Notes under the pieces: generated by a model
What the model was told of the DNA's origin: nothing
The model's database searches: none
The model's input: only the letters and a program-made list of their open reading frames with translations
Shown: positions 1-64,000 of the stretch, piece by piece
Layout of the letters: each line of letters begins with the position of its first letter
Position numbering within the stretch: position 1 is the first letter of the stretch
Source of the DNA: Botryllus schlosseri
Lineage: Eukaryota
Length of the DNA: 64,000 bases
Assembly: GCA_051294905.1 (NCBI GenBank)
Contig: CM119371.1
Location: 27,590,001 to 27,654,000 of the forward strand
Direction of reading: 5' to 3'
Translations under genes and position numbers: made by a program

Positions 1-233
1 GGATAAGGGACAGGTTCGACTGAAATAGGCATAAATGCCGCTAATTAGCTAATACGGACGTTCGAGCTGCATGGTCATTCAGGAGTTGATTGAAAGTGAC
101 GACCCTTTTTTAGTCAACTCCACAAATTTTCCAGCAAAAACAGCAGAATCGGCTGTGATAAGTCATGATCTACTAGCTTTTCTGATTTAGTAAAAGTGCC
201 CTCCTTTCACAATTCCAAAATTCAGTGACCCTA
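1..233. mobile_element. hAT-type MITE family Z, partial (truncated by window edge)
   Basis: Ends ...CAGTGACCCTA at 233 and aligns with the complete copy at 28214-28560. Confidence 0.7.
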
Positions 234-2530
234 CATCGAAGACTCACCGAACCGAATGCATAAAACACCTTTTATGTGACTACCACCAAGTGTTGCATGT
301 TATATTTAATACAGAACATGAAATATGTGTTTTCGCAGTCTATAACGACGATACGGGAATGCTGTTGTGATGATGCTGATTGTCGGATCGTGCGTTCCGG
401 AAATTGTGTGTCCGTGAAAAAGATCTAGCTTCGAATCGTTCCATCCAGTATCGAGATCAGAAACGTGGGCACTGGACATATCACTCTTGCCCACCAATAT
501 ATTGTGAAGATCTGTGTTGAAGGGTTGCGCCTCATGAATTCTACGCCGATGTCGTAATATGGTAGCATTAGTCAATTCTCACACATAGCGAGTATGTGGG
601 ACTGTGGAATATTGCTACCATGTTTTAACTCCTTAAATTTGAAAGGAAAATTCTGTAGGCTAAATATACACCATTTTATAAGTTTGAGTAATTAGAATAG
701 CAGTACACAATGTCCGGTTGGGATACGGGGCATTTTGGTAATCTTTTATTCACACCGGAACTGTAGGGTGCAAGTGATGCTTAAGGTTAATTCGCGCGCG
801 TATTTATCTTCCGGTAAGATTTCTTGTTATTTGTTTCGTATATCTATACCACATCGACTAACGAAAATGCAGTATCTGGTAAGCGACCATGCGGTTGGTT
901 GCACAACTACAATCTAAGAATTAGGTGAGGTAAACGGAAAGCCCCAAGTCGTTCAGCCTAATCTATGTATTTTGGTGTCGCCCTGATCACCGGAATTTGG
1001 TTGATAACGACAGGTGCAATCGACCGTTAGAATAATTGAGATTCCTCAAAAGTGTCATAAATCAGCGGGTGCAAAAGATTTGCAGCAACGAGCTGAATTC
1101 AAAGATATTTTAGGGAATACGAATAGAGATCATCGATACTTGATGTCTGTAGCGACATACGTATATACTAGGGATGGTGTAAACGTGAGGTTCACGTTCG
1201 CGTTCTGTGTGTGAACCTCAGAAATTGAGAGATTCTCGTTCACAAACGAACCTTGGTAGGTTCTGCACTGTGAACCTTTTTCATATATTACAGTCTTCAC
1301 TTCATTATAACATCTTTGGTTGGAATTTATCGCATTTTAACTGTATGTCGCTAGCAGCATAAGATATCAACACTAAAAGAGCATGCACCTTGGCAATCTC
1401 CACAATTTTACTTGCTTTGTTACAGAAAATTACTCGAAATATCCGGCTTTCCGTTTGTGAATATTTAGTGACTCTATGCTGTGAGCTTGACCCACAATCA
1501 CACAACATCAATAGCGAAATACACTGCTTGTAGTTAGTCATCGAATGATGCTTATTAAACCAATCAATGAAATTGATATTGTTGTCTGATGTAAAAAAAT
1601 CCAGCAGGCATACAGGTTCAATCTTGACTTCGTATGTTTATTGTATCATAAAATCAAATCCGTGCGATTAGGGTGTTGGCTATACTGTTGTATAAGTTGT
1701 TAATGGGGTAATATCGGTAGCAAGTATAGAAAGCCATTTTACACTCTGCTCAATATCAACGTGGCAATACTCGGACGCCGAATACATTGTCCTGTCTGGC
1801 CTAGACCGTTAAGGCGTAAGCTTTTATTCCTTTGCATTGCAAGCAGGTATACTCGTAGAAATTGTTGGTAAATCTACGGAAGATAGTGATTTTATGGGAC
1901 TGTTATGTCATTTGATTGCCCCAGTTGATACAATTGGCGACGTTAAAAACGTCAATCGTACTCAAGCATTGTGGCATTATGTGGTCCAAGATGTCGCTAG
2001 GTATCGTGCACATTAAATAGGCTATCATTTCACTGAAATGTAGGGTTGAAATTAGCAAAATGACGTCACTTGACATCATGAGGTTAACGTTCACGTTCAC
2101 ACAGAACCTTTCAAAACGGTTCGCGTTCACACCAGTGTTGGGATCAAGTCACTATCTTCGAGTCACGAGTCATTTTGAGTCATTGCACATTTTGACTCGA
2201 GTCAAGTCATGTCAATCGATTTTCGAAGGTGACTCGAGTCAAGTGAAGTCACCCGATTTTTGAAGGCGACTCGAGTCAAGTCGAATCAAGTCAAGTCAAG
2301 TCACGAGTCAAGTCACAATTCAAGTCAAGTTGCCTTTTCGAAGTATGAGGCATGATAACGTCCTTGCATTTTGCTAGCTGTCTGAATTACAGATTTAGTG
2401 GTCATTGATTCTGAACCGATGAGCGGTTATAGAGTTAAATATACATGCAAGAAGGCGCTGTATCGCTCACATATACGAAGAACTGCTAAACTACGTTAGT
2501 AATTGCAAAGCTTCAGTTTAGAGTTACCAG

Positions 2531-3520
2531 TAGGGATGGTGTGAACGTGAGGTTCACGTTCGCGTTCTGTGTGTGAACCTCGGAAATTTAGAGGTTCGCG
2601 TTCACAACAGAACCTTGGTAGGTTCTGGACTGTGAACCTTTTCCATATATTACAATTTTCACTTCATTATAAAAGATCTTTGGTTCAAATTTATTGCATT
2701 TCAACTGCGGGCCACTTTATGCATGGCGTTGGCAGCATTAAAAATCTACAGTAAACGAGCATGTACCTTGACAATCTCATAAGTTTTACTTGCTTTGTTA
2801 CAAAAGTTTTCTTGGAATATCCAGCATTCTGTTTGTGAGTATTTAGTGACTCTCTGCTGTGAGCTTGACCCGCAATCACACAACATCACTAGCGAAATAC
2901 GTGGTCAAGGAATGATGCTTATTCAACCAAATAATGAGATTGATATCGTTTTCTGATGTAAAAAATCTAGCAGGCCGACGGGGTGAATCTTGGCTCCATA
3001 TCTTCACTGCATCATTAAAACCGAATCCATGCGATTGAGGTGTTGGCTACTGCTGGGTAACTTGTTAATGGGGTAATATCGGTAGCAAGTCTAGAAACCC
3101 GTTTTACACTCTGCTCAGTATCAATAGCAATACTCAGACGCCGAATACATTGTTCCGTCTGGCCTAGACCGTTAAGGCGTAAGCTTATATTCACTGGTAG
3201 GTCCTCGTCGAGATTGTTGGCAAAGCGGCGTAAGATAATGATTTTGTGGGAGTATTTTATCCTTCGATTGCGTCAGTTGATACATTTAGCGATGTTTAAA
3301 ACGCCAATTTGTACTTATGCATTGTGGCATTATGTGGTCCGAGCCGTCGCTAGGTATCGTGTACATTAATATAGGGTATCACTTCATTGAAGATAGGGTT
3401 GTAATTACCAATATGACGTCGCGTGACGTCATGAGGTTCACGTTCGCGTTCACACAGAACCTTTCAAAAAGGTTCGCGTTCACACGAACCTGAACCTTTC
3501 AGAGGTTCACACCATCCCTA
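2531..3520. mobile_element. MITE family X copy (left arm of composite)
   Basis: TIR TAGGGATGGTGTGAAC / GTTCACACCATCCCTA; left flank GTTACCAG, right flank GTACGTAT (no TSD of its own). Confidence 0.9.
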
Positions 3521-4418
3521 GTACGTATTATGTGCGGCCGGTGAAAATGCGTCTCCACTATAATGCAGTTCGATCGCTAGGACGTCAATCTCCTTTTACG
3601 AATATCCTCCGTGTTTGATCAAATAAAAATCTAAAAAGGCCCGATTCTAAAACGCCCAGTTATGTCTACATTTCATCAATTAATATATATTCTTTCAAAG
3701 GAGCAAATCAGGTCGGCCCGCCATTCAGCGACCCAGGGATTTCTAAAACTTTAGAAATCCCTGCAGCGACCGCATCAAACGGAATTGAGACAATCGCATG
3801 CCGCTGTCCTTTCATAAATTGCCTCGACGCTGTGTTACCAAAGTAGGTCTGACTGAATGACTTTTTCAGAGAGCGCCAAGGCTTAAAGCTGGCCTTGTTT
3901 GCTGTGGTAAATAATGAGAGCGTATCGTGTATTTGCTTTGGGAGTCGCGCCCCAGACACAAGTGTTCTTACAGAAGGGCCTACGAAATTATACAATGCCG
4001 GCAACGGGCGAGTTTCAGTCGGTAATAAAATTGCCGGCGGCGCAAAAGGGAACAAACACAAAAATCCAGAAACCAAACAAAAATCGAGCACTTAATTGAA
4101 TGGAATGACCGGCGGATCGTATAATGCGTTCGAGGTAACGGCTTATCGCCGTTTGACTGCCTTGTTGACCTTGAATAGGGTGATTAGCGAATAATATGTA
4201 TCATTGAACGAACAAAGTGATATCACTGATGCCGGTCGTCCATGTTGAATGATACAGAACTAATGACTAAATGAAACAAAATAAAAAAATATAGTTTTTG
4301 CAAATGAAAACTAGCCAGCAACGTAGCCATCTGGATAGCGTGGCAAAGAAGCCATCAATATCAAATATATTCTTTGTATTGTAGAAGTGAAAACAGCTTG
4401 TACAGTACGACCTCGAAG

Positions 4419-5079
4419 TAGGGATGGTGTGAACGTGAGGTTCACGTTCGCGTTCTGTGTGTGAACCTCGGAAATTTAGAGGTTCGCGTTCACAACAGAA
4501 CCTTGGTAGGTTCTGCACTGTGAACCTTTTTCATATAGTACAATTTTCACTTCATTATAACATCTTTGGTTCATATTTATTGCATTTCAACTGCGGGCCA
4601 CTCTATGCATGGCGCTGGCAGCAATAAAAATTAACACTAAACGAGCATGCACCTTGATACGCTCAAAAGTTTTACTTGCTTTGTTACAAAAGTTTGCACG
4701 AAATATCCAGCTTTCCGTTTGTAAATATTTAGTGACTCTCTGCTATGAGTTTGACCCGCAATCACACAACATCACGAGCGAAATACGTAGTCAGCGAATG
4801 ATCCTTATTCAATCAATCAATGAGATTGATATCGTTTTCTCGTGCAAAAAATCTAGCTAGCGATGTTTAAAACGCCAACATGGAGTTCGATGTGGCCTGA
4901 GTCGTCGCTAGGTGTCGTGTACATTAATACAGGCTATCACTTCATTGAAAGATAGGCTTGGAATTAGCAAAATGACGTCACGTGACGTCATGAGGTTCAC
5001 GTTCGTGTTCACACAGAACCTTTCAAAAAGGTTCGCGTTCACACGAACCTGAACCTTTCAGAGGTTCACACCATCCCTA
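4419..5079. mobile_element. MITE family X copy, internally deleted (right arm of composite)
   Basis: Same TIRs; left flank CCTCGAAG, right flank GTTACCAG (5080-5087), which matches the left flank of the 2531 copy. Confidence 0.9.
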
Positions 5080-6152
5080 GTTACCAGCCAAAATAGAGAA
5101 TAGAGAAACGAAATCATAAGATGCAACACATTACCCATTTACAAATTGATATGACACAATTCGAGCCTGTGCCAATGGTTGAGGACTATACAAACTATAT
5201 TCGAATTCAATTTCAGTAAAACAAGAGGTTTGGAGTTTAGTTAAGGTAAGAACAGAGTACAGAAATAGACATTTTGCTACTAAATTACTTTACTATACTA
5301 GTTTACGACAACGTAAGCTGTAATCTTCGATCAATTCGTTTGCAGTCAATTTATTTGTGAGAGAACAATGGAGGTTCAGTAAAACGCACGATCATTGAAT
5401 GATTGGTCGCTCTCACTCTCTCCGCACTCACATATGCAAGATACAGTGATTTTTATCGACACCGATTACTTGATGACTTGAAATTGACTCGTGAATTTTG
5501 CGAAGAGTCACGAGTCAATCCACATTTCTGATACGCCGAGTCAAGTCAAGTAAATTCATTTTAGCAAAGTGACTCGAATCAAGTCAAGTCATACGAAAAA
5601 GGTGACTCGAGTCAAGTCATGACTCGAGTCATCCCGACACTGGTTCACACGAACCTGAACCTTTCAGAGGTTCACACCAGCCCTAGATATGCTCGGGGCT
5701 ACGGTGTCATACTGATGGAATCACTGTAACTTGACGTCAGTGCGGTAAAGCTGTGTTGCGCTTCAAAAAAAGTCGATTTCTCGTATACTTGAGGGAACAA
5801 CCAAAGTTGTGTGTGCGAACCTCAGAAATATGGAGTGTCGCATTCGCAAACAAACCTTGCTATGTCCTATACTGTGAACGTTTTCCATATATTATTATAT
5901 ATTAGTCCCGCGACCACAGGCAGCACACACGAATACGGTTAGATTCGTATCAGGCTTAATTTGTAAAATAATGCAATCAGTGCGCCTGATTAGCGGTCAT
6001 TGTTCTCACTCACAGACGGTGTTCTGTAAAAAAAACGCTCCAGAAAGACCCCGCTCGTACTTCCAGATTCTAAATTTCGCGTCATCTATGGCGTTGTATG
6101 GTTGTACCCGTATACTCGCCGGGCCGTATACTGGGAGGGCATTTTCGACTTT

Positions 6153-6201
6153 CTGAAAAAAGAGGACGAATCCTCTTAAACGAGGACGTACGGTAACTCT
6201 A
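6153..6201. mobile_element. Solo terminus of MITE family Z (also at ~31073-31122)
   Basis: AAGAGGACGAATCCTCTTAAACGAGGACGTACGGTAACTCTA resembles the right end of 61893-62312. Confidence 0.5.
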
Positions 6202-6684
6202 GAAAACATACGCCCTGCTGAGGCGGAGGACATGCTATAGCGAAGCACAGCAAGGCGATTTAACCAAGCCACAGAGTGCTCAGGATACATCCTGATATTA
6301 ACTCATACGCACGACAGCATGTGTTAACAATGTAATTCACTGCTTTCAATTCATAAACAAAAATGCACGCCGCAAAATAACTCTAGTCTTGGGCCCGTAA
6401 ACGTATATTCTGCTTCACACTTGGCCCGCCAAGAAAAATAATTTCCCCATCTTGAACTACCTTGACATAAAGAATGCATCTCTGTCTAATGTAAAAAGTT
6501 TAGCAGACGTATGGGATCTATCTTGAATTGGTATGGTTATTGTATCATAAAACCAAATCCACTAGATTTGCAATGTCCGTTGCAAGTATACGTACAGAAA
6601 CGATTTATTTCTCGCTTCAATCAGCATCAATATAGCTATGGTCTGACGCCCCATGAATACATTATTGTCCGCTTTGACCTAGAC

Positions 6685-7982
6685 CAGTGGTTCCCAACCT
6701 TTTTCGACTCATCGCCCCCTTTTCAAACTCCACACCAATCATCGCCCCCCAAATATTGGGAACCGAAAAATGGGCATACAGACTGATATCACCAACGAGT
6801 TGACTGAGAAAAAAGGTCAACTTTTCGGCTCGAACTCGAAATTACACTTTTCCAGCTAAATATTGGTTGAGTTGACTAACAAAAAAGGTGATTTCTCCGA
6901 CTTGATTCCCAAAGGACCGCAACAGCACTTCGTCAGCCCCCCGCCCCAATACGTTGGCCTTGACCCCCCCTCCATAGGGCGATAAAGCAAACTTCTGCAC
7001 CCCCCAGACCAAACTCCCCGATACCACTTTACCGCTACTTCTCAGCACAAATTCTTGGAGTCTTAGTTAGTCCGCTTAATTCGCGCGAAGCTCGAAAAAT
7101 TTCAATCATTCATGATTGAATCGGTCGGGAATTGCATATATATTGCTGTCAATTTTTTATCCTCTCTCTGCTCATGTATTCAGATTTACCGGTAAAGCTG
7201 AGTGAGGTGTCTTGGAAAATGTAGGGCCGGTAAATAATAATTGAACATATTTGGGCGGACTCGTGGGTATAATGACTTCGTCACGTAATGACATTTCGTG
7301 GCCTGTCTGCTATGTCAAAAGATATTCAAATCGCCCATACGTACTAGACTAAAAGACGCACACGATTTCAAATTGGTATTTCTGCACTGGCAATTAATTT
7401 TTCTCTGCGGGATGGAATTTGTTGAGGGGTTCTGATAGCCAGGACAGGATCATTTGGCGCCAGCCATTTAGATGCCTTTGGACAATTAAATATATATGTA
7501 TATCGTATATATATCGAATTCGGTCAGCATAAAGGCAGTCCTTTTCCGCCAAGGTTTTCTCGTTTTGGCACACTTTTGGGAGCCGCATGTTACATGGCCT
7601 GAAACTTCATATGTCTTGGTGCGTCATGGTGTGACAATGGCTGACGCCGAGATGCCCATTTCTATAACTCATGCGTATTATTTCTTGGAGGAAGGGTACC
7701 CAATAAGTAAGAAATATGTGACACGGAATGGCGCGCAGCGCGAAACTTTTTGAAAAAGTTTTAGTAGTTTTTAAAATATTACTCTATAATTATTGTAAAT
7801 TCACGAAAAGAATTGTGGACCACCTTCGAGCTCGGGTCCCCATCCCAATTGGGGGTTTGGATGTGGTAGTTACGGTCATGGACGCCAATATAGCCATTTC
7901 AACGCGTCATCGCCCCCCTATCGCCCCCTTCGTCCGTTTTCGCCCCCCTGGACCGACAAATCGCCCACGTTGGGAACCACTG
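6685..7982. mobile_element. hAT(Buster/Charlie-like) non-autonomous element, unit 1 only
   Basis: Perfect 14-bp TIR CAGTGGTTCCCAAC; perfect TSD ACCTAGAC (6677-6684, 7983-7990); subterminal ATCGCCCCC repeats; absent at the equivalent site in unit 2 (~31600). Confidence 0.93.
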
Positions 7983-8111
7983 ACCTAGACCTTCGTCGAA
8001 ATTATTTGCAAAACGAGTATCGCAGGACCGACCCGCGCGCTGCCATTCCAAATCCAATGTCTATAAATATGCTTGGAATACTGAATACTTTCTGCAATGT
8101 GACGTAGGCAA

Positions 8112-8715
8112 GCAGTCACGTTTGAGGCTCCAGCACTAGTAGACCATCATATGTGCCGCCCACCCGCCCTGATACCTCTCTTCCATTGCCTTACTGTCCT
8201 GGTGGAACCTTTATCCCTGCTCTTCAATTATATGTAAACTACAGACCACCAAGGTTTGCAGGAAAACGATCTAAGTGGCTGAAGAGATAGTGAACCTTGA
8301 TACTCATATTCACACATGAATCTTTCAAGCTGGAAAGCATATCTTCCAGCAATTCTTGGTATTTTTCAGCTTTTCGGTTACCATGAAAATTCCGTGTGAC
8401 AAAAACATACGAACACACAATAGACACAGCTTTTATGCGTTTGTGGATTTGAGGGCCATCAAAAATGCCTGCTTTTTTATGGTCAAAGTATGGAATAATC
8501 CGCGAGTAGTTGAAGCAATCCCCAGTTGCAGGCAAGGATTTCACCAATTGCTTCATCAAACCAAGTTTTATGTGCATCGGTGGGATGATGATATTCTCTC
8601 TAGCGACTAAATGTTCAATTATGATGTTAGCTTCACCTACTCTCATGGAAACTCTAGGTGACCACCCTTTCTTCCATGGATTTCAAGAAATAGTTCTAGA
8701 AATCCCTGCTTTCTT
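8112..8715 (-). pseudogene. Decayed DNA-transposon transposase, Chapaev3/CMC-like
   Basis: Minus-strand motifs PPMHIKLGLMKQLVK, AGIFDGPQI, NMSIKVHYLFSHLDRFPANLG, then EEQG*RFHQD...MEERYQG.W..CWSLKRD with in-frame stops. The family assignment is from recalled motif similarity, not a search. Confidence 0.7.
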
Positions 8716-11700
8716 CACCCTGTGACCAGTGCGCGCTCCGCTATCCCACAAGCAGCTAAGTGGCCAAATGTGGCCCGCGAGGTTATCCTCGAAATTTGTT
8801 ATATTTTTAAAAAAGTATTCACCAAGCAGGTCATTTATTTATGAACCTTCAAAGCCAACAAAAATTCAATCATCCTGACCGCTAAATTTGGGATGTTAAC
8901 GACGCATTGACATAGTCAGGGGTCAGTCACATGCTTTGTAATTCTTCGTATATGACCATAAAGTACATTGCTTCATGGCGGATACATTTGACTTGAATTT
9001 TTTCTTAGCGCTTCGCGCGATTTCTTGTCATTCGATTTCTTGCTTTTATTGCTGGTACACCATCCTGAAATGGAAAAATTGAAATACATTCAACCTAAAG
9101 AAATGAGTCTAACTTTATTTGCACATGTAGTTCAACATGCGACTTCGTGTCTGCACTCGCAGAATGATCGTCGGCGATGAAACCTATGCACAAAATTATA
9201 AACGCATTTTCACCGAAATCTTCGATATTGATAAGTCCATTGTCCATGTCTAAGCGCGGAAAAAACCTATCTTTGCCAAATAAACCCAGCGATATACAAA
9301 GGCTGCCCGCAATATATGCAAGTAATTGAGCGAATTCATTCAAAAACTTTAGAATAAAATTCGCGCCTCACGAGGCTAGGTGTTTTCATGGCATAGTTGT
9401 TACCGATTTTGATGCGTAGTAAGATAAGTCTTGTTTTCACCGTTACCTAACCCGGCTCACTCCTGTAGGACTAGTAAAAATAGTCATCAACATTCAAGTG
9501 GCCCACGAAATGGTTCGTAAATCTAATGTGGCCGTTTGATCGAAAATTTCGGCCACTCCTGCTATAAACTCTCAGGCATTCGGATACCAAAGTAGTACGC
9601 ATGTCGTAGTATAGGACGTTTTGTGGCCACAAGGAAAATGTTGCTAACTGCATGCTATGCAAAATAATATCATGTTTATGGACCATGACTTTTTGGCAGT
9701 GCTTTGTGGAAAATATTTTTCGATTCTTAGATACGTCCAGCCGAACTTTCAAGGCCTCAGCGACGGCAAAGTAGTATTGAAAGTTGTTTACACATTATCC
9801 TTGGAAAGAAGTGGTACATTTTTGTTACTCGGGAATATCCACTCGGGTGTCGAATCATTATAATGTATACTCGACTCGGATTTTAACAAGGTTTCAAATT
9901 ACAAGAATTATTTTGAACGAGTTTTCAAAGAACAACTATCTGACTGGATTGTGTTATTTATCTATGTCATACAATAAAGTGGTATTTGAATACGAAACCG
10001 CAAAATTAAAAATTCAGCATTGCGCAAATTTATATCGATATCTTTCATTTTGATGGTTCGTGAGACGATTATGACATAATTTGGTAAATAATATTTTCCG
10101 CTTTATCACGACAACATACGGTGATTTACAACGAATTGAGCGTAACAACTTTCGATTTACAAGTTTCTTCACGACCGCTGTTATTTGGAATATTGTTGTT
10201 TGATATGGCATCGCAAGATATTTTCGGACGATTCTCCTATCACAATACAAGGGATAGCCTGCTTCAAGATCCCGTAGTGTCAGTAATTTACAATTGAATA
10301 GTATATTCACATTAAAATGAATCCGAATCTTTTCGGCTAAGACTTATCGGGGGTGATCGTCAGCAACTAGTTAAGAATCAAATTAATTTTATTATGAATA
10401 ATGAATATTCTATTCAATGGTACATCGAAGCTCTGTACCTCCGATAAGCTCTTCGAATATGACAGTAAAATGAACAACGGAATGTCTTTTCACAATCTGC
10501 AAGTGAACCTGTATTAATTCCAATTGGTCAGTATTTGGCAGCAATGCATGGCGACGCAGAAGTGCCGTAAACAATGAGAGTATCTGTGTACGCAGACTTG
10601 TAAATCGTACGAACTTTGTCACGATCGTTGATAACACCCTATAAATTTATATTACCACATGATATTCCATTGAATATCTTTCCATCACAACAGAACATCA
10701 CGTTTATTATTATCAGTATACCAGCGCTCAAACCTATAGCGTATCAGCAAAATGTTTTAATGGTCACGGTCACAATCTGTCGATCCAATTATGCTGATTC
10801 AGTGCTGCGATTACAAAGCATGAGTGGACCATTAAATTCCATGACTCTAGTACGAGCCTAACGCCGCTTGGAAGAGGCGTCTTTGTATCTGCTTATGGGA
10901 TACAAGCACATACCAGCCTAAAAATATATGACGTTGTCTGCCTGACACGCGAACGAAGTCGCTATTACATTGAGAAATCGTACTTAATGCGTTCACAATT
11001 GTGCAAAATTCAATTTGTGAAGGGTTGGTTGTGTATGTAGGATGTGCTTATCTCTGTTTTGTGTGGATTTAGAATCAATATCTCTCGAGAAGTGAATTGC
11101 GTACGATGAAATTGAAATGGAAAACTTGAATACATTGTCATCCGTTTTCCTCATTCTATCATGGTGTTTTCTCGTGATATGGAAATACATTCGCGCCTCT
11201 GACCCCAGTATCAGTTTTGGGTATGCCTGTAAAAGTGGGGTCGCCAACACAGCCGTCAATGATCAGTAACTATTGCCATTGAAACAAGGTGTGTATTAAT
11301 TTTTACACCAACTTCGTCATTAAGGATTATTTTTAGGGGTGTAAATTATTTCATTTATTTACTATTTCAGGGAAGGGCTTATTTTGGAAATATAATCGAA
11401 TTTCAGGATATCCTTCGTCATAAAACAAGTACAGATAGTACTGTTTTGATATAGAAAAGATATTATAGAGAAAGGAATAGTGCATAAACGCTGTTCATTT
11501 CCGAAATGTTTACCGTGTTGAACAGCGAGCAGTTACATAACAGCTTCCAGTTGCCGCTGAAAGCTTAATGAAATCGTATATTGAACTCAAGTTACTTGCT
11601 GTGGCGTATTTTGATAAGGTCAATATCATCCCGATGACCAGATGTAGTAATTTCGATATGTGTTGGATGAGATTTTGTTGTCTGATTTCCAACTGAGCAT

Positions 11701-14700
11701 TGAATTCTACACTCTAGGAACGTAGTCCGTATTAGCAGTTAGCTCGAGCGTATAGTAAACCCTTACCAAAGAGGTGAATTGGCGGGAAGAATTAAAGGTA
11801 TTTATATTTTAATATAATGGCTGCTTTGAAATCTTGACGTGGTGGACATGCATACTGCAGTGTAGACAAGCAACGAATATTGTAGTCAAATGCTTCCGAC
11901 AGAAATTATCTTGCATGTGATCTAGAATTTTTTTATTCGTGAACCGGACAGTTAGTGGTTGATCAGGGGATCGCTACTCACCCCGATGGAAGTGATGCCA
12001 CACCCTTCGATATTACCTTATGTTCACATTTCGACTTTTCATTCCTGTGGCAATTTTGTAAGCTAAACTGATTGCAACATATTTAAAATATACAATTGTA
12101 CATACTACCGGACATAGAAGACATTTCCTGGGTTACAGCGCGAGCTATAGACTGCATGAGCATGTTAAATCCTTTTCTTTCGAAACAATGTTCAAGTTTG
12201 TTGACAGTGGGCGCATTGCTTATCTGGGGTTTAAATCAGGGATCACAAAGCAGGGCATTGCTCCGAAAATACCCAGTGATCTTTACATGATTCTGTCGGA
12301 TTTTCCGGATCAAATAAGACTGCTGAGGTATTTCATGATGCAACATGAGACTGAACTTATAAGAATTAACATCTGCTATGCCTACAGTGGCGTCGAGTAT
12401 GGATTTTGCAACCATAACGTAAGGTGTGTACCTTGCATATAGCATCGATAGAACTTGGTCAAATAAACCATCGCATTTTATCATGCTTGTTATCGAACGA
12501 CCATGTTCACGAAGATATTCATTCAGGCCAGTCTGCGATATGTTTTCAGTAATACTTGAGATAACTCAATTAGTACGCTTTTTGCTATCGTAATTACATC
12601 CATCGCAGTGATAGCTGAAAAGTATTTATCGCAAAATCTCAGTTGCCCTCAATGTAATAACAACTTTGATCGAACCACACAGAGAATAGAATAACTTTCA
12701 TCCAGCCTCACATCAGTCAACCTAAACAATTGGCTAGGTATTTCATCCTTAAAATTCCCGTGGAAAGTTCGTAGGGGTTCGCTTCCTCCCATTCTCTTCT
12801 ATTATGTTTGTAAAGTTTTCGACTCGTCCCGTATCCTATTAAAGTAACCCCCTTCGACTTCCCGATGATAGCTTTAGACTTGCCCTACAAGTTTCGTGTA
12901 GTGACGTTGGTGGTTGTGTATACTTCTCTACAGACTAAATACTATAATTATAACTTATGGATATGTAAAAAATAGAAAGCAAGAGAACGGAAACGAAAGA
13001 AGACTACAGGAATACATACACCATAGCTGAAGCAGCAGAGTCGTAGGTTTAGTCAAGGCTTGAGCTCACGACATGACATTGGATTGTTCAATTTCCGCAA
13101 TATCATAAATATACTACAAGCTATAGAAGTGACAAGCCCGTGTATCAATTTTAACATTTACCGGTAACTTGTAAGCATTCGTAATCGTCAGTAGGGTTTA
13201 TTGGTGATATCAGCCTATATTCAATTGGAATGGCAATAGCCAGCAAGTGTACTTTACAACTAGTAGGCCTATTTACATCCGGAATACGTGATTAAAGTAG
13301 ATAACTTCCACTATATCAATACGTATTTTACCGTTTTATTGCTCTCATTTCTCAGCCGAAATGCCTACAACGCTAACGTTTTCGAAGTTATTAAATCATA
13401 GACCTATACAGTAATCAACATTTGGAGGCTATTCGAGAAAGCTGTAATTCGTTTAATAGAGTAGCGGAAGATGAAGTAGTATACTCGGGTTTGAGTTTTC
13501 CAACATAAAACCGTATTGTGTTGTATTCCTTATGATCCACGGAATGGCACCAGTCTGGAGATATTTACCAGCGTAAAAACGAATATGAAGCTAAAGGATG
13601 AGAGTATTGCAATGCGCGATACCTGTATTTAAGTTTAGAATACAATGCTTTGGAGCCACGCATTCCACCCAGGGAAGAGAAGTTGAGGACACGGAATTAT
13701 AATTGCATCATTGCACGTAGCGATTAAGAAGTCATGTCTAGAGCAGTATTTCGCGTTTGCAGGCGCGTTTACAAATAATTTGTAATGTTAATTGCAGCAT
13801 TTATCAATCATTATAAGTTTGGAGATACCGAAAGATTGCAACTGGAATATTGGTTCCGAATTTTCGGTACTCAATCTACACATGTCTCATTTTTAGTCGA
13901 AATATTACTCTCAGTGCAGAGTGAGGTGCATCATGTTGTTGTATAAAAAAACGGAATTATACGCGGAATTGATTAGCAAATTTAAAATTAACATCGCTCG
14001 ATATCAGATAGTGTCAATAACATCTTTTTAAATACGATGGATATAAGTTTATGTGTAAATCAATTGAAATGTTACGATAAAGGTCCGGAAAGCCCGAAGT
14101 AACTCGACCATACAGTCTGTAAAACTGACTGTGACGAGGTGGGGAAATTAGCAGGGTACCGATCGGTAGAAAACGGTATCGGGTGTATTGTAGGCATATC
14201 GCACATATATTGTCACATTATCTAAAGATATCTTAAGGGGATTTCAAGAGCGAACCGAGTGAGATCTGAGAAATACGAGAGTAGGTAATGAGAAACTATC
14301 TCTTTGTTTGAGAGAGAAGAAATCGCTATCTATAGATAGTCATGCAGCAGTGTAAGTAGAACCATAATGAATTTATGTCCGACTGTAATGAGTAATATAA
14401 ACCTGCCTAATCTTTAAATAAGTTTGCTACGCTTTGTACTTGGCGAGATTTCAAGTATAAGATACAGTGGAGCCTGTTTAGTGGATTTATTGTACGTTGC
14501 TGTGCTGTGCTTCAGGTAAAGGTGGCGTCTGAGGCTGTGTTACGTCGTCTATAATTAGCTCAGACGCCGGGTATGATATCATCAGATAGTAAATGACGAT
14601 GTGAATAATCATCAGTTGAGGAACATCCCCCGACGTGGCGTGCTGCATACGCTGTGCTAATCGAATGTACCACGTCGTCAATACGTATTTGCACTGCATT

Positions 14701-14843
14701 GCCGCGGTACTGTGTACTGTTTTCATGGCAAACACTGCACAGTGCACACTTTATCATGCTACTTGGCTGGAGCGAGGCAAATGCAATGAGATCGAATGTG
14801 TATAGTGAGTCAAGTTGCAGTGCTAATAATATGGTAATAAGTA

Positions 14844-15455
14844 TAGGGCAAGTTTTTGCAACTCTATCAACTTTTTACAGCTTCCAGCAGCTCCCTAAAT
14901 ACTAAGAAGTCATGTAGTGTGGTGTTTTAGGCTGTTTGGGAGAATCTTAAATTGTAACTTATTGCAACTTTTGTCCATATTTTCAAGCAGCTTTTGGCAG
15001 CTTTTTCGATTTTTCATGCAACTTTTTGTAACTTTTTTCCATTTTCCATGCAACTTTTGGCAAGTATTTCCGATTTTTCATGAAACTAACTTTTTACTGG
15101 AAATATTTGGTACCATATGTAAATAGATTTGCTTGATTATTTCACTGTCTTTTAAATTTGAGGTTCTTTCTGATTTAACGTACATTCTGGGTTGAACGCC
15201 GAAAATTATATTTCCCCTGGATCAATTATTCTAGGCTATTGATTTTGTTGAAGTCGCCAACACTGAGTTTTTCTACAATGCCTTCGATACGAATTGATTC
15301 GAGTTTCTCATTCCCTAATAGTTTCAAGAAACTTGTCCTTAAATGTACCTTTTTAGAGCAACTTTTGTGAAAGATAAATGCAACTTTTTACTACAACTTT
15401 TATGGAAAATAAGTGCAACTTTTCACGTATTTGGCTGCAACAAAAACTTGATCCA
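14844..15455. mobile_element. Old hAT-type MITE family V upstream of paralog 1
   Basis: Left end TAGGGCAAGTTT; internal TGCAACTTTT repeats; right end eroded. Defined by the better-preserved copy at 40935-41497. Confidence 0.6.
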
Positions 15456-15828
15456 AGAGGTTGCTTGTTTCTCTGAGAGTAATTGATACAGACAATTGCC
15501 CTTGGGTAATTGGTAACGGCCGTAATCGTGATGTATATTATCGACAATAGTGTACTTCAACTTCAGCGATAAATGAGCCATTATAAAATTAGCACTATTT
15601 ATTTGTTGACGGTGTCTCTCTCCAAGTGCAAGGGATAATGTAGGCTACTCTACTGGAAGTACCGCCTAAAGCTTAATTAAAATAAGTTGTGAGATCTCAA
15701 ACGGCTGCAGCAAATGGCGGTGGTTCGGTGAGGCAGATTACTTGAGGATCTAAGCATTATGGAATTACAGCGGGAGCATGCTATGACTGTTGATTTCCAA
15801 TTTCGCAGATCGCTAGGCCCGCTACGTC

Positions 15829-18800
15829 ATGAATTCCTGTGACCAGTTCCGGTTATTATCTATATTTATTGTTTTGCACTTGTGGGTCGCCAGGGCGCTT
15901 GCAACGAGTTTGAAATGCACCGAGTAAGATATCTTTAACGTTAAATGATGTTTGTGTGCATGTGCAATGCTTATCTCGTTATATAATCTAAATATCGAAT
16001 CTAAGAGCAAACGTAGTCGGCATGCGGTATGAGGTCATGCTGTGATCTATATTACGTTGGATTCATATACCCATTGTCCATGAGGAGCAGCGGTTCCCAA
16101 CCTTTTCCACCCACGTACCACTTCGAGGTTTTATGCAGTGCTCGCGTACCACCTACATGAGTTACGCGTTACGAAGGTTGTCAAAAATGTTCCCACCGTG
16201 TACAGCTGCCGAAGGCAGCGAAATAGACAACATACTGCATATTTTAAGGCGCAGTATGTGATTTCTGTAGTAGATCCATTTGGAATTTTTGTGGTAAAAT
16301 ATATTAAAACGAAATTTGGTTAGGTAAGAATCCCATTGCTTTACGGCTAGATGTGTTCCCCGTAGGCCGTCATGGGTGGGATCGCCCCTACCAACGACGA
16401 CGACGGCTTCGGAAACTCAAAATCTACCCCACCTGAACTAATAACTTCCTCCGGTCGAAAAACAAAACAGATTCTACTCGCATACCCTCTGGAAGACCTT
16501 CGCGTACCACCAGTGGTACGCGTATCACAGGTTGGGAACCACTGATGTAGAGCATGTGAGAACTACATAGTTCGCAACTCTGTAACAGTTTAACACCTGA
16601 TGTATTTTTGTGAGTAACTAATTATATGATATTGCCGGCTGCTGCAATCACGTTGCATGAGGCATTGCTACAACATGAATAATGAAACGTAGCAATCGCC
16701 GTCATGCTGCATGCTGCAAAGTATTTCAGATTTCTGACAGATCGTGAATGATACTGAAAGTTAGTTTTGGAACATAAGCAATACTGTACGTCCAATTATT
16801 GAAATCATCAGCTTTGTGGGCATTTTGAAAATGTCTCGGCGTTCCAGACTTGCAAGACTACGTTTAGATTTAGGTGAATGGTTAATGTCAATTTGTCCGT
16901 TTTGTATAAGGCACTTGCAGTGTCTCATATCGTTGTATTCTATTTTCGTCTCATAGTAAAGACCCGAGGGAGAAGCTATTCCCCGCCGAATGCATGCAAG
17001 GTGGAGACCTCGTGCTCTGGTGCTACCAATCGACGCACAAGAGTATTCCGGATCCGGATACCGTCTACAAACACAAGAAATGCCGAAATTCAGTCGCCCT
17101 GCACATTGAAGACAATTGCCTTGAGAAAATATCAAAACGTGAGACGTAATCTTACTTCTGTGGCTGTATGTCCCTTGTACTGCGGGACTAATCGCTTTAG
17201 CGAGCGTAGTGCGCCTTTGTTGTGTAGTAAATTGAAATTGTTCCCAGTTAAATCAATGACTTGCCTATTTTCGCAAATGACAGTCATGGTGTTGTGATAT
17301 CTTCTGTTAACTCGTAAAGTTGGTCGTAAGCTCAACACCTTTCTAGTCAGAATTTAGTTGAATTCGTGCTTTCGGCACCTTGAGTATATTGTATGCTCAA
17401 AATGCATCTCCCCGAACCACACCAATGTCCTTGAAATCAAAATAAACAGGGTAGAGCGCGATAATGGAATTAATATTTTACCAATACCATACATCAACAA
17501 AGGTAATCCGTATCACGACTATTATTCAGATAAGATTCACAATATTTGCTATAGGAAGAAATAGTAAAGATGTGTTTGCTCATTGATGTTTGGGTTTTAC
17601 GCTGAATGCGGAACTTATCATCCATCGATACGTTCGCATCGAAAGTCGAAGTCCCCTCGACCGTATAAGCTACCTAGGCAAATATCAAGTTTGCATTTTC
17701 ACATTTTTAACAAGTTCGCCTTACACCTATCTCGTTAAACTATATATTAGATGTGGTGTGCTGAGATCAACACGACAAGAAGTTCAACGAATTTAAACAA
17801 CTCTAAAAAAACAATGGCATTCACGATGATAACATCTTATGGACAGGATACAGATAGCCTGCCATTTGGTGTTTTGCATAGAATACGGTACAAAATACAT
17901 GACTGATAGACGGAGGTGGTCAGTAACGAAGTACTTTCACTTTTTGGAAGTACTCAAGTAGTTTACCTCTACTTCTGGTACATACTCAAGTAGATCTGAT
18001 TTTCTCTACTTCTACTTCTACTTGTGTGTGTGTGTGTCTCACGATACCATGCGATATCTTGGCATGTGACACTTGAACACTTGGATGACTGCAACAGTTG
18101 GGTTAGCGGTAGATTTAGGGCAAATTTCGGGTTAGAGTAATAGTTGTGTGTGGATGTGAAGTCATATGCTGAAGTGTTGCGTGCTTATGTTTAGTTATTC
18201 ACTGCGTCGCATGATCAAATGTCGTGAGAGTAGCCTCAAAAGGACTGCTCAACGTAACTGGCTATGGTGGAAATTATAAAATTTTATGGTCCCGCGATAA
18301 TGCGATGCCGAAGACGGGCGGGCGCGATCATTTTCAAAAATCTCGTGAACAAAGAAGGATTTCAATGACTGGTGAAAGTGTTTCGTACATTCGTGTGATG
18401 TGTGTCGCCCTAGGCCAGCGGTTCTCAACCGGGGGTCTGCGTCGCATTTTCAGGGGGTCCGCGAAGCCTAAAAATAGTTTATAACTTAATTTGTATTTTT
18501 TTAAATTCGGAAAATCACTAGGGAGTTTCGCTTCATTACTAGTAAAACTCCAGTGCTCAAATCAACAGAATGGCCTTCTGAGATGAAATATCTTACTGTG
18601 CAGCAGTGCGGAGTATGGACCGGAGCCCGATTGGATATCCGGCCAGATTTTTTCAATTTTGGCCGGACCGGATCGGAGCCGGATCAGTACTTTTTCTGAC
18701 ACGGCCGGAGCCGGATCAGTACCTTTTTTGATTAGGCCAGAAGTCAACCCAATTTCTACATGACTCGTATGATCGTAATTTCAGGAAAATGATTTTGTTG

Positions 18801-21800
18801 CTGTTTATCACTCAGCCTACAGTTATCATTTGCACAAGACATATATGACGATTGCACGATAATTGATCCAAATTTGAACTAAAACTTCGTGGGGGTCAGC
18901 GGGTCCATGACGGTCTCGAAGGGGCCCGCGAAGACAAAAATGTGGAGAACCACTGCCCTGGGCGGTGTTGCTATGGAAGTCGATATTCGCCGTCCATCCT
19001 TAGAGCACTCACACCCACAACCGTGTTCATCGACTTGTCGCGCTCGACTGACGTTTGCAGCAGTCCTGCGAGACTAGCGTATCGTTCTGTAACTTTAAAG
19101 GTAAACAGATATGTCGCAGCCAACATTGTCTGCTGTGAGCGAGAGCACAGTTTCTGATATGAGGTGATGTCGCCAGCGTCATCCTGTTGTGGCGGGCCCT
19201 TGTGTATTTCCCGCCATTCGACCGTTTCTTTATGCGACAATGACTGATTCTTTAATAGCAGATCTCATATTTCGTAGCATACTATGTAATACACATCATA
19301 TCTAAATCTTTCCTATGAGTAAGCTGTTATTCCGCAAAACACAGTTGACTGAGATTAGAAGTCTGCTTCTGTGATAACATATGACGCGGTCTGCCCGTTT
19401 CCGGAGGGCTAGTTATAAATATTGTTATTTAACATACGTTTTGAGCATGAAGGAATTGAATAAATCTGCAGAACGCTGCGACAGTTCTGCATTGTTATTT
19501 TCCATTATGTTGACCGGTAAAGTCCGATATGGATTTCCCAGAACAAATGCGCCTTTACCGCTTTAGTGTACCGAGCTTATTGTAACGACTTCGAAGGACG
19601 CTAGTATTGTTTATTATATCCTTAATGAAAGTAGGCGGGTACTCCAATGCCCATGGTTCTGCTTTACGGGGAGGGATGTATATGAAATCAGACTCAACAC
19701 CTTTACTGCATTCGGTCGCGTAATGGCGTAAGGCGACAATAGATGGATCCAATAAGACCTCGCAATTAGACACAACGCCGCTGGCATGCATGCTAATGCG
19801 AGGATGAAACGTCACAATAAATTACTTGCTCACGAATATCCTTAAGGCATGGCAGAAAGTAGTTTATACAGTTTACCTAACTATAGGCGAAACTGTTTTG
19901 TAATAATTGATGTATCTATTTCTATCTATTTTCTATTTTGACGGATACTAGTCGCAACGCGTCTTTTGAGAATTATACACCAAGTATAGCGGCATGTATG
20001 ATCTTAGTTGATTATAATTACTGAATCCGAACCCGTTCTTCCGCAGACGAAATCAAGAAATACCCGAACATCACGAAGCTCAACTGCGCGTTGAACTTGA
20101 TCAAAACCATCGAAGCATTCACGTTCAGTGGCAACGAAAAGTTACGTGCTCTGGATTTAAGCGGGAATCGAATCAAAGGAATTCAGCCAAGCGCGTTTGA
20201 TGGTAAGCTCCTTGCAATAGCTGGACTGACTGGGCGTGGTTTTATGCCAGCGATGATATCCACAATTTTTTTAGGTAGCCCAGGAAATGAATCAACTATC
20301 TGCAATATTTTAAAATGTTTCATTCATTTCCCATCGTCCGAGTTGCAATAGCATTAAACTGCACCCTACCTTCGTGTTCAAACAAGCAATGGCATTTCCA
20401 TTATTCGCGAGATTGTATTGTCGCAGATATATCCGTTTGAGATAGAGAAATTATTTTGTCCCACACCCGTACAAGACCTTTTTTGACCATGATTGCATCG
20501 CCAACCGTTGCTCCGCACACTTGAGAATGTATATGGTAAAATTGTTCTCGGATCATATGAATTTGAAATGTTACGATTTCAGGGTTAGCAAGGCTCGAAT
20601 ATTTAAACCTCATCAACAACCGCATAAGTCATATATCTTCGACAATGTTCACCGACCTTGCGTCGCTAAAGGAGCTGTCGCTGCAGGGGAATAGGCTGCA
20701 AGTTTTGCGATCGAGTTCGTTCTACTTCTTGAAAAATTTGAAAGTGCTGAACCTGAGTGGTGAGTGAACTCTGCTTATTCACTCAGTCAAGAATCGTATA
20801 TCGGTCGGTTTCCATCGCATACGTTAATTCATGTCGGGATATATCCCAGGGATGAAGTTAGTACCACGCCTGTACGGTGGTAGTACAAACTCCATTCCTT
20901 TACATTCAAGTTGTGCAGTACAGTGAGTTGAAATATGGTATACATCATAATGTCAACGTACTTTACCGCTGCAGGGGAACTTTCGACGTATTATTTTGTG
21001 TCTATCACTATCGGAGTTGAGTGCCACAAGGCTCAGTCCTCGTACCGACTTTTTTCCTCGTTTATATTACCGACATTGTTAATGCATCTTTATTCCGCAC
21101 AACGCTATTTGCTGATGATACTCACCTCTTCATAACCTCCAACACTGTCAATGATTTGCACGCCTCCGTAAATAGGGAACTCACAAAAGTGTCGAGATGG
21201 CTGCAAGCAAACAAAGTAAGTTTGAATGCAGATAAGACCGAGATGCTCCTTTTAAATAAGGCCCATCATAGTTTCACTGTGAACATCAATCATAAAAAAA
21301 TCTCCATATGTGACTCAGCAAAATATCTCGGTGTCACCATTGATGCCAAAATGTCTTGCAAGCAGCATATTGAATGCACAATATCAAAACTAGCCCGGTG
21401 TGTGGGAATAGTGACCCGTCTACAATCTTTGGTTTCCAGATCAATACTACGAACTATCGATTTCTCTCTTTTCCACTCTCACCTGAAATATGGAATCGTA
21501 GTATGGGGAAGGGCATGCACAACATTTCTGTGCAGAATTCGAAGCCTGCAAAACCGTGCGATACGGCTGATCTCATCTGTACCTTTACGTATCAAACTAT
21601 CGCGTTACTACCGTAAGCACCGACTTTTGCAAATTGACGACCTATATCGCTTCGAAGTATCAAAAGTCATTCCTAAATATGTTCCAATAGTTTGTCTCCT
21701 GTGTTTGATGACTTTTTCATGCCTGCAACAAATTTCCACTCCCATTACACGAGATCCTCGTCTAAAGGAAATATCTGCTTACCCCTACCCAATAGCAACC

Positions 21801-22190
21801 TAACTAAGAGGTGCATCGACTACTCGGGACCTATCATCTGGAATGCGTTACCACCACATATCGGTGAATTGCATTATAATAGATTCAAAAAAGCCCTACT
21901 TGATCACCTCTTGTCGTTACACTAACACTGTTGCCCTACCTCGCCCAGACATTGCTTCATTGATCCTTTGCTACCATCGTTTAATTTTCTTCTATTTTAT
22001 TTTTTTCAACTACCGTAACATTTAGACTGTTTAGAGTCACGTGCACCTGTTCGATGCTGGTGTGATCTGACTAGATGACCTTCACGGGCTTATCGATCAT
22101 TCCTATCTAATACTGCATAATGCGCATGCATATTTTCTGTACGACCACCACTGCCGTGTGTTATGTATTTTGGTTTGATGAAAATAAAGA

Positions 22191-22221
<31 letters not shown>

Positions 22222-25200
22222 CTCGACCGCTGTTTAGTTACCAAACAATTTGCATTCATGACTGTCAGGTACCCTTTAATCTGCGAATAAGTAACCGAAT
22301 CCGTAAAGTTCCGTCTATTTGCAGGCAACAAAATAAGTCACATTCAACCAAAGGCGTTTTCGAACCTGAAGAATTTAGAGCGGTTGCACCTCGACGGAAA
22401 CGAATTGCACAAGCTCGACCAAGATCTATTTTCCTACACCCCGAATTTGCAGGTGTTGACGCTTTCCTACAACTCGTTCACTGCTGTTCCTTTATTTTCA
22501 ATGGTAAGTAAGGATACGATATTTTAAAGAAGTCATAGCCATCCAAAAATTATACACCTGATCATTTCAATTATCATTTCCTTGCAGAATACCCTATGGA
22601 ATCTTCACACGTTAAATCTGGCGCACAATCTGTTGGAAGAGCTGACGATGGCACCCATGTCCAACCTCTCTAAACTACAGTAAGTATATAATGCTCAATT
22701 ACAGTTCCGTAAATTCATCATTCGTTGGTCGTAAACCGTGCCGAATGTAGCACAGCCGTTAGGTGTGAGATATGAGCAAGGATGTTTAAAGACATGAATA
22801 CCAATATTTAGCCATATTCAAATCTGATTTGATGTGAGATGTATGCTCACGTGGATTGCGTTTGGATTGAGACATTCAGCTGATGAATGAATTTGTCTCG
22901 GTCTTAGACCTGAGCTTAGATTTAAGCACGAAAATAATGAATTTAGGCCACAGACTTGTAATCAGGGTTAGGGTTTTAAAACATATCGGCTCAACCATGA
23001 TAGCAGTATATACGTAAATATTAATAGCTAGTGTTTCAGTAAGTGGGCGAATTTAGGAACGCAACCAAGCCCTAAGATTGTCGTGTCAAGAGTCGGAGAC
23101 AGATCCATATTCTACAGTTAGATCCTTCGTATATGCCGGAGTTTATCGGTCGTACTAACTTGGCAGAATCGGTCTTACACTCCCTTCTTCGTTTCAGAAA
23201 TCTCTCTTTGCAAAACAATTCGATACTCTCGATACCAGAGGACGCATTTCACCGTATGCCTCTTTTGCGATACTTGAATTTGTCCTCAAACCGCATGGAA
23301 GACATTGGAGAGTGCGCCTTCTGCCACAACTGGTAAGTAGCCGTGGCAAGTTACTCCATTACTTCAAGCTTCTCTCTACTGCGCCGCGATATCATGTCCC
23401 GTCTCTTGATATTCACATCGTTTAAAAGCACACGCAGTTCTTTCACCTCACAAATGTGTTCCAGTCAGACCGTGATTTTAGTCATGGCTCTTAATACGTC
23501 AAAAACTATACGTGTAAGACGATACCAATTCTCTTCACTCTTCTTGAAGACCGTGACTATCCCTGGATGATTACGACAGTAGGATGTGGTCTTGTGCTAC
23601 AATTTATGACGTGTATAGTCACCGAAAAATTTTGAAGTGCTAATAAACGGTTCCATACTATTACCGAGAATGCTATCATCGAGATGGACATTACCGAGTA
23701 TGCTATTACCGAGAATGCTATTACCGAGATGGACATTACCGAGTATGCTATTACCGAGAATGGACATTACCGAGAGCGGACAGTACCGAGAATGGACATT
23801 ACCGAGAACGGACATTACCGAGAATGGACATTACCGAGAATGGCCTATACCAAGAATCTGGCTTAATGTAACGGACGTTGTCGAGAAATTTATACCTGAG
23901 AATCGATTCCGAATGTGGCAACGCCGTGATGCACACATACGACCTGTTCATATGCATAACATGCCTGCATTGCATATATTGCATTCTCGGTAACGTCCAT
24001 TCTCGGTGGTGTCTATTCTCGGTAATGTCCATTCTCGGTATTGTCCATTCTCGGTAATGTCCATTCTCGGTATTGTCCTTCTCGGTAATAGCATTCTCGG
24101 TAATAGCATTCTCGGTATTGACCGGACACCCTAATAAACATATCTTTACGCGATTCTTATATACGGAGGCCCTTCCAAACATAAGAATAAGAATGTTAAT
24201 ATACATGCTAAATACACTGGCATACGACACATTCTACTATGCAGTTATAGCATTCTGAAAACCTGTGTTCACAGAGCATTCTTAGATACCAAGACCCAAT
24301 TACGGAGTTTCAAACCTGGTACCAATACTAGGTGGTGTGTGTCAAATTATGAATTTGCCGAATAAAATTCATTCCAACCATATTCTCTGGAAGTCCACCA
24401 TTGATCGGAATGATGTGAGATAGTCGACCTTTTTATACACTATTATTATTCTGATAACCGAATAACATCCTATCATAGGTTACCTGGTTAACACAATATG
24501 TCCTGTTCTGTAGCAATCTGGAAGTGCTGAGCTTGAGCAACAACGCTTTGAAGACACCTCACCCGCAATGGTTCACGTCTTTGATTGACCACGACGCCTT
24601 CAACGGAACTGAAATTCATGGAAACGAATGGAAGTGCGATTGCGAAACCATACAGTTCTACGTAAGTTAATATCTTTGCTGGTACATCTTCGCGGATGAC
24701 GCAACAGGACTATTGATAACACAAATACGTGCAATTTTCGTATATATCTTCAGCCACCTTGATACTGAGGCTCTTTCGAACACTTTCGACAATTTCACTC
24801 ATAAGAGAGACGTAATCATGTACGATTAACTTTGCACGTGGTGCACCAGACCTTTATCGGTGATATGCGCCACTTTTTTTTACCATCTATAATAATAATA
24901 ATAATGTAAATACTACTTTATACTTGATACATGCAAAATCTTCGGATTAAGTCCCTCTGCCTGAAAAAAACTATCAAGTAGACGTGAATGTGTACTCATA
25001 ACAGAATCAATTGAGTATATCGTGCAGTTAAGCAAAACCCTGTTGAGAAAACTCCGAAAAAATGGAAGTAGATTACTTTGATATAGTGATCACTTTATAT
25101 CACTGATGTAATTACCTTATCTTGAATAGTAAACCAACTGTGGTTGATGACTGAAACTACCAACATTTATACAGCCCGTTTTTCCTCGAATTACACCGTT

Positions 25201-26114
25201 TTCAATAAGCATATTCGGAATTTCAGGACTTCCTCACCGAGCTGTCATCAGTGTGGGCAGAACCGCTTAACATAAACTGCAGCTGGCCGAAGCAACATCG
25301 CGGAAAAAACCTGCTCACCGTAATCCACCACCTCCGCGATCTCGGATGCAGTGACACGCACTACAAACCCGTACAGCGCCAGTGCGACGTTTCCGCTCCT
25401 CCGCCAAGCAGAGAGACCGAAGTTTATAACTTCACGCCCGGATTGACCAGCACCACCGAGGCGGCACCGGAAACAAATTCTTATAAAACTGACAACGATA
25501 AACAGCCTGATTTGGCCGCACTGTCGGGTGGACGCAACAACGACACCAAGACACCGACACCGATAGAATCTGATTTGTGGTCAATAGTAGGAATACTTGT
25601 CGCTGGCGGTCTCGTGTTGGTGATCTTAGTGATATCAGCAGTGTACTTCTTTTATCGCTGTAGTAAAAAAACAGAAAAGTCCAAAAAGCAGTGTGATGAC
25701 ATCGAGTCTCCAGGCGACAGCAGACATGAAGGCACTGAAGTTCCAAACGTCCCAAGACGGACATCTAGCAACAGCACCACCATTACTCGTGTCAGTGTCG
25801 ACGGCGATTCATCGAATGAAAACGTAACAGCGCCAACTCAAGCGCAGGGTGACCTAACAAGTTCACTGTCAAACTCGGCAAGGTGTACCGTGTCGCGTTG
25901 TTCCCCAAGTGAGGTGGACGTTAGCACAGACGACGGGCTTACTCTTTCTACGACAAATACATATTCGTCCTCGGAAATATCAAGGCAAACATCTGCGGAC
26001 TCCGGGCGTGGCAACACCATACCAAAAGAATTAAGGACTGGGCATGCTGGGGACGTTTCGCTTTTAACGCGATGCGATCCGATAGGCGGGAATGTTTCTA
26101 GTGGTGTCCAATGA
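15829..26114 (+). CDS. LRR single-pass transmembrane receptor, paralog 1 (9 coding exons, 683 aa; signal peptide, LRR-NT, 12 LRRs, LRR-CT, stalk, TM, Ser/Thr-rich tail, no TIR)
   Basis: Exons 15829-15923, 16957-17138, 20047-20202, 20583-20759, 22325-22503, 22588-22679, 23198-23332, 24514-24661, 25227-26114. All introns are GT(A/G)AG...YAG, phases are compatible (2,1,1,1,0,2,2,0), and the total of 2052 nt is open. The spliced product keeps an exact 24-aa LxxLxLxxNxL period across every junction (e.g. KLRALDLSGNRI, RLEYLNLINNRI, NLERLHLDGNEL). It begins MNSCDQFRLLSIFIVLHLWVARALA and contains GNEWKCDC (LRR-CT) and a TM segment LWSIVGILVAGGLVLVILVISAVYFFY. The same structure is present in paralog 2. 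Confidence 0.93.
16088..16544. mobile_element. hAT(Buster-like) MITE in intron 1 of paralog 1
   Basis: TIR CAGCGGTTCCCAACCT / AGGTTGGGAACCACTG (15/16); TSD ATGAGGAG / ATGTAGAG (6/8); empty site ATGCTGAG in unit 2 (~42147). Confidence 0.88.
17911..18022. mobile_element. Terminal fragment of a TIR element with TACTT/AAGTA subterminal repeats
   Basis: GGAGGTGGTCAGTAACGAAGTAC; its reverse complement occurs at ~59861-59886; no TSD could be identified. Confidence 0.35.
18416..18955. mobile_element. hAT(Buster-like) MITE in intron 2 of paralog 1
   Basis: TIR CAGCGGTTCTCAAC / GTGGAGAACCACTG (12/14); TSD CCCTAGGC / CCCTGGGC (7/8); absent in unit 2; contains CCGGAGCCGGATC repeats that may belong to another family. 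Confidence 0.87.
21016..22215 (+). mobile_element. 5'-truncated CR1/L2-like LINE (RT fragment) in intron 4 of paralog 1
   Basis: RT motifs VPQGSVLVP and LFADDTHLF; frameshifted C-terminus YSGPIIWNALP; AATAAA followed by a (CT)n tail; TCGGA duplicated on both sides (21011-21015, 22216-22220); absent from paralog 2 intron 4. Confidence 0.9.
22191..22217. repeat. (CT)13 microsatellite forming the LINE tail
   Basis: Direct reading. Confidence 0.95.
23649..24130. mobile_element. Mutator/Foldback-like non-autonomous element in intron 7 of paralog 1
   Basis: Arrays of 15-16-nt units (ATTACCGAGAATG core) on the left and the inverted array (CATTCTCGGTAAT) on the right; GG...CC termini; perfect 9-bp TSD CTAATAAAC (23640-23648, 24131-24139); absent in unit 2. 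Confidence 0.88.
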
Positions 26115-27898
26115 AACCGTATCATTGCCGGTATTGCTTATACATCAGAATCGTGACGCAGTCCGGGTCGCCTCGAGACACTGCCGTAACATCGGTCAGT
26201 GAAGCTGCGGAGATAAAATAACACGTGCAGCATCAACTCTGTCGATCGTGAGCTTTAGGATGTATGCAACTGTCGATACAAAAGCCTTAGCGGTCGACTC
26301 GAGCCTACGCAAACGTTTGCGCGATCCATTATAAATGGGGACAAGCTTCGCACGATACACAAGTTCTAACATGACGTGCCAAATATGTTATCAAGACCAA
26401 CCACTTTGGTATTTTTTAAACGGACAGAACCATCAAGTTCAATAATCTCATCATTACGTTTTATTCAGTTCCGTACAGGTAACTATTGCTTGTCATTTTC
26501 GTAACATATTGGCTCGTGCGATCGATGCACTGGGCGCTAAATGCATCTGCTTAGCGTCACGAAAGTTGACCATGAATAGGTCATCGTTTCTTGTTTGAAC
26601 ATTTCAAACAAGCTGAGCTTTCATCCATCTGCTTTATTTATCTTATATTTGCATCCATACATCTCTCAGTGTTACATAGGGTGCAACACGGACTGCCATC
26701 GAGTGCGTCTTCCCGTGCATGTTTATACTCTATTTTCCGTTCTCAAATATTGAAGCTAAAGTACAGTTGCCTTAAAGAAGCATTGAGACACGCGCCAATC
26801 TTTTGAAATTCCAAATTTTGATCTGCAATGCCCAATGGACAGCCATATACTGCATTGCACTGTTTCAATGGTTCCATCACTCGCTCTTCAGTAGCGCTTA
26901 TCATGCGCCCATTTGTTGACAAGCGATGTTAGATATCGTGAGTATACCTTAGATGGCATTACAACAACATTATTATATGTGTGTAGTAAGCTTATCAGTA
27001 TACGAAGTTGATATTTTAATACGTGCTTGATCACATCATATTACCTACTTATACATCAGTTAATTGGCTGCAAGTTCGTCTCAAACTATTCAATACGCGT
27101 TGTTCCAAAACCGAACTCGGTCAACCCTTTTATTATGCAACTGAATGAGTAGTACAAACTGTTCACATATATACGCATACAATTCCTGACTATAGTTTGA
27201 TGTCGAATCTCATCTATGCACGTGCTCGTCGATATATACGATATTACCGTAATGCTTGATAGAGCCACGCGAAAAACTTATTACTTGTACATAGTGATGT
27301 TTCCATTTCATTCGTATGTCTCTGTCTTAGCGCCAACGTAAAGGGGGCTTAAATCGTATGCTATTGACTTGAACAATTTTAATATTTTTCTCTTACATTT
27401 ACACCTCGAAAGTAACGCGGCTTAGCCAAACACTTGTGACTCGCTATTTAGTATTTTCATCGCATGTCTTGCTTTGCAAAAATATAAGTATTCTCATTGA
27501 AATCAATGCCGGTATCAACCGAGGCTACACAAAACTTTATTTTATGGAGGTTGAAAGGTTAAAATTAGGGTCAGGCAACACCAAATACATTGTTTGTGAT
27601 ATTCATGGTGCCTTTAGACTACTATGGTCATTTATACCAGGCCGAAAATATTAATTATCATTCCGTAGCTGCCGCATTATAGCACGGTCCTTATCTGGGC
27701 TTTTTTAGACACTATACTTACGCAGATCAGGCAAGGAGGAGAATAGATTGACCATTACCACTTGGGAAGGGATTCTGGAGTGTTGTTCGAACCCACAACT
27801 AACTGATGTTGTAGCTGTGGATCATACCACTCCCATGTCCACATCTTATGATCTCGAATACCAACTTGGCCATCATATCACAAGGCCTCACATATGAC

Positions 27899-28082
27899 CA
27901 ATGTTCCCTCTAAGCTGCGCACGTTCGCAATGCTCACACGGTGTCTGCGCAGAGAAAATCGAAGTTGCGCACAAAAAATCTGAAGTGATGACCTTTTTTA
28001 GTCGTTACGTACTGTTGTTCAAGGGTCTGCGCAGTGAGTTGGTGAGTGTGCGCAGCCTCGTCAAAAATTAGAGGGAACATTG
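27899..28082. mobile_element. 184-bp hAT-type MITE
   Basis: Perfect 15-bp TIR CAATGTTCCCTCTAA; TSD CATATGAC / CCCATGAC (6/8). Confidence 0.85.
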
Positions 28083-28213
28083 CCCATGACTAATGTTGGC
28101 ATACCTATGTTTGCATATACATGACTAGTTCGATTTCGAGTGGAGAATTAGCGTTCGGGTAAAATTGTGTATTTCAAGTGTGTTTCATTTAGAAGACGTC
28201 ACACATTTTAAAG

Positions 28214-28560
28214 TAGGGTTATACCATATACGTCCTCCTATTTCAGGTTTTTGAAAATGTCCTCCAAGGACGCCTAAATATCCTACTTTTTGGCAATTCG
28301 TCCTCATTTACAGCTTTTGCAGCAAGGATAATGGACAGGTTCGACTGAAATAGGCATATATGACGCTAATTAGCTAATACGGACGTTCGAGCTGCATGGT
28401 CATTCAGGAGTTTATTGAAAGTGACGACCTTTTTATAGTCAACTCCACAAATTTTCCAGCAAAAATAGCAGAATCGGCTGTGATAAGTCATGATCTACTA
28501 ACTTTTCCGATTTAGTAAAAGTGCCCTCCTTTCCCAATTCCAAAATATATGGTAACCCTA
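28214..28560. mobile_element. hAT-type MITE family Z
   Basis: Ends TAGGGTTATACCATA / TATGGTAACCCTA; both ends align in reverse orientation with 61893-62312; missing at the equivalent site near 52955. Confidence 0.78.
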
Positions 28561-29502
28561 CATTGAAGACTCACCGAACCGAATGCATAAAACACCTTTC
28601 ATGTGACTACCACCAAGTGTTACATGTAATATTTGATACAGAACATGAAATATGTGGTTTCGCAGTCTAAAACGACGATACAGGAATGCTGTTATCTGTT
28701 ATAATGATGCCGATTGTCGGACCATCCGGAAATTGTGTGTCCGTGAAAAAGTTCTCGCTTCGGATCGTTCCATCCAGTATCGAGATCAGAAACGTGGACA
28801 CTGGACATATCACTCTTGCCCACCAATATATTGTGAAGATCTGTGTTGCAGGGTTGCGCCACATTAATTCTACGCTGATGTCGTAATATGGTAGCGTTAG
28901 TCAATTCTCACTCATAGCGAGTATGTGGGACTGTGGAATATTGCTATCATGTTTTAACTCCTTAAATTTGAAAGGAAAATTCTGTAGGCTAAATATACAC
29001 CATCTTATAAGTTGGAGTAATTAGAATAGCAGTACACAATGTCCGTTTGGGATACGGGGCATTTTGGTAATCTTTTATCCACACCGGAACTGTGGGGTGC
29101 AGTGATGCTTAAGGTTAATTCGCGCGCGTATCTATCCTACGGTAAGATTTTTTGTTATATGTTTCGTATATCTATACCACATCGACGAACGAAAATGCAG
29201 TATCTGGTAAGCGCCCATGCGGTTGGTTGCACAACTACAATCAAAGAATTATGTGAGAAAAAGGTAAACGGAAAGCCCCAAGTCGTTCAGCCTAATCTAT
29301 GCTTGTTAGTGTTGCCCTGGTCACCGGAATTTGGTTGATAACGACAGGTGCAATCAACCGTTAGAATAATTGAGATTCCTCAAAAGTGTCATAAATCAGC
29401 GGGTGCAAAGGTTTTGCAGCAACGAGCTGGATTCAAAGATATTATAAGGAATACGAAAATAGATCATCGATACCTGATGTCTGTAGCGACATACGTATAC
29501 AC

Positions 29503-30513
29503 TAAGGATGGTGTGAACGTGAGGTTCACGTTGGTGTTCTGTATGTGAACCTCAGAAATTTAGAGATTCACGTTCACAAACGAACCTTGGTAGGTTCTGC
29601 ACTGTGAACCTTTTTGATATAGGCTACTACAGTTTTCACTTCATTATAACATCTTTGGTCGAAATTTATCGCATTTTAACTGTGGGCCACTGTATATCGC
29701 TAGCAGCATAAAATATCAACACTAAAAGAGCATGTACCTTAAAAATTTTACTTGCTTTGTTACAAAAAATTACTCGAAATATCCGGCTTTCCGTTTGTGA
29801 ATATTTAGTGACTCTGTGCTGTGAGCTTGACCCACAATCATACAACATCAATAGCGAAATACACTGCTTGTAGTTAGTCAGCGTTTGATGCTTATTAAAC
29901 CAATCAATGAAATTGATATCGTTGTCTGATGTAAAAAAAATCTAGCAGGCATACGGGGTAAATCTTGACTTCGTATGTTTATTGTATCATTAAATCAAAT
30001 CCGTGCGATTGGCTATACTGTTGTATAAGTTGTTAATGGGGTAATGTCGGTAGCAAGTATAGAAAGCCATTTTACACTCTACTCAATATCAACGTGGCAA
30101 TACTCGGACGCCGGATACATTGTCCTGTCTGGCCTAGACCGTTAAGGCGTAAGCTTTTATTCCATTGCATTGCAAGTATATAGGCATACTCGTTGAAATT
30201 GTTGGTAAATCTACGGAAGAAAGTGATTTTATGGGATTATTGTTATGTCATTTGATTGCCCCAGTTGATACAATTGATGACGTTAAAAACGTCAATCGTA
30301 CTTAAGTATTGTGGCATTATGTGGTCCGAGTTGTCGCTGGGTATCGTGCACATTAATATAGGTTATCATTTTACTGAAATGTAGGTTTGAAATTAGCAAA
30401 ATAACATCACGTGACGTCATGAGGTTCACGTCAACGTTTGCGTTCACACAGAACCTTTCAAATCGGTTCGCGTCACACGAACATGTACCTTTCAGAGGTT
30501 CACACCATCCCTA
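29503..30513. mobile_element. MITE family X, uninterrupted counterpart of 1169-5685
   Basis: TIR TAAGGATGGTGTGAAC / GTTCACACCATCCCTA; same flanks as the unit 1 copy. Confidence 0.9.
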
Positions 30514-30634
30514 GATACGCTCGGGGCTACGGTGTCATACTGGGGGAATCACTGTGACTTGACGTCAGTGCGGTAAAGCTGTATTGCGCTTCAGAAAAAA
30601 AAGTCGACTTCTCGTATACTTGAGGAAACAACCA

Positions 30635-30825
30635 AAGATGGTGCGACTGCGAGGTTCGCGTTCACGTTGTGTGTACATACCTCAGAAATATGGAGTGTCG
30701 CATTCGCAAACAAACATTGGTAGGTCTTATACTGTGAACGTTTTCCATATATTAATATATGTTTGTGTCGTTGAAATTATTTTCATTTCAATTTCGGACC
30801 ACACTCTGTATGGCGTTGGCGCCTA
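30635..30825. mobile_element. Older, diverged relative of family X (5' part; counterpart ~5805-5895)
   Basis: GATGGTGCGACTGCGAGGTTCGCGTTCACG...CCTCAGAAAT...ACTGTGAACGTTTTCCATAT resembles the left end of family X. Confidence 0.5.
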
Positions 30826-31765
30826 ATAGTCCCGCGACCACAGGCAACACACACGAATACAGTTAGATTCGTATCAGGATTAATTCGTAAAATAATGAAA
30901 TCAGTGGGCCTGATTAGCGGTCATCCTCATTCACAAACGGTGTTCTGTAAAAAAAACGCTCCAAAAATACCCCGCTCGTACTTCCAGATTCCAAATTTCG
31001 CGTCATTTGTGGCGTTTTATGGTTGTACCCGTATACTCGCCTGGCCGTATACTGGGAGGACATTTTCTACTTTCTGAAAAAAGAGGACGAATCCTTTTAA
31101 AGGAGGACGTACGGTAACTCTAGAAAACATACGCCCTGCTGAGGCGGAGCAGTTGCTAGCGAAGCACAGCAAGGCAATTTAACCAAGCCACAGAGTGCTC
31201 AGGATACATCCTGATATTAACTCATACGCACGACAGCATGTGTTAACAATGTAATTCACTGTTTTCAATTCATAAACAGAAATGCATGCCGCAAAATAAC
31301 TCCAGTCTGAACTTGGGCCCGTAAACGTATATTCTGCTTCACATTTGGCCCGCCAAGAAAAATAATTTCCCCATCTTGAACTACATTGACATAAAGAATG
31401 CATCTCTGTCTAATGTAAAAAGTCTAGCAGGAGTAGGGGATCTATCTTGAATTGGTATGGTTACTGTATCATAAAACCAGATCCGGCAGATTTGCAATAT
31501 CCTTAGCAAGTATACATAAAGAAACTTTTTTTCGCTTCAATCAGCACCAATGTAGCTATGGTCTGACCCCTCATGAATACATTATTGTCCGGTTTAACCT
31601 AGGCCGTCAATGTGAAATCTTATATTATATTCCATTTCGAGTCTTCGTCGAAATTATTTGCAAAAGTATAGTATCGTAAAACCGACCCGCGCGCTCCCAT
31701 TTCAAATACAATGTCAATAAATATGCTTCGAATACTGAATACTTTCTGGAATGTGACGTAGGCAA

Positions 31766-32385
31766 GCAGTCACGTTTGAAGCTCCAATACTAGTCGACCA
31801 TCATATGTGCTGCCCACCCGCCCTGTTATACCTCTCCTTCATGACCTTACTGTTCTGGTGGAACCTTTATCCCTGCTCTTCAACTATATGTAAACTACAG
31901 ACCGCCAAGGTTTGCAGGAAAACGATCTAAGTGGCTGAAGAAATAGTGAACCTTGATACTCATATTCACACATGAATCTTTCAAGCTGGAAAAGTGGAAA
32001 ACATATCTTCCAGCAATTATTGGTATTTTTCAGCTTTTCGGTTACCAAGAAAATTCCGTATGACTAAAACATACGAACACACACTAGACACAGTTTTTGT
32101 GAGTTTGTGGATTTGCCGGTCATCAAAAATGCCTGCATTTCGATGGTCAAAGCATGGAATGTTCCGCGAGTAGTTGAAGCAATCCCAAGTTGCAGGCAAG
32201 GCTTTCACCAACTGCTTCATCAAACCAAGTTTTATGTGCATCGGTGGAATGATGATATTCTCTCTAGCAACTAAAGGTTCAATTATGATGTTACCTTCAC
32301 CTACTCTCATGAAATCTCTAGGTGACCACCCTTTCTTCCAAGAATTACAAGAAATAGTTCTGGAAATCCCTGCCTTCTTCACCCG
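31766..32385 (-). pseudogene. Decayed Chapaev3/CMC-like transposase, duplicate copy
   Basis: Paralog of 8112-8715 (PPMHIKLGLMKQLVKAL, NFLGNRKAEKYQ) with different disruptions. Confidence 0.7.
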
Positions 32386-34792
32386 GTGCTCAGTGTGCGC
32401 TCGGCTATCCCACATACAGATAAATGGCCAAATGTGACCGGCGAGGTTATTCTCGAAATTTGTTATATTTTCAAAAAAATATTCACCACGCAGGTCATTT
32501 ATTTATGAACCGTCAAAGCCAACCAAAAATTCAATCATCCTGACCGCTAAATTCGGGATGTTAACGACGCATTGACATAGCCAGGGGTCAGCCACATGCT
32601 TTGTAATTCTTCGTGTATGACCATAAAGTACAATGTTTCGCGGCGGATACATTTGACTTGAATTTTTTCTTAGCGCGATTTCTTGCCATTCTATTTCTTG
32701 CGTTTATTGCTGGTACACATTCCTGAAATGTAAAAATTGAAATACATTCAATCTAAAGAAATGAGTCTAACTATATTTGCACATGTCGTTCAACATGCGA
32801 ATTCGTGTCTGCACTCGCAGAATGATCGTCGGCGATGAAACCTTTGCACAAAATTATAAACGCATGTTCACCGAAATCTTCGATATTGATAAGTCCATTG
32901 TCCATGTCCAAACGCCGAATAATCCTATCTTTGCCAAATGAGCCCAGCGATATACAGAGGCTGCCCGCCCTGTTTCATTCAAAAACTTTAAAAAAAATCG
33001 CGCCTCACGAGGCTAGGTGTTTTCATGACATAGTTGTTACCGGTATTGATGCGTAGTAAGAGAAGTCTTGTTTTCACCGTTACCTAATCTGGCTCACTCC
33101 TGTCGGACGATTAAAAATAGTCATCAACATTCAAGTGGCCCACGAAATGGTTCGTAAAGCTAATGTGGCCCTTTGGTCGAAAATTTCGGCCACCCCTGGT
33201 ATAAACTCTCAGGCATTCGGATACCAAAGTAGTACTCATGTCGTATTGGTACGTTTTAGTGGCCACAAGGACAGTGTTGCCAACTGCAAGTTATGCAAAC
33301 TAATATCGTGGTCATGGACCATGACTTTTTGGCAGCGCTTTGTGGAAAATATTTTTCGAATCTTGGATACGGCCAGCCGAACTTTCGAGGCCTCAGCGAT
33401 GGCAAATTAGTATTGAAACATTTTTACACATTATTGTTGGAAAGAAGTCGTATATTTTTGTTGAACGGAAATATTTACTCGGGTCTCGAATCATCATAAT
33501 GTATATACTCGGATCTGATTGGAACAAGGTTTCAAATCAAAACTATTATTTTGAAAGAGGTTTTAAATGAAAACTATCTGTCTGGTTCGTGTTATTTACG
33601 CATGTCATATAATAAAGTGTTATTTGGTTACGAAATCGGAAATTACAAATTCAACATTGCGCAAATTTTGATTTATCATCTATCTTACGATATGATTGTT
33701 CGCGAGACAAATACGACATAATTTGTTAAATAATATTTTTTGCTTTATCACGACAAAATACGGGATCAAGAACGTACTGTGCTTAACAACTGTCATTTTA
33801 CAAGGTTTTTCATGACCGCTGTTATTTGGCATTTTGTCGTTTGATATTGCGTCGCAAGATAGTTTCAGACCAAATTCTCCATTCACAATATATGTGATAC
33901 TTCAACATCCCGTAGTGACAGTAATTTATAATTAAATACTATATTCATATTGCAATGAATCCATATATTTTTGGCTGACACTTGTCAGGGGTAATCGTCA
34001 ACATCTAGTAGATAATCCAATCCATTTCAATCTGATCAAGCTCTGTACCTCAAAGACACTCTTCAAATATGGCGGTAATTTGAACAACGCAATATCTCTT
34101 CACAAGCTGCCAGTGAACCTGAATTAATTCCTTGGTGTCAGTATTTGGCAGCAATGCATGGCGACGCAGAAGTGCCGTACACAATGAGTGTATCCGTATA
34201 CACAGACTTGTAAATCGTACGAATTTTGCCACGATCGTTGATAACACCCATAAAATTATATTACCACGTGATCTTCGATTGAATATCTTTCCATCACAAC
34301 AGCACATCACGTTTATTATAATCAGTATGCCAGCGCCCACACCTATAGCGTATCAGCAAAATGTTTTAAATATCATTGGTCAAAATCTGTATATTGAATC
34401 ATGCTGATTTAGTGCTGGGACGACAAAGCATGAGTGGACCATTAAATTTCATTACTCTAGTAGACTACGAGTCTAACGCCGCTTCAATGAGGCTTCTTTG
34501 TTTCTGCTTATGTGATACAAGCATTTGCCAACCTAAAAATAAATGACGTTGTCTGTCTGACACACGAACGAAGTCGCTTTTACATTGAAAAATCGTACTC
34601 AATGCGTTTACAACTGTGCAACATTCGATTGGTGAAGGGTTGTATGTAGAATGTGCTTCTCTCTGCTCTGTATAGATTTAGAATTAATGTTTCTCGAGAA
34701 GTGAATTACGATGAGGAAATTCAAATGGAAACTTGAACTCATTGTCATCTGTTGTCCTCGTTCGATCATGGTGTTTGCTCGTGATATGGAAA

Positions 34793-34833
34793 GACATATC
34801 ACGAGACATATCACGAGACATATCACGAGACAT
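34793..34833. repeat. 12-bp tandem repeat (GACATATCACGA) x3.4, unit 2 only
   Basis: Direct reading; not present at ~11185. Confidence 0.85.
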
Positions 34834-35391
34834 TCCTAACCCCGCTATTAGTTTTGGGTATGGCTGTGAAAGTGGGGTCACCAACAGATCCATCAATGAT
34901 CAGTAACTACCACCTAACTGTCACCATTCTTCGGAAGTGAGACAGGATGTGTATTAATTTTTAGACAAACTGCGACACCAGGGATTATTTTTAGGGGGGG
35001 GTAAATTATTTCACTTATTCACTATTTCAGGGTAGGGCGTATTTTGAGAACATAATCGAAATTCAGGATATGCTTTATCTTAGAACAAGTACACATACTA
35101 CTGTCTATGATATAGAAAAGATATTATAGAGAAACGAATATTGCATAAATGCTGTTCAGTTCCGAAATGTTTACGGCGTTGAACATCAAGCAGTTACATA
35201 ACAGCTTCCAGTTGCCGCTGAAAGCTCAATGCAGTCGTACATTGTACTCAAGTTACTTGATGTCGCGTATTTTGACAAGGTCAATATCATCACTATGTCC
35301 AGCTGCAGTAATTTGAATATGTGTTGGATGAGATTTTGTTGTCTGATTTCCAATTGAGCATCTGCACTCTAGGAACGTAGTCCGTATAAGG

Positions 35392-36153
35392 AAGTAATTC
35401 CCAAAGTGGGCGCCAGTGGCCCCCTGGGGGCGTTGGAGAGCGTCAAGGGGGCGCTGGACATGAAATGGGCGGTTTGGGTGGGCTGGCTATAGAAGTGGGC
35501 GGTTGGGTATAGCATTGAACCCCAACTGCTTTATAATGCTGGGAATAATGATAAATAAAACTGGCCAATCGCAGTAACAGAATGAAATATCGATTTAGTC
35601 AGGATAGTTTACGGTCGATCCCGGCGTAGGTGTTTTCAACACCAATCAGTAAATGTGCCTGAAAAGTCAGTTGTTATTGACAATGCTAATCCTGTCCGTC
35701 GATGGACATATCCGGCAGTCGGCTGAATCCCCAGAAAGCGTGTTAAATTTACTTCCAACCAGGCGTAGGGACGTTTGTTGCTGTCGTTGAATCAGATTGC
35801 TACTATGAGTTCCGCGAAACGGAAATGCAGACAATACAGCTCGAGCTACCTTCGGTATGGGTTTATTCCTGCGTCCGATTCAGAGCTTCAACCTATGTGT
35901 CTGCTGTGCAATAAAGTTTTCTCGAATGACGCAATGAAACCTTCCAGACTTTCGGATAATTTATAAAAAATCATCCTAGATAAAGCAGCCAAAGAATCAT
36001 CGTTTTTCAATCACTCTGGGACAATTTCAAAAAGCAAAGAACCATCGGCGCACTGTTTTCAAGCTCTCCCCAGAAAAGTGATGGGTTGCTTGCATCACAC
36101 AATTTATCTTTGATGACTGCAAAAAAAGGCCAACCTCACAATATCGGCTTATA
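35392..36153 (+). mobile_element. 5' fragment of a hAT Buster-family transposon with decayed transposase N-terminus, unit 2 only
   Basis: Left end (A)AGTAATTCCCAAAGTGGG. ORF from ~35807 reads MSSAKRKCRQYSSSYLRYGF...PMCLLCNKVFSNDAMKPSRL and, after a frameshift, LASHNLSLMTAKKGQPHNIG (cf. Buster/ZBED5-type ASYxxSLxIAKxGKPHTIGE). Confidence 0.82.
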
Positions 36154-39101
36154 CTATAAGCAGTTAGCTCGACCGTATAGTAAACCATCACAAAAGCGGT
36201 GAATTGGCGGGGAGAATTATAGTTAGTTATATTTTGATATATTGGCTGCTTTCCAATCCTGAAGTGGTGGACATACATACTGCAGTGTAGATAAGCAACG
36301 AATATTGTATTAAAATACTTCCGACAAAAATAATCGTGCATATGATCTATAAATTTGTTTATTTGTGAACCGGACAGTTAGTGGGGGATCAGGGGATCGC
36401 AACTCACCCCGATAAAAGTGGCTTCACACCGTTCGATATTACTTTCTGTTCGCATTTCAACTTTCCATCCCTCTAGCTAAATTGATTGCAACACATTTAA
36501 AATATACAATTGTACATATTATTGGACATGAAGAAAGTTTCTGGGTTACAGCGCGAACTATACACTGCATGAGTGTGTTTAATCCCTTTCTTTTAAAACA
36601 CTTTTAAAACAATGTTCAAGTTTGTTGACAGTATGCGCATTGCCTATCTGGGGTTGAAATCCGCGATTACAAAGCAGGGCATTGCTCCGAAAATTCCCGG
36701 CGATCTTCACATGATTCTGTCGGATTTTCCGGATCAAATCCGGCTGCTGAAGTATTTCATGATGCAACACGAGACTCAATTTATAAGGATTGCCATCTGT
36801 TATGTCTGCAGTGTCGTCGCGTACGGATCTAAAAACTATAACGTATGATCTGTCCCGTGGATATAGCATCAATGGAACTTAGTCAAAAGCCATCGTATTT
36901 TATCATGCCTGTTGACGGTCGACCATGTTGAGGAAGATACTCATTCAGACCACTCTGCGATATGTTTTAAGTAATACTTGGGATCACTCAATTGGTAGGC
37001 TTTTTGGTATCGTAATTACATCCATCTCAGCGATAGCTGCAAAGTATTTATCGTTAAATATCGCTTGCCCTCATTGTCATAACAACTTTGATTAAACCAC
37101 ACAGCGAATAGAATAAGTCTCATCCAACCTCGCATCAATCAACCTAAACAATTGGCTAGGTATTCCCTTCTTAAAATCCACGCGGAAAGTTTGTAGGGGT
37201 TCGCTTTCTCCCATTCTCTTCTATTATGTTAGTTAAGGTCTCGACTCGTCCCGTATCTTATTAAGGTAACCCACTTAGACTTCCCGATGATAGCTTTAGA
37301 CTAGCCCTACAAGTTTCGTGTAGTTGCGTTGGTGGTTGTTTTTACTTCTCTACAGAATAAATACTATAGTTATAACTTATAGTTATGTAAGAAATAGAAA
37401 GTAAGAGAACGGAAACGAAAGAAGACTACAGGAATACATATACCACTGCTGAAGCAGCAGAGTCGTTGGTTTAGTCAAGGCTTGACATTGGATTGTTGAA
37501 CTTCCGCACTATCATAAATATACTATAAGCTATCTAGAAGTGGCAAGCCGGTGTATCAGTTTTAACATTTACGGGTAACTTGTAACCATTCGTAATTGTC
37601 AGTAGGGTTTATTGGTGATATCAGCCTATATTCAATTGGAATGGCAATAGCTAGCAAGCGTAATTTACAACTAGTAGGCCTAATTACATCCGGAATATGC
37701 GCTTTAAGTAGATAACTTCCACTATATCAATACGGATTTTACCGTTATATTGCTCCCATTTCTCAGCCGATATGCCTACAACGCTAACGTTTACTAAATT
37801 ATTAAATCATAGACCTAGACAGTAATCAATATGTGGAGGATATAGTTCAAAACAATGCAGCGCCCGAGGTTTTCGAGAAAGCTGTAATTCGTTTAATGGA
37901 GTAGCGGATGATGAAGTAGTATACTCGGGTTTGAGTTTTCCAACATAAAACCGTTAGTCCCTACCAGCTGAACTGTGATGTATTCCTGATTATTCATGGA
38001 ATTGGACCTGTCGGGAGATATTTACCAGCATAAAAACCAATATGAAGCTAAGGGATGAGAGTATTAGAATGCGCGATACCTGTATCTAAGTTTAGAATAC
38101 GATGCTTTGGAGCCACACATTCCACCCAGGGAAGAAAAGATGAGGACACTGAATTATAATTGCATCATTACACGTTGAGATAATGAAGTCAAGTCTAGAG
38201 CAGTATAACCTGGTTGCAGGCGCGTTTATAGGTAATATATAATGTTATTTACAGCATTTATCAATCATTATAAGTTTGGAGATACCGAAAGATTGCAACT
38301 GGAAAATTGGTTCCAAATTTTCGGCACACAATCTACACATCTCTCATTTTTAGTCGAAATATTATTCTTAGTGCAGAAGAAGTACATCATATTGTTGTAT
38401 TACAAAAACGGAATTATATGCGGAATTAATTAGCAAATTTAGATTTGTTTATCGCTCGATATCAGATAGTGTCAACAACATCTTTTTAGATACGATGGAT
38501 ATAAGATTCTGTGTAAATCAATGGAAGTGTTACGATAAAGGTCCGGAAAACCCAAAGTAACTCGACCATACAGTCTGTAAAACTGACTGTGACGAGGTGG
38601 GAAAATTAGCAGTGTACCGACCGGTAAAAATCGGTATCGGGTGTATTGTTTGCACAACGCACGTATATTGTCACATTATTTAAAGATATCTTAAGGTGAT
38701 TTCAAGAGCAAACAGCGGTAGATCTGAGAAATACGAGAGTAGGTAATGAGAAACTATCTGTTTGTTTGAGAGAGAAGAAATCGCTAGACTTCATCATCCC
38801 CACCAGCGGCTTAACTGGGCCTATCACAAACTAGCTATAGATAGTCAAGTATAGCAGTGCAAGTAGCACCATAATAAATTTAAGACTGACTTTAATGCGC
38901 AATGTAAACCTGGCTTATCTTCAAATAAGTTTGCTACGCTTTGTACTTGGCGAGATATCCAGTATACGATACAGTGGCGCCGGTTTAGTGGATTTAATGT
39001 ACGTTACCGCGCTTCTGGTAAAGGTTGCGTCTATGGTTGTGTTACGTCGTCTATAATTAGCTGAGACGCCGGGTATGATATCATCAGATAGCAAATGACG
39101 A

Positions 39102-40687
39102 CATTGGCGCAGCCAGGTGGAGGCCGAAGGGGCCATGACCCCTCCCAAATTATCAGAAATTTTTAGCAAAGTAATATGAGGTGGCGTATTCTTAGCAGAT
39201 TCATTCACATGCAATTGAAATTTTTCTTTGCGCTTCGCGCGATAAATAACTTCTGTAGCTATTTAATTGTTGAGTATTCGTCTCTCGATAAATAAAAATA
39301 AAAATAGGCCCAAAACACGCATAATGTACAGAGAGAATTGAACGTAACTGTATGCGTGTGTGCTGCCAGCCCTTGCGGAACTTATTAGGCACCGGCTTTT
39401 CAGCTCCGAAAATGCACTTAAAGCAGATAGGTTTTAGCTAACTCGAAGTGGGATCCCAGAATTATCACCCGAGACAGAACCTTGGTCGAAGATTACACTG
39501 GATGGCCCTGTCTTTGGAACCTGAGTCCCACCGTAAGAATGCGACGAGCATAGGGAATAAATATTGCGTCCCGTGAATAAATTAAAAATTGAAAAGACAT
39601 TTTTCTTTTAATTGGTCGTGGTACGTACTGTGAGCGCTCTTTTAAGTGACCACAACCTTCTTGGGAGGTCACGAAATAACAGCATGCTTCAACTAAATAA
39701 GTAATTAGAAGTCACCCACCGACGCTCTCCCCCCAGAAACTCGTGAACGGTATTATCGTGTGATATAAACATATAGCTCTATATGAATCATTGCGTGTAC
39801 CTTTTAAATCTTTGAAGACACCGCTTCCATCAGTTTTACCGCTAAATCTTGTAATGATAACGTATACATGTGAAGGACCGTTAAAGAGTCGTACCCAAAC
39901 CCCCGATTAGATGGTAGTGAGCTCGAATGGGGGCCCAGAATTATTTCGTAAATAAACATAAATTTATAGAGTTTTCTTGGGTAGAATCAATACATCTGAA
40001 AATTTCCCTTGCGCTTAGCGCGATTTAATGTCGCGCTACATGTCTTAATTTTAATATGAGTAGGTCTACCACATCCCCTCAGGAAAAGTTAATTAAGTTA
40101 AATATATAGAAATAGGAATTTTGACGCCATATGTTCAATTGTCAGTTGTTTATATACCTGCCTAAATGGTTGGCACCGAATAGTCCTGTCTTGGCAATCT
40201 GAGAAAATGCCGCAACCCGTGATGAAATGTCAACTTGGAATCGTGTGTGTCTCACGAACGAATTTCTTCTTTTTGTTCAGTCTGGTACATTTGTGCTATT
40301 CCAGCATCTTCAACCGTAAAGTAGCCGGGAAGTCACGAAATAGGAACATATGCAACAGATAAATCAATAACCAAGCCCGCCTCCTCGTAGATGGATAATT
40401 AATTAATTGTAAGATGTATCATTAACGTGTGCTAACCTTGCGAAGGCACCACCTCTATATCTACCGGCGAAACTGATAATTGGGAAATTATATGATATGA
40501 TATTACATATATGATATACGATATTACTAATATTAGTGACCAAATTCAGGCATAAATCAGGAAATTCACCCTGAACATTGTGTTAATCACCCAATAAGGG
40601 CCCGAGACCTTAGATTTTTTAGAAAGGGGGCGTCTTTTACCTCTCACGTTTTTGGCCCGGCAAATTTTATTTCTGGCTACGCCCTTG
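39102..40687. mobile_element. hAT-type non-autonomous element (1586 bp), unit 2 only
   Basis: TIR CATTGGCGCAGCCAG / CTGGCTACGCCCTTG (12/15); perfect TSD AATGACGA (39094-39101, 40688-40695); single AATGACGA at the unit 1 site (~14592). Confidence 0.88.
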
Positions 40688-40934
40688 AATGACGATGTCA
40701 GGACTTATCAGTTGAGGGACATCCCCCAACATGAGGTGCTGCATCAGCTGTGCTAATCGAGTGTGACAAAGTCGCCAATACGTATTTGCATTGCCGCGGT
40801 ACTGTAATACTGCCGCCGCGGCAAACACTGCACAGTGCGCACTTTATTATGTTACTTGGCTAGAGCGAGGCAATTGCAATAATATCGATTGTGTATAGTC
40901 AGTCAATTTGCAGTACTAATAACATAGTAATAAG

Positions 40935-41497
40935 TAGGGCAAGTTTTTGCAACTTCTGAAACTTTTTTTACATGTTCCGGCAACTTCCTAAATAGCCTAC
41001 TCAGAAGTTATTAAGTGCGGTGCTTTAAGGTGATTGGGGAAATCGTATATTGCAACTTTTTTCCATCTTTCTCCATCCGATTTTTCATGCAAGTTTGCAT
41101 CTTTTTTCGGATTCGGATTTTCCACGTAACTAACTTTTTACTGGAAATATTTGGTACTATATGTAAATGGATCGCTTGAATATCTCACTGTCAAATACAT
41201 TTGAAGTCCTTTCTGATTGGACGTGCATTCAGTATAGACCGCCGAAAATTATATTTCCACTTGGTCAATTCTTTCAGGCTATTGATTTTGCTGAAGTCAC
41301 CAACATTGAGTTTTGCTACAGTGCCTTGGATTCGGATGGACTCGAGTTTCTCATTGTCTGATAATTTCAAGGAACTTGTCCATAAATAAACCTTTTAATG
41401 TAACTTTTGTGAAAAATAAATGCAACTTTTTACTGCAACTATTATGAAAAATAAGTGAAACTCTCCACAGATTTGACTGCAACATAAACTTACCCTA
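40935..41497. mobile_element. hAT-type MITE family V upstream of paralog 2
   Basis: TIR TAGGGCAAGTTT / AAACTTACCCTA; perfect TSD GTAATAAG (40927-40934, 41498-41505). Confidence 0.82.
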
Positions 41498-41895
41498 GTA
41501 ATAAGAGGGTGCTCGTTTCTCTGAGAGCAATTGATTTATACGATTGCGTCTGGGTAACGGCCGTAATCGTGATATATATTATCGACAAATGTGTACTTCA
41601 ATTTCAGCGATAAATTGGCCAATATGATTTGAATAGGAATATAGGCATCAGCCAATTAGCACTATTTATTTTTTAACGGCGTCTCTCTCCAAGTACAAGT
41701 GACGATGTAAGCTACTCTACTGGAAGTCTGGCAGAAAGCTTATTTAAAATAAGTTGTGAGATCTGTAACAGCTGAAGTAAATAGCGGTGGTTAGCTGAGG
41801 CACATTACTTGACGATCTTAGCATTATAGAATTACAGCGGTAGCATGTTATAACTGTTGATTTCCAATTTCGCAGATTGCTAGGCCCGCTACATC

Positions 41896-44800
41896 ATGAA
41901 TTCTTATGTTCCGTTCCGGTTATTACCTGCATTTTTTCTTTTACACTTGTGGGTCGCCATGGCGCTTGCAAAGACTTTGAAATGCACCGAGTAAGTTATC
42001 ATTGAAGTTAAATGATGTCTGTGTGCATGTGCAATGCTTACCTCGTTATATAATCTAAATATTGAATCTAAGAGCATACGCAGTCGGCATGCGGAATGAG
42101 TTCATGTTGTGATCTATATTACGTTGGAGCCTTATGCCCATTGATCATGCTGAGCATGTGAGAACCACATAGTTCGCAACTCTGAAACAGTTGAACACCT
42201 GATGTCTTTGGTGAGTAACGAATTCTATGCAGTGGCTGCAATCCCCTTGCATAATGCATTGCTGCAATATGATTTTAATGAAACGTAGCAAGTGCCTCCA
42301 TGCTGCATGCTGCAGAGTACTTCAGATTTCCGACATAACGTGAATGACACTGAAAGTTTGTTTTGGAACGTAGGCAATACGTATGTTCAATTATTGAAAT
42401 CTTTAAAACAGATTTGTAAAACATTTTGAAAATGTCTCGGCCTTTCCGACTTACAAGACCCTGTTTAGAGGCATCTGGTGAATGTCAATTCGTCCGTTTC
42501 GCATGATGGATTTGTGGTGTCTCATACAATTGGATTTTTCTTCGTCTCACAGTAAAGACCCGAGGGAGTTACTGTATGAAAAATGCATGCAAGCAGGAGA
42601 CCGCGTGCTCTGGTGCGACGAATCCACGTTAAAGAGTATTCCGGATCCGGATACCGTCCACAATTGCAAAACTTGCCGAAATTCAGTCGCCCTACGCATT
42701 GAAGATAATTGCCTTAAGGAGATATCAAAATGTGAGACTCAATCTTATTTCCGTGGTGGGTGGAAGCTGTATGTCCCATGAACCGCGGGAAAAATCGCTT
42801 TAATGGGGGTAGTGTGAAATTGTTGTGATAGTGAATTGAAATTATCCCCAGTTAAATCCATGACTTTTCTATTTTCGCACATGACTGTCATGCTGTTGTG
42901 ATATCTCGTCAAGTTGATTGCAAACTCAACGCTTTTGTAGTTGAAATTTTGTTGCATTCGTGCTTTTGACACATTAAGTACATTGTAAGCTTAAAATACG
43001 CCTCCCCCAAACCATACAAACGTCCTTGGAATCAAAATAAACAGGGCTGAGCGCGACAATGGAATTATTATTTTTTCGAAGACTACACATCAATAAAGGT
43101 AATCCGTATTACGACTATTATTGAGAAAAGATTCATAATATTTGCTATTGCGAGGGATACTGAAAATTTGTTTGCCCGTTGGGTTTTACGCTAAATGCGG
43201 AACTTATCAACCATCGATACGTTCGTATCGTAAGTCAAAGTCGCCTCGACTATAAGCTACCTAGACAAATAAAAAGTTCGCTTTACACCTATCTCGTTAA
43301 ACTATATATTAGATGTGGTGTGCTGAGATGAACACGACGAAAAGCTCCACGAATTGAAACAACTCTAAAAATAACGGCATTCACGAAAATAACATTTTAT
43401 GTACGGGATACAGATAGCTTCCCTTATGGTGTTCTGGATAGATGACGGTACAAAACACATGACTGATATGCAACTCACATATTGTGACTTACCACTGTGA
43501 CTGTGTGACTGAATTGGGTCTTTGTAAAGGATGTTTTGGTCGGATTGAAATTACTATTTGCATAAGATCTGTGATGAATATTACTCTCTGCCTACCATAA
43601 TAGCAGTTGGCAATGTCTGAACACTATTCTATTGCATCAAGTATTTGTCCCAGTGGATCAGGGTGGATTCAAGTATTCCGCTATGAAAACAGAACTTCCA
43701 CGCATTGTAACGTTATCAATGTGGTTCGAGTTGCGCCTAATTTGTCGCCGTGCTTGGTGTTTTGACTGTTACTGTCGTGCATATTTGTACATCAAGTATA
43801 TACACATAATTTCGAACAGCATTTTATAGCGTAGCATGGTACGTGGACCTGTGAGCACTGAGGATGTGTCTCACGACACCATGCGATAACTTAGCATGTG
43901 ACACTTGAACACTTGGATTACTGTGATAGTTGGGCTAGCGGTAGATTAAGGGTTAAGTTCGGGTGAGAGTAATAGTTGTGTGCAGATGCGACGTCGTATG
44001 CTCGAGTGTTGCTTGCTGATGCGTAGTTATTCACTGAGTCGCATGCTCAAATGTCGTGACATCTGGTAGCAAACATTTGTACTGGTATTTTTGCGAGTAG
44101 CCCAAAAGGACTGCTCAACGTAGCTGGCCATGGTGGGGATTATGGTAGTGTATGGTCCCGCGATAATGATGTTCCACTGCCGAAGACGGGCGAGAGTGAA
44201 CATTTTCCAAAATATCTTAAGCAAAGAACGATTTCAATAACTGTTGAAGATGTATCGCACATTCGTGCTGTGTGAGTCGTCCTAATTGGTGTCGCTATGA
44301 AATCGGCAGTCGTCGTCAATTCGGAGAGCACAAACAACGGCATTCGTCGGCGTGAAGCGCTCGACTGATTGCAGACGTATACCGAGACTACCATGTCGTT
44401 CTGTAACTTTAAAAGTAAACAGAAACGTCGCTGCCAGAATTGTCTGCTGTGATCGAGGACACATTATCGGATATGAGCGAATGTCGCCAGCGCTATCCTG
44501 TTGTGGCGGGCGCTTACATATTTCACGCCATTCAACCGTTTTTTTTTATGGGAGAATGACTATTTCTTTAAAAGCAGATGTCATATTTCGCAGCATACTA
44601 CGTAATACACATCATATCCAAATATTTTCTCTGAGCAAGCTGTTATTCCACAAAACATGGCTATAAAGATATGACTGAAATTGGAGGAGTCTTCTACGAT
44701 ATCAGTTGTGACGCGATCTGCAAGTTTCCTGAAGGCTAGTTAAAAATATTGTTGTTTAACATGCGCTTTCAGCACGACGGATTACCATTAAACTACAGAT

Positions 44801-47800
44801 CGCTGTGACAGTTCCGCATACTTATTTTCTATTACGTAGACCGGTGACATCCGATATCGGGTATTCCAGAATAAATGCGCGTATAATGTCACTGAGCTTA
44901 TTGTAAAGACCCCGAACGAAAGTACGTGGGTATTCCAATGCCTTTGGTTCTGCTTTCCCCTGTTGGATTTAAATCAAATCAGGCAAAAGTATGCATTCGG
45001 TCGCTCAAGGGGACAATGGGTGGATCCAGTAACAGATGGCCATGAGACGTAACATCGATTTATTAGCTCGGTGAAAAGCTCACCCTTGACTCATCCGCTC
45101 AAGATTGACGCAGAACATTCAAAGGCCATAAATTCTGCAATTGGCAGACACTTGTTGGATAAACCAGCCTGTGTAAAAATTTATCGAGAGAACAGATTTC
45201 GCGTCCTCGGAATGGGCCGTTCACACCTTCATTTGTGTGCCTTGGAGTCGACCTTTATCAAAATACGCCAGCCAAGGCTGTGTCAACAGAAAGGGTTCGT
45301 GTACCATTTAAAAATGGTACATTGGACGCTCTCGTATTCGACATTTCATGCTGGTGACGTCATATTTGGTGATATGATTGTTGATGCACGATGTTCTTTT
45401 AAATTATGTACTAGTTGCTAACGATTACCCCTGACGAGTGTCAGCCGAACATAGTCGGGTTCATTTCAATATGAATATAGGCTACAATTCTTTTGAGAAT
45501 TATGTATGATCTTGTTTGACTATAATTACTTGATCCGAACCCGTTCTCCCGCAGCCGAAATCGCGAAATATCCGAATCTCAGGAGGTTCAACTGCACGTT
45601 AAACTTCATCGCAACTATCGAAGCATCCACTTTCCGTGGGAACGGAAAGTTAGGTGCTCTGGATTTCAGCAGTAATCGAATCAAAGGAATTCAGCGTAAC
45701 GCGTTTCGTGGTGAGTTCCTCGTAATGACTGAACTGACTGGCCTTGATTTTATTCTAGCGATGCTACCCACAACGTGTTTTAGGAAGCCCAGCAAATGAA
45801 TCAACTATCTTTAACATTGTTCAATGTTTCATCAATTTCCTATCGTTTCCACGCATTAACATGGACCCGAGTTGCAACAGAATAAAACTCCACCCTACCT
45901 TTTGTGGTCAAACAAGCAATGACATTTCTATGCTTCGCGGAATTCTATTGTCACTGATGTATCCGTTTGTGATAGAAAATATATTTTGTCCCACACCCGA
46001 ACAAGATACCTTATTATCGGATCATATGAATTTCAAATGTTACGATTTCAGGGTTGACAAAGCTCGAATCTTTGAACCTCACCAATAACCGCATAAGTCA
46101 GATATCGTCGACCATGTTCACCGACCTTGTGTCGCTAAAGGAGCTGTCGTTGCAGGGGAATAGGCTGCAAGTTTTGCGATCGAGGTCGTTCTACATCTTG
46201 AAAAATTTGAAAGTGCTGAATCTGAGTGGTGAGTGAACTCTGCTTATTCTGTCTGTCAAAAATCGTATAACCCGCTGGTCTCCAGCTGGTACGTTAATTC
46301 ATGTCGAGATATATCTCAGGAGTGAAGTTGGTGCCACACTGTATGGTGGTAGTACAAACTTTACTATTTTACATTGAAGTTAAAATAGGGTACATCATAA
46401 TGTCATCATACTTTTCCTCTATCGCAATCGAAACTTGACAGCTGTTTAGTTACCAAACAATTTGCATCCATGACTGCCAGGTGACCCAGGTCTCTTTTAA
46501 GCTGTCAAAAAGTAACCGAATCTGTAAATCTCCATCTATTTGCAGGCAACAAAATAAGTTACATTCAATCAAAGGCGTTCGCGAACCTGAAGAATTTAGA
46601 GCGGTTGCACCTCGACGGAAACGAATTATCCAAGCTAGACCAAGATCTATTTTCTTACACCCCGAATTTGCAAGTGTTGACGCTTTCCTACAATTCGTTT
46701 ACTGCCGTTCCTGTCTTTTCAGTGGTAAGAAAGGATCTGACATTTTATGGAAGTCATACTCATCCAAAAGTCACACACCTTGTCATTTCAATTCTCTGCT
46801 TCATTGCAGAATACCCTCTGGAATCTGCACACGTTAAATCTGGCGCACAATCTGTTAGAAGAGCTGACGATCGCAACCATGACCAACCTCTCTAAACTAC
46901 AGTAAGTATAAAACGCTCAATTGCCGCTCCGTAAATTCATCATTCGTTGCATGTTAACCGTGCCGAATGTAACAGTGCCGTTTGGTGTGAATTAGATGCT
47001 ATAGGATTTTTAACGACATGGATACGAATGTTTAGCCATATTCAAATCTGATTTGATGTAAGATGTATGCTGACGTGGATTGCGATTGGATTCAGACATA
47101 CAGCTCGTGAATGAATTTGTGTGGCTCCTTGACCTGAGGTCAGATTTAAGCACGAAAATAATGAATTCATGCTATGTACTTGTAATCAGGGTGGAGTTTG
47201 AAAACATATCTACTCAACTATGCTAGGAGTATATACGAAAATAATAATAGCTAGTGTTTCAAAAACAGCGTGAATTTAGGAACGCAACCAAGCCATAATA
47301 TTGTCATGTCAAGAGTCGGAGACAGATCCATATTCCACAGTCAACGTGGCGAAAGATATCTCGAATATGTCGTAGTTTAATGGTTGTCTTAACTTGAGAG
47401 AAACGGACTTACACTCCCTTCTTCGTTTCAGAAATCTCTCTTTGCAAAATAATTCGCTACTCTCGATACCAGAGGACTCATTTCAACGTATGCCTCGTTT
47501 GCGATACTTGAATTTGTCCTCAAACCGCATGGAAGAGATCGGAGAATGCGCATTTTGCCACAACTGGTAAGTAGGCATGGCAAGTTCGCCATCACTTCAA
47601 GCTTCTCTATACTACACTGCGATATTTGTTCCATTACTAGAGATGGTGTGAACGTGAAATTCACGTTCGCGTTCTGTGTGTGAACCTCAGAAATTGAGAT
47701 GTTCAGTGTTCACGTTCACAAACGAACCTTGGTAGGTTCTGCACTGTGGACATTTTTCACATTATACAAATTCCACTTCATTATAAAATCTTTAGTTTAA

Positions 47801-50800
47801 ATTTATTGCATTTCAACTGCGGACCACTCTATGCATGGCGCTTGCTTTGTTACAAAAGTTAGCTCGAAATATCCAGCTTTGCGTATGTAAATATTTAGTG
47901 ACTCTCTGCTGTGAGCTTGACCCGCAATCACACAATATCAAGAGCGAAATACACTGCATGTAGTCAGCGAATGATACCTACTCAGCCAATCAATGAGATT
48001 GATAGCGTTGTCTGATGTAAAAAATCTAGCATGCAGACGTATGGGGTCGATCTGGACTTCATATGTTTACTGTGTCATAAAAACCAAATCCGTGCGATTG
48101 GGGTGTTGGCTACTGCTGGATAACTTGTTAATGGGGTAATATCGGTAGCAAGTATAGAAATCCGTTTTACAATCTGCTCAGTATCAACGTCAGCAATACT
48201 CAGACGCCAAATACATTGTCTGTCTGGTCTGGGCCATCAAGGCATAAGCCTATATTACCTTGCACGTCCTCGTCGAAATTGTTGGCAAAGCGACGGATGA
48301 TATTGATTTCATGGGAATATTTTATTATTTGATTTCCTCAGTTGAAACGTCAATATTACATCAGCATTGTGGCATTATGTGGCCCGAGTCGTCGCTAGGT
48401 ATCGTGTAAATTTATATAGGCTATATCACTTCACTGAAATATAGGGTTGGAATAAGCAATATGACGTCACGTGACGTCATGAGGTTCACGTTCGCGTTCA
48501 CACAGAACCTTTCAAAAAGGTTCTCGTTCACACGAACCTGAACCTTTTAGAGTTCCCACCATCCCTATCCATTACCGATACCTAACGTCGACCTGAAGCT
48601 TTTTCTTCGTGTCCTGTCTCTTGATATTCACGCCCTGTAAAAGCACACTTGGTTCAGTCACTGCATGAATGTATTCCAGTCGGACCGTGATTTTAGTCAT
48701 GGTTATTAATGCGTCAACTACTATTCGTGGAATACGATACCCATTCTCTTCAGTTCTCCTGAAGCCCGTGACTATCCGTGGTTGATAATATTGTCGGCAA
48801 CGGGAAAGTGGTCTTGTGCTACAATTTATGACGTGTGTAGCCACCGTATAATTCTGAGGTGTAATTAACATATCTTTACACGATTGCTATACGGATACCG
48901 TTCGGAACATCAGCACATGCATGCTAATACACATACTAAACACACTGGCATGCGGCACATTCTGCTATTGATTTATAGCATTCCGAAAACGTGTCTTCCC
49001 GTAGCGTATGTAGGTACTAAGACCCAATTACGGATCATTAAACCAGGTATGTATCGTGCGTACCAATACTAGGTCGTTCATGCCGAATATCGCCTGAAAG
49101 TCCATTAGTGATCGAAATGCTGTGAGGTAGTCGACTTTTTTTACATAATATCATTATTCTAAAAACCGAATAACATGCTATCATCGGTTAGCTGACTAAA
49201 CGCAATGTGTCTTGTTCTGTAGCAATCTGGAAGTGCTGAGTTTAAGCAACAACGCGTTGAAGACACCTCACCTGCAATGGTTCACGTCACTGATTGACCA
49301 CGGCGCCTTTAACGGAATTGAAATTCATGGGAACGAATGGAAGTGTGGTTGCGATACCATAGCGTTCTACGTAAGTTAATTTCATTACGATCGCGTAGCC
49401 AAAGTCAGTACGCTGACGTTCATGCTATCAGAGGGGGTCGACGTATTCGGTAGTTATACTGGAGCAGTAGAAGTACCACCGTATATTTTTTTCCTCAAAT
49501 ACAAGTGGAAGTAGGAATTTTTAGGGCATGGCAAAATTACATAAAAGAAAAGTAGAAAAAATTCGAAAAAAGTAGAAAAAAAGTAGAAAAAATTTGATTC
49601 GGTTGATTGGTCACATATTTTGGTAGCATATCGCATGGGGCAAATTTCGTAATTGTTGGTGCATCCTCGCAAATAACGCTGGAATAGTACTGTCACTGCA
49701 AATAGAGTCAATTTTTGAAAGCGTGATTTATGTTGAGCGATCGGGATACGTCGGCTCTCACAATTTCACTGATAAGAGAGACGCAAACATATCTAATAAC
49801 TGCTTTGCACTGCTCAACATGCAAAGTGTTGGAATTAAGTCGTTCTACCTGAAAAACGGGTAGACGTGTAAAGCAAAGTTACTGAAAACAGAACCACTTG
49901 AGTGTGTCGTACCAGTAAGCAATACGTTATTGAGCATACTCTTAAAAAGTGGAAGTACTTCGATATACTGGTCGTCTCTGACTCTATAGAAATGATTTTA
50001 TTGACAGGTCTTGAACGTACATTATGCAATGCAATAGTAAACAAATTATTGTTGATGACTGAAACCGCCAGCATTTATACAGCCCGGTTTTCCTCGAATT
50101 CCACCGTTTTCAATAAGCATATTCGGCATTTTAGGACTTTCTCACCGAGCTGGAATCAATGTGGACAGAACCGCTCAACATAAACTGCAGCTGGCCGAAG
50201 AAACATCACGGGAAAAACCTGTTCGCCGTAATCCACGACCTCCGCGATCTCGAATGCAGTGACAAACACTACGAACCCGTACAGCGCCAGTGCAACGGTA
50301 CTTCTCTTCTGACAACGAAGACCGAGACCCACGTTTTCAACTCCACGCCCAGATTCACTAGTACCACCGAGACGGCACCGGAAACAACATTTTATAAAGA
50401 ATACACTGGTTTTTCAAAATGGTCAGGTGTAACCGACGATAACACCACGGCACCGACGAAGTCTAATTCGTGGTTATTAGTAGGGATACTTGGGGGTGTC
50501 GTGTTCGCGATATTGCTCATGTTCTCAGTGTGCTTCGTTTATCGCCTCGGTAAGAAGTCCGTAAAGCCTAAAAAGCAATGCGATGACATCGAGTCTCAAG
50601 AGGACAGCAGACACGAAGGCGCTGAAGATCCAATGATCCCCGCTCGGACACCTAGCAACGGTACTACCATCACTTCCCTCAGCGTCGAGAGTTATTCATT
50701 GAATGAATACGAAACAGCGCCTACTCAACCGCAGGATGACCTAACAAGTTCGATGTCTGATTCGGGAAAGTCTACCGCGTCGCGTTGTTCCCCAAGCGAG

Positions 50801-51001
50801 GTGGACGTTAGTATGGACGACGGGCTTAGTCTTCATACGACAAACACATATTCGTCCTCGGAAATATCAAAGCAAACATCTGAGGACTACGGGCGTGGCC
50901 ACACCATCCCCAAAGAAGTAACGACGGGGCATGCTGAGGACGTTTCGCTTTTATCGCGATGTGATCCGATTGGTGGGAATGATTCTGGTGGTGTCCATTG
51001 A
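41896..51001 (+). CDS. LRR single-pass transmembrane receptor, paralog 2 (9 coding exons, 675 aa)
   Basis: Exons 41896-41990, 42553-42731, 45555-45710, 46052-46228, 46546-46724, 46810-46901, 47432-47566, 49223-49370, 50135-51001. Splice sites are canonical and phases match paralog 1; total 2028 nt open; the indels are net frame-preserving (3 nt in exon 2, 21 nt in exon 9). Signal peptide MNSYVPFRLLPAFFLLHLWVAMALA; TM WLLVGILGGVVFAILLMFSVCFVY. Confidence 0.93.
45110..45480 (+). mobile_element. Penelope-like retroelement 3' fragment (GIY-YIG C-terminal region) in intron 2 of paralog 2
   Basis: SAIGRHLLDKPACVKIYRENRFRVLGMGRSHLHLCALESTFIKIRQPRLCQQK matches the typical PLE endonuclease C-terminus (SAIxxHL...F.IL......L..LE...I....P.L..Q); absent in unit 1. 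Boundaries are approximate. Confidence 0.75.
45427..45460 (+). ncRNA. Degenerate minimal hammerhead-ribozyme-like motif of the PLE
   Basis: ACCC-CTGACGA-GTGTCAGCC-GAAC-ATA-GTC-GGGT: stem I ACCC/GGGT, CUGAnGA core and a GUC site, but one A of GAAA is missing. Confidence 0.45.
47638..48567. mobile_element. MITE family X in intron 7 of paralog 2
   Basis: TIR TAGAGATGGTGTGAAC / GTTCCCACCATCCCTA; perfect TSD TCCATTAC (47630-47637, 48568-48575). Confidence 0.92.
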
Positions 51002-52719
51002 AACCGTATCATTGCCGGTATTGCTTATACATCAGAACTGCGAAGCAGTCAGGGTCGCTTCGGGACACTGCAGTAACATCGGTCAGTGAAGCTGGGGCGA
51101 TAACATAACACTTACACCATCTGCTCCGCCGATCGCTAGCTTGTAAGTATACTTGCAACTATGTTGATCGACTCAAACCTTAGCAAGCGATTGCTGGCGA
51201 TCGAATGGGTTTGATTACGATAACACTATTGCGGCGATCCATTGTAAATGGGGGCAAGTGTCGCACTATACACAAGTTTTAATATTACGTGCTAAACATG
51301 TTATCAAAGTCCAACCACTTTGGTATTTTTTAAACGGAGAGAGTCACCAAGTTCAATTATTTTACCATGCATTTTTATTCTACTTCATAGAAGCAACTGA
51401 TACTTCTCAATTTTGTTACATATTGCTGCGCGCGAAAAATGCACTGGGCGCTAAATGGCGTGGTCTAACTCCATGAAAGTTAACAATAAATTGGGCACCA
51501 CTGCTGGTTTGGAAATTTCAAACAAGCAGAGCTTTCATGCATCTGCTTTATTTATCTTGTATTTTCAGCCGTACATCTCTCCGTATTACATAGGGTGAAA
51601 CACGGACTGCCATCGAGTGCGTCGTCCCGTGCATTTTTATACTCTATTATCCGTTTTCAAAAATTAAGTGAAACTACAGTTGCCTTATAGAAGTATTGAG
51701 ACACGCGTCAATCCATTGAAATACCCAATTTGGATCTGCAATGCCTGTTGGTCAGCCGTATATTGGATTGCAATGTTTCAATGGTTCCATCACTCGCTTT
51801 TCACTTGCACTTATCATGCGCCCAATTGTTAGCGAGCGAAGTTAGATACCGTTAATGTACCTTTGAAGACATTACTACAAGATTATTCCATGCGTGTAGT
51901 AAGCTTCACGGTATACGAAGTTGATATTTTAATTTGTGCTTAACTGCATCATATTACCTACTTATACATCAGTTAATTGGTTGCAAGTTCCTCTCAAATT
52001 ATTCAATCTACGCATTGCTCCAAAACCTAACTCGGCCAATTCCTTTTATTATGCAACTCAATGAGTAGTACAAACTGTTCACATATATACGCATGCAATT
52101 TCTGACTATAGTTTAAACTTTGTCGAATCTTATCTATGCACGTGCTCGTCGATATATACAATATCCCCATAATGATCGATAGAGCCACACGAACATGATA
52201 CTTGTACAATGTACATAGTGATGTTTTCATTTCATTCGTATGTCTCTGTCTTAGGTAATGGGGGATTTATTCGTATGTTATTGACTTGAACAATTTGAAT
52301 ATTTTTCTCTTACATTTACACATCGCACGTAATGCGACCTGGATAATTACTTTGGACTCGCTATTTAGTATTTTCATCCTATTTCGTGCATTGCAAAAAT
52401 ATAAGTATTCTCATAGAATTCAAGATCTGTTTCAACCGAGGCTACAGTACATAAAGGTTTATTCACTGGTGGTTGAAAGTTTAGAATTAGGGTCAGGCAA
52501 AATCGATTATACCTGAGTGATTCGATGTTTACATCTTGATGTTTGTGATATTCATGATGCTTTCTGGCTACTATGGTCATTTATAACAGGTCGAAAATCT
52601 TCATTATCATTCCGTTGTTGCTGCATTATAGCACGGTCCACTTCTAGGCTGTTTTAAGACACCACTTACGCAGACCAGGTGGCAACGTGGAGCCTAGATA
52701 AACTATCTACACTTGGGAA

Positions 52720-52785
52720 AGGATTCTGGAGTCGAACCCGCAATCAATTGATGCTGCAGCTGTTAATCATACCACAAGCTATCCA
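52720..52785 (-). other. Degenerate tRNA-like / SINE head (counterpart ~27770-27835)
   Basis: Minus strand has an A-box-like TAGCTTGTGGTA and a B-box GGTTCGACTCC; a cloverleaf is not supported. Confidence 0.3.
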
Positions 52786-53027
52786 TTTGCATCTTACGAC
52801 CCCGATTAGCAACTTGGCCAACATCTCCCAGGGCCTCACCTATTACGAAAATAGACATCATAAGTCGAATACGTCATGGCTCGTCTGATGGCGGGTGGAT
52901 AATCACTGTTGGAGTCGAGTTCTGTATTACAGTATCATTCAATACGACGTCACACAAGAGAGACTTACCGGCCGAAAGCATATAAAATCTTTCATGTGAC
53001 TACCACAAAGTGTTGCATGCTATATTT

Positions 53028-53915
53028 CAGTTGTCGGGAATCTATGGCTCGCGAGCCATATATGGCTCTTTTGGGTAAAAGATATGGCCCTTTGCCAAAT
53101 ATTCATTTTTGTACTGAATTGATCAATATTGCAGCGACTTGTTGGTAAATTTTCAAAATAATTATTCTCGTGGCAGTATAAACATGTCTTTGAGAGGTAA
53201 CGACAATGCCGTTTTCAGGTTTAGAAGCTCGGACCCCCTCTTTTCAAAATCATCAAATCGCGAATTCTATGTAACCGGCTCGAAATCTTTAACTGTGCGA
53301 TACGTTGATTAATCAAAGAGCATATAGCAGGCATGGCCACGCCCATTTCAATCCGTAGTTTTCAAATACACATTGCCTTCCTGATCCACGACGCGAAGTG
53401 AGCTGTTGTGGATGTGACTTTCACAATTACCAACTTGAATTACAAACAAAGCCATAGCTATCCACGTGCTTGATTGGTAAGTAGCTCTGTGTAGTATACC
53501 GGCGATAAAATGTAGACGTGTAGCGCAACGTTATGTTACAGCCGAATACTTTTGAGATTTGAGAGGTCGATAAGTATTAAGATTTTCGGAATCAGTGTGG
53601 CAGTCACATTTGATTAATATCAGTTATAACAAATTCTAAGCTACTTACGATGAATTATCAATGGTAAGGCTTGGCCCGTCTGTGCCTTACCTCTCGTTTC
53701 GAGCTTTATTTTCGAACGATAAATACCAGTTTTTACAGAGTAAATATGGCGCAAACAAAGAAAACCATGTAGTGAGTTCGAATTAGTGCTACCATGACGT
53801 CACGAATTTTCAATTGTGACGTAACAGTTGATTGTCATGTATGGCTCTTTAGGAGTTGAGATGGAAAAAATAGGGTCAATATGGCTCTTCGGACAAAAAA
53901 GGATTCCGACCACTG
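53028..53915. mobile_element. hAT(Buster/Charlie-like) MITE in the third block
   Basis: TIR CAGTTGTCGGGAATC / GATTCCGACCACTG; perfect TSD CTATATTT (53020-53027, 53916-53923); empty sites at ~300 and ~28627. Confidence 0.9.
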
Positions 53916-54047
53916 CTATATTTGATACAGAACATAGAGGATGTGTTTCGCAGTCAAAAACGACGACACAGGAATACTGTTATGATGGTGCTGATTGTCA
54001 GACCGTGCGTTCCGGTAAATTTTGTGTCCGTGGAAAAGTTCTCCCTT

Positions 54048-54440
54048 GTTGGCGTAGTGGTGACGATAAGCTCCTGCTACCCGGTCGGTCATGGTTCGAT
54101 TTCGCGTCGAAGGTTTATCTGCGCTGCGCTCTTTCCCCGCGTCGCTGTTCTCACGGCGACAAAAAAGAACAGGAAAAGACCCGATGAAAGAACGCGCTCA
54201 CAAGGAATGGAAAAGAGCAAGAAAAAGGCACGGAATAGAGATTAACATTAAAAAAGAACTCTGACATCGGACATTTAGCCGAGGTGGATGCCAGTTGAGA
54301 GTCCGTAACTGGTCGTTCAGCATCCTCCTATATGTTCTTTACATCGCATTGCACTTGTGTGTGTCTTGATCAGATGAAAATAATATCTGCTGATTAACGA
54401 TCAACGATTGACGATTAATGAATAACGATTAACGATTAAC
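54048..54440 (+). mobile_element. tRNA-derived SINE with (ACGATTA)n-like tail
   Basis: A-box TGGCGTAGTGG (54050-54060), B-box GGTTCGATTTC (54093-54103), tandem ACGATT(A/G) tail at ~54395-54440; absent at the equivalent sites (~428, ~28758); no TSD seen. Confidence 0.6.
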
Positions 54441-56392
54441 CGTTGCTTCCAATATCGAGATCAGAAACGTGGACTTGTCAATCTTTCCCACCGATATAAG
54501 GTTTGTATTGGAGGGTTGGGCCGCACGAGTTCTACGCTGATGTCGTAATGGCGGCGTTAACCAATTCACACACACATAGTGAGTATGTGGGACCGTGGAA
54601 ACATTGCTAAGCATGTTTTAGGTCCCTAATTTTGAAACGAAAATTCTGTAGGCTAGTTATGCACTATCTTAACTCAGAGGAAGGTGAATAGCAGTATACT
54701 ACCTTCCTTGGCATGCGGACGTTTGTGGTCATGTTTAGTTCAAACCGGAACTGTCGGGTGCCGTAATGTTTACGTCAACTCGCGCTGTCTATTTTTGGCA
54801 ATATTTCTTTTAACGTCGACTAACGAAATGCCAGATCAGGTAAGCGACCATGCCGTTACCTGCGATTTTTATGAGAAAAAGTAAACGGAAAGCCCCAGTC
54901 GTTCAGCTATATCTATATATGTTGGTGTTGCTTTGCTCGTCGGAATTTGGTTGATAACGACAGGTGCAATCGACCGTCAAGAATAAATGAAATCACTCAA
55001 GCGTGTCATAAATCAGCGGTTGCAAAAGATTTGCAGAAACAAGATGGATTTTAAGAAATCCGGTAAACAAAAATAGATCATTAATAATTACCGCCTGTAA
55101 CGACATGCGTATATACGCTCGGGGATACGGTGTCATATTGGGGGAATCACTGTATTAGCGTCAGTGCGGTAGTACTGCGTTCCGTTGCTGACAAAAATTC
55201 ACGTATTTAAGGAAACGAAGCCTATGGTGGCTCATGAAACGAGTAAAATACGAATTGCATGGGATTTGGAAGTTATTCGTACGCTTAAAAGTTTATTGAC
55301 AATAAAAAAAACTATGAAATCATGATAACAATACCCAAGGTCAATGATCAATGTGTGTTACGAATGACATATAGCTGCGTTAATGTTCATGTTCAATTGT
55401 TCATGCCCGTCTGCTCTCCCTGTTAATTATTGATAGCAAAAATAAAACTGGTACAAGGAATATGTATATAATAGTCAGCGACTACCTAAAAACAAAACAG
55501 GGCAACAGTATAGCATCACAAACACTAATCTCATTTGAATGTCTGAATATTGCAACGCGCGAATATTCAAATACAGAGTCTCTATGCTCGGTATTTGAAT
55601 ACCGGTTCAGCCACACGCTCTCTATAATTCTAATTCCCCTTTATTTATATCGAAACAAGTTGTTTCTGGCATTAGGACACGGTCAATTGGTCTTTTAACA
55701 TTTCGAATCTCAACCAGTCAAGAATTGTCAGTCCTCAGTCGCAGTCGAACCAACAACCGATACGCGCTTAAGTGGTTGAACATTCTACTACGCTATATGT
55801 CGACTGCAACGATGCACCTGCTTCGTATTGAGGAACGTGTAAATCATGTCGGAGGTCAGGATGGGTGGTAAATGCGATTACGACTAGTAACGGGAAGAAT
55901 GATTCGTGTATTAATTGCACGATCCGAGTGAGATAATTTTTTCCGAGAACCCAAGGTGTTGCCATTGCGAGTTACTTTCTGAACGACATAATTGTAGTTT
56001 CGATATTTACTTTTCATCGCGGAATTCTTTAAACCTTCGCAGCACCTAAAACATACTGCAGTATATCACAAAACGGCGCACGTTAGCGAAAGGGGCATTG
56101 CTGTGAAACATTAATGGGCCAGCAGCATTATCAAAAAAGCGCGATGAAAATAACATGGTAGAAAATACAAACTCATCTTCAATCTAGTCATCTCGTCATC
56201 CGGTCTTCCATCGAACACTTCACTCTAAATTTAGAAGTGTTGTTCAACCCGGAAAATTGAACACGAAACGTGATCCAAAATTGAACACTTAGAAGTGTGG
56301 CGAGGATTTCATCTCGGGAATTCGCTGGACGTCAAGACACACACTCAAATCATACATATAACTTGTGACCATACGCCAGTCATGGTCATTAT

Positions 56393-56617
56393 TTACTGCA
56401 AATAATTGGGCCTTGGGAGTGTTGTGGTACGCCGGGGAGGTTGGAGGTCTAAATCGAAAACCCATCCTTCATAAATGCCAATTAGCTCTCCCATATTTAT
56501 GAGTTCATTGGCAGTGAGCAATCGGTATGAAGTTATTGCGCTTCGACCGGACAACACGACGGCACAGAGAACAACAGGGAACAACAGGTGCCACACTGAT
56601 TTGCAATCCATATTCAT
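56393..56617 (-). CDS. Candidate small secreted protein or first coding exon
   Basis: MNMDCKSVWHLLFPVVLCAVVLSGRSA... has a signal-peptide-like n/h/c structure; 74 codons; possible CA|GTAAAT donor at its end. No homology recognised. Confidence 0.3.
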   Translation of the reverse strand: MNMDCKSVWHLLFPVVLCAVVLSGRSAITSYRLLTANELINMGELIGIYEGWVFDLDLQPPRRTTTLPRPNYLQ

Positions 56618-56913
56618 AATAATATTGTCGTTTCGTATGAAATTACAATTCAATTGTTTTGTTTTCTTAACACCTTGTTGACGCACAGCTGATTTTGTGC
56701 ACCAGTAATCTATAGTGATGTATTAGATGTGTATAGTTAGATGTTCAATGTGGTTGAATTCTGATTTTGAGTTAGCGAATCTTTGGTGTTCCGCAAAGGC
56801 TTGGGATTAGCGAGAATTCTCCACAGGTCATAGTAAAAGTTAACAACACCTGGTCTAGTGTAACCGGCATTATAGTTGATTCATGGTCGTGTGATGTCGT
56901 GATCAACCCACAT

Positions 56914-57262
56914 TAGGGTTGCATTTAAAATGAAAATCAATTTAAAACAAACATGTTTAAAACAAGGCCCTTGTTAAAAACATGTTTTTTTGAAGCCATG
57001 ACGTCACGAATATTCAATTGATATTGACAATTGAAAATATAGGGAAAATTTAGCTCCTTTGACGAAATATGTGTACTATTGCTGTTGAACCGATTATTTG
57101 CGGGTTTCAGCCGTCCCATATCGATATACGTCGGCTATATCGGGCGGTAATTGTCCGCAGGCTCATACAACATGTTTTTTGGAAAGTATTTACACAATTA
57201 TGGCATAATTTCGCAACTTGAAAAAAATTTTTTTAAAGGCCTTTGTTTTAAATGCAACCCTA
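56914..57262. mobile_element. hAT-type MITE family W
   Basis: Perfect 17-bp TIR TAGGGTTGCATTTAAAA; TSD ACCCACAT / ACTCACAA (6/8). Confidence 0.85.
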
Positions 57263-58449
57263 ACTCACAACATTGTCACAAAGTGTGATGAAGTACGCTA
57301 TTAGAGAAATGAATGTGTATTCACGCACACTCAAAGGGCCGAAAATAGAACCCAAGTCAGCATTACATCGCGGTTATAAATCCTGCGTTCGTACGTGCAT
57401 ACCTTCCTACGTTCACGTGCACTTCGTGGATGAATAATTTGGATTCAAATGTTGTGCTCGATACGGCGGTTTACATCAGAGGTAGGTTCTGTTTTATAGA
57501 GTGATATCGATGTACAACCGTATATTCACACCAGTATATCAGAAGTTATAACCGGATGGAAATACACACACCCGAAGAGTCTAGTTATGGTCGAAAAACT
57601 TAATAAATTATCCACCATGTGATGTAGAACCGGCTTTTATTTTCTTTGTGGCAGCATAAAACTTTCCAAGTCATCCATATTTATATCTCGCCATTATGAG
57701 TGTTAGTGGCGTACTGGACTTGACTAAAAGCATAATACAAGATGCGAAATCGATTCGATCAGGTACTCGATGATGCACAGCCCTATAATCACGACCTTAG
57801 CAACCAAACTTTATCACTCTCATTTTGCATACTATCATACCGCATCCGTTTGTAGGTCGCAGTCACCATTAGAAACCAACAACATTGCGTACGTAGCTAG
57901 GTCGCGTATCACGCATTTGCAGAAATTCAATCGCAATGCGCACAGTAAACAAATCCCCGATAAAGTATGCGAACCTCCCTCGCCGCTGCGGTTAAGTCCC
58001 GGAAGAGAAAAGATAATCATCCCGACGAATCTCACGCCGTTAAACCAACAGTGTCGTAACACGCTCGTCACAACCCGACAGGAGAACTCGCAAAAGTTCA
58101 AACCAATTTTGAGGGAATGATAAGACTCTAAATAATCTCATAGAAGAATCGCTAAGAGTTCATAAACCGAGGTAGAACATATCACCAACGACATAATGAA
58201 GTTGTGAAAGCGAAAGCTATATATATATTATATATATCCGATTGAAGCAAGAAGGCAGCCGCGGGCAGGCGTCAAGGTCTCATCAGCGCTGAAACGTATT
58301 CGATGTGACAGTATCGCTTCTAGATTCACGCGTTGACGAGGTCATTTCCGCAACGCCATAATGTTGTACATATCTAGATGAGGAGTGAGCATCTTTTAGG
58401 CACAATGTCGCAGACTTGGAAAACTAGAAAATGTTCTGCCTTTCCAGAG

Positions 58450-58720
58450 TATATTAGAATTACAGCTACAAAATCGTTTTCCAAATATGAGTAGAAGTAT
58501 AATTATAGCTGTAGTTATTTCTAAATATAATTAAAATTAGAATTATAGTCACACAGTGTTTTTTTTTCGAATTAGATTAGAATTAGAATTACAGCTACAA
58601 AGTGCTTTTTCCATATGAGAATAGAATTAGAATTATAGCTACACAGTTATTTCCATTTTTTAAATTAGAATTATAGCAACACAGTGTTTTGTTAGATTAT
58701 ATTAGAATTAAAATTACTAA
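58450..58720. repeat. AT-rich degenerate minisatellite (ATTAGAATTATAGC-like)
   Basis: Repeated TAGAATTA(C/T)AGCTAC units; probably subterminal repeats of an eroded TIR element. Confidence 0.6.
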
Positions 58721-60079
58721 AATCGGAAAAACTTAGTAATTGAATCAAGGTCCGTTAATATCAAATCATGGCTCACTCTTATGGGCATGAGAATAGCGAA
58801 TGTCTGTACAGCAAGCTTGGCTCGTTTCGCGCTATCCGCGTCTCCTGTAGCATTTATAGGAAGACCAGAAATCAGCTTAGAATAGAAATGGAAATAGAAA
58901 TATGAACATTTCACAAATAAGACTATAATTAAAATTAAAGCAATGGATGATCTCACAAATCAGATTACAATTACATTACCTGCATTTCGCTCTAATTACA
59001 CAACTATAATTATCTAACTGTCCAAGTCACCAATGTAGTTGCTACTTTCGAAAGCGGCTGATGGCGACACAGCCAGCCGCAATGACCGACTTGTCAATTA
59101 TAGTATGGAATTAGTGAAACTTCGAAATTGAGTCAGCCAAGCAATGTTGCTACGAAGGTGGATTCAAAAACACCAAAAGGGTCCAGTTGTCAATAATCAA
59201 ATTTTGCTGTAAAGCGGTTTGGATTTGGTTCGATACCAAAGCATTTCGCGAGGGCAAAATGTGACCTTATCGCCAAAGAAAAGGTCAGGGATTCATCGCG
59301 AAACTGAATAACATTCAAGCAAATATGAAAGGGCACAACGGCGATGTCGTTTCAGGTGGAATATTAGGAGAGCAATCTATTAAATATGATAAACCTGATT
59401 TATTCCTGTCGACTAGGCATGATATAATTAGCGCATATGTTAGCGCTGTAATTAAACTAATAATTGTATGTACAAGTGCAATCTATGGATCATGGCAATC
59501 ACGCCAAACTTACTTCAAGAGGAAAATAAAATTAAGGACAGAAAGGATTCATTGAATCGGATTCGGCCATTTCTGGAATTTACGGTGCATCTTCATGACT
59601 ATCGCAAAATAGCTAATGATCATGACCTTACTTCACGGAAATATGTTGAGTTACTCAGATGCAAACAAGTTTGGTCCACTTGTTATGACAATTCCTATCA
59701 AAGAAGCTTTGCAAACGTATGCCCAAACTGCTATCTACTTTGCAAGATCTACATTAAGTAGTAAGTAAATAGTTTCGCCTAAAAACCTGTGGAGTATAGA
59801 AGGGAAACAGTCTAAAATCACGACTTATGTGAGTAGTGCAACCAGGCTTCTGAAAAGTACAAGTACTTCGTTACTGACTACATCTGCATGACCGACCTGC
59901 AACTTTGCCTTGGTTTAAATGCGGTCATACGATTTGACTATCTCGAAACGTGAGTATATAATGTAGTCAGTGGCGTAGCAGCCACTTGCCGGTTCTTGCT
60001 CTGTGCCAGGGGTGGTAAAATGAGGCTGCACAGTGCACAGTGAACACAGCGAGATGGCTATTTATGCTTGTGTCTGAAA

Positions 60080-60259
60080 CTTCGCATTGGTATCTCAATT
60101 GCGAGCTGTGGGAGGAGTTTCTCAAAGTATATACGTTCTACCATGAATGATAATCGGCTATCAGATTCTTTCCATAGAACGAGACTACCTTAAAAACATG
60201 ATATTCAAGATGTTATCGCTGGTTTCCATTCGTCGAAAGCGCGAAAAGTTCAATTGTGA
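60080..60259 (+). pseudogene. Decayed hAT transposase C-terminal dimerisation domain
   Basis: Across frameshifts: LRIGISIASCGRSFSK-YIRSTMNDNRLSD-LSIERD-DIQDVIAGFHSSKARKVQL* (cf. hAT ASxERSFS...RSTM...RL..L..LSIE..KARK). A CAGTGGCGTAGC hAT-like end lies at ~59968. Confidence 0.65.
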
Positions 60260-61892
60260 GGCGGCCATTGATCTTTTATTCGCCTAATACGTTTGTTCTC
60301 CATTTTTTGTCTTTTGTTTTCGGCCTTAACGCTGAGACTGAGAGGCTTCTGTCGCAAGCAATATAGAGCTTCTGACACGCGGCACATAATTTGTAATTGC
60401 TTGAACATTAAAATGTTTCGAAAATTCGCAGCAGCAGGCGGTATTTTCAGCGAAAGCCAGAGGTGGCAACATATATTCTGACGCAACTGAATTTAGTCGC
60501 GTTGACTATACAAATATAATATTTGATGTTATTCGTAATGCTGGTTGAGCTGTAACAGTTTAGCAATACGCAAATTTCCATTCAGTATTATATTAATTAG
60601 GGGAATAATTTCTTCTATGAAATCACTTCGACTGCGTCCGAGGGATTTTAACCTACATGTAGCCTAGTTATATTTGAAGGCGCCACACGCAGCCTACTCT
60701 GTTTCCCAACGAACATAGAATTGCAGTCTCGCTGATGAACACAACAGAAAAGGCTGCATCCATTTGCGTCACTCGTGCAATCCCTCCGGTGCCATGACTA
60801 CGATGCAAAATAAGGATAAACATGGAGGTGTGACGGAGCTAATCGAAACGAAACTATGATCTCGGGTACGCAGATCGAAAAATCATACTTCGCAGCAATG
60901 CAAATGTTTTAGTTTGGTTAGTTGCAATTTGGAGATTACATATGGACAATGGACATGGACACTTTGTTACGTGATACCTCTCGAGTTCAGATTGACTTTT
61001 CAATACGGCACACCCATAACGTACGTTGTTCTTAATTGGCTCAAAGGAAAAGTCATTGAATTTTTTGCTTCGTCAAAATCGCCATTGGGATGATGACATA
61101 TTCAGAAATATTTCGAATCAAACCCACGGGTTCATCACAACCCGTACATGTAGAATATATTTGGCCTATAGTAGGCAGGTAGTAGGCCGCGATTCACTGG
61201 TTATATGAAGTCTGCGGTATTCGAGTATCTCATCAGTAAAGTCATCAAACCCCTCTAGATCGCGTTAGAGTTGCGAGCAGCCAACTGGTAGATATCAGAG
61301 TCGACATTCGCTGCTAACAGCTTATCGCGATGTGCTTCTCGTCATCCTATTATGCTTTACGCGACGACAATAAAATTATTCGTGCACAGCTGCACATGAG
61401 GCGGAGATAAGCCCTGATTTGTATCAATAAATAGATTTATTCCGGACTAAACGGTATTTGGATTTATGATTTTCTTTGGCTTGTGATAATATAGTATGAA
61501 TTTGCATTTGTATATGAAAATACTATATACGCCCATGAGTTTCCAATGCAGTAAACACAACTTATGATATTAAAATTGCAGAGGATCAAAAATTAGCTTG
61601 TGTTCTGTAATAAATGCATATGGTGAGAAGCGAGCTCATCAAGCTGTAGCATGGTAGTTGCAACATCTCACTATGCAGCGTGACCATCGTTATTTACGGT
61701 GTGTTCATGGTATGAACCCGTTAGTGACATCACCGGCAGTTATGATCCATTCCAAAAACTCGAACTCATAGATATATTTACACCGCAAGAACAACGGCGG
61801 GCTTCACTTGGCCATGAAAACCGCGTCTCCATTTCTATGAATCATTTAACGTCCGCGGAGCGTTCATGACACTTTTCCAGGATGATAAACAT

Positions 61893-62312
61893 TAGGGTCA
61901 CCATATTTTGGAATCGGTAAAGGAGGATACTTTTTTAAAATTTTCAAACCCAGAATTCCGGAGAGAAATCTCGAAAAAATGGTAAATTTTTCTTACTTCG
62001 TGGTCGGTTGATTTAAAAAAAAGGTCAACTTTCTCGCTCAGCGTCCGAAATACAGTTTTTTCCTTCACGTTTACATAGGGGGTTGACTAAAAAAAGGTCA
62101 TTTTCCGGCTCAACTCCCGAAACACCCGTCGGAGCTATACTTTGGTGCTCATTTATGGTATCTCACTCCAATTTGACAGTAAATTTGACCAAAATTCTCA
62201 AAAAATAGGACAAAATCTCAAGAAAGAGGACATTTGGGCGTCCTCGGAGTACATTTTTAAAAACCTGAAAAGGAGGACAAATCCTCCTAAAGGAGGACGT
62301 ATGGTAACCCTA
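61893..62312. mobile_element. hAT-type MITE family Z
   Basis: TIR TAGGGTCACCATA / TATGGTAACCCTA; TSD ATAAACAT / GTATACAT (6/8). Confidence 0.83.
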
Positions 62313-63073
62313 GTATACATAGGCAGAGTAGACATCGATGATACTCTGTAACACCGTAAATTTCTGTACTCATGTAATAGTAGAAGTGGCGATCTTCAAG
62401 GTCAAAACTGATTCATATGGAAGTTGAGCAGCCCGTAGTCAGTTTCCAGTCGTTCATGATAATGTGGCCCGCGCTCACAGTCCGTCGCAACCACCACGGC
62501 CCACATTTTCTCTTACTATTACTGTTTTTGGGGATAAAGGGAAAATACAGAACATTCTCAACCCGGAAATTCCGAGTGGCATTCATATCTGGCGTTTTTA
62601 GGTTATCTCTTTGAACACGTACACGAATTGAAAAACAGACTATAAGAGAAGTGCTCTTTTACTCACGGAATGTTCTCAACAGTGACGGGTGAAGCTATAA
62701 CTGCTTTCTGGCCAGCTCAGTCAGAATACCAGGACACACTTTACAGATATCGGAACTATGGCACTCCAGATGATGACAACCTGATACCTGCACAATACCA
62801 TGAATTTGGTCATCGTTTTGCTGACTGTGAGAAACTCTCTCCTGAGTTTGATATCTTAAGCCTTACTTAAGGTTTACGTTAAATACGATTTATTGCTTGT
62901 ATAGGTGGATAAATGGGCCTACGTGATTAATGCGTAGATTCAGGAATCCGGCCCTCCAAGTACTTCATTTTCCCATATCAGGCCCGCCGGCCGGAGAAGT
63001 TGCCTAAGAGGTGCTAAAGTAGCTGGTTTAAAATAGTATTATTTAGTCGCGTGGACGCATACTTCATGCAGTT

Positions 63074-63412
63074 ATTATTATTATTATTATTATTGAGGAG
63101 TTTTAAGTGGCGCGTGTCGCCGTTTCCGGCCTTGTGCACCACGGACAAAATATGTAATCAAGGATCTAGTTTTCGTGCTCTGGGACATAGGGTTAAATTT
63201 CAAACTATATAAACTTTCAAACTATATATACAAGTTACATGAAATAATAAACTCGGCGACCGGCGTAAATAATTGCGACATAGTAAGTAAATTGGTTAAA
63301 GTAAACGGTACATTGAGTGTAGTACATGCGTCGGCAAGAAATGTTTGGTGAAAGTCATATTTTTCGCAATGCAAGAGTATGTGGTCAACCGTGTCGGGGA
63401 CGTAACACACAT
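63074..63412 (-). mobile_element. 5'-truncated I-clade-like LINE
   Basis: Minus-strand ORF end CYVPDTVDHILLHCEKY...LLTMSQLFTPVAEFI (CCHC-type C-terminus), short 3' UTR, (TAA)n tail, and a 14-bp TSD TACTTCATGCAGTT (63060-63073, 63413-63426). Confidence 0.88.
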
Positions 63413-64000
63413 TACTTCATGCAGTTGATATGAGTTATCTGATTTCGAGGTCGCAGGATGCATCTGTCCGACCAAGGCTAAATGATCAAGGATACTGTCA
63501 ATTAGTGCGAATTTTGAATATGTATACAGTGATTGTGATACATGGACTATATCACCCAGTTGTTGTGACAATTTCACTCGTAAATGTTGTCGGAACGTAT
63601 AACTGCATCGTACATTACTGAATCCAAAGTCAAAAATGAACGTTTTGCCCTAATAACTGCTACCTAGAATTTTTTGTGCTCACAAAACATTATATTCACT
63701 TGAGTAAGTATCACAGGTTAACAAAGCCAACCTGAGTACTCCGGAAAGGAAAACTCAATGAATACTGAAAACCTCAGGTTTTAGTGATGCATGTTCGGCT
63801 AAATCTCTTTATCAACAATCAAGCAGTCAATTCCCATACTTCAATCCATACGGTGGCTGTGAAACTAACCACGCTGGTGACAAATGCAGTTCAGAAACAT
63901 CATAACAAGGTAACATATCTGCACGGATGATGCACGAGTCGTCAGGATAAACGTAACTTACACAACAAACGCATCTTTCATACCGGCATGCGAGACTCTA

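What the first reader, a model, noticed from the sequence alone, without database searches (positions are those of the whole stretch)
2531..5079. Composite MITE transposon: two MITE copies flanking ~0.9 kb of foreign cargo inside one target-site duplication
Seen: two direct copies of family X (2531-3520, 4419-5079) bracket 3521-4418, which I do not find elsewhere in the window. Neither copy has its own TSD (inner flanks GTACGTAT and CCTCGAAG), but the outer flanks are the identical 8-mer GTTACCAG. Removing 2531-5087 restores a continuous MITE B. Established: hAT transposases make 8-bp TSDs and can use ends of two nearby elements (Ac/Ds macrotransposition); the layout resembles bacterial composite transposons. 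Inference: host DNA was moved as a unit by paired MITEs. An alternative is recombination of an X-containing circle into a resident X copy. Either route is a MITE-driven way of capturing host sequence next to a receptor cluster.
Basis: partly seen in the sequence, partly recalled or inferred. Interest (0 to 1): 0.72.

Follow-up and report, generated by a model that had tools for sequence, protein, structure and literature searches.

The report
Transposon pair that moved host DNA
Two copies of a small cut-and-paste (hAT-type) transposon enclose a 0.9-kb copy of a single-copy sequence from another chromosome inside one 8-base target duplication, most likely because the pair jumped as one unit, which is a behaviour already known from maize and so of modest interest.

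Summary
X2 (2531-3520) and X3 (4419-5079) are complete, directly oriented copies of a roughly 1-kb non-autonomous hAT-like family with at least 5,700 candidate copies. Neither copy has its own target-site duplication (TSD), but the outer flanks are the same 8-mer, GTTACCAG. Removing 2531-5087 restores a 953-bp element B that aligns unbroken with all 29 other B copies examined.

New here: the cargo (3521-4418) has one homolog in the genome, a unique stretch on contig 8. It is 93% identical, carries no X copies, and its similarity stops exactly at the X3 end. X2 and X3 belong to different X subfamilies, so they are not duplicates of each other. Unitigs from independent public runs cross both inner junctions.

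Best reading (about 0.6): a hAT macrotransposon, as in maize Ac/Ds and the Tam3L White Cap locus. A donor locus carrying both X copies was not found. Copying by homology into an X already resident at this recurrent insertion site in B remains a rival (about 0.2).

The cargo shows no gene, and its position near the receptor cluster is incidental. This scan has already noted similar hAT composites elsewhere in this genome. Verdict: a new member of a known kind.

The parts
1169..2132 (+). Left part of X1, an older copy of family X that was split by the insertion of B
   Evidence: The end sequence is at 1169 with 1 mismatch. It is 82-83% like X2. Its paralog at 29503-30513 is unbroken.
2125..2132 (.). 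Left copy of B's 8-bp target duplication, GTTCACAC
   Evidence: The same 8-mer lies at 5643-5650, directly outside B's ends.
2133..2530 (+). Left arm of element B, a hAT-like non-autonomous element whose end reads CAGTGTTGGGAT
   Evidence: 85-93.5% identical to other B copies. B copies elsewhere are 780-982 bp and nearly all have perfect 8-bp TSDs.
2523..2530 (.). Left copy of the composite's target duplication, GTTACCAG (native B sequence)
   Evidence: It is present once at this position in 22 of 28 uninterrupted B copies.
2531..3520 (+). X2, a complete 990-bp copy of family X and the left border element of the composite
   Evidence: Both ends are perfect. It is 98% identical over its full length to G000:C11:3883882-3884871. 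It has no TSD of its own.
3521..4418 (+). Cargo: a copy of a single-copy host segment from contig 8
   Evidence: The only other genomic match is G000:C8:23605751-23606592. Identity is 93.2% over 848 aligned bases, colinear from end to end. There was no Pfam or Rfam match.
3726..3771 (.). 30-bp near-palindromic micro-element (3734-3763) flanked by its own 8-bp duplication CAGCGACC. It was inserted after the cargo was copied.
   Evidence: It is absent from the contig 8 homolog, which has CAGCGACC once. Other copies with their own TSDs exist.
4419..5079 (+). X3, a 661-bp copy of family X and the right border element. Both ends are intact. It has a private internal deletion of about 315 bp.
   Evidence: Ends are perfect. 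Its nearest relatives are 97-98% identical, but in every one the match splits at query position 440-444 with about 310 extra bases between the halves. It has no TSD of its own.
5080..5087 (.). Right copy of the composite's target duplication, GTTACCAG
5088..5642 (+). Right arm of element B
5643..5685 (+). Right end of X1. The first 8 bases, GTTCACAC, are the right copy of B's target duplication.
   Evidence: (family D10).

Best explanation
**What it is.** The block 2531-5079 is a hAT macrotransposon.

**Inferred history.** Two non-autonomous X elements from different subfamilies inserted independently, in the same orientation and about 0.9 kb apart. The site was a locus homologous to G000:C8:23605751-23606592, at the target sequences GTACGTAT and CCTCGAAG. 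A transposase supplied in trans then paired the left end of one element with the right end of the other. It cut out or copied the 2.5-kb unit and integrated it at GTTACCAG inside a resident B element on contig 1. This made the single 8-bp duplication. Later, X3 lost about 315 internal bases and a 30-bp micro-element landed in the cargo.

**Shown here.**
- The structure and the single outer duplication.
- The continuity of the target site in other B copies.
- The homolog on contig 8, colinear with the cargo.
- The independent origin of the two X copies.

**Inferred.**
- The donor arrangement with two X copies.
- The action of the transposase on the two outer ends.
For: 1. The outer flanks are identical 8/8, while each X lacks its own TSD. 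Solo X copies normally have one.
2. The target is unbroken, with one GTTACCAG, in other B copies. The window B's closest relative, C16:5745785, is empty.
3. The cargo is colinear with one unique locus, and similarity ends at the inner X ends.
4. The inner flank GTACGTAT fits the X target consensus. The contig 8 sequence has ACTCGAAG where the window has CCTCGAAG next to X3.
5. X2 is 98% like one set of copies over its full length. X3 is 97-98% like a different set in both of its halves. X2 and X3 are only 84-90% alike internally. Each is therefore a coherent, separate element.
6. X inserted at the same B site at three other loci, so X ends do integrate here by transposition.
7. The same diagnostics define maize macrotransposons, including cases where the progenitor locus persists (PMC9910405; bioRxiv 10.1101/082677; PMC3260210).
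8. Unitigs from two separate samples cross the inner junctions.
Against: - No locus with X-cargo-X, and no excision footprint, was found. The contig 8 homolog has no X and no footprint.
- Cargo and contig 8 differ by 6.8%, more than X2 differs from its nearest relative (2%). The timing works only if some of that difference is old allelic variation.
- The terminal ~100 bases of X2 and X3 are 99% alike. An exchange with a resident X inside those stretches would therefore be invisible.
- X is often resident at this B site, which raises the prior for that rival.
- No cognate transposase was identified.
- The outer junctions lie in repeats and could not be checked with reads.
Confidence: 0.6

Rival explanations
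1. **Homology-directed replacement.** The B element already carried a single X at GTTACCAG. A break in or at that X was then repaired from an ectopic X-cargo-X locus. Alternatively, a circle holding one X plus the cargo recombined with the resident X. In either case the old 8-bp duplication was kept.
For: - X occupies this very B site at C15:1256211, C12 (about 24012328-24013231) and C7 (about 20026975). A resident X is therefore plausible.
- The first ~100 and last ~90 bases of X2 and X3 are 99% alike, so crossovers there would leave no trace.
Against: - It needs the same unseen X-cargo-X donor, plus a resident X, plus an ectopic repair event.
- If that donor served as a repair template it would remain intact, yet no such locus is in the assembly. 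A popped-out circle would also remove it.
- Beyond the terminal ~100 bases, X2 is uniformly of one subfamily and X3 of another. The resident X could therefore have contributed only the extreme tips.
- The window B's nearest relative is empty.
- From general knowledge, hAT excision leaves no element sequence at the break to prime such copying.
Confidence: 0.2
2. **Composite insertion by reversed-ends transposition with re-replication.** Transposon ends insert at the target, and flanking donor DNA is re-replicated and joined between them, as described for maize Ac.
For: Such events also give transposon copies at both borders, donor DNA between them and one 8-bp TSD (PMC4270019 abstract; PMC9910405).
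Against: From the published model, the internal DNA would be a fusion of sequences that lay outside the element or elements at the donor. It would then be permuted or discontinuous relative to the empty locus. Here the cargo is colinear with contig 8 from one X end to the other, with only small indels.
Confidence: 0.04
3. **Assembly artefact.** Two true loci, B with a single X and an X-cargo-X locus elsewhere, were merged through the X repeats.
For: The outer junctions lie in high-copy repeats and no long read was available. Logan unitigs cannot bridge them.
Against: - Unitigs without any difference cross X2/cargo (3500-3590, run X1) and cargo/X3 (4197-4442, run X16).
- Window-type cargo sequence is present in three samples from three studies.
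- The assembly has 219 contigs for 495 Mb. This suggests long-read data that would span a 1-kb repeat, which is an inference.
- A merge would leave the donor's own outer flanks unplaced.
Confidence: 0.04
4. **Coincidence.** Two independent X insertions went into DNA that already lay inside B, and the matching outer 8-mers arose by chance.
For: None beyond the fact that closely spaced X copies exist. For example, L026 has two copies 300 bp apart.
Against: - The cargo is absent from 29 of 29 other B copies, and exactly one 8-mer is duplicated.
- In L026 each neighbour has its own perfect TSD.
- The chance of an 8/8 match is about 5e-4 or less.
Confidence: 0.01

Closest known systems
Maize Ac/Ds macrotransposons (Huang and Dooner 2008, as cited in PMC3260210 and PMC9910405)
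   Same: Two hAT elements in direct orientation. The 5' end of one and the 3' end of the other act as a pair. The DNA between them moves with them, and one 8-bp TSD forms at the new site.
   Different: In maize the events were observed genetically, with a known autonomous Ac and sizes up to about 100 kb. Here the event is inferred from sequence alone.
Tam3L macrotransposon at the maize White Cap (Wc) locus (bioRxiv 10.1101/082677)
   Same: A natural event recognised by the same criteria. The border elements lack their own 8-bp duplication. The two outer junctions share one. The interior is colinear with a progenitor locus that still exists elsewhere.
   Different: Wc carries whole genes (Ccd1 and its neighbours), has a phenotype and later amplified in tandem. 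Here the cargo has no recognisable gene and there is a single copy.
Bacterial composite transposons (IS-cargo-IS) and MITE-flanked composites in bacteria
   Same: Two copies of one mobile element bracket unrelated DNA, and the unit has one target duplication.
   Different: The enzyme superfamily is different. IS elements encode their own transposase, whereas the X copies here encode nothing.
Pack-MITEs / transduplication (for example grapevine mHatvine-10.1, PMC2817404)
   Same: Non-autonomous DNA transposons carrying host-derived sequence.
   Different: In Pack-type elements the host fragment lies inside a single element between one pair of ends, and the chimera amplifies. Here two complete elements with four intact ends flank the cargo, and the unit occurs once.

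Membership tests
hAT superfamily, non-autonomous element (families X and B) | 8-bp target-site duplication | tested here: met
   X: 21 of 29 copies have a 0-1 mismatch 8-bp TSD. B: nearly all copies examined have a perfect 8-bp TSD. The feature definition is as stated in PMC3942097.
hAT superfamily, non-autonomous element (families X and B) | Short terminal inverted repeats (10-25 bp) beginning with the YARNG-type motif | tested here: met
   X begins TAGGGATGGTGTGAAC and B begins CAGTGTTGGGAT. The motif itself comes from general knowledge. The TIR length range is from PMC3942097.
hAT superfamily, non-autonomous element (families X and B) | Ac-type target preference nTnnnnAn | tested here: met
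   In 17 perfect X TSDs, symmetrised, T is at position 2 and A at position 7 in 76%. The consensus itself is from general knowledge (Arensburger et al. 2011, cited in PMC3942097).
hAT superfamily, non-autonomous element (families X and B) | A cognate autonomous element encoding a hAT transposase with the same ends | not tested
MITE in the strict sense | Small size (usually under about 800 bp), high copy number, no coding capacity | tested here: inconclusive
   Copy number is high, with at least 5,735 candidates, and there is no long ORF. However, the full length is about 990 bp, so 'non-autonomous hAT element' is the safer name.
hAT macrotransposon | Two same-family elements in direct orientation at the borders, with an intact left end on one side and an intact right end on the other | tested here: met
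hAT macrotransposon | Border elements lack their own TSDs, the outer junctions share one 8-bp TSD, and the target is contiguous when empty | tested here: met
   The empty state was seen in paralogous B copies, not in an allele of this same locus.
hAT macrotransposon | The interior is colinear with a progenitor locus elsewhere | tested here: met
   G000:C8:23605751-23606592, 93.2% identical, colinear, and bounded at the X ends.
hAT macrotransposon | A donor carrying both elements, or an excision footprint at the donor | tested here: not met
   There is no other cargo copy. The contig 8 locus has no X and no duplicated 8-mers. Its flanks have no paralog. This may reflect a lost or unsampled allele, so it lowers proof of membership but not the resemblance in mechanism.
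hAT macrotransposon | Observed excision or reinsertion as a unit | not testable with these tools
   This needs genetics or population long-read data.
Pack-MITE / transduplicating element | Host fragment inside one element between a single pair of ends, with the chimera present in several copies | tested here: not met
   There are four intact ends, and the unit is present once.
Composite insertion by reversed-ends transposition | The interior is made of re-replicated outer flanks joined at an illegitimate junction | tested here: not met
   The cargo is colinear with contig 8 throughout.

The most novel reading that the evidence does not exclude
Pairs of non-autonomous hAT elements may act as macrotransposons repeatedly in this animal genome, making it a regular source of small dispersed duplications of host DNA. 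This copy may also still be segregating and exchanging sequence with its progenitor. Two observations point that way. The centre of the cargo is 96-98% identical to contig 8 while its ends are 84-90% identical. And some individuals show only contig-8-like letters in central stretches. Earlier notes of this scan describe other hAT composites in the same genome, including one carrying tRNA genes. A genome-wide and population-wide count could turn a maize curiosity into a measurable mechanism in animals.
Probability: 0.3. Interest if true: 0.5.

Novelty: new member of a known kind. Interest (0 to 1): 0.35.

Why it matters
It is a clean natural example, outside plants, of two non-autonomous hAT elements moving the host DNA between them. 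Every layer can be read from target duplications, and the progenitor sequence has been identified. It shows one way that small dispersed duplications can arise in an animal genome rich in such elements. It has no evident functional consequence: the cargo has no recognisable gene or RNA, and it landed inside a nest of other transposons about 12 kb from the LRR receptor genes.

Tried and rejected
- **Cargo as a normal part of B.** Rejected: B is unbroken in 29 of 29 copies.
- **Cargo as a repeat or mobile element.** Rejected: there are only two genomic copies, no TSD at contig 8, and contig 8's flanks are unique apart from an unrelated repeat at L002 390-844.
- **Contig 8 copy derived from the composite by later loss of both X copies.** Rejected: there is no duplicated 8-mer or footprint at its borders.
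- **B with an X as a pre-assembled unit that brought the TSD with it.** Unlikely. The B copy at C15 that carries an X is only 85.5% like the window B, against a median of 91% for the copies I held (those were themselves picked for their likeness to the window's B). The nearest relative (C16) is empty.
- **Cargo as coding.**
  - The 127-codon open frame (3711-4091, minus strand) has no Pfam match.
  - pN/pS against contig 8 is 0.65, from 6 versus 3 differences.
  - The only other signal is a weak Atlas resemblance to P450 fragments, with about 100 shared features, below the level expected for true members. I do not rely on it.
- **Cargo as a known RNA.** No Rfam match at E up to 1.
- **Long-read confirmation.** Not possible: all runs offered were short-read unitigs.
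- **Zygosity from depth.** In run X16, window-type cargo unitigs have depth of about 46 and contig-8-type unitigs 76-98. This hints at hemizygosity but is too noisy to claim.
- **Other X pairs with an outer-only TSD.** In the 312 kb I held I found only this one, plus one ordinary nested X.
- **Paper lookup.** PMC9339288 (Ac macrotransposon excision and reinsertion) is not held.

Full report
**1. Observation**

The region was read directly. The 16-base end TAGGGATGGTGTGAAC occurs without mismatch at 2531 (+), 3520 (-), 4419 (+) and 5079 (-). Shuffles of the window give 0.03 matches. These ends delimit two direct copies of one family:
- X2 is 2531-3520 (990 bp).
- X3 is 4419-5079 (661 bp).
- They are 91.7% identical over 660 aligned bases. 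The first 100 and last 90 bases are 99% identical, and the interior is 84-90% identical.

The outer flanks are GTTACCAG on both sides. The inner flanks are GTACGTAT (right of X2) and CCTCGAAG (left of X3).

**2. The families**

X has at least 5,735 candidate copies in the 495-Mb genome.
- Of 29 full-length copies fetched, 21 carry an 8-bp duplication with 0-1 mismatch.
- Seventeen perfect TSDs give a symmetric target profile. T is at position 2 and A at position 7 in 76%, with an overall GTAnnTAC-like pattern.
- The 8-bp TSD, the TAGGG-type ends and the nTnnnnAn preference are the usual marks of an Ac-type hAT element (definitions in PMC3942097 and from general knowledge).
- No transposase partner was sought.
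- At about 990 bp, X is long for a MITE.

The surrounding element B spans 2133-2530 plus 5088-5642.
- Its end reads CAGTGTTGGGAT.
- It is also hAT-like, with at least 3,400 candidates and perfect 8-bp TSDs in nearly all copies examined.

**3. The insertion is one unit**

- Joining 2133-2530 to 5088-5642 gives a 953-bp B element. It aligns across the join with 29 of 29 other B copies.
- In 22 of 28 of them the site reads GTTACCAG exactly once.
- Genome coordinates agree. At C16, C8, C3 and C11, the matches to the left and right arms overlap by 7-8 bases.
- So 2531-5087 is an insertion that duplicated exactly 8 bases, even though it contains two complete X copies that each lack a TSD.
- For contrast, two X copies 300 bp apart in L026 each have their own perfect TSD.
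- Using the measured target preference, I estimate the chance of two unrelated X flanks agreeing 8/8 at about 5e-4.

**4. The nest and its order**

- B lies inside an older X copy, X1 (1169-2132 and 5643-5685), with TSD GTTCACAC.
- Window 1-2132 and 5645-9000 is a 91-92% paralog of 28326-32665. The paralogous X (29503-30513) is unbroken. B and everything in it therefore arrived after that segmental duplication.
- Inside the cargo lies a 30-bp near-palindrome (3734-3763) with its own TSD CAGCGACC. It is absent from the progenitor, so it came last.

**5. Origin of the cargo**

A whole-genome search with 3521-4418 found one other copy, G000:C8:23605751-23606592. The only other hits were three short matches to the 30-bp micro-element.
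- The two copies are colinear and 93.2% identical over 848 aligned bases. The centre is 96-98% identical and the ends 84-90%.
- At the right border, similarity runs to the last base before X3. The window reads CGACCTCGAAG then TAGGG. Contig 8 reads CGAACTCGAAG then CAAAAAGG.
- At the left border, similarity is clear from 3531. A GTAC next to X2 may continue it.
- The contig 8 locus has no X at either border and no duplicated 8-mers.
- Its flanks are unique in the genome apart from an unrelated repeat.

So the cargo is ordinary single-copy host DNA, and the limits of its duplicated stretch coincide with X ends.

**6. Is the cargo functional?**

I found no evidence that it is.
- No Pfam match to its longest open frame.
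- No Rfam match.
- pN/pS of 0.65 from nine differences.
- Only a weak, low-overlap Atlas lead to P450 fragments.

**7. X2 and X3 are separate elements**

- X2 is 98% identical over its full length to a copy on C11. It belongs to a small group of copies 94-98% like it.
- X3's nearest relatives (97-98%) are a different set of loci, and they match both of its halves. None shares its 315-base internal deletion.
- The pair is therefore neither a tandem duplication nor an obvious chimera.

**8. A recurrent target**

- Junction-spanning searches found B carrying an X at the same site on C15 (L023), C12 (a single X of about 900 bp) and C7.
- From the two candidate counts (about 5,700 X, about 3,500 B) I reckon that random insertion would put about 0.04 X copies at this one site, summed over all B copies.
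- The C15 B is only 85.5% like the window B, while the window B's closest relative on C16 is empty.
- I read this as a hot spot rather than inheritance of a pre-built unit.
- It cuts both ways. It shows that X ends integrate here by transposition. It also makes a formerly resident X plausible.

**9. Reads**

Only short-read unitigs were available.
- A unitig with no difference covers 3500-3590 in run X1, and another covers 4197-4442 in run X16. These cross the inner junctions by 21 and 24 bases. That is about as far as 31-mer unitigs can enter a repeat, but it is below the tool's 31-base bridging rule.
- Window-type cargo sequence is present in three samples from three studies (X16, X1, X17), alongside the contig-8-type sequence.
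- In X16 the window type has about half the depth of the contig 8 type.
- In X16 and X1, some central stretches show only contig-8-like letters.
- These depth and letter patterns hint at polymorphism or gene conversion. I do not claim either.
- The outer junctions lie in repeats and remain unchecked.

**10. Mechanism**

The structure meets the diagnostics used for natural and experimental hAT macrotransposons:
- The border elements are in direct orientation and lack their own TSDs.
- The outer junctions share one 8-bp TSD.
- The interior is colinear with a progenitor locus that may persist.

These criteria come from maize Ac/Ds (PMC3260210, PMC9910405) and the Tam3L White Cap locus (bioRxiv 10.1101/082677). 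I put this reading at about 0.6.

The main rival, at about 0.2, is copying by homology into an X already resident at the hot spot.
- It needs the same unseen X-cargo-X donor plus more steps.
- If used as a repair template, that donor would remain intact, and it is not in the assembly.
- The resident X could have contributed only the terminal ~100 bases.
- It cannot be excluded.

Three other rivals rank much lower:
- A re-replication composite insertion is disfavoured by the cargo's colinearity with contig 8.
- An assembly artefact is disfavoured by the junction unitigs.
- Coincidence is refuted by B's continuity.

The cargo differs from contig 8 by 6.8%, more than X2 differs from its nearest relative (2%). 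This is acceptable only if part of the difference is old allelic variation. That is an inference.

**11. Comparison and verdict**

- This works like, and by structure qualifies as, a hAT macrotransposon.
- One membership feature, an identified donor or footprint, was tested and not found. Mobility as a unit cannot be tested here.
- In the library searched, macrotransposition is documented for maize and rice. For animals it appears only as a proposed origin of a P-element MITE in Anopheles (PMC1562414).
- Earlier notes of this scan (unchecked by me) report several similar hAT composites elsewhere in this genome, one with tRNA genes, and call the host a sea squirt.
- I therefore rate it a new member of a known kind: a tidy and instructive case with no visible functional consequence. 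Its link to the receptor cluster is only one of position.

Noticed in passing
window 3726-3771; also L003, L004, L005 near position 1501: A 30-bp near-palindrome (CAGGGATTTCTAAAACTTTAGAAATCCCTG), consisting of little more than two 14-base hAT-like ends, sits in its own perfect 8-bp duplication (CAGCGACC). It occurs at about 14 genomic loci with up to 3 mismatches. One other copy has a perfect 8-bp TSD and two have 7-8-bp TSDs. It is either an exceptionally small mobile element or a recurrent two-end remnant of a longer one.
   Followed up: partly
L023 (G000:C15:1254719-1258703) 1086-3637; G000:C12:24012185-24013381; G000:C7:20026825-20027084: Other B copies carry an X element at exactly the same internal site (GTTACCAG). 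From the candidate counts I reckon about 0.04 such cases by chance. The B copies involved are not close relatives of the window's B, which suggests an insertion hot spot.
   Followed up: partly
L023 2486-3488: An X copy is nested, in inverted orientation, in the right end of another X with TSD GTTCACAC. This is the same 8-mer, found in X's own subterminal repeats, that B used as its target in X1 of the window.
   Followed up: no
window 1-2132 and 5645-9000 versus 28326-32665: A segmental duplication at about 91.5% identity. The paralog lacks B and the composite. It also lacks a 1.3-kb element at 6683-7990 that is bounded by 20-base inverted repeats (6679-6698 and 7969-7988).
   Followed up: partly
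window 3531-4418 versus L002 1490-2342: Divergence between the cargo and its progenitor is uneven: 96-98% identity in the central 500 bases and 84-90% at both ends. In two public runs, some central stretches show only the contig-8-like letters. Possible causes are gene conversion between the copies, selective constraint, or polymorphism.
   Followed up: partly
window 4855-4860 (X3) versus X2 2971-3285: X3's internal deletion of about 315 bp is private to this copy. All close relatives keep the segment. The two halves of the match overlap by about 5 bases in the query, which suggests a microhomology-mediated deletion after insertion.
   Followed up: partly
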